Origin: Corynebacterium amycolatum
GTDB lineage: Bacteria > Actinomycetota > Actinomycetes > Mycobacteriales > Mycobacteriaceae
Direction: 5' to 3' (one strand)
DNA: 32,000 nucleotides
NCBI RefSeq assembly: GCF_049243625.1
Contig: NZ_CP046975.1
The notes beneath the pieces were generated by a model, which had not been told where the DNA came from, did not search any database, and saw nothing but the letters and a program-made list of their open reading frames with translations. The number at the start of each line of letters is the position of its first letter. The stretch's first letter is position 1. Made by a program: the position numbers and the translations under genes. Below are positions 1 through 32,000 of the stretch, piece by piece.

Positions 1-845
1 GCCACACGCACTGCGTCGAGGTTGTCGGCCACATTGTGAACTCGAACCGCCCATGCGCCCGCCGCTGCGGACAGCGCGGAAATTGCGGTAGTCGCGGCAT
101 CAGCCTGCTTTGGTGCGCGTACCTCACTGCCAACGGCGGCGACGAAACGCTTGCGGGAAGCACCGACCAACACGGGGAAACCGAGGTCAATAAGCTCCGG
201 CAGGTCGTGGAGGAGCGCCCAATTGTCATCGGCATTTTTGGCAAAGCCCAGGCCTGGGTCGAGGACAATATTTTCCTCGACGATTCCGGCGCCCATGGCA
301 CCGTCGACAAGCTGAAGCAGGTGCTCACGGACATCGGCGACAATGCCGTCCGGGTGAGTTTCGGCGCGCCCAGAAGCGGAGCCGAAGCGATCGGTCTTCC
401 AGTGCATCAGACAGATGGGCACATCGGCATCGGCGCAGACTGCGTACATGTTGGGGTCTGCGAGACCGCCGGAGACATCGTTGATGAATACCGCACCCTC
501 GGCGATTGCTGCCTCTGCGACACTTGCGCGCATTGTATCGACGCTGATCAGGTGCCCGTCTGCCGCGAGCTCGCGGACCACCGGCACGACCCGGGCAATT
601 TCCTCATCCTCGGAAACGCGGTGTGCGCCAGGGCGAGTGGACTCGCCACCGATGTCGAGAATATGTGCGCCTTCAGCGAGGAGCTCGTGCGCATGGGCAA
701 TCGCCGCGTCGAAGGTCTTGTACAGGCCGCCATCGGAAAAGCTGTCCTCGGTGACGTTGACAATGCCCATCACCTTGCAGAGCTGATTCTCGACACCCAT
801 CTCCGCCTGCTGTCCTGCCTGCGCTTGCAAGGGGGATTCAGTCAC
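1..845 (-). CDS. folP: Dihydropteroate synthase; 3' end cut by the window edge (about 281 codons present)
   Basis: Absent from the ORF track because it runs off the left edge. Reverse-strand translation from GTG at 845 (in-frame alternative ATG at 800) gives VMGIVNVTEDSFSDGG, ILDIGGESTRPGA, ISVDTMRA and FINDVSGG, which are classic DHPS motifs. It lies directly downstream of folE. Confidence 0.85.
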   Translation of the reverse strand, partial: MTESPLQAQAGQQAEMGVENQLCKVMGIVNVTEDSFSDGGLYKTFDAAIAHAHELLAEGAHILDIGGESTRPGAHRVSEDEEIARVVPVVRELAADGHLISVDTMRASVAEAAIAEGAVFINDVSGGLADPNMYAVCADADVPICLMHWKTDRFGSASGRAETHPDGIVADVREHLLQLVDGAMGAGIVEENIVLDPGLGFAKNADDNWALLHDLPELIDLGFPVLVGASRKRFVAAVGSEVRAPKQADAATTAISALSAAAGAWAVRVHNVADNLDAVRV

Positions 846-886
846 CTTGTTGTCCAGCCTTTCCAATCGACCATTTAACTGTTGCG

Positions 887-1462
887 TTAGCTCTTGCGGA
901 TCAGCGCCATTGCCTCTGCGCGCGAACGGGCATCCGTCTTGAAGCCACCGCGGACGGCTGATGTCACCGTGCGCGCACCCGGCTTGCGGATACCGCGCAT
1001 GGCCATGCAGAGATGCTCCGCTTCAATAACGACAATCGCCGAGGCCGGATCCAGCCGCTCCACCAAGGCATCCGCAACCTGACTGGTCAGCCGCTCCTGC
1101 ACCTGCGGGCGCTTCGCATAGCCATCGACCAGACGAGCGAGCTTGGACAGACCCGTCACACGACCGTCCTTGCCCGGAATGTAACCAATGTGGGCAACGC
1201 CAAAGAACGGCACCAAGTGATGCTCACAGGTGGAGTAAATCGGGATGTCCTTGACCAAAACGAGTTCCTGGTGATCCTCGTTGAAGGTCTTCGCCAGCAC
1301 CCCAGACGGATCTTCAAACAGGCCCGCGAAAACCTCGCGGTAGGCTCGCGCCACTCGCGCCGGTGTCTCCTTCAGGCCTTCCCTGTCGGGATCCTCACCG
1401 ACGGCAATCAACAGTTCACGAACCGCAGCCTCGGCTCGCTCCTGATCGAATTCGCGCTCCAT
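887..1462 (-). CDS. folE: GTP cyclohydrolase I
   Basis: 191 aa. Contains [14 protein letters not shown] and [12 protein letters not shown] (the zinc-binding CEHH motif). Sits between ftsH and folP. Confidence 0.95.
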
Positions 1463-1471
1463 GATGTGTAC

Positions 1472-4144
1472 TTATCGCTCCTCGTTGGTGTCCGGCTTGT
1501 CCTGCCAGGCGCTGTTGTCTTCGTTTCGCTTGACGACGCTGTCTTTATCCGAATCGTGCATCTGTGCACCCTTGTCATCGGAGTTGTCGGCGTTCTTCGC
1601 GTTTTCCGAACGTTCTGTGTGTTCCGGCTGCTCGTTATCCGGCAGGCGGAATCCGCGCAGTTCCTGCTGCTGTCCCGCCGACGGCATCACCGTAGTCGGG
1701 GTGGCATCGCTACCAGAGTTTTCCTGGTGGTGACGTCCACCCTGCCTGTCCCACGGCATCTTCGGAGGGGCAGGGATATTCGCGGGGCCGTTGCCACCGT
1801 CGCTACCAATACCGGTTGCCTTCGAGCCGAAGTCCGGGGAGCCTGCCGGGTAGTTAGCAGTGCCCGGGTGCTGGCCACGCGCGTTGCCCTGGCCATCCTG
1901 CGAACCCGGCTGGCTCTGCCCCTCCGGGCGAGGAGCCGGTGCCGGTGCCGGTGCGGCAGCCGAACCGTGCGTGCTGCCGGTATCCTTCGGCGGCCAACCT
2001 GGTGCGGTCCAACCAGCCGGCGGTGGGGTGCCACCGTAAACCGGAACATTTGGTCGGTCCTGCTGAGTGCCTGGCAGACCCGGAGCACTAGCATTACCGG
2101 CACCAGCGGAGCCTGCCGCCCCCTGACCATTGCCGTTGTTGCCCGCGTCCTGGTTCTCCGGTTCGCGGCGACGCACCGGCGCGAAGATGTTGACACGCTT
2201 CGGCGGTTCCTCACCGCGCTCGATTGCCAACTCCACCGGTGTCTTCACCGGTTCGCGGCCATCGGCCGGGTGTTTGGTGTCCCTATCGAAGAAGTTCAGA
2301 CGCTCACGCGGAACGACATCGGTGAAGATGACTTCCAGATCCGGACGACGTAGGGTCTCCTTCTCCAGCAGTTTCTCAGCCAGAACATCGAGAGTGTCGC
2401 GGTTTTCCTTCAAGATGGCGTAGGCCTCGTCATGAGCCTTATTGATCAGCAAACGAACCTGCTGATCAATGGTTGCTGCCACCTCCGGGGAGTAGTCCAG
2501 AGAGCCGCTGCCACCGCGGCCGACGAACGGGTCGCCCTGCTCCTCCCCGTATTTCACCGGGCCGAGCTCCGGCGACATTCCGTACTCGGTCACCATCGCG
2601 CGAGCAATCTTGGTGGCCTGCTCAATATCGGCAGAAGCACCGGTAGTCGGCAGCCCGAAGACCAGCTCCTCGGCAGCGCGACCACCCATGGCGAAGACCA
2701 GACGAGCAAAAAGCTCTGGCAGGTTATACATGCCCTTGTCGTCCTCGGGGACGGTCAACGCATGGCCACCAGTGCGACCGCGAGCCAAGATGGTGACCTT
2801 GTAAACACGCTCGATGTCCTTCAGCGCCCACGCAGCCAGGGTGTGACCACCCTCGTGGTAGGCGGTGACCTTCTTCTCCTGCTCGGAGATTACCTTGGAG
2901 GTACGGCGCGGACCACCGATAACTCGGTCGACTGCTTCTTCCAGCGCATCCGCAGTAATGATATTGCCGTTGACGCGAGCGGTCAGCAGCGCAGCTTCAT
3001 TCAGCACGTTCTGCAGATCAGCACCGCTCATACCGGCGGTGCGCTTGGCCAGCGACGTCAGATCCGCGTCCGGCCCCAGCGGCTTGTTCCGAGCGTGGAC
3101 CTTCAGAATTGCCTCGCGGCCCTTCAGGTCTGGTGCACCCACCGGAATCTGTCGGTCAAAACGGCCCGGGCGCAGCAGCGCCGGGTCGAGAATATCCGGA
3201 CGGTTGGTCGCAGCCATGATGATCACACCTTGACGATCACCAAAACCATCCATTTCCACCAGCAGCTGGTTCAGGGTTTGCTCACGCTCATCATGGCCGC
3301 CGCCCATACCGGCACCACGCTGGCGACCGACGGCGTCAATCTCGTCGATGAAGATAATGCACGGGCTGTTTTCCTTGGCCTGATTAAACAAGTCACGGAC
3401 ACGAGAGGCACCGACACCGACGAACATTTCGACGAAGTCCGAACCCGAGATGGTGTAGAAAGGCACTCCTGCCTCACCAGCGACGGCGCGAGCGAGCAAG
3501 GTCTTACCGGTACCGGGAGGCCCGTAGAGCAGGACACCACGCGGAATCTTGGCGCCGAGCTCCTCATAGCGAGCTGGGTGCTGCAGGAAATCCCTAATCT
3601 CGTCGAGCTCCTGGACGGCCTCATCGGCACCAGCAACATCCTCGAACGTATTGGTCGGGGTCTCCTTGTTCAGCAGCTTGGCGCGGTTGCCACCAAAGCC
3701 GAACATGCCGTTCTTGCCGCCTTGCATGCGGCTGAAGAAGTACATGATGACGAAGAAGAAGATCACCATCGGCAGCAGGAAGCCCAAGGTGGACATCAGG
3801 AAGGAATCCTGCGTGACCTTGGTATTGAACTTCTCCATGCCCTTGGCGGCAGCGACCTTGTCAAAGACCTGGTCGGTCGCACGCGCTGGATACTTGGTCA
3901 TCACCTTCGTGACGTCCTCAGTACCGTCGACCTCCACGCCCTTCTTCAGGGTGAGGCGAATTCGCTGTTCGCGATCGTCAATCTGAGCTTCCGTGACATT
4001 GCTCTTATCCAATTGGGTCAGGGCAACGGACGTATCCACCTCGCGGTATTCCCGGGAATCATCCGCCAGCTGAGTAATAACAAAGAGGATAATCAGGATG
4101 ATGCCGGCAACGGTGGCAAACCGGAACACCTTTTTCTTGTCCAT
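1472..4144 (-). CDS. ftsH: ATP-dependent zinc metalloprotease FtsH with a roughly 250-aa low-complexity C-terminal tail
   Basis: 890 aa. N-terminal TM helices, Walker [19 protein letters not shown], second region of homology, and zinc site HEGGH. After about aa 640 the sequence is Pro/Gly/Gln/Asp-rich ([16 protein letters not shown]...). Confidence 0.97.
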
Positions 4145-4192
4145 ACAGTGGGTTCGCTTTTCGCTCTCTACATCTATTAGTTGCTTTTATTA

Positions 4193-4198
4193 ATTGTA
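4193..4198 (-). promoter_or_regulatory. Candidate -10 hexamer (TACAAT on the minus strand) for ftsH
   Basis: Minus strand reads ...TTGATGCGTACAATTAATAAAAGC... about 50 nt upstream of the ftsH ATG, in an AT-rich spacer. Motif match only. Confidence 0.3.
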
Positions 4199-4324
4199 CG
4201 CATCAACGAGTTCTTCTCGAAGACACATCAATGACACAACATGGGGCCAGGGCTCATGGCACCTGACCCCACAGTAGGCATAACGCATCGCAACCGAAAA
4301 AAGTTTCCAACTCCTACTATTCAT

Positions 4325-4345
4325 AGCTAGAACACAGCTAGAACA
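4325..4345. repeat. 10-bp direct repeat AGCTAGAACA x2 with a 1-nt spacer
   Basis: AGCTAGAACA occurs at 4325-4334 and 4336-4345, read directly. Lies between the hpt stop and the ftsH promoter region. Confidence 0.9.
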
Positions 4346-4413
4346 GCGTGAGGGTGCGCGCGCAATGCCCGTCGTAAAGCATCGGCACTGTGCAGTAAGT
4401 GCCGAAGATTGAC

Positions 4414-4998
4414 CTAGTTCTGATAAACGCGCGGGTGCAGCGTGCCGACGTACGGCAGGTCGCGGTAGCGCTCGGCGTAATCCAGGCCGTAACCGATGAC
4501 GAACTCGTTCGGAATATCGAAGCCAACATCCGCAACGTCCAGTTTGGTGCGCACAGCCTCCGGCTTACGCAGCAGCGTAATGACCTCCAGGGAGCGCGGA
4601 TTACGGTTGCGCAGGTTCTTCATCAACCAGGACAGGGTCAGACCAGAGTCAATGATGTCCTCAACGATCACGACATCGCGTCCCTCAATATCGCGATCCA
4701 GATCCTTCAAAATACGCACCACGCCTGACGACGAGCTGGAGTTTCCGTAACTGGAAACCGCCATAAACTCCATCTGGCTGGGAATGCTGAGCTGACGGGC
4801 GAAGTCAGTCAGGAAGAACACCGCGCCCTTGAGCACTGCGACCAGAATCAGATCGCTGTCGGCATCTTTGTACTTCTCATTCACACGATGCGCCATCTCG
4901 GCAATGCGAGCATGCAGCTCCTCTTCGCCAATGAGAACTGCCTCTACCTCATCGCCGTAGGGGTTTGCGGGGACGTTGAAATCCTTCACATCATGCAT
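4414..4998 (-). CDS. hpt: Hypoxanthine-guanine phosphoribosyltransferase
   Basis: PRPP-binding motif [15 protein letters not shown] prefer the ATG at 4998 (MHDVKDF...) because GGAAAGGAA lies 6-8 nt upstream. The track ORF begins at GTG 5016, 6 codons further upstream. Confidence 0.93.
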
Positions 4999-5120
4999 CG
5001 CATTTCCTTTCCGCACTTCTATGGCGGCGTGTCGATGGAGCGTAACTGCCCCAGTGCAAGTTCAGGGTTAAGGCAACCGATAGTTCTCAGCCGCCGGAAG
5101 TTGGATTGCGGCACCTTTTC

Positions 5121-6206
5121 TTAAGACACCGCAGGACGATTCATTACCAATTGTAGAGTGCCATCTTTTCGCTCAACGACCAACCTGGCATTTCTGTCAG
5201 CACCATCGCGCCCGCGGGTCACCGGCACTTCCCCCTGGCCGTGATAGCGGTGCACGAGCGCCATAACCATGTCGATCTGTTTACTGCTGGGCTCGGCACC
5301 CGCTTGCCTCAACCAACGAGCGAGGACGCGCACCGCGATGGCGTCGTCAAGCTCAGCGACCCCTCGCACAGACAGGCTCCCGCTTGCCGACGTCACTTCC
5401 TCCCCCAGCAGCGCATCCAGAGCCGACTCGGCGTGAGCGTCCAAAAAGTCATTGTCGACTGCTGCAATCCCCGCAGTCTTAGCGAGATTTTCCGCAACTC
5501 CCGGACCCAGCTCCTGCTCCAGCAGCGGCAAAATCGTCTTTCGAACCCGGACACGGGCGTAATGGTCGTCCTGATTGTGTGGGTCGTGCCAGACTTTTAG
5601 GCCCAGCTCTTCACAGCAGCGCTGAGTGTCGGTGCGTCGCACACCGAGCAGCGGACGCAGAATCCGAGTCCCGTCCGACCACGTGAGATTGTCTCTGATA
5701 GCGGACAGCGCCTGCGGGCCGCCCCCTCTGGCCAGCCGCAGCAAAACTGTTTCCGCCTGGTCGTCCAACGTGTGGGCGAGCATCAGTGCCGCACCTCGAG
5801 ATTGGGCAATCTGCCGTAGGACTCGGTGTCGAGCCAAACGCGCCTCGTATTCGGGACCGCGGTCGGAATCGTTATTGATATCGACCGCGATAACCTCGGC
5901 CGTAGCCCCCATCCCCCGAGCCATGGTGGCGGCACGCTCGGCGACTTCTGCAGAGCCCTGCTGAAGCTGATGATCAACGACGACGGCGTGAACGTTGCGG
6001 CCGGCCAGTGCCCCCTTGGACCCGAAAGCTTCCGCACAGGCCCCGGCGGTCAGGGCGAGCGAATCCGCACCGCCGGAAAGCCCAATGACGATACCGCTGC
6101 CCAACTCCTGCCCCACCTGCGGCACTATCGCGCGAACAGCTTGCCGAATGATGAGGAAATGAGGGCTGCGGTCCGGCCAAAAAGGTCTAGCCAACGCGCC
6201 CACCAC
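5121..6206 (-). CDS. tilS: tRNA(Ile)-lysidine synthase
   Basis: PP-loop motif GLSGGADSLAL. Position between the amidase gene and hpt matches the mesJ-hpt-ftsH order. The start is uncertain (GTG 6206 or 6203, or TTG 6194); all three overlap the end of the upstream amidase gene. Confidence 0.88.
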   Translation of the reverse strand: MVGALARPFWPDRSPHFLIIRQAVRAIVPQVGQELGSGIVIGLSGGADSLALTAGACAEAFGSKGALAGRNVHAVVVDHQLQQGSAEVAERAATMARGMGATAEVIAVDINNDSDRGPEYEARLARHRVLRQIAQSRGAALMLAHTLDDQAETVLLRLARGGGPQALSAIRDNLTWSDGTRILRPLLGVRRTDTQRCCEELGLKVWHDPHNQDDHYARVRVRKTILPLLEQELGPGVAENLAKTAGIAAVDNDFLDAHAESALDALLGEEVTSASGSLSVRGVAELDDAIAVRVLARWLRQAGAEPSSKQIDMVMALVHRYHGQGEVPVTRGRDGADRNARLVVERKDGTLQLVMNRPAVS

Positions 6207-7467
6207 TTGCGATGGTTTCCATCGCTGTAAGCAGAATTCGCTCCTGAGTCGGGCGCGCGATTAGCTGCACCGGCAATCCAGAAGTCGGCTCCACAACGAT
6301 GCCGGCCGGGAATCCCAGGTAATTCCACGTCGAAACGTAAGGGGTGAAGCGCAGATTGGACAACAGGTTCACAATCCAGGGCATGCGATGCCATGCGCGG
6401 ATCCGCGGTGGATTCTTGGCCAGAGCCGGAGTAATCAAGATGGTGTCACCCGGCAGCTCACGCTCGATGCGGGCGCCATCGCGTGCCACTTGGCGGCCAT
6501 TGATTGTGAAACGCAGCAAGCGCCCAATGCCAGCGTGGACTCGGTTGCGCCACTCCAGGTGATCCGGGCACGGCTCGTCACGAAGCTGATCTGCCACCCC
6601 CGCAGTCCAGCGCGCGAGCATCGGCAGCGGGTTCAGCGAGTACGGCATGTTCTTTTCCGTGACGGCAAAGCCCTTGTCCGCGAATACTCTCGCCGCCTGT
6701 TGCGCCGCATCGACGTACTCCGGTGCAGCCTTTAACCCGAATACGGGCGCAGTGGTGTCCACGCTGACGGCGAAGTTTTCAGGCAGGGTCTTCGCCGGAT
6801 CCTCCGCATCCACCATGCCATTTGTGAGGATCTTGGTAATCAGGCGCAAGTCCTCGTTGTTGACTGTGAGCACCCCTTGGACAGACATTCCGTACCAGTC
6901 ATTGCCGCCCACGCGCCCCGGCATTGTTCCCGGGGTCGCCTTCAGGGTCGAAAGCCCGCAGCACGCTGCAGGGATACGCAGCGACCCCATGCCGTCGTTG
7001 CCCTGCGCAAACGGAACCATCCCAGCGGCGACAGCCGCTGCGGATCCGCCGGAGGACCCACCCGGAGTGTGCCCCGGCAGAATCGGATTATCGACGGCCA
7101 GCCCCGGCAGCGTCGTCGTCCCCCACGTACAGAACTGCGGATTCACCGTAGTTCCCACCGCGATTGCACCGGCGCTAGTCAACTGCTGGACAAACGGGTT
7201 CTCTAGAGCAGTGTTTTCCTTCAGCGCGAATGGCACACCTGCGAGCGGCAACTCCGAGAGGTTCTCGCTGTGCTCGAGTTCCCGCGCAACCTGCAGAGCC
7301 CTATCCGCCCACACTTCACGGAAGGCATGAATCCCTCCATCCAGTCTGGCGATAGCGTCGAGACTGCGCTGCACGCTGTCGACCGGGCTTAGCTTTCCCT
7401 CGCGAACCTGCGCGGCAATCTCGTGGACGGTGGGCAAGTTCCTAATCGCGGAAGTGTGAGAGGCCAT
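6187..7467 (-). CDS. Amidase-signature (AS) family amidase, substrate unknown
   Basis: 426 aa. Catalytic Lys context GVPFALKEN, GGSSGGSAAAVAAG (cis-Ser), and GNDGMGSLRIPAA (nucleophile Ser). GAGGAG Shine-Dalgarno about 10 nt upstream of the ATG at 7467. Confidence 0.85.
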   Translation of the reverse strand: MASHTSAIRNLPTVHEIAAQVREGKLSPVDSVQRSLDAIARLDGGIHAFREVWADRALQVARELEHSENLSELPLAGVPFALKENTALENPFVQQLTSAGAIAVGTTVNPQFCTWGTTTLPGLAVDNPILPGHTPGGSSGGSAAAVAAGMVPFAQGNDGMGSLRIPAACCGLSTLKATPGTMPGRVGGNDWYGMSVQGVLTVNNEDLRLITKILTNGMVDAEDPAKTLPENFAVSVDTTAPVFGLKAAPEYVDAAQQAARVFADKGFAVTEKNMPYSLNPLPMLARWTAGVADQLRDEPCPDHLEWRNRVHAGIGRLLRFTINGRQVARDGARIERELPGDTILITPALAKNPPRIRAWHRMPWIVNLLSNLRFTPYVSTWNYLGFPAGIVVEPTSGLPVQLIARPTQERILLTAMETIASGGRVG

Positions 7468-7515
7468 TGCGGATTCATCTCCTCAAATTATTTTCAGTGG
7501 TAAATGAATCTCAGT

Positions 7516-9006
7516 TTAGATATCTGCCAGGGCGCTCGCTGCCTTATCGGACGCAGCTCTTGCCGGCAACAGGCTCGCCTCGTTGGAAATCAGTGCGAAC
7601 GTCAGCACCTGTCCCGACTTCGTCACCACATACCCCGCCAACGCCGAGGCTTTATTCAGCGTGCCTGTCTTCGCACGGACGATGCCCGCCCCGGACTGGC
7701 CGGCAAAGCGCGTCGCCAGAGTGCCGGACACCGCCGCCACCGGCAGGCTATCCAACAGTGGGCGCAACGACGTGCTTTCCGACGACTCCTGTGACTCCCC
7801 CAGTCCCCCCTGCTCGGCCGATTCCACCGGACCCGCGGCGGAATTGAGCACCTCGGAGAGATGCTGCGGAGAAATACGGTTATCCGTGCTCAGGCCGCTG
7901 GAGTCCGACAGCACCGCACCATCGAGAGGAAAACCGTGCTCCGCGAGAGTGTCACGCACGGCACGTGCGGCCCCATCAAAGGTCGGCGGCAGACCGCGAG
8001 AGATAGCCACCTCACGGGCAATGGACTCGGCGAGCACGTTGTCGCTGTAGTTCATCATCTCGTGCACACGGGTAACCAGCGGGGCTGACTGCACGAGCGC
8101 GATGAGGTTTGGATCCAGAGGCAGTGACTGACCATCCTTGGCCGCATCCCTCAGACTGCCTCCGTTTTCCGCACCAAGCGCCTCGGCCAGTGCATCAGCG
8201 GCATCCACAGCCGGCGTGGCGCTGCGCTGCGATTCTTCATTCGTCGGATCGATACGACCGGCGTCCATCATCACCGACTCCACCGGTGCGATGTAGCCGT
8301 CCTCCAGCCCCGCACGCTCCCAGGTCTCGTGGAAACTCTCGGTGAATAGAGAGTTGTCGAGATAGACCTTGCCGACCCCCTCCGGAATGACCACGGAAAT
8401 CTTTTTCGCCAACTCAGCGATTGAAGCCGAATCCTGGAAGAACCCTTCCCCGTCCTTGCTTAAGGTGGGGTCGCCCCCGCCGTGCAAAACGATGTCATTA
8501 GTCCCCGTAACCCGGTAGACGCGAGTGGAAACCCGATGATCTTCACCTAAGTCCAACAGTGCGGCAGACGCGGTGAGAATCTTCATGCTGGACGCCGGCA
8601 AGGCCACCGCGGTGTCATTGATCCCCCACAGTTTCTGGCCGGTCGAAGCATCGCTGACAATTCCATGCAGCTCACCGAAAGCTGGATCAGCCGCAGCAGC
8701 GTCCATGATGGCGCTGACTTTTTGGGCCAGAGTGCCGTCGTCAAGCGAAGACTGCGCAGCCGTCACAGGAGCGGAAACATGACTGACGGCGGGCGGCGCA
8801 TCGACCACAGTCTGACGATTGTTATTGACGACAACCGCTACGCCGCTGCCCGCTGCAATAACGAGAACACCGGCGATGGCACCGCCGATTTTCAGTCCGC
8901 GCGACTTCTTGGATTTGCCGGATTTTACGGAACTGGGCGATTTTGGCGTGCCCTTAGCGGCGGTTTTGGAGCTGTCAGAGTCGGTACTCCCCACGGTCAC
9001 AAACAC
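7516..9006 (-). CDS. dacB: D-alanyl-D-alanine carboxypeptidase/endopeptidase, PBP4 family
   Basis: 496 aa. Basic N-terminus followed by a TM anchor (IGGAIAGVLVIAAGSGVAVVV), SxxK motif (SSMK) and KTG motif (AKTGTL). Alternative start GTG at 9000 has better spacing to GAAGAAGG. Confidence 0.88.
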   Translation of the reverse strand: MFVTVGSTDSDSSKTAAKGTPKSPSSVKSGKSKKSRGLKIGGAIAGVLVIAAGSGVAVVVNNNRQTVVDAPPAVSHVSAPVTAAQSSLDDGTLAQKVSAIMDAAAADPAFGELHGIVSDASTGQKLWGINDTAVALPASSMKILTASAALLDLGEDHRVSTRVYRVTGTNDIVLHGGGDPTLSKDGEGFFQDSASIAELAKKISVVIPEGVGKVYLDNSLFTESFHETWERAGLEDGYIAPVESVMMDAGRIDPTNEESQRSATPAVDAADALAEALGAENGGSLRDAAKDGQSLPLDPNLIALVQSAPLVTRVHEMMNYSDNVLAESIAREVAISRGLPPTFDGAARAVRDTLAEHGFPLDGAVLSDSSGLSTDNRISPQHLSEVLNSAAGPVESAEQGGLGESQESSESTSLRPLLDSLPVAAVSGTLATRFAGQSGAGIVRAKTGTLNKASALAGYVVTKSGQVLTFALISNEASLLPARAASDKAASALADI

Positions 9007-9118
9007 CTTCTTCCTGGAAACAAAACCTCACTTAAGGTGCACAAATAAACGGTTTTGAGCGGGTTTCGCATAAGATAGCCGTCAGAGAAGTGTACACCGA
9101 TTATAAGGAGTCATCGCC

Positions 9119-9592
9119 GTGAGCGTTGAGGTCACTATTGAGATCCCGAAGGGTCAGCGCAACAAGTACGAAGTCGACCATGAGACCGGCAAGGTCTACC
9201 TCGACCGTTACCTGTTCACCCCAATGGCCTACCCGGCCGACTACGGCTTCATCGATGAAACCCTCGGCGAGGATGGCGACCCGTTGGACGCTCTCGTAAT
9301 CCTGCCGGAGCCGGTTTTCCCGGGCGTTATTGTCAAGGCTCGTCCGCTCGGCGTTTTCAAGATGACCGACGAGGCCGGCGGCGACGACAAGCTGCTGTGC
9401 GTCCTGGATGACGTCCGCTTTGACCACTACCAGGACATCGACGATGTCTCCCAGTTCACCAAGGACGAGATTGAGCACTTCTTCGTCCACTACAAGGACC
9501 TGGAGCCGGGCAAGGAAGTTTCCGGTTCGGGCTGGGGCGACAAGGCCGAGGCTGAGCGCATCCTGGCTGAGGCTATCGAACGCCACAAGTAA
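9119..9592 (+). CDS. ppa: Inorganic pyrophosphatase (family I)
   Basis: 157 aa with [21 protein letters not shown] and [17 protein letters not shown] lies 8 nt upstream of the GTG start. Confidence 0.97.
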
Positions 9593-9620
9593 GAGCCACA
9601 GTTAAGAATTGCGCTGACCA

Positions 9621-9633
9621 CCCCCCCCCCCCC
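9621..9633. repeat. Homopolymeric C13 tract (G13 on the minus strand)
   Basis: Thirteen consecutive C counted at 9621-9633. The tract lies between the ppa stop (9592) and the ppa terminator hairpin (9681). Confidence 0.95.
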
Positions 9634-9680
9634 TTCCTGGGGTTCACCCCTTTGACGCAGTTCCTGTGATTCAGCGCTAC

Positions 9681-9712
9681 GGCCGTCGGAGTTTTCCTCC
9701 GGCGGCCTTTGC
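9681..9712 (+). terminator. Putative intrinsic terminator of ppa
   Basis: GGCCGTCGGAG (9681-9691) pairs with CTCCGGCGGCC (9697-9707): 11 bp including one G-U pair. Followed by TTTG. Confidence 0.6.
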
Positions 9713-9738
9713 GCTTCCGGCGATAAGGCCAGATTGCG

Positions 9739-9744
9739 TATAGT
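9739..9744 (+). promoter_or_regulatory. Candidate -10 hexamer TATAGT; leaderless-type promoter for the rhodanese gene
   Basis: TATAGT, then 7 nt (GCGCACT), then ATG at 9752. No Shine-Dalgarno. Three other genes in this window show the same geometry. Confidence 0.4.
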
Positions 9745-9751
9745 GCGCACT

Positions 9752-10048
9752 ATGGAAACCGTAAACGTATCTGAAGTACCCGAAGACGCACAGATCATTG
9801 ATGTCCGCTCACAGATGGAGTGGAATGACGGCCATGCCACCGGCGCCATTCACATCCCCATGGAAGAGATTCCGTCCCGCTACGGCGAGCTGGATCTGGA
9901 TTCCGACATTTACCTGATGTGCCGCTCCGGTGGACGTGCCGCTCAGGTTTCTTCCTGGTTGGAGAAGAACGGTATCGACACCATCGTCATCACCGGTGGC
10001 ATGATCGACTGGGAGCACTTCGGCCGCCCGATGGAGAAGGCCAACTAA
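9752..10048 (+). CDS. Single-domain rhodanese-like sulfurtransferase
   Basis: Active-site loop CRSGGRA, with flanking IIDVRSQMEW and GHATGAIHIP. The track ORF starts at TTG 9734; I prefer ATG 9752 because of the -10/N7 geometry. Confidence 0.85.
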   Translation: METVNVSEVPEDAQIIDVRSQMEWNDGHATGAIHIPMEEIPSRYGELDLDSDIYLMCRSGGRAAQVSSWLEKNGIDTIVITGGMIDWEHFGRPMEKAN

Positions 10049-10059
10049 ATCAACTACAA

Positions 10060-10090
10060 CTGCCCTGCCTACCTGCAGGGCAGTTTTTCA
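10060..10090 (+). terminator. Intrinsic terminator after the rhodanese gene
   Basis: CTGCCCTGC (10060-10068) pairs with GCAGGGCAG (10075-10083), a perfect 9-bp stem with a 6-nt loop, followed by TTTTTCATTTATTT. Confidence 0.8.
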
Positions 10091-10192
10091 TTTATTTACC
10101 CACCCCAAAGCACCGACCTTCTAACAATCCGCAGGCAAACAGGGGCATTATTAGTTGGCCATGTCCCATTATTGATGGTTCCCCAGATTGTC

Positions 10193-10198
10193 TAGTAT
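10193..10198 (+). promoter_or_regulatory. Candidate -10 hexamer TAGTAT; leaderless-type promoter for the marR-NRPS operon
   Basis: TAGTAT, then 7 nt, then ATG at 10206. CATTATT direct repeats at 10146-10152 and 10167-10173 (21-bp period) lie just upstream and could be an operator. Confidence 0.35.
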
Positions 10199-10205
10199 GG
10201 GAAGT

Positions 10206-11060
10206 ATGTCTGATTCATCCGTACTTTCCTCGGCAGACTCCGCCGACGCCAGCGGTGGTGTGGCAGCCGACGTAGGCGCGAAGGTGCCTGCTGTCGACGC
10301 ACAGAGCGGCACCAAGGCGAAGAAGGCTCGCAAGGGGGCGAAAGCCAAAAACAAGGCCAGTGCTAAGGCCAGAACTAAGTCCAAGTGCAAGCCCGGCTCC
10401 GCAAGCGAACCCGCCGTCGCACCGGCGGCCCTGCGCAAATCCGCGTCCTGGTGTCTGGCAAAGCTCGACGCGGCTGTCCGTACCAGTGTCAACGCGGCTC
10501 TTGGCCGCACTCAGATTGAGTCGATTTCCATCCGCGGGTATTGGGTTCTGGAGGCCATCGCCGATGGCGGCGACATGGCTCAAACCGAGCTGAGCGCACT
10601 GCTCGGCATGGATCGCTCTGACATGGTTCGCCTAATCGACTCTCTGGAGTCGGCAAATCTAGTCGAGCGCACCCGGGACTCCAAAGATCGTCGCCGCCAG
10701 CTCATCGCGCTGACAGAAACGGGCAACACCACCCGCGCATCTCTGCGACGCTCACTCCGCAGAGCCGAGCGCGCCGCCGTCTCCGAATGTGCACCCGAGG
10801 TACGCGCACTGCTTGCATCGCTTGCCGACGACTCCGCTGCAAGCCACGAAAATGACACCGGTACTCCGCTTTCTGACAATGCCGGCGCGAAGAATCCTGA
10901 GACCGCTACCCCAGAGGCCACGGCCACTGAGACAGACACCAAGGGCATGGCGGAGAATAAGACGCAGGCGACGTCGTCAAGCGATGCCCAGCGTCCTAAA
11001 CGGAAGAAGTCGAAGAAGAAGAAAAAGCGCAAGAAGAATAAGAAGGGGGCTCTCAAGTGA
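10206..11060 (+). CDS. MarR-family transcriptional regulator with Lys/Ala-rich N-terminal and poly-Lys C-terminal tails
   Basis: Winged-HTH core YWVLEAIADGGDMAQTELSALLGMDRSDMVRLIDSLESANLVERTRDSKDRRRQLIALTETG. N-terminal region KAKKARKGAKAKNKASAKARTKSKCK; C-terminus KRKKSKKKKKRKKNKKGALK. Alternative in-frame starts: TTG 10188 and ATG 10197. The stop overlaps the next gene's start (GTGA). Confidence 0.85.
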   Translation: MSDSSVLSSADSADASGGVAADVGAKVPAVDAQSGTKAKKARKGAKAKNKASAKARTKSKCKPGSASEPAVAPAALRKSASWCLAKLDAAVRTSVNAALGRTQIESISIRGYWVLEAIADGGDMAQTELSALLGMDRSDMVRLIDSLESANLVERTRDSKDRRRQLIALTETGNTTRASLRRSLRRAERAAVSECAPEVRALLASLADDSAASHENDTGTPLSDNAGAKNPETATPEATATETDTKGMAENKTQATSSSDAQRPKRKKSKKKKKRKKNKKGALK

Positions 11061-14000
11061 CAACCACTGAAGCGAAGTTCCTACGCACTACGGAACAGCC
11101 GCTTGAGCGCACACTCATTGACATTGTCCGGGCGACCGCGCGAAGGTTCCCTGAGGCTGAGGCCATCGATGACGGCGAGGTTGTCGTCACGTATGCGGAA
11201 TTGATCAACGAGATTGATTCCACAGCTACGTGGCTCTACGAACAGGGCATCCGTCGCGGCGACCGCATTGGTGTGCGGATGCCGTCGGGAAGCCGCGAGC
11301 TCTACCTGGCAATTTTGTCCATTATGGCTGCCGGTGCCGCCTACGTTCCGGTGGATGCGGACGACCCCGACGAGCGTGCCGAAATGGTCTTCGGCGAGGC
11401 CGGTATCGCCGGTTACTTCGATGCTGAAGGCCTACATTTGGCTGGCTCCACGGCACGTAATCGCCCCCGCCCGCTGGACTCCGACGCCGACTCCGACGAG
11501 GAAGAGACGGAACCGACGCCGCCAAGCGCACGCGAGATTATCTCGCAGGAGCCCACTCCTGACGATGACTGCTGGATTATTTTCACCTCTGGCTCCACCG
11601 GTAAGCCCAAGGGCGTGGCGGTCACCCACCGCAGCGCCGCCGCTTTTGTCGATGCGGAGGCCCGATGGTTCTTGGCCAACCACCCGGAAGGGCCGCTCGG
11701 CCCGGACGACCGCGTTCTCGCCGGCCTGTCCGTCGCCTTCGACGCCTCCTGTGAGGAAATGTGGCTGGCCTGGCGAAATGGTGCCTGCCTGGTGCCGGCC
11801 CCGCGTTCGCTGGTGCGCTCCGGTGTGGACCTGGGCCCATGGCTGATTTCCCGCCACATCACCGCTGTTTCCACGGTGCCGACACTGGCCGGCCTGTGGC
11901 CCGCCGAGGCACTCGACAGCGTGCGCCTGCTCATCGTCGGCGGCGAGGCCTGCCCGCAAGAGCTGGTCGAGCGACTGTCCACCCCAGAACGCGAAATGTG
12001 GAACACCTACGGCCCCACTGAGGCCACCGTCGTGGCCTCCGGCATCGAGCTGAAGCCTGGCAAGCCCGTGACCATTGGTTTTCCTCTGGACGGCTGGGAC
12101 CTCACCGTTATCGACGAGGAGGGCAACCCCGTCCTACCGGGCACCAAGGGCGAGCTGGTCATTGGCGGTGTGGGACTCGCACGATACCTGGATCCGGAGA
12201 AGGACGCCGAGAAGTACGCGCCGCTGCCAGCCCTGGGCTGGGAGCGCGCGTACCGCACCGGCGACCACGTCATCATGGATGAGGACGGACTGTACTTCAC
12301 CGGCCGCGTCGACGATCAGGTGAAAATCGGCGGGCGCCGTATTGAGCTCGGCGAGGTCGAGGCGCACCTGGCTGCCCTCCCCGGCGCTACTCAGGCGACT
12401 GTCGTGGTGCAGAAGACCGGTGCTGGCGACTCCATCCTGGTCGGCTACGTCGGCGCCGGTGGCGACGCCGCAGCCATGGACTACGACAAGTGCATGGACA
12501 CTCTCCGCGATGCCATGCCAGCCGCGATGGTGCCACGCCTGCACATCATGGATGAGCTGCCGGTACGCACCTCCGGCAAGGTCGACAAGGCGGCGTTGCC
12601 GTGGCCACTGCCTGCGCGTGCGGGGGAGGGCGACGTCGACAAGCTGAACCCTGTGGAGAAATGGCTGTCCGATATCTGGGCGGACGTGCTGTCCGTACCT
12701 GCGCCCGGCGCGGCCTCGGACTTCTTCGCCCTGGGCGGCACGTCGCTGGCGGCGGCGAGCGTCATCGCGCGTATTCGTCAGCGCGCCCCACAGGTCGCCG
12801 TGCGCGATCTCTACGACCACCCACGCCTGGGAAACCTCGCCGAGGAACTGGTCGCTCGCGGTTTCATCAGCGACGACATGCTTGCCGACGACGCCAGCGA
12901 CCCCACCGCCCACCTGGAAAAGGTGCCCGAGCCGACGCCTGTCTCCCGCAAGACCCGTTGGGCGCAGGTCGGCCTCATGGTGCCGCTGCAGTGGGCACGT
13001 GGTATGCGCTGGGTAACGTGGCTTGCGATTATCAACTGGGTTATCGGCGGGCCGCTGGCACTACCAGGCTGGTTGGTGGCTGTACTGGCCGTGTTGTTCC
13101 TGACCCCGCTGGGGGTTATGCCCATCAACGCGGCGACGACACGCCTGCTCACGCGCAACATCGCCCCGGGTGATTACCCGCGTGGCGGCTCGGTGCATCT
13201 GTGCCTATGGGCGGCTGAACGCCTGGCAGAGAGCTCCGGCGCCCACTCAGTGGCGGGCGCTCCGTTCGTGCTGTGGTATGCCCGCATGCTGGGTGCCCGC
13301 ATTGGTAAGGGCGTGAATCTGCACGCGCTGCCGCCGGTGACGGGTCTGGTCAAACTGGATGATTACTGCTCGATCGAGCCGGAGGTAGACCTGTCCGGAT
13401 ACTGGGTCGATGGTGATGTCGTCCACGTCGGCGAGGTCACTATTGGCAAGCACGCCCGCATCGGTGCCCGTTCAACGCTGCTGCCCGGCGCGCGTATCGG
13501 CAATGACGCTCACATCGAGGCGGGTTCCACCGTCACCGGTGAAAAAAAGGTCAAGGCTGGTGCGCGCTGGTCGGGTTCCCCGGCTCGCAAGGTCGGCCGG
13601 TCCAAGCACCGCTTCCCGGAGGAAGTCCCGCCGGCGCGTCGCCACTGGGTGGCTATCTACGGTCTTACCGCTGTCTTGCTGACGCTGGTGCCGCTGTCCG
13701 CTGCGGTCGCGATGGCTGCTGTCATCGGTTGGGGCACGGGACTTATCGACGGCACCACCGAGCTAACCACCTCGAATCTCTGGCCAACGCTGGGCAGCGC
13801 CGTGCTGTGGGCTATTCCCGCCACCTTCGTCGGTGTTGCGGTGTATGCCCTGCTGACGCTGATTCTCGTGCGCCTGTTCAGCATCGGCCTGAAGCCGGGA
13901 GTGTTCCCGGTGCGTTCGCGCGTGGGTTGGCAGTCCTGGGCGACAATTCGCCTGATGGATGCTGCTCGTCACGACCTGTTCTTCATCTACGCCTCCATGC

Positions 14001-15106
14001 TGACTCCACTGTGGCTGCGTGCACTGGGCGCCCAGATTGGTCACGACAGCGAGGTCTCCACCGCGATTGGTATTCCGAAGTTCTTGCACGTCAAGGACGA
14101 GTCCTTCTTGGCTGACGACACCATGGTCGGCAGCTACGAGCTCGGCGGCGGTTGGCTGCTGGTAGGCGACTCCCGCATCGGCAAGCGCGCCTTCCTGGGC
14201 AACTCCGGCATCACGCTTCCGGAACGCAAGCTGGCGAAGAACTCGCTGGTGGCCGTGCTGTCCTCTACTCCGAAGAAGACCAAGTCCGGTTCCAACTGGT
14301 GGGGTTCGCCACCAGAGCGCATGCGCCGTGTGGGAACCGTCTCCAGTGATGAGTCGGCGCAGACCTACCGTCCGACTACGGGGTTGAAGGTCGCCCGCAG
14401 CATTGTGGAGACGCTGCGTGTCCTGGCGCCGATGGTCTCTCTCATGCTGGCGACGATCACGCTGTTTAGCCTGCAGGGAATTGGTATGTTCACCGCGGAG
14501 CTGGTCACTGCAGGTGGCGTTGGCGCTGCCCTGCTCGGCCTGGTGGTCGCGTGGCTGCTCTCCCCTGCCGTGCTACTGATTATTGGTGCGCTGGGGCTGC
14601 TCATCACGGTCGTGGCCAAGTGGGTGTGCGTCGGCAAGCACAAGCCCGGTGACCACCCGCTGTGGAGTAAGTTCGTCTGGCTCAATGAGCTGCAGGATAC
14701 GTTCGTCGAAATGGTCGCCGCGCCGTGGTATCTGAACCCGGCGATGGCCACCGGCGGTATCGCACGCGCGATGCGGCTGCTCGGCGCGAACGTTGGCCAC
14801 GGCGTGTGGCTGGAGACGTACTGGCTGCCCGAGACCGACCTGATCACGATCGAGCGAGGTGCTTCTGTCGGCCGCGGTTGTGTCGTTCAGACGCACCTGT
14901 TCACCGACCGCGTGATGACGCTCGACACCGTCCACATCGGACACGGCTCCGTCCTGGGACCGCACTCAGTCGCACTGCCGGCATCTGTGCTTGACGACGG
15001 CTGCCGCGTCGAACCCGGTTCTCTCGTTATGCGCGGTGACCACGTTCCTGCGCATACCTCCTGGCGAGGTAACCCGATTGAGCCGGTAGTGGCAAAGAAG
15101 AAGTAG
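11057..15106 (+). CDS. Pls/PosA-type single-module NRPS (cationic homopoly-amino-acid synthetase-like): A domain, T domain, then three (2 TM + hexapeptide-repeat) units
   Basis: 1349 aa. A-domain cores A1-A10 are present (FTSGSTGKPKGV, FDAS, NTYGPTE, YRTGD, GRVDDQVKIGGRRIELGEVE, SGKVDK). Carrier site is DFFALGGTS(563)L. No HHxxxDG or GxSxG domain. Three hydrophobic helix pairs alternate with LbH-like segments. Purine-rich AAGAAGGGGG lies 7 nt upstream of GTG 11057. Confidence 0.9.
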   Translation: MTTTEAKFLRTTEQPLERTLIDIVRATARRFPEAEAIDDGEVVVTYAELINEIDSTATWLYEQGIRRGDRIGVRMPSGSRELYLAILSIMAAGAAYVPVDADDPDERAEMVFGEAGIAGYFDAEGLHLAGSTARNRPRPLDSDADSDEEETEPTPPSAREIISQEPTPDDDCWIIFTSGSTGKPKGVAVTHRSAAAFVDAEARWFLANHPEGPLGPDDRVLAGLSVAFDASCEEMWLAWRNGACLVPAPRSLVRSGVDLGPWLISRHITAVSTVPTLAGLWPAEALDSVRLLIVGGEACPQELVERLSTPEREMWNTYGPTEATVVASGIELKPGKPVTIGFPLDGWDLTVIDEEGNPVLPGTKGELVIGGVGLARYLDPEKDAEKYAPLPALGWERAYRTGDHVIMDEDGLYFTGRVDDQVKIGGRRIELGEVEAHLAALPGATQATVVVQKTGAGDSILVGYVGAGGDAAAMDYDKCMDTLRDAMPAAMVPRLHIMDELPVRTSGKVDKAALPWPLPARAGEGDVDKLNPVEKWLSDIWADVLSVPAPGAASDFFALGGTSLAAASVIARIRQRAPQVAVRDLYDHPRLGNLAEELVARGFISDDMLADDASDPTAHLEKVPEPTPVSRKTRWAQVGLMVPLQWARGMRWVTWLAIINWVIGGPLALPGWLVAVLAVLFLTPLGVMPINAATTRLLTRNIAPGDYPRGGSVHLCLWAAERLAESSGAHSVAGAPFVLWYARMLGARIGKGVNLHALPPVTGLVKLDDYCSIEPEVDLSGYWVDGDVVHVGEVTIGKHARIGARSTLLPGARIGNDAHIEAGSTVTGEKKVKAGARWSGSPARKVGRSKHRFPEEVPPARRHWVAIYGLTAVLLTLVPLSAAVAMAAVIGWGTGLIDGTTELTTSNLWPTLGSAVLWAIPATFVGVAVYALLTLILVRLFSIGLKPGVFPVRSRVGWQSWATIRLMDAARHDLFFIYASMLTPLWLRALGAQIGHDSEVSTAIGIPKFLHVKDESFLADDTMVGSYELGGGWLLVGDSRIGKRAFLGNSGITLPERKLAKNSLVAVLSSTPKKTKSGSNWWGSPPERMRRVGTVSSDESAQTYRPTTGLKVARSIVETLRVLAPMVSLMLATITLFSLQGIGMFTAELVTAGGVGAALLGLVVAWLLSPAVLLIIGALGLLITVVAKWVCVGKHKPGDHPLWSKFVWLNELQDTFVEMVAAPWYLNPAMATGGIARAMRLLGANVGHGVWLETYWLPETDLITIERGASVGRGCVVQTHLFTDRVMTLDTVHIGHGSVLGPHSVALPASVLDDGCRVEPGSLVMRGDHVPAHTSWRGNPIEPVVAKKK

Positions 15107-15109
15107 CCC

Positions 15110-15163
15110 GGCTTGTGTAGGGCTTTGTAGGAGCTTTGTTGGGGCCTTGTTGGGGCCTTGTTG
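15110..15163. repeat. About five tandem copies of a degenerate 11-bp unit (GGGCCTTGTTG-like)
   Basis: GGCTTGTGTAG / GGCTTTGTAG / GAGCTTTGTTG / GGGCCTTGTTG / GGGCCTTGTTG, read directly. Starts 4 nt after the NRPS stop codon. Confidence 0.85.
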
Positions 15164-15168
15164 GCACA

Positions 15169-15283
15169 ACGGGCTGCAAATGTGAAACTGTGCAAGCTTA
15201 TAGCACTTTCAAGCCATTTTTCGGGCAATTTTTGCTATAAACGCAGTCAGTAACTCACATTGGCCCGCTGCCGCCAGCCATAA
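15169..15283 (+). repeat. 115-bp intergenic repeat, copy A (long imperfect hairpin)
   Basis: Aligns without gaps to 19315-19429 with 92/115 identities; the first 25 nt are identical (ACGGGCTGCAAATGTGAAACTGTGC). Apical stem is TTATAGCA (15198-15205) with TGCTATAA (15233-15240). Outer stem is AATGTGA (15179-15185) with TCACATT (15255-15261). Confidence 0.85.
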
Positions 15284-15306
15284 ACGCAGTCAGTTACTCG
15301 CATTGG
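15237..15306. repeat. 27-bp direct repeat with 43-bp period (duplicated 3' module of repeat copy A)
   Basis: ATAAACGCAGTCAGTAACTCACATTGG (15237-15263) versus ATAAACGCAGTCAGTTACTCGCATTGG (15280-15306); 25/27 identical. Confidence 0.9.
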
Positions 15307-15325
15307 GGCTAAGTAGGGCTAAGTA
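15306..15325. repeat. Perfect 10-bp tandem duplication GGGCTAAGTA x2
   Basis: Read directly at 15306-15315 and 15316-15325. Confidence 0.95.
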
Positions 15326-15412
15326 GCAAAAGGTGCCCACCCGGCGACACGCCGAGCGGACACACTTTTGCTACTTAACCCGCTATTTATTTTTCGGCTT
15401 TTTGGTTCCGGC

Positions 15413-17722
15413 TTACTCTGCTAGCTGCAAACGAGCCTGCTTCGCTGCGGCTACCAATACTTTCAGTGAAGCCGTAACCTCTTCCCAACCTCGGGTCTTC
15501 AGACCGCAGTCCGGATTGATCCACAGCAAGCTGGGGTCAACACTTTCGAGCGCATCTTCCACGAGCTGGCTGACTTCTCCGTCCGTCGGCACGCGAGGCG
15601 AGTGGATGTCCCAGACGCCTGGACCAATCCCACGAACGTATCCCTCATCCTTCAGCGCTGCGAGCACCTGCATGCCGTTGCGAGCTGCTTCGATGGACGT
15701 GACATCGGCGTTGAGTTCATCGACGGTGTCAATGAGCTCATTGAAGTCCGAGTAGCACATATGCGTGTGAATCTGAATCTCGTCAGCCACGCCAGAGGTA
15801 GCCAGGCGGAAGGACCCCACAGCCCACTTCAGGTAGGCGGACTGGTCCGCTTCATTCAGGGGCAACAACTCGCGAATGGCTGGCTCATCGACCTGCACAA
15901 TCTGCGCTCCAGCGGCCACGAGATCTGCAATCTCATCGCGCAAAACCAGCGCAACATTATCCGCAGTGTCACCGATTGGCTGGTCATCACGGACAAACGA
16001 CCATGCCAACATGGTCACTGGCCCAGTGAGCATTCCCTTGACGGGAAGGTCAGTCATGTTTGCCGCTGCCTTGTACCACTGCACCGTCATTGGCTCTGGC
16101 CTGGTGATATCACCGTAGAGGATCGGCGGCCGCACGCAGCGGGAACCATAGCTTTGGACCCAGCCATTGGCGGTCGCGAGGTAGCCGTCCAGCTGCTCCG
16201 AGAAGTACTGGACCATGTCGTTGCGCTCAGGTTCACCGTGAACCAGCACATCGAGCCCCAGTTCTTCCTGCTGTTCAATGGCAGATCGAATTTCAGCGAG
16301 CATTGACGACTCGTAGTCAGCTGGGGTGAGCTCTCCCGAGCGCAGCTGTGCACGTGCACGTCGAATGCTATTGGTCTGCGGGAAGGAACCGATTGTGGTG
16401 GTCGGCAGCGGAGGCAGGTTAAGGGTCTCAGCCTGAGCCGCCTGGCGAGCTGCAAACGGGGAACGGTTACGGTCGCTATCCTCGATTGCCGCCAAAGCTT
16501 CACGAACTTCAGGCTTAACAATCCGCTTCGATTCTGCCCTCGATGCCAGTGCTGCCCGGGACTCCCTCAACACCTTCAAATCCGCGGCATCGAGTTGGCG
16601 GTCATTCAACTTAGCATCAAGCGCCCTCGCCAAGAGTGTCACCTCGGCGATTTTCTCATCGCCGAAGGCCAGCCACTGCAGCACCTCGGCTTCTTCTTCG
16701 CTCGGGTTTTCCGAGGCCAGGGAGTACGGGACATGTAGCAGCGAACAGCTAGTCGACACCGCGATGGGGCCTCGAGCTGCCAGCTTCTCCAGCGTCGCCA
16801 GGGCTGCATCCAAGTCGGTGCGCCACACATTACGACCATCGACGATTCCCGCGACCAGCAGTTCCTTGCCAGTCCAATGCGGCAGCTCGGAGCTACCAGC
16901 TACCAGGTCGCAACCAATGGCCTGCACGCCTGTGCCAGAAAGGGTTTTCAGTGCCTGACCACCATCACCAAAGTAGGTCTGCACCCACAATTTGGCATTT
17001 GCAGACTCCGACACGCCAGCCAATTTCTCGTAGACCTGGCGAGTCCTAGCAAGTGTCACTTCGTCGAGGTCAGTGACCAATACCGGCTCATCGAGCTGAA
17101 TCCACTCAAAGCCTTTCTCTCCCAGTTGAGCAATGACGTCAGCGTACGCATCGGTCAACTTTTCCAAAAGGCCAAGTGGGTTAGAACCATCGTCGGTACG
17201 CGACAGGCTCAAGTAGGTCACTGGACCAATCAAATGTGGACGCAACATGGTTGTGGCGCCATTGTTCAAGCTGCAGGAATCGTCCAACCAGTCAGTGAGG
17301 TCGATGGTGAATTCCGTATTGGCCGACAGTTCCGGAACGATGTAGTGGTAATTAGTGTCGAACCACTTGGTCATTGCGGATGCCGGCTGCGTCTTTGTAC
17401 CGCGAGCGGTGGCGAAGTAGTGGTTAATCCATTCTGGCAGATTGGAACCGTCCGTTTTCGGGGCATCCTGGAAGCGGGCTGGAAGCACTCCAAGCAGCGC
17501 CGATGTATCCAGCATGGAGTCGTAGAACGAGCGCCCAATTGTCGGAACCGAGTCGATTCCCGCCTTCAGCGCCGCGCCGATGTAGCTATTGACAGTATTG
17601 CGCGCCGTCGCGGCCAGCAAGCCGCCGGTCGCCGGGTCGCGCCAGTAGTTTTCCAGAGCTCTTTTGAGCTCACGATTACGCCCTATCCGCGGAATGCCCG
17701 CGAGGGTTGCGTGAATTGCCAT
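15413..17722 (-). CDS. metE: Cobalamin-independent methionine synthase (5-methyltetrahydropteroyltriglutamate-homocysteine methyltransferase)
   Basis: 769 aa with the two-domain MetE layout. C-terminal zinc-site context IQIHTHMCYSDF and PDCGLKTR. Confidence 0.97.
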   Translation of the reverse strand: MAIHATLAGIPRIGRNRELKRALENYWRDPATGGLLAATARNTVNSYIGAALKAGIDSVPTIGRSFYDSMLDTSALLGVLPARFQDAPKTDGSNLPEWINHYFATARGTKTQPASAMTKWFDTNYHYIVPELSANTEFTIDLTDWLDDSCSLNNGATTMLRPHLIGPVTYLSLSRTDDGSNPLGLLEKLTDAYADVIAQLGEKGFEWIQLDEPVLVTDLDEVTLARTRQVYEKLAGVSESANAKLWVQTYFGDGGQALKTLSGTGVQAIGCDLVAGSSELPHWTGKELLVAGIVDGRNVWRTDLDAALATLEKLAARGPIAVSTSCSLLHVPYSLASENPSEEEAEVLQWLAFGDEKIAEVTLLARALDAKLNDRQLDAADLKVLRESRAALASRAESKRIVKPEVREALAAIEDSDRNRSPFAARQAAQAETLNLPPLPTTTIGSFPQTNSIRRARAQLRSGELTPADYESSMLAEIRSAIEQQEELGLDVLVHGEPERNDMVQYFSEQLDGYLATANGWVQSYGSRCVRPPILYGDITRPEPMTVQWYKAAANMTDLPVKGMLTGPVTMLAWSFVRDDQPIGDTADNVALVLRDEIADLVAAGAQIVQVDEPAIRELLPLNEADQSAYLKWAVGSFRLATSGVADEIQIHTHMCYSDFNELIDTVDELNADVTSIEAARNGMQVLAALKDEGYVRGIGPGVWDIHSPRVPTDGEVSQLVEDALESVDPSLLWINPDCGLKTRGWEEVTASLKVLVAAAKQARLQLAE

Positions 17723-17770
17723 GATCTCGTGATTTCCTCGTCAGTCGTGATCAGCATCGGATATGAAATT

Positions 17771-17925
17771 GCACAACCGGCAGGCATTCGGACTTGTCAT
17801 CACTGAAAAGATTGGTTATCAACGCGTCGGATAAACCAAAGTTCTGGCGGTGATGCTTACCGTTGCGGGACAGTTCCGGACTTGCACCGGGATTCCCCTG
17901 CATAACTCGAGGGCCTATTGCGCTA
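17771..17925 (-). promoter_or_regulatory. Cobalamin (B12) riboswitch in the metE leader
   Basis: Minus strand reads GCAGGGGAATCCCGGTGCAAGTCCGGAACTGTCCCGCAACGGTAAGC (core GGGAA..GGTG.AA.TCC...CCCGC.AC.GTAA). The B12-box-like AAGTCCGAATGCCTGCCGG lies at about 17777-17797. Boundaries are approximate. Confidence 0.8.
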
Positions 17926-18147
17926 GGCTAAAAACACACCTTGCGCGGAAAACGTGCGATATGCAGCACTTTCCTTTATGAACTCCTTCGAGGCGGCTGT
18001 GGATGTGAAGTATATCGCAATATACAAATATCTCATTCACTTAGCCCCTCCCCAAGCCTTTGCTTTGAGCTCTCCTGCTGGGGCCAAAGTGATTAAGCTC
18101 GTAGTCATAAAGGCTATTTATCCCACCTTTTCAAGGAGTGACCTCGA

Positions 18148-19269
18148 GTGACACAGGCTTCCGAAACTTCCCTGAGGGGCGCCAAGATTCCGTTCGATGG
18201 TTCGGTCCAGTCAGGCATTGAACAGCCCGGCCAAGCGCATCTTCGCCTTGTCGCATTCGATTTGAAGGACGGCATCGACGCAGCAGATCTGAAGGAACTG
18301 TTCTCCTCGCTTACCGACGTTGCCCGCCGCCTCACCCAAGGCCAGGACATCGAGGGGTATCTGGAACCGGAAATGGTCGCAGCCACCGCAAACCTGACCA
18401 TTACCGCGGGTTTCGGTGAGCGTATCTTCGACATCCTGGGCAAACCAGAGCGCAAGCCCGCTGGCCTGCACGATATCCCTGCTTTCCAACACGACATGCT
18501 TCGCCCGGAATGGAGCCAGTCGGACTTTGTGTTGCAGCTGTGCGGCGATGACCTCGTCACCGTTACCGCGGCGGCCAGATTGCTGGAAAAGAAAGCGGCT
18601 ACATGGGCTACCGTGAAGTGGTTCCAGAAGGGCTTCTCCTACGCCTGGGGTTCGCAACCTTACGGCGCCACCCCACGCAACCCGCTGGGCCAGCTCGACG
18701 GCACCGTCAACCCTTCGACTCCAGAAGAATGGTCCGAGCAGGTGTGGATTGACTCAAAGGACAAGGCAATCAACAATTCCTGTGTCATGGTTGTTCGCCG
18801 CATCGCACTCGACCTGAACAACTGGGATGAACTCAGCACCGACGAACGCTCCATCGTTATCGGCCGTGACTTCCACACCGGCGCTCCTCTTTCCGGCGGC
18901 GAAAGCGAGTTCGATGAAGAGGACATGGACGCCATCGATGACAAGGGAGAGTACCTCATCCACCGCCAGTCTCACTTGGCACTGTCCCGTGAGCAGGACG
19001 GCCAGCCTGACGACGCCCTGCGTCGCCGCGCCTATGCATACGAAGACCAGCCCGGTGAGCCGGCCTTCCCGTTCCAAGGACCGAACGTCGGCCTGGTCTG
19101 GGTTGCATTCCAGAAGAACCCGGACAACCAGTTCAGCGCAATCCAGGCCCGCTTGGATCGCGGCGATCTGCTCAATGAGTGGAACCGCCACATCGGCTCC
19201 GCTGTGTACTGGATCGCCCCTGGCACCACCCCAGATTCCTACTGGGGCCAGGAGCTGATTGAGGGGTAG
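18148..19269 (+). CDS. Dye-decolorizing (DyP-type, EfeB-like) heme peroxidase without a Tat signal
   Basis: 373 aa with IPFDGSVQSGIEQPGQ, the GxxDG motif LGQLDGTVNP, proximal-His context RQSHLAL, and C-terminal GLVWVAFQKNPDNQFSAIQARL. AAGGAG lies 8 nt upstream of the GTG. An in-frame stop 9 nt upstream rules out a longer signal peptide. Confidence 0.9.
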   Translation: MTQASETSLRGAKIPFDGSVQSGIEQPGQAHLRLVAFDLKDGIDAADLKELFSSLTDVARRLTQGQDIEGYLEPEMVAATANLTITAGFGERIFDILGKPERKPAGLHDIPAFQHDMLRPEWSQSDFVLQLCGDDLVTVTAAARLLEKKAATWATVKWFQKGFSYAWGSQPYGATPRNPLGQLDGTVNPSTPEEWSEQVWIDSKDKAINNSCVMVVRRIALDLNNWDELSTDERSIVIGRDFHTGAPLSGGESEFDEEDMDAIDDKGEYLIHRQSHLALSREQDGQPDDALRRRAYAYEDQPGEPAFPFQGPNVGLVWVAFQKNPDNQFSAIQARLDRGDLLNEWNRHIGSAVYWIAPGTTPDSYWGQELIEG

Positions 19270-19270
19270 A

Positions 19271-19300
19271 GGGCTGCGGTCTGGCGGGCTACAGTCTGGC
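19271..19300. repeat. 15-bp tandem repeat GGGCTNCNGTCTGGC x2
   Basis: GGGCTGCGGTCTGGC followed by GGGCTACAGTCTGGC (13/15 identical), starting 2 nt after the DyP stop. Confidence 0.85.
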
Positions 19301-19314
19301 GGACTAAAAAGCTT

Positions 19315-19429
19315 ACGGGCTGCAAATGTGAAACTGTGCGAGTTTATGACACTTTCGGGCAAAATTTCTGGCCGTTTTTGTCATAAACTCAGGCACTAAC
19401 TCGCATCGCCCCGGCGCTGCCAGCCATAA
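19315..19429 (+). repeat. 115-bp intergenic repeat, copy B (long hairpin)
   Basis: Perfect 12-bp apical stem GAGTTTATGACA (19340-19351) with TGTCATAAACTC (19379-19390), plus GTGC/GCAC and AATGTG/CGCAT(T) outer pairings. 80% identical to copy A. Confidence 0.85.
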
Positions 19430-19469
19430 GAAAACGCCCGCCGAGTGCCTGAGCACTCCTGCGGGCGTT
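19428..19469 (-). terminator. Intrinsic terminator of ppk2
   Basis: AACGCCCGC (19433-19441) pairs with GCGGGCGTT (19461-19469), with an inner GAGTGC/GCACTC stem. On the minus strand the hairpin is followed by TTTTCTT. Confidence 0.7.
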
Positions 19470-19508
19470 ACTACTAGACAAGAACTCTGTCAGTCACGAG
19501 CCACCGAA

Positions 19509-20408
19509 CTAGTCACCAATCTGGTCGCGGCCACGCTTAACAATCTTCGGATCCGGAGTACCGACCAGCTCGTGGTCCTTCTCCGTGTACTCAAACTTGC
19601 TCAGCACGTAACGCATTGCGTTGATGCGGGCACGCTTCTTGTCGTTGGACTTAATGGTGATCCACGGGGACTCATCGGTATCCGTGTAACGGAACTGCTC
19701 TTCCTTCGCGCGGGTGTAGTCACCCCAACGATCCAGCGATGCGAGGTCCATCGGAGAGAGCTTCCACTGACGTACCGGGTCGACCTGGCGAATAGCGAAG
19801 CGAGTGCGCTGCTCTTTCTGGGTCACCGAGAACCACAGCTTGGTCAGCGAAATACCGGAGCCCAAAATCATGTTCTCCAGCATCGGAACCTCACGCAGGA
19901 ACTCTGCGTGCTGCGACTCAGTACAGAAACCCATCACGCGCTCAACGCCCGAACGGTTGTACCAAGAACGGTCGAAGAAGACGATCTCGCCAGCGCACGG
20001 AAAGTGCTCAATGTAGCGCTGGAAGTACCACGAGGTGGACTCACGCGGCGACGGCTTTTCCAGAGCCACGGTACGAGCACCACGCGGATTCAGGTGCTCG
20101 TTAAAGCGCTTAATGGTACCGCCCTTACCAGCGGCGTCACGGCCTTCGAAGAGGATGATGTGCTTCTGACCAGTTTCCTTGGTCCAGTTCTGCCACTTCA
20201 GAAGCTCAATCTGCAGCTTCCTCTTAATAGACTCGTATTCCTTGCGCGTCATGCGCTCCTCGTACGGGTAGCCATCGCGCCAGGTATCAACCCGCTCACC
20301 GTCTGGAGTGACCAGTACCGGATCGTCCTCATCAGAATCATCGACGACGTAACCTTCGGTCTTCGCCAAATCGACGATGTGGAATTCCTCTTCATTCTTG
20401 TCAGCCAT
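19509..20408 (-). CDS. ppk2: Polyphosphate kinase 2
   Basis: PPK2 Walker A FEGRDAAGKGGTIKR plus lid/Walker B regions. I prefer ATG 20408 (MADKNEEEF...), which has AGGATAAAGGG upstream. The track ORF starts at GTG 20438. Confidence 0.93.
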   Translation of the reverse strand: MADKNEEEFHIVDLAKTEGYVVDDSDEDDPVLVTPDGERVDTWRDGYPYEERMTRKEYESIKRKLQIELLKWQNWTKETGQKHIILFEGRDAAGKGGTIKRFNEHLNPRGARTVALEKPSPRESTSWYFQRYIEHFPCAGEIVFFDRSWYNRSGVERVMGFCTESQHAEFLREVPMLENMILGSGISLTKLWFSVTQKEQRTRFAIRQVDPVRQWKLSPMDLASLDRWGDYTRAKEEQFRYTDTDESPWITIKSNDKKRARINAMRYVLSKFEYTEKDHELVGTPDPKIVKRGRDQIGD

Positions 20409-20548
20409 ACCCTTTATCCTACTGAATTTCTCTGCCACACGTCCCCCATGCGGGTGCCCTTACCTGCAATTTCCCAGCAGTTAACGTTCCGTCTTACCGA
20501 AACTGAGGGGTGGGACTGCACGCAGCGACCGTCGATAAGCACTGCGCG

Positions 20549-20554
20549 TACAAT
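20549..20554 (+). promoter_or_regulatory. Candidate -10 hexamer TACAAT; leaderless-type promoter
   Basis: TACAAT, then 7 nt, then ATG at 20562. No Shine-Dalgarno. Confidence 0.4.
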
Positions 20555-20561
20555 AAATGCC

Positions 20562-21038
20562 ATGTTGTTATCCGAGGCTCTTGCCGCACGATCCGAGGTC
20601 TCTGACCGTCTCGCTGAAATTAATCGCCGTCTCTCGCTGGTTGCTCAGGTGCAGGAAGGCGATACGCCTGATGAAGATCCGCAAGCACTTATCGCCGAAG
20701 CCGAGCGTCTGATGACACGCTTCGAATGGCTGGTGCGCTCGATTAACGCAACGAATTCCGCTACTGCCTTCGAGGACGGAACGCTTAGCGACGCACTTGC
20801 GAAGCGCGACCACCTGCTAACACGGCGGCGGTTCTACACCTCCGCAGCCGATCAGGGCTCTGGGCGGCGGGATCGATACTCAGCTTCGGAGATTCGCTAT
20901 GTCGCCACCGTGGATATCCGGTCGCTGCGCCAGAAAGCCGACAAGGCAGCGAAGGAATACCGGGACTTGGATACCCGTATTCAGCAGGCGAACTGGTCGA
21001 CGGAGCTTATAGAGGCCGAGAATAAGCCGGCCGAGTAG
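20562..21038 (+). CDS. Small conserved protein, DIP1984/septicolysin-like family as I recall it; function unknown
   Basis: 158 aa (MLLSEALAARSEVSDRLAEINRRL...NSATAFEDGTLSDALAKRD...RYSASEIRYVATVD...KEYRDLDTRIQQANWSTELIE). It is the 3' third of the 488-aa track ORF 19572..21038; the upstream part of that ORF is antisense to ppk2. Confidence 0.8.
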   Translation: MLLSEALAARSEVSDRLAEINRRLSLVAQVQEGDTPDEDPQALIAEAERLMTRFEWLVRSINATNSATAFEDGTLSDALAKRDHLLTRRRFYTSAADQGSGRRDRYSASEIRYVATVDIRSLRQKADKAAKEYRDLDTRIQQANWSTELIEAENKPAE

Positions 21039-21355
21039 CTAAGCAGCAAGGGCCGTTAGTGAAACTGGCAGAGCGGAAATTGCGGAATAACCAGTAAGAC
21101 TCGTTAGCGGGATTTGTAGAATCTAAAAAGTCGGTAGTTGCATCCAGATTGTCGGCGAGCGCGACGGCCCGTCTCTGGCCTTAAAGAGGCACCAAGGATC
21201 TCACCTCTGTACTGAGGCAACAGGATGAATAACAGACAGTCCTCGGCATTGCGTACATGGGTACAGATCATCGGTTATTTTTCACTACCAAGCGCTGAGG
21301 CGTCTGATGCAACGAGGGTGGGTTCGGGGACTTAAAACTTTCGTCAAATTACACA

Positions 21356-21397
21356 GAAAAAGCGCCGCTGAGGGACAACCCTCAGCGGCGCTTTTTA
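21356..21397 (-). terminator. Bidirectional-looking intrinsic terminator downstream of groEL
   Basis: AGCGCCGCTGAGGG (21361-21374) pairs with CCCTCAGCGGCGCT (21379-21392), a perfect 14-bp stem with a 4-nt loop, flanked by AAAAA and TTTTT. Confidence 0.8.
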
Positions 21398-21494
21398 GGC
21401 TAACTCAAGCAGTTAGAACCTGGGTGCCAGCTGAAAAGTTCAGGCTCGGCTGCAGCTACCAGCTACAGCCATGCCTTAAGCCCATGGCCTTCGT

Positions 21495-23141
<1,647 letters not shown>

Positions 23142-23351
23142 CTATTTATGTGGCACTTACATTGGAAGTTGACCCAGGCGCCCGCGACGGCATGTGATTC
23201 GAGGGAAGCGCCGCCCTCTCCATCACCGGAGTCAACACTGTACTTTTTAACGACTTTCCAACACTTGTTTCAGCGTGCGCTGCAGTATGTGCTGCAGTTT
23301 GCTGCAACTCGCATACAACACACACATACACAAGGTGTGAAGTTGTTTTTA

Positions 23352-23378
23352 TTAGCACTCAATTGGAGCAAGTGCTAA
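23352..23378 (-). promoter_or_regulatory. CIRCE operator (HrcA site), copy 1
   Basis: TTAGCACTC-N9-AAGTGCTAA versus the consensus TTAGCACTC-N9-GAGTGCTAA; one mismatch. Confidence 0.85.
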
Positions 23379-23387
23379 TTCACTTTT

Positions 23388-23414
23388 TTAGCACTCAACC
23401 CCCTAGAGTGCAAG
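23388..23414 (-). promoter_or_regulatory. CIRCE-like operator, copy 2 (degenerate right arm)
   Basis: TTAGCACTC-N9-GAGTGCAAG: perfect left arm, 2 mismatches in the right arm, 9 nt after copy 1. Confidence 0.6.
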
Positions 23415-23473
23415 GTTAAGCGCCGTAACTCTCAACGTCGATGCCACTGCCAACGTCATCATGGTTGTGCGCC

Positions 23474-23479
23474 TACACT
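23474..23479 (+). promoter_or_regulatory. Candidate -10 hexamer TACACT; leaderless-type promoter for the M20 dipeptidase gene
   Basis: TACACT, then 7 nt (GTCGCAC), then ATG at 23487. No Shine-Dalgarno. Confidence 0.4.
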
Positions 23480-23486
23480 GTCGCAC

Positions 23487-24872
23487 ATGAGCATTATTAA
23501 TAAGGAACTCACGGACGCCCTGCGAGACCACATCTCCAGCCAACGCGAGACCATCCGCACCCAGCTGACCGAGCTGGTGGCTTTCCCCTCCGTACACGGC
23601 ACCGAAGAAACCAAACAGGCTTGCATTGACGCAGCTCAGACGGTTACCGAGATGTACGCAGAGCTGGGCATCGAACTGAAGGCGCACCACACCGTCGACG
23701 GCTCGATTGCACTGTCGGGTTTCGTCCCCGGGTCGTCGGAAAGCGCGAAGACCGTACTGCTCTACTCCCATTACGACGTCCAGCCGGCGGGCGACGAGTC
23801 CGCTTGGACCGCAGATCCGTGGACGCTCGACGAGCGCGACGGTCGCTGGTACGGCCGCGGTACTGCCGACTGCAAGGGCAACGTGGTCATGCATCTAGCT
23901 GCGCTGCGCGCGCTGCGTGACGACGCGCTTGCAGGCCGCGTCGACATGCCAAACATCAAGCTCATCGTGGAAGGTTCCGAGGAGCGCGGATCGGCGGGCC
24001 TGAACAACCTCATCGCCACGCAGCCGGAGCTTTTCGACGCCGACGTTATCCTCATTGCGGATGTCGGCAATGCCGAGGTTGGCCAACCGACACTCGTAAC
24101 CACTCTGCGCGGCACCGCCGATGTGGAAGTTCGCGTCGATGCGCTTGAACAGCCTGTTCACTCGGGCATGTTCGGCGGCGCGGCTCCGGATGCACTCGCG
24201 GCGCTGATTCGTATGCTCGACAGCCTGCGCGATGAAAATGGCTTTACCTCTATTGACGGCTTGGACTGCTCGCAGCACTGGGAGGGCCTGGATTACGCGC
24301 CAGAAACTTTCCGTGCCGATGCGGGTGTGCTTGACGGCGTAGACCTGATTAGCAACGAGGACACTTCCGTCTCCGACCTGACCTGGGCTCGTCCGTCTGT
24401 GATTGTGACCGGAATCGATTGTCCACCAGCGACCAATGCTGTCAATGCAATCTCATCGACCGCTATGGCGCACATCAACTTCCGCATCCCAGGCGGCGTC
24501 GACCCGGCCGAAGCACAGGACGCACTGGAGAATCACCTGCGCGCACATGCTCCGTGGGGCGTGAAGGTGACGGTTGAGCGCGACGAGTTGGCGAACCCAT
24601 TCCGGGCCAATGTTGAGGGCAAAGTTGTGCAACTGGTTGCCGACAGCCTGTCGGCCGCCTACGGCAAGGAAACCGCAAGCATGGGCGAGGGCGCCTCGAT
24701 CCCTCTGTGCGCCACTTTGTTGGAGGCCGTACCAGGTGCTGACATCGCGCTCTACGGCGTGGAAGAGCCACAGGCCCGCATTCACTCGGCCGACGAGTCG
24801 GTGGACCCGAACGAGATTCGCGACATCGCTATTGGCGAGGCAGTTTTCTTGGCTTCCGTCAACGGAATTTAA
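23487..24872 (+). CDS. M20-family metallopeptidase (dipeptidase / ArgE-DapE-CPG2 superfamily)
   Basis: 461 aa with LLYSHYDVQPAG, WYGRGTADCKGN, IVEGSEERGS and IHSADES, which are the typical M20 metal-ligand contexts. Confidence 0.9.
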   Translation: MSIINKELTDALRDHISSQRETIRTQLTELVAFPSVHGTEETKQACIDAAQTVTEMYAELGIELKAHHTVDGSIALSGFVPGSSESAKTVLLYSHYDVQPAGDESAWTADPWTLDERDGRWYGRGTADCKGNVVMHLAALRALRDDALAGRVDMPNIKLIVEGSEERGSAGLNNLIATQPELFDADVILIADVGNAEVGQPTLVTTLRGTADVEVRVDALEQPVHSGMFGGAAPDALAALIRMLDSLRDENGFTSIDGLDCSQHWEGLDYAPETFRADAGVLDGVDLISNEDTSVSDLTWARPSVIVTGIDCPPATNAVNAISSTAMAHINFRIPGGVDPAEAQDALENHLRAHAPWGVKVTVERDELANPFRANVEGKVVQLVADSLSAAYGKETASMGEGASIPLCATLLEAVPGADIALYGVEEPQARIHSADESVDPNEIRDIAIGEAVFLASVNGI

Positions 24873-24877
24873 GTCAA

Positions 24878-24919
24878 AGCCAAAAATATTGGCTGAATGA
24901 CTTGTGTCACATCTTTTTT
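24878..24919 (+). terminator. Weak candidate terminator after the dipeptidase gene
   Basis: AGCCAA/TTGGCT hairpin (24878-24894), then TGAC/GTCA (24898-24909), then a T6 run (24914-24919). Confidence 0.3.
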
Positions 24920-25097
24920 CTGTAGTAAGGTTCGACCCATGCAGCAGAACATTCTTATTCGAGTAGCGAAGGCTACGAACCCCGGTGGAGGCCGACAGGA
25001 CTGACCCCTCCACGCGGGGTCTCTGGCCGCAACTTCTCGAAGCACTTGGTTGGTCCGCCACTCACAGCAAAGCAATTAAGCAAAGGACCAGAAAAGA

Positions 25098-25652
25098 ATG
25101 TTTTCCACTCGCACCCAGAAGAATATGTCCACTTCGACGACCTTCACGGGCAAGCGCCCTTCGTTGGAGCACCAGGACAATGGCAATGTGCGAACTTATT
25201 CCGACGATCCGTTTAGGGCTCGCTTCGGACATCGCCTGCCTCGTGGCTTGAGGCAGGAAGCCCGTGGCATGAACTGGCAGAAGTTCAAGGACACTTACTC
25301 CCCCACTAACGGCCCAGTCCAAATCAAGAATTTCGAGGCAACCCGTGGCACCCTGGGCCGCTGGAACTTCAACGCTGATTTGTCGCTGACCGACAAGGAC
25401 GGCCACACTCGCACTTTCACCCAGGAAATCACCGCTATGGGGCCGGTGTCGGCTTGCACCAACTTGCTGGCTGATGCAGGTTACCGCGTTGAAATCGTGG
25501 AATTCCACCAGTTCGAGATTTTCGAAGCTACGGCTACCTTTGTCTACGCAGGCCACAACAATGACCATGTGTGGACCATGGGCTTTGGCCAGACTCCGGA
25601 GGCTTCTGTGCTCTCCGCTTTGGTCTGTGCTGCTAACCGCCTGCATGGCTAA
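25098..25652 (+). CDS. Stand-alone protein homologous to the C-terminal allosteric (LeuA_dimer) domain of 2-isopropylmalate synthase
   Basis: Residues from MNWQKF onward align by eye with the C. glutamicum LeuA C-terminus, recalled from memory. Pairs: WQKFKDTY with WDIFATEY; AMGPVSACTNLLADAGYRVEIVEFHQFE with GNGPLAAYANALEKLGIDVEIQEYNQHA; VWTMGFGQTPEASVLSALVCAANRL with VWGVGIAGSITYASLKAVTSAVNRA. The start is uncertain (ATG 25098, 25125 or 25269). Confidence 0.75.
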   Translation: MFSTRTQKNMSTSTTFTGKRPSLEHQDNGNVRTYSDDPFRARFGHRLPRGLRQEARGMNWQKFKDTYSPTNGPVQIKNFEATRGTLGRWNFNADLSLTDKDGHTRTFTQEITAMGPVSACTNLLADAGYRVEIVEFHQFEIFEATATFVYAGHNNDHVWTMGFGQTPEASVLSALVCAANRLHG

Positions 25653-25701
25653 TGCGCAGGTGACATTCGAGTAGCGCACGAGTAAGAAGTGCACCGATTT
25701 T

Positions 25702-25729
25702 GGGGCTTGGCAGTCGATTGCCAAGCCCC
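25702..25729 (+). terminator. Hairpin after the LeuA-domain gene (I-shaped terminator candidate)
   Basis: GGGGCTTGGCA (25702-25712) pairs with TGCCAAGCCCC (25719-25729), a perfect 11-bp stem. Flanked by TTTT upstream and AAAAAA downstream, so there is no 3' U-tract on the plus strand. Confidence 0.45.
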
Positions 25730-25802
25730 AAAAAATACCCAAATCCTCACCCCCGAATTTTCACCACACCGGAAAAAATTTCCCATTTTCTCACACTCGG
25801 TT

Positions 25803-25840
25803 AACCCCGTTTTGGATACTTAAATCCCTAAAACGGGGTT
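25803..25840 (+). other. Perfect 11-bp inverted repeat abutting the mrpA start region
   Basis: AACCCCGTTTT (25803-25813) pairs with AAAACGGGGTT (25830-25840), with an inner GGAT/ATCC stem. The structure is certain; its function is unknown. Confidence 0.4.
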
Positions 25841-25871
25841 GCATGAACCGGTGGGTTCCATTCATTATGGA

Positions 25872-28800
25872 ATGGTGACTTCCCTCCTGTGCATCCTGTT
25901 CCTTACGGCAGCGATTGCACCATGGACGATTAAGTGGCTCGGAACCCGCGGGTTCCTCGTTCTCAGCCTCCCTCTGGCAGGTGGCGCTATCTACACCGGT
26001 GCCCATCTGGTTCGCTTAGCTCTAGCGAATGCAAACGGGGAAACTTCCGCAATCACGCAACCCGCCGTCACGCATTTTTCGTGGATGCCCATTATCCACT
26101 TGGATGTAAACCTGCGATTAGGCCCTATTGAATCGCTCTTCGGCACACTGGTTTTGACCATCGGCTTTCTCGTACTGGTGTATTGCTCCGGATACTTCGT
26201 CAATCCGCCGCCCGGAAAACGCCGTCGCATAGGCTCCTTCGCAGCCCAGATGGTTGCCTTCGCCGCGGCTATGTACGGCCTGGTCATCAGCGACAGCATC
26301 ATGCTGATGTTTGTCTTCTGGGAAATTACCTCGGTTCTTTCCTTCCTCCTGGTGGGCTACTATGCCGAGCGAGCTTCCTCCCGTCGCGCAGCAGGGCAGG
26401 CGCTCCTGGTCACGACACTTGGCGGGCTAATCATGCTGGTCGGTATCGTCCTGATGGGAGTGACCACCGGGTTCTGGAACTTCTCCGACCTCACAGCACC
26501 TGGCGCGCTGACCACGTCGCAGCTAAACTCCACGGCGGTCTCCACAGCAGCAATCCTGCTGGTCATCGGCGCACTTTCTAAGTCCGCTATCGCGCCCTTC
26601 CACTTCTGGCTGCCCGGCGCAATGGCTGCCCCTACCCCGGTTTCTTCCTTCCTGCACTCGGCAGCGATGGTCAAAGCCGGTGTGTTCCTGGTCGCCCGCC
26701 TCGCGCCAACTTTCAACGCCACCAGCGCGTGGCAACCAATCATCATCCCGCTCGGCCTTTTGACCATGATCATGGGCGGCTGGATGGCTCTGCGCCAGAA
26801 GGATCTCAAGCTGATCATGGCGTATGGCACTGTCAGCCAGTTGGGATTCATCATCACGGTAGCGTCGATAGGCACCCGCGCGACGCTACTGGCCGCCCTG
26901 GCGCTGACTCTCGGCCACGCCATGTTCAAGGCCACGCTGTTTATGATCGCGGGAACGATTGACAGGCTGACTGGTACGCGCGATATCCGTAAGCTCTCCG
27001 GGCTGGGCAAAAAGTCGCCACAGCTGCTGGTGATTTCGATTCTCGCTGCCGCCTCGATGATGGGTGTGCCGCCGTTCTTCGGCTTTGTCGCGAAGGAAGC
27101 GGCGCTGGAGGCCACGCTCAATGCCGAGCCGCTGCACGGAATGCCGTCGGTGTTCACCACCATTGGCCTGGTCGTGGGATCGATTCTGACCGTGGCGTAC
27201 TCTCTGTACCTACTGCGTGCCGCTTTTGCGACCAAGTCCAGCACGCACGCCAGCGGTGGTGGCACTTCTCCTGCCGTCGCCGAGATGGATTCCCCGACCT
27301 GGGATCAGATTGGCCCGGCATGGCTGCTCGCGCTGGCAGGTTTGGTTTTCGGCCTGGTTCCGCGCGTCCTCGACTCGATTATCTCGCCTTACCTCACCAG
27401 CGCATTCCCGAATACGGAAGCAGAATCGCACCTGGCTCTCTGGCACGGATTCACCCTTCCGCTGGCGCTGACGGCCACAATTCTGCTCGCGGGTGCCATC
27501 ATGCATTGGCAGCGTAATCTGGTGCGTCAGCTGCAGTTTGATCAACCGGCTCTCGGTAGTGCCGATGCGCTTTACGACGGAATCCTGGACTTGGCCCGCC
27601 GTCTTTCTCTCCGTGTCACTGCTGCGACCCAGCGTGGTTCCCTCCCGTTAAATGAAGCGGTCATTTTGCTGACCCTCATCGTGCTGTCCATCGGTGCGTT
27701 GTTGCTCGGCGAGCGCGATGAGCTGCGAATGGAACTGTGGGACTCAGCTCCGCAGGGTGCAGTTGCGCTCATCATGATTATCGCGGCGCTGGCCGCTACC
27801 CGGCAGAAGAACAGGCTTTCCGGAGTCATCCTGGTAGGCGTGACCGGCTACGGCTTGGCCATTATCTTCGCCATGTTCGGCGCACCTGACTTAGCTCTGA
27901 CGCAGCTGCTGGTTGAGACGGTCTCAATGATTATTTTCGTGTTGGTGTTGCGTACGCTCTCCCCGCGGGCACCGGCATCGAACCCGAGGTGGACACGACA
28001 CCGTGCTTGGTTGGCCATTGCAGTCGGTGTCACGGTTCCCGTGTTGGCCGCCTACGCCATGGGCTCCCGTCGTACTGAGCCAATCTCGGGTGACATTCCG
28101 CCGCTGGCGCACGATATTGGACACGGCCAGAATGCAGTCAACGTACTGCTTGTCGACATCCGCGCCTGGGACACCTTCGGTGAAATCACCGTGCTGGTGA
28201 TGGTGGCTCTGGGGATTACCTCACTGGTCTTCCGCACGCATACCATGCATATGCGTTCAAAGATTAAGCCGCAGCGGAATCGAGCTCGCCGCACCAACCG
28301 TTGGTTGAACACTCTCGATGAGTCCGGTGAAGCCGAGCGGTTGCGCTACCCGATCATGGTGCTGGTGGCATCGCGCGTGCTCTTCCCCGCCATGATGGTG
28401 GTTTCCTTCTATCTCTTTTTTGCCGGCCATAACGATGTCGGCGGTGGCTTCGCCGGTGGTCTCGTGGCTGCGCTGGCACTGACCATGCGTTATCTCATCG
28501 GTGGTCGTCGTGAGTTGGCGGCAACTCTGCCGATTCCTAACGAGATACTTCTCGGCGGCGGTCTGCTGGTGTCGGCACTCAGCGCGTTGTGGCCACTGTT
28601 TGTGGGGTGGGCACCGCTAACTTCTACGTATGGCTCGCGGGAAATTCCGCTGCTCGGCGATGTCACTGTTGTCTCCCCCATGCTCTTTGATCTGGGTGTG
28701 TACATGATTGTGGTTAGCACGATTGTCTACATCCTGCGCAGTTTGGGCGGTGGCATCGATGCTCAGATAAACCTTCGCGCTGAGCGCGATCGTTCACGTC

Positions 28801-29009
28801 GTGTGAATCGAGCCGCACTCGGCCAGTCCCGCCAGCTGCGCAGCAAGTTGGCGGCGGCTAAGCCCGCAGGTGTTAAGTCCGCAGGCGCTAACCCCGCAAG
28901 CGTTAAACCTGCCGGCACTAAACCCGCAGGCTCTGCCAACACAGCCACCTCAGAGGCCTCAGAAACGACAGCCCCAGCTAGGACCGAAGGAAAGGACACT
29001 CACCAGTGA
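25872..29009 (+). CDS. mrpA: Mrp-type Na+(K+)/H+ antiporter subunit A fused to subunit B (MnhA-MnhB)
   Basis: Polytopic NuoL-like protein (WEITSVLSFLLVGY, proton-pump fold) followed by MnhB-like GHNDVGGGFAGGLVAA. The start is uncertain: ATG 25872 gives MVTSLLCILFL...; the track uses TTG 25839; GTG 25851 is also possible. Confidence 0.92.
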   Translation: MVTSLLCILFLTAAIAPWTIKWLGTRGFLVLSLPLAGGAIYTGAHLVRLALANANGETSAITQPAVTHFSWMPIIHLDVNLRLGPIESLFGTLVLTIGFLVLVYCSGYFVNPPPGKRRRIGSFAAQMVAFAAAMYGLVISDSIMLMFVFWEITSVLSFLLVGYYAERASSRRAAGQALLVTTLGGLIMLVGIVLMGVTTGFWNFSDLTAPGALTTSQLNSTAVSTAAILLVIGALSKSAIAPFHFWLPGAMAAPTPVSSFLHSAAMVKAGVFLVARLAPTFNATSAWQPIIIPLGLLTMIMGGWMALRQKDLKLIMAYGTVSQLGFIITVASIGTRATLLAALALTLGHAMFKATLFMIAGTIDRLTGTRDIRKLSGLGKKSPQLLVISILAAASMMGVPPFFGFVAKEAALEATLNAEPLHGMPSVFTTIGLVVGSILTVAYSLYLLRAAFATKSSTHASGGGTSPAVAEMDSPTWDQIGPAWLLALAGLVFGLVPRVLDSIISPYLTSAFPNTEAESHLALWHGFTLPLALTATILLAGAIMHWQRNLVRQLQFDQPALGSADALYDGILDLARRLSLRVTAATQRGSLPLNEAVILLTLIVLSIGALLLGERDELRMELWDSAPQGAVALIMIIAALAATRQKNRLSGVILVGVTGYGLAIIFAMFGAPDLALTQLLVETVSMIIFVLVLRTLSPRAPASNPRWTRHRAWLAIAVGVTVPVLAAYAMGSRRTEPISGDIPPLAHDIGHGQNAVNVLLVDIRAWDTFGEITVLVMVALGITSLVFRTHTMHMRSKIKPQRNRARRTNRWLNTLDESGEAERLRYPIMVLVASRVLFPAMMVVSFYLFFAGHNDVGGGFAGGLVAALALTMRYLIGGRRELAATLPIPNEILLGGGLLVSALSALWPLFVGWAPLTSTYGSREIPLLGDVTVVSPMLFDLGVYMIVVSTIVYILRSLGGGIDAQINLRAERDRSRRVNRAALGQSRQLRSKLAAAKPAGVKSAGANPASVKPAGTKPAGSANTATSEASETTAPARTEGKDTHQ
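28860..28934 (+). repeat. Five in-frame tandem 15-bp repeats encoding (K/N)(P/S)A(G/S)X pentapeptides in the MrpA tail
   Basis: AAGCCCGCAGGTGTT / AAGTCCGCAGGCGCT / AACCCCGCAAGCGTT / AAACCTGCCGGCACT / AAACCCGCAGGCTCT encode KPAGV KSAGA NPASV KPAGT KPAGS. Confidence 0.9.
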
Positions 29010-29521
29010 TTCTCAATTTTGTTCTGCTAGCTACTGTCGGCACACTGATCGCTACAGGGGTGTACCTGTTCCTCGATCGTTCGTTGACAAGGATGCTCAT
29101 GGGACTGTTGCTGATGGGCAACGGTATCAACCTGCTCATCCTGCTTGGTTCCGGTTCCCCGGGGCAGCCACCGATTTGGGATAGAGAATCGCTAGTCAGC
29201 GATGCCCAGGCCGACTCGCTGCCTCAGGCCTTCATCCTCACCGCGATTGTTATTTCCATGGGCATGACCGCATTCCTGTTGGCTCTGCTCTATCGCCAGC
29301 ACCGCTACCGCATCGGCGATCACGTGCAAGATGACCACGAGGACCGCAGCCTGGCAATGCGTCGGGCCAGCGACCCATCAGCTGCTCCGGATCACGACAA
29401 ATCCGACGACCCCACCACCGGTCGACCCACAGAGGCCGGCGATAGCTTCGGTCCGGCCAGTTTCGAAAAGCCCGTGACCCCGCCATCAAACTCCCCAGGA
29501 GGTGACGACGATGACGACTGA
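29006..29521 (+). CDS. mrpC: Mrp antiporter subunit C (NuoK-like) with an acidic C-terminal extension
   Basis: MILNFVLLATVGTLIATGVYLFLDRSLTRMLMGLLLMGNGINLLIL. GTGA overlap with the mrpA stop. The tail ends in GGDDDDD. Confidence 0.9.
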   Translation: MILNFVLLATVGTLIATGVYLFLDRSLTRMLMGLLLMGNGINLLILLGSGSPGQPPIWDRESLVSDAQADSLPQAFILTAIVISMGMTAFLLALLYRQHRYRIGDHVQDDHEDRSLAMRRASDPSAAPDHDKSDDPTTGRPTEAGDSFGPASFEKPVTPPSNSPGGDDDDD

Positions 29522-31214
29522 GCAACTAATTCTCGCACTAATTCCGCTGCCTATCATCGTCCCCGCCGCCACCGCCGCAATTGCTCTGCTGCTGGCGCGT
29601 TTCCCCAAAGCACAGCAGGCGATCGCGCTGTTTTCGCTCGGCAGTCTGCTGGGAGTCGCCAGCGCCTTGGTGTATCTCATCTACGCGCACGGCGTCCACA
29701 CTGTCCAGGTGGGTGGCTGGGACGCACCAATCGGCATCACGCTCGTAGCCGACAACCTCGCAGTGTTGATGATTACCGTCTCTCAGCTGGTCCTCTTTGC
29801 CGTGATGTGGTTCGGCATCGGCCAGGGTATTAGCGATGGTGACGAAGATGAGCCGATCTCCGTCTTCGTTCCGACGTACATGCTGCTCAACATGGGCGTC
29901 TCAATGGCCTTCTTGGCTGGCGACCTGTTCAATATGTATGTCGGTTTCGAAGTTCTGCTCGTAGCCTCCTACGTGCTGCTCACGCTGGGGGCATCGTCGT
30001 CACGCACGCGCGCAGGCGTGTCGTATGTGATGGTCAACATGCTGTCCTCGATGGTGTTCCTGCTGGCGATTGGCCTGGTTTATCAAGCGGTGGGCACGGT
30101 GAACTTCGCGCATATTTCTCTGCGTATGGAGGACATCCCCGATGGCACCCGCACCGCGATTTTCGCAGTGCTGCTCGTTGCCTTCGCAGTGAAGGCAGCA
30201 GTGTTCCCGCTGTCGGCGTGGTTGCCAGACTCCTACCCCACCGCACCGTCGATGGTTACCGCGGTCTTCGCAGGGCTGCTGACGAAGGTGGGTGTCTACG
30301 CGATCATCCGCACGCGCAGTGTCGTTTTCCCAGACGGCAGGCTTGACGACGTCCTGATGTGGGCCGGCCTAGCGACAATGCTCATGGGCATTCTCGGTGC
30401 CATGGCCCAAAATGACATCAAACGTCTCTTGTCTTTTACGCTGGTATCCCACATCGGATACATGATCTTCGGTATTGCCGTCGGCAATACGCTGGGACTC
30501 GGCGGCGCGATTTTCTACATCGTCCACCACATTCTGGTGCAGACGGCATTGTTCCTGGTGGTCGGGCTTATCGAGCGCCAGGCGGGCTCGTCCTCCCTGC
30601 GCAGCCTCGGTAGTCTGGCCAAGACGTCGCCGCTGCTGGCGTTGCTATACCTCGTGCCCGCGCTCAACCTCGGTGGTATCCCGCCGTTCTCAGGCTTCCT
30701 GGGCAAGGTCATGCTCATTGAGGCCGGCGCACAGAACGGATCCGCCACCGCATGGATTCTGGTTGCGGGATCTATCATCACCAGCCTGCTGACCCTCTAC
30801 ACCATGATTCTTGTCTGGTCGAAGGCCTTCTGGCGCGACCGTTCCGACGCCCCCGAGGGCGACACCGTGCTTGCGCAGCCAGCCGCGCTCCGGGAAAGGA
30901 CTCAGATGGTTGCTATCGCAGAGCGTGACGACGTCGGCAAGATGCCACTCGGCATGGTGATGCCGACGGCCCTGCTGGTGATTGCCTCTGTGGGGGTTAC
31001 CGTTCTGGCCGGGCCACTGTCCAATGTGGCTACCGAAGCGGCAAGCAACGTCGCGAATGTTGATGAGTACCGCGCAGCGGTCCTCGGTATCGACTCGGCC
31101 GATGACAAGGGCCTGGAGCAGCTGGAAAACCCAGGCCGCACCAAGAGCCCATGGAAGTCGGATTCAGCGACCGAACGTGCCACCAGCACGCTGGAAGGAG
31201 CAGGTGAAAGCTGA
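29511..31214 (+). CDS. mrpD: Mrp antiporter subunit D (NuoN/NuoM-like)
   Basis: Polytopic protein with FEVLLVASYVLL and WLPDSYPTAPSMVTAVFAGLLTKVG. I prefer ATG 29511 because AGGAGG lies 8 nt upstream. The track uses GTG 29502. Confidence 0.93.
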   Translation: MTTEQLILALIPLPIIVPAATAAIALLLARFPKAQQAIALFSLGSLLGVASALVYLIYAHGVHTVQVGGWDAPIGITLVADNLAVLMITVSQLVLFAVMWFGIGQGISDGDEDEPISVFVPTYMLLNMGVSMAFLAGDLFNMYVGFEVLLVASYVLLTLGASSSRTRAGVSYVMVNMLSSMVFLLAIGLVYQAVGTVNFAHISLRMEDIPDGTRTAIFAVLLVAFAVKAAVFPLSAWLPDSYPTAPSMVTAVFAGLLTKVGVYAIIRTRSVVFPDGRLDDVLMWAGLATMLMGILGAMAQNDIKRLLSFTLVSHIGYMIFGIAVGNTLGLGGAIFYIVHHILVQTALFLVVGLIERQAGSSSLRSLGSLAKTSPLLALLYLVPALNLGGIPPFSGFLGKVMLIEAGAQNGSATAWILVAGSIITSLLTLYTMILVWSKAFWRDRSDAPEGDTVLAQPAALRERTQMVAIAERDDVGKMPLGMVMPTALLVIASVGVTVLAGPLSNVATEAASNVANVDEYRAAVLGIDSADDKGLEQLENPGRTKSPWKSDSATERATSTLEGAGES

Positions 31215-31867
31215 TGAGTAAAGCGCGCGCCAAGGTGGCTGCAAAGCGACCACCACGTATTTCAATCCTGCTCTTCTTATTCACAGTGATTATTTGGGTC
31301 ATGCTGTGGGGCGAGGTGACATTTGCCAATGTGCTCTCGGGAATCCTTGTAGCCACGTTGCTGAACCTCGCCATGCCTATCCCGCCAAGCAGCGCACTGG
31401 ACATCAACTTCGGTGGCATGGTGCGACTGTTCGGTTCTTGGACAATCGACTTCGTGAAGGCCTCTATCAGTGTCGCCTGGCTGGCCATCCGACGAGATGA
31501 TCCGCCACCGACTGCCATTATCAAGGTCCCCATGCGGACCAATGACGATATTTCGCTCACGACTGCAATGGCACTAATTAATCTGCAGCCGGGCGGCATC
31601 ATCGTGGACATCGATAAGCGAAAAAAAACGCTGACCATGCATCTTCTCGACGCTTCGTCGACAGGCAAGGTAGCTGAACAAATCAACCAGCTGACCCGAA
31701 TCGAGCGACGGGTGATTCGCGCGTTTGAGAACCGCGATGTACATGAGCAACCGACTAAGCCAGGCTCTGGCGAAGAGCAGCCGAGCAGTGCGAAAAGCCG
31801 CGAGCAAGGCGAAACGAGCAGCGAAAAAGGGGAGAAAGGAGCAGTCGATGAACCCGGAAGTTTTTAA
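31214..31867 (+). CDS. mrpE: Mrp antiporter subunit E with a hydrophilic C-terminal extension
   Basis: ATGA overlap with the mrpD stop. MnhE-like N-terminal helices (LLFLFTVIIWVMLWGEVTFANVLSGILVA) and position in the operon. Confidence 0.85.
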   Translation: MSKARAKVAAKRPPRISILLFLFTVIIWVMLWGEVTFANVLSGILVATLLNLAMPIPPSSALDINFGGMVRLFGSWTIDFVKASISVAWLAIRRDDPPPTAIIKVPMRTNDDISLTTAMALINLQPGGIIVDIDKRKKTLTMHLLDASSTGKVAEQINQLTRIERRVIRAFENRDVHEQPTKPGSGEEQPSSAKSREQGETSSEKGEKGAVDEPGSF

Positions 31868-32000
31868 CATTCTGCTCGGCGTAGCTGCTGCAGGCTATTT
31901 CATTGCGGTGATGATTACCCTCGGGCACATGATCGCAGGACCAAACTCGCTGGACCGCCTGGTGGCCCTGGAGTCCATGACTGCAATGTTGCAGGGCATG
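31848..32000 (+). CDS. mrpF: Mrp antiporter subunit F; 3' end cut by the window edge
   Basis: Absent from the ORF track (open-ended). ATG at 31848 with AAAGGAG 6 nt upstream. Translates to MNPEVFNILLGVAAAGYFIAVMITLGHMIAGPNSLDRLVALESMTAMLQGM, which carries the MnhF-like GP..LDR..A motif. Overlaps the mrpE end by 20 nt. Confidence 0.8.
   Translation, partial: MNPEVFNILLGVAAAGYFIAVMITLGHMIAGPNSLDRLVALESMTAMLQGM

Follow-up and report, generated by a model that had tools for sequence, protein, structure and literature searches.

Epsilon-poly-L-lysine synthetase (Pls) of Streptomyces albulus NBRC 14147 (BAG68864.1; 7WEW) consists of one adenylation (A) and one thiolation (T) domain followed by three units of a transmembrane helix pair (2TM) and a soluble C region, in the order A-T-(2TM-C1)-(2TM-C2)-(2TM-C3); it lacks condensation and thioesterase domains, carries the specificity code DAESIGTVVK, and its gene is followed by the peptidase gene pldII. 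Within Corynebacterium, the enzyme of C. variabile DSM 44702 (WP_014008652.1) has the same architecture and code, is encoded in an operon with a peptidase, and yielded epsilon-polylysine (epsilon-PL) of 26-35 residues with S. coelicolor as the expression host (Jiang et al. 2021, PMC8117764). That survey also catalogued, with the same Lys code, the C. amycolatum ortholog WP_005510160.1 (GCF_000173655.1; Data Set S3), ∼99% identical to the protein considered here. [quoted passage not shown] It shares TIGR02353 and, by AlphaFold and RoseTTAFold, the same predicted domain of six helices and three left-handed beta-helices (LbH), but its code is DMEHNGTVSK and it activates ornithine (PMC10522769). 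Such a polymerisation domain has been described for the Pls/PosA family as a whole (PMC10522769, PMC8117764), and its three beta-helices, set around a pseudo-threefold axis, resemble the trimers of LbH acyltransferases (PMC10522769). In antiSMASH surveys, a "NAPAA" cluster is called in most Corynebacterium genomes.

We examined a member of this family (pls) in a 32,000-nucleotide stretch of C. amycolatum DNA, hereafter the window (Table 1). A first-pass annotation, made from the letters alone, had read a 1349-aa ORF at this site as a single-module membrane nonribosomal peptide synthetase (NRPS) of the Pls type. The ORF is present as described, and the reading as a whole is supported by TIGR02353, the architecture and the Lys code. 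The proposed profile search with TIGR02353 (NCBIfam, Pls/PosA terminal domain) gave 707.6 bits for the 1349-aa protein, far above the cutoff of 423.1 (E 1.7e-212), with a match that covers aa 637-1341 and runs through the profile end to end (positions 3-695 of 695). The best PDB match is 7wew_A, the A domain of the S. albulus enzyme (E 1.8e-173). At the N-terminus stands a single A domain, with a T domain behind it; Pfam detects no NRPS domains besides AMP-binding and PP-binding, and the protein has the A-T-(2TM-C1)-(2TM-C2)-(2TM-C3) layout; domain architecture and family membership are established.

The gene, its annotation and its Lys prediction were already known from databases and the 2021 survey and are not new. 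An identical protein is named "Pls/PosA family NRPS" in NCBI and UniRef, and WP_005510160.1, from another strain, is essentially the same protein (2 differences in 147 printed N-terminal residues; 1350 versus 1349 aa), with the same code and an 8-angstrom signature ending in VVASG. The value of our result as annotation is therefore nil, the protein being named, the cluster called and a near-identical ortholog published with the same lysine prediction. As to whether an ortholog had been characterised, a point that the first-pass annotation had raised, literature and databases hold the ortholog as annotated, catalogued and predicted, and we found no biochemical characterisation. Literature searches returned no published product of the genus-wide Corynebacterium pls clade and no match for polylysine in C. 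amycolatum.

Table 1. Features of the MarR-pls locus, in coordinates of the window
Feature	Position	Strand	Basis or details
Intrinsic terminator after rhodanese gene	10058..10085	+	11-bp perfect stem AACTGCCCTGC/GCAGGGCAGTT, 6-nt loop, then TTTTCATTTAT (T-run)
Promoter/operator region of MarR-pls unit, predicted	10086..10205	+	Blocks conserved with C. lactis
MarR-family regulator gene with lineage-specific basic extensions	10206..11060	+	Pfam MarR_2, MarR; mechanical ORF from TTG 10188
Lys-rich C-terminal tail of MarR, KRKKSKKKKKRKKNKKGALK	10995..11060	+	Read from sequence
pls-family gene, single-module membrane NRPS-like synthetase	11057..15106	+	1349 aa, GTG start
Adenylation domain, aa 8-520	11078..12616	+	7WEW alignment over aa 8-520, TIGR01733, Lys code
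Acidic A2-A3 loop, aa ∼139-165	11471..11551	+	Insertion versus S. albulus; variable among Corynebacterium orthologs
Thiolation (carrier) domain, aa 536-597	12662..12847	+	Pfam PP-binding 1.9e-12
Phosphopantetheine-attachment Ser563 codon	12743-12745	+	Motif FALGGTS at aa 557-563
Helix pair TM1-TM2, aa 631-699	12947..13153	+	AF2 helices H2-34, H42-70 of model (aa 631-663, 671-699); hydropathy peak
C1 soluble region with left-handed beta-helix, aa 700-862	13154..13642	+	Pfam Hexapep 794-828, hhalign, AF2, Foldseek
Helix pair TM3-TM4, aa 863-942	13643..13882	+	AF2 helices H234-269, H276-313 (aa 863-898, 905-942); hydropathy
C2 soluble region, aa 943-1107	13883..14377	+	hhalign U1-U2 98.6%, U2-U3 96.5%; AF2 model
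Helix pair TM5-TM6, aa 1108-1191	14378..14629	+	AF2 helices H479-520, H526-562 (aa 1108-1149, 1155-1191); hydropathy
C3 soluble region including T1283, aa 1192-1349	14630..15103	+	hhalign, AF2, weak Pfam LbH match 1270-1328
Convergent spacer pls/metE	15107..15412	.	Hairpin 15316-15381 with T-rich flanks; short repeats

Adenylation domain, carrier site and lysine code

The A domain matches TIGR01733 with 338 bits and shares 62% identity with its S. albulus Pls counterpart. All ten core motifs had been claimed for it; A1-A5 and A7-A10 were located by regular expressions, and A6 is present as GELVIGGVGLARYL, one residue short of the ARGYL consensus. On alignment with 7WEW, the Stachelhaus positions D229, A230, E233, S272, I293, G295, T317, V325, V326 and K508 give DAESIGTVVK, as first read. 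None of the ten varies among 14 Corynebacterium orthologs, and the code is that of all six experimentally validated Pls, including those of S. albulus, Kitasatospora, Epichloe, Claviceps and C. variabile, so that a Lys-type pocket identical to those of validated enzymes is established. The earlier choice of Lys as nearest code holds, although the form given, DAESIGSV.., was slightly off: the true Pls code has T, and the match is exact. The substrate prediction suggested as a check exists in print for the ∼99% identical WP_005510160.1, for which NRPSpredictor2 returned DAESIGTVVK with 'lys' as nearest code, as for all confirmed Pls (PMC8117764). At code position 2 of the Pls/PosA family, Ala is the Lys state, Met is found for Orn (PosA) and Phe in the PDAP/PDAB enzymes (PMC10522769); the window protein has Ala there and differs from PosA also at positions 4, 5 and 9.

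The carrier site had been placed correctly: FALGGTS ends at Ser563, inside the Pfam PP-binding match, and this serine and all core motifs are invariant genus-wide among the Corynebacterium orthologs aligned. The reported lack of condensation and thioesterase domains was borne out by a motif search, which found no HHxxxDG in the 1349-aa product, and by Pfam, which gave no Condensation or Thioesterase match; a GxSxG, said to be missing as well, does occur once (GASVG at 1268), incidentally and within a beta-helix. Hidden motifs of either kind were sought, and none was found. The acidic stretch between A2 and A3 that had been singled out as unusual is real, and the loop is longer than in S. albulus Pls. 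Judged from the alignment, it is a species-level peculiarity, because its length and sequence differ between Corynebacterium orthologs and it is short in S. albulus; we rejected it as a functional novelty and regard it as a hypervariable loop.

The membrane polymerisation domain

The hydropathy profile of the product has three hydrophobic blocks, and an AF2 model of the C-terminal part (pLDDT 88.9, pTM 0.89) recovered six long helices and three left-handed beta-helix regions, in agreement with the three helix pairs and alternating beta-helix segments that had been anticipated and for which modelling had been recommended. Homology among the C units, described earlier as mutually similar, is shown by hhalign (probability 98.6, 98.9 and 96.5%; E 1e-15, 2e-17 and 7e-10), and by Foldseek the fold of each unit resembles LbH acyltransferases (E about 1e-4, probability 1.0), a group that includes galactoside and maltose O-acetyltransferases, AntD and serine acetyltransferase. 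Unlike in those enzymes, a single chain contains all three 'subunits', with membrane helix pairs between them, and the donor would be a carrier-bound aminoacyl thioester, not acyl-CoA; identity to them is 15-23%. For the polymerisation domain, a sequence search and Foldseek found no solved structure in the PDB beyond isolated LbH acyltransferases, and a literature search returned no match for a cryo-EM structure of Pls. The product retains 303 of the 321 positions (94%) that are invariant across 69 homologs of other genera. T1283 in the C3 region stands where these 69 homologs have an invariant His, and throughout the Corynebacterium clade this His (H1283) is replaced by T or Q.

We propose that the cytoplasmic A domain would adenylate L-lysine, which the phosphopantetheine arm on T-domain residue Ser563 would then carry as a thioester. 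The C-terminal 720 residues would form a single membrane-embedded polymerisation domain, with three pairs of long helices alternating with three homologous left-handed beta-helix regions and with all soluble parts in the cytoplasm. This domain would repeatedly move the lysyl group onto an epsilon-amino group, offered either by free lysine or by a growing chain that is itself free, and would also pass the polycation outward. The epsilon linkage, the polymer length and the export are taken over from characterised relatives; the polymer product itself is a prediction for the window protein, in which it differs from S. albulus Pls.

The MarR gene and the locus across Corynebacterium

Immediately upstream of pls lies a MarR-family gene, which is translationally coupled to it, as it is not in S. 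albulus, its stop codon overlapping the pls start (GTGA). Pfam matches to MarR_2 (PF12802; 1.3e-11, 45.0 bits versus a gathering threshold of 27) and MarR (PF01047; 1.1e-9, 38.5 versus 24.6) fall at aa 118-170 of a 290-aa ORF and predict a winged-helix regulator. ATG 10206 is a more likely start than TTG 10188, to judge from the sequence, because ATGTCTGATTC is conserved. Conserved blocks of the predicted promoter/operator region that are common to C. lactis are ATTAnTTGG, CCCAnnATTGA and a TAGnAT -10-like element, and the position of the latter only about 8 nt before ATG 10206 suggests that the MarR-pls mRNA may be leaderless. The MarR protein probably controls pls expression, a role for which characterised relatives provide the analogy. 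Its Lys-rich tail is shared with the MarR of C. lactis; the MarRs of other corynebacteria, at 148-158 aa, lack it. We dismissed the run of Lys codons as a lysine-sensing translational device, which would be restricted to the C. amycolatum/C. lactis lineage and is pure speculation.

The first-pass annotation had seen a two-gene unit between a strong terminator and a repeat-rich spacer, and each of these elements was found. The terminator after the rhodanese gene is the upstream boundary of the unit, whose operon-like arrangement is established. In the downstream spacer, the long hairpin is, by its sequence, probably a bidirectional terminator. An Rfam scan of the flanking spacers revealed no structured RNA except the metE cobalamin riboswitch. 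MarR-pls adjacency is kept across Corynebacterium, including C. glutamicum; among the loci compared, the gene just before pls encodes a MarR protein in Corynebacterium loci L001-L007, L009, L010 and L081 and also in some Nocardia.

The loci compared were 80 among the matches listed, comprising 11 from Corynebacterium and 69 from other genera. In every sampled Corynebacterium locus, pls occupies the same site after ppa-rhodanese-MarR, and the ppa-dacB linkage is found also in Mycobacterium, Mycolicibacterium and Dietzia. A PldII-type peptidase gene adjacent to pls is typical of the context of these genes, though not strictly defining. Among the loci listed, such an M1 zinc peptidase lies beside pls in 0 of 11 from Corynebacterium as compared with 68 of 69 elsewhere, and tblastn for an M1 peptidase in the 32-kb window gave nothing better than E 0.7; the window locus differs in this from those of both S. 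albulus and C. variabile. An amidase (6187-7467) and an M20 dipeptidase (23487-24872) were considered as stand-ins for PldII and rejected, as they belong to unrelated families and are not adjacent. Our statements on prevalence rest on cited papers rather than on the 80 loci: the gene has been reported in 30 of 30 C. glutamicum strains examined (PMC11078359) and in most skin corynebacteria (PMC12542688). The 90% cluster of the pls product holds 348 sequences, with truncation only in partial contigs.

Purifying selection on pls is established, with a dN/dS of 0.15 against C. lactis in every domain. Recent horizontal transfer, considered in view of the GC-rich gene, was rejected; its GC3 of 0.776 lies within the 0.59-0.80 of its neighbors (ppa 0.804), and genus-wide synteny also argues against it. 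A neighbor-joining tree built without bootstrap from ∼400 A-domain residues, with partial references, places pls in a monophyletic Corynebacterium clade; in the same partial-sequence, unbootstrapped A-domain tree, C. variabile Pls groups with Brevibacterium and Kocuria, and S. albulus Pls also falls outside the Corynebacterium clade. Over the whole protein, C. variabile Pls shares ∼52% identity with the C. amycolatum ortholog; for the A domain, compared over ∼400 N-terminal residues, the figure is 62%. The tree and the loci compared suggest that pls is part of a Corynebacterium clade that is found throughout the genus, syntenic and linked to MarR, and distinct from that of C. variabile Pls.

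Product and role of the corynebacterial clade

We conclude that the gene is quite probably the C. amycolatum-group ortholog of the Pls-family cationic homo-poly-amino-acid synthetases (epsilon-poly-L-lysine synthetase), because of the TIGR02353 and 7WEW matches, the code DAESIGTVVK, the AF2 model, the homology among the C units, the invariant residues kept, the dN/dS, the adjacency to MarR and the precedent of C. variabile. Against this identity stand the lack of a published product for the clade, the tree position of C. variabile Pls and its ∼52% identity, the absence of an M1 peptidase, the loss of the C3 His, and the finding that epsilon-PL was undetectable in C. glutamicum cultures (PMC8117764). 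The proteome in that study includes, at low abundance, a protein with the length and mass of the native C. glutamicum homolog.

Several of these points bear on an alternative in which the enzyme activates lysine and has another product or role, making short or cell-associated oligomers, or a polycation with an effect on the envelope of the producer itself (surface charge, cation homeostasis), instead of a secreted long-chain antimicrobial. The core-like nature of the gene, with its fixed locus position, would fit this alternative, as would the ppa-dacB linkage in other genera, the missing degrading peptidase, the clade-specific substitutions including H1283 to T or Q, and the negative result in C. 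glutamicum. We nevertheless consider it unlikely: pocket, architecture and 94% of the family-invariant residues are unchanged, the sequence gives no sign of an acceptor besides lysine or polylysine, and silence is not peculiar to the clade, as the bona fide C. variabile enzyme is likewise silent in its own host under laboratory conditions (PMC8117764). A related proposal, to which we give rather little credence, is that the Corynebacterium clade is a vertically inherited, MarR-gated polycation synthase that would serve the producer (envelope charge, stress response), perhaps with altered chain length or fate, and not a classical secreted antimicrobial system; it is put forward because of the core-genome status, the ancient ppa-dacB linkage across Mycobacteriales, the loss of the PldII-type peptidase, the replacement of the C3 His, and the failure to detect epsilon-PL in C. 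glutamicum despite the apparent presence of the enzyme.

That pls is a cryptic or decaying relic, retained without polymer synthesis, would account for a clade with no published product, a lost peptidase partner, a lost family-invariant C3 His and a low protein abundance in C. glutamicum, but it is very improbable given an intact 4-kb ORF, a dN/dS of 0.15 in every domain, core motifs and a phosphopantetheine serine that are invariant across the genus, and a 90% cluster of 348 sequences without truncation, partial contigs excepted. Least probable of all is another cationic substrate (ornithine, Dab, Dap, beta-lysine or arginine) and thus a different homopolymer: such enzymes do exist in the family and substrate prediction is imperfect, the tools tried having missed the substrate of PosA, for which the nearest code was Lys yet Orn is used (PMC10522769), but all 10 code positions equal those of six validated Lys enzymes, the codes elsewhere differ at several positions (PosA, DMEHNGTVSK; poly-beta-Lys, DGESISVVNK; gamma-PDDAB, DFECLSCVSK), position 2 is the Ala of the Lys state (PMC10522769), and identity to the S. 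albulus Pls A domain is 62%.

What the clade makes matters beyond this locus: corynebacteria are dominant skin commensals and industrial workhorses, nearly all of which carry a pls gene under purifying selection. If epsilon-polylysine is indeed its product on skin or in cheese, this would bear on microbiome antagonism, and also on efforts to use C. glutamicum as a source of the preservative. Should the product be another compound, or serve the cell that makes it, the reading of 'NAPAA' clusters in thousands of actinobacterial genomes would have to be revised.

Architecture and substrate pocket of the pls product

The first-pass annotation had read the 1349-aa pls product as a single-module synthetase of the Pls type, and the ORF is present as claimed. 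The NCBIfam terminal domain TIGR02353 ('Pls/PosA family non-ribosomal peptide synthetase'), which it had proposed as a check, matches over its full length at aa 637-1341 with 707.6 bits, the curated cutoff being 423.1 bits, and the adenylation domain also matches TIGR01733. A Pfam scan of the protein returned only AMP-binding (aa 25-376), PP-binding (536-597) and hexapeptide repeats (794-828). Where ten adenylation cores had been claimed, a regex search recovered A1-A5 and A7-A10, and A6 is present in the form GELVIGGVGLARYL. The same search located the expected carrier motif, FALGGTS, ending in Ser563, and agreed with the reported lack of canonical condensation and thioesterase domains: HHxxxDG is absent from the protein, and its sole GxSxG is incidental, within a beta-helix.

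Hydropathy resolves three hydrophobic blocks, and profile-profile comparison finds the three units of TM pair plus soluble region to be mutually homologous (probabilities 98.6, 98.9 and 96.5%). A confident AlphaFold2 model of aa 630-1349, built from 33 orthologs (pLDDT 88.9, pTM 0.89), contains six long helices (aa 631-663, 671-699, 863-898, 905-942, 1108-1149 and 1155-1191) interleaved with three short-strand beta-helix regions, as the earlier description of helix pairs and similar soluble segments had it. Among solved folds the model comes closest to left-handed beta-helix acetyl- and acyltransferases; none of the structures compared with it spans the whole polymerisation domain. Basic residues next to the cytoplasmic ends of each helix pair, and short connecting loops that carry no charge or are acidic, would by our reading of the sequence put every soluble region on the A- and T-domain side of the membrane.

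The top PDB match is 7WEW, the A domain of the S. albulus epsilon-poly-L-lysine synthase (E 1.8e-173), and with positions taken from that alignment, the Stachelhaus code is DAESIGTVVK in both enzymes; 14 Corynebacterium orthologs show no variation at any of the ten positions. The lysine-like code first derived by hand is the one published from NRPSpredictor2, nearest code 'lys', for six Pls enzymes with experimental confirmation and also for C. amycolatum WP_005510160.1 (Jiang et al. 2021, Data Set S3, PMC8117764), which matches the window protein at all but 2 of the 147 N-terminal residues printed there. According to Patel and Gulick 2023 (PMC10522769), code position 2 follows substrate length in the Pls/PosA family: Lys enzymes have Ala there, Orn enzymes Met and Dap/Dab enzymes Phe. 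In the window protein it is Ala. The acidic A-domain insert singled out as unusual is real, but it lies in a loop of variable length and sequence among orthologs, which is short in S. albulus.

The pls locus and its neighbourhood

As had been noted, MarR and pls lie among housekeeping genes, with a strong terminator upstream and a repeat-rich spacer downstream.

Features of the pls locus and its surroundings in the window
Feature	Position	Strand	Remark
folE, ftsH, hpt, tilS, amidase gene, dacB		-	
ppa, rhodanese gene		+	
Terminator	10058-10085		strong; after rhodanese gene
MarR	10206-11060	+	
pls	11057-15106	+	1349 aa
Codon T1283	14903-14905	+	C3 region of pls
TTGTTGGGGCC tandem	near 15133-15165		short; pls-metE spacer
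30-nt direct repeat	15234-15263, 15277-15306		two copies; pls-metE spacer
Composite hairpin	15316-15381		long; pls-metE spacer
metE	15413-17722		B12-independent methionine synthase; convergent with pls
Cobalamin riboswitch RF00174	17762-17933	-	upstream of metE; 46.1 bits
Dyp peroxidase gene			beyond metE
DIP1984-family (DUF6847) gene	19572-21038	+	beyond metE
groEL, M20 peptidase gene, mrp antiporter genes			beyond metE

The MarR stop codon overlaps the pls GTG (GTGA at 11057-11060). The C. lactis alignment favours a MarR start at ATG 10206, with a TAGnAT element just before it. MarR has a Lys/Ala-rich N-terminal stretch (window 10300-10400, …KAKKARKGAKAKNKASAKARTKSK…) and a poly-Lys C-terminal tail (window 10995-11060, KRKKSKKKKKRKKNKK), of a kind similar to that in C. 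lactis MarR and absent from other corynebacterial MarRs (148-158 aa). The tail could act as a DNA-affinity tail; speculatively, its Lys-codon run might couple pls translation to lysine supply. The 30-nt direct repeat in the convergent pls-metE spacer (15107-15412) has a chance expectation of 0, and no Rfam family matched within that spacer. A cobalamin riboswitch upstream of metE is a standard arrangement.

Synteny was compared in at least 80 homologous loci from a scan of genome contigs. Among the matches listed, the order tilS-dacB / ppa-rhodanese-MarR-pls is kept in Corynebacterium loci; in C. glutamicum, rhodanese is followed by a 148-aa MarR and, after a gap of 7 nt, by pls. The ppa-dacB pair also lies 2-5 kb upstream of pls in at least 10 loci of Mycobacterium, Mycolicibacterium, Dietzia and relatives (among the matches listed, L019, L023, L024, L030, L044, L046, L049, L053, L059 and L064). 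That these genera share the linkage, and that several such loci carry an M1 peptidase gene right after pls (e.g., L023, L024, L046, L053, L059 and L064), suggests an ancestral chromosomal position of pls in Mycobacteriales, with loss of the peptidase in Corynebacterium.

Downstream arrangements vary. In several corynebacteria (loci L002, L004, L007 and L008), the gene directly after pls, on its strand, belongs to the DIP1984 family; in the window, metE, its riboswitch and the Dyp peroxidase gene separate the two. In C. lactis pls is followed by another ORF, with metE further on, and C. glutamicum has aldehyde dehydrogenase and PPK2 genes.

Prior knowledge and the Corynebacterium clade

The window protein is 100% identical to WP_070840971.1 of Corynebacterium sp. 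HMSC074C04, and its 90% cluster has 348 members, many from C. amycolatum, all named 'Pls/PosA family non-ribosomal peptide synthetase'. Orthologs (57-80% identity) occur throughout the genus, including C. glutamicum. C. variabile Pls yielded 26-35-mer epsilon-PL in S. coelicolor, and pls was found in 10 of 12 Corynebacterium isolates (Jiang et al., PMC8117764). A 'NAPAA' cluster was present in the majority of skin Corynebacterium isolates in an antiSMASH-based survey (PMC12542688), was the commonest cluster in the C. striatum pangenome (PMC10486106) and occurred in 30 of 30 C. glutamicum strains (PMC11078359); Nocardia homologs, e.g., nfa3790 of N. farcinica, are annotated too (PMC4035055). 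The finding is thus correct, yet existing annotations and predictions already contain it.

C. flavescens Mu128 is noted to have two different polylysine synthetase genes, one with the C. variabile and the other with the S. albulus reference as best hit (Data Set S3, PMC8117764), so more than one pls gene is possible within a single Corynebacterium genome. P0062, a 1276-aa homolog (59% identity) labelled Staphylococcus chromogenes, lies on a 288-kb contig, in all likelihood one from Corynebacterium that was mislabelled or is a contaminant.

The Corynebacterium clade departs from canonical pls in several respects. Among the matches listed, 68 of 69 non-Corynebacterium loci have an M1-family zinc peptidase gene (PF01433 plus PF17900, HExxH-x18-E) no more than 6 kb from pls, and in 50 of these the gene abuts or overlaps the pls stop codon; 0 of 11 Corynebacterium loci have one, and there is none in the window or the C. 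glutamicum locus. This peptidase corresponds to pldII, the pls partner reported from Streptomyces and C. variabile (PMC8117764). In a neighbour-joining tree of ~400 A-domain residues, with partial reference sequences and no bootstrap, the window falls in a monophyletic Corynebacterium clade, and the validated enzyme of C. variabile sits beside Brevibacterium and Kocuria sequences; this separate placement is suggestive only. A C3 histidine (motif QTHLF-H-DRVM), invariant in 69 other-genus homologs, is Thr in the window (T1283) and Gln/Thr throughout Corynebacterium, and R1209L, S1080N, W853F and G562T/S, the last at the residue before the Ppant serine, are also clade-wide. Selection and conservation clearly point to a functional clade: dN/dS, with C. 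lactis for comparison, comes to 0.15 for every domain, and 303 of 321 positions invariant in the 69 other-genus homologs (among the matches listed) are kept.

Proposed mechanism

Architecture, pocket, selection and operon-like arrangement come from the present analysis, which confirms the observation and supports its interpretation; the Pls/PosA family mechanism is the best-supported reading. Lysine would be activated by the A domain, loaded onto Ser563 and transferred iteratively by the membrane polymerisation domain to the epsilon-amine of either free lysine or the chain, the polymer would be exported, and MarR would serve as local regulator. The S. albulus mechanism was reportedly described by Yamanaka et al. 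2008; S. albulus and C. variabile supply, by extrapolation, the linkage type, chain length, export and regulation. The main rival gives the peptidase-less, core-like Corynebacterium clade another product fate, or another role. No epsilon-PL was detected in C. glutamicum (Jiang et al., PMC8117764). The proteome of such cultures, without detectable epsilon-PL, includes a low-abundance 1295-aa, 138.7-kDa protein, UPI000003AA00 (2 peptides; Data Set S1, PMC8117764), which we infer from its length and mass to be the native Pls homolog, P0090.

Peptidase loss, MarR coupling and the His substitution are clade-specific features that offer concrete handles for experiments. The residual interest lies in the product and role of this genus-wide Corynebacterium clade, for now predicted.
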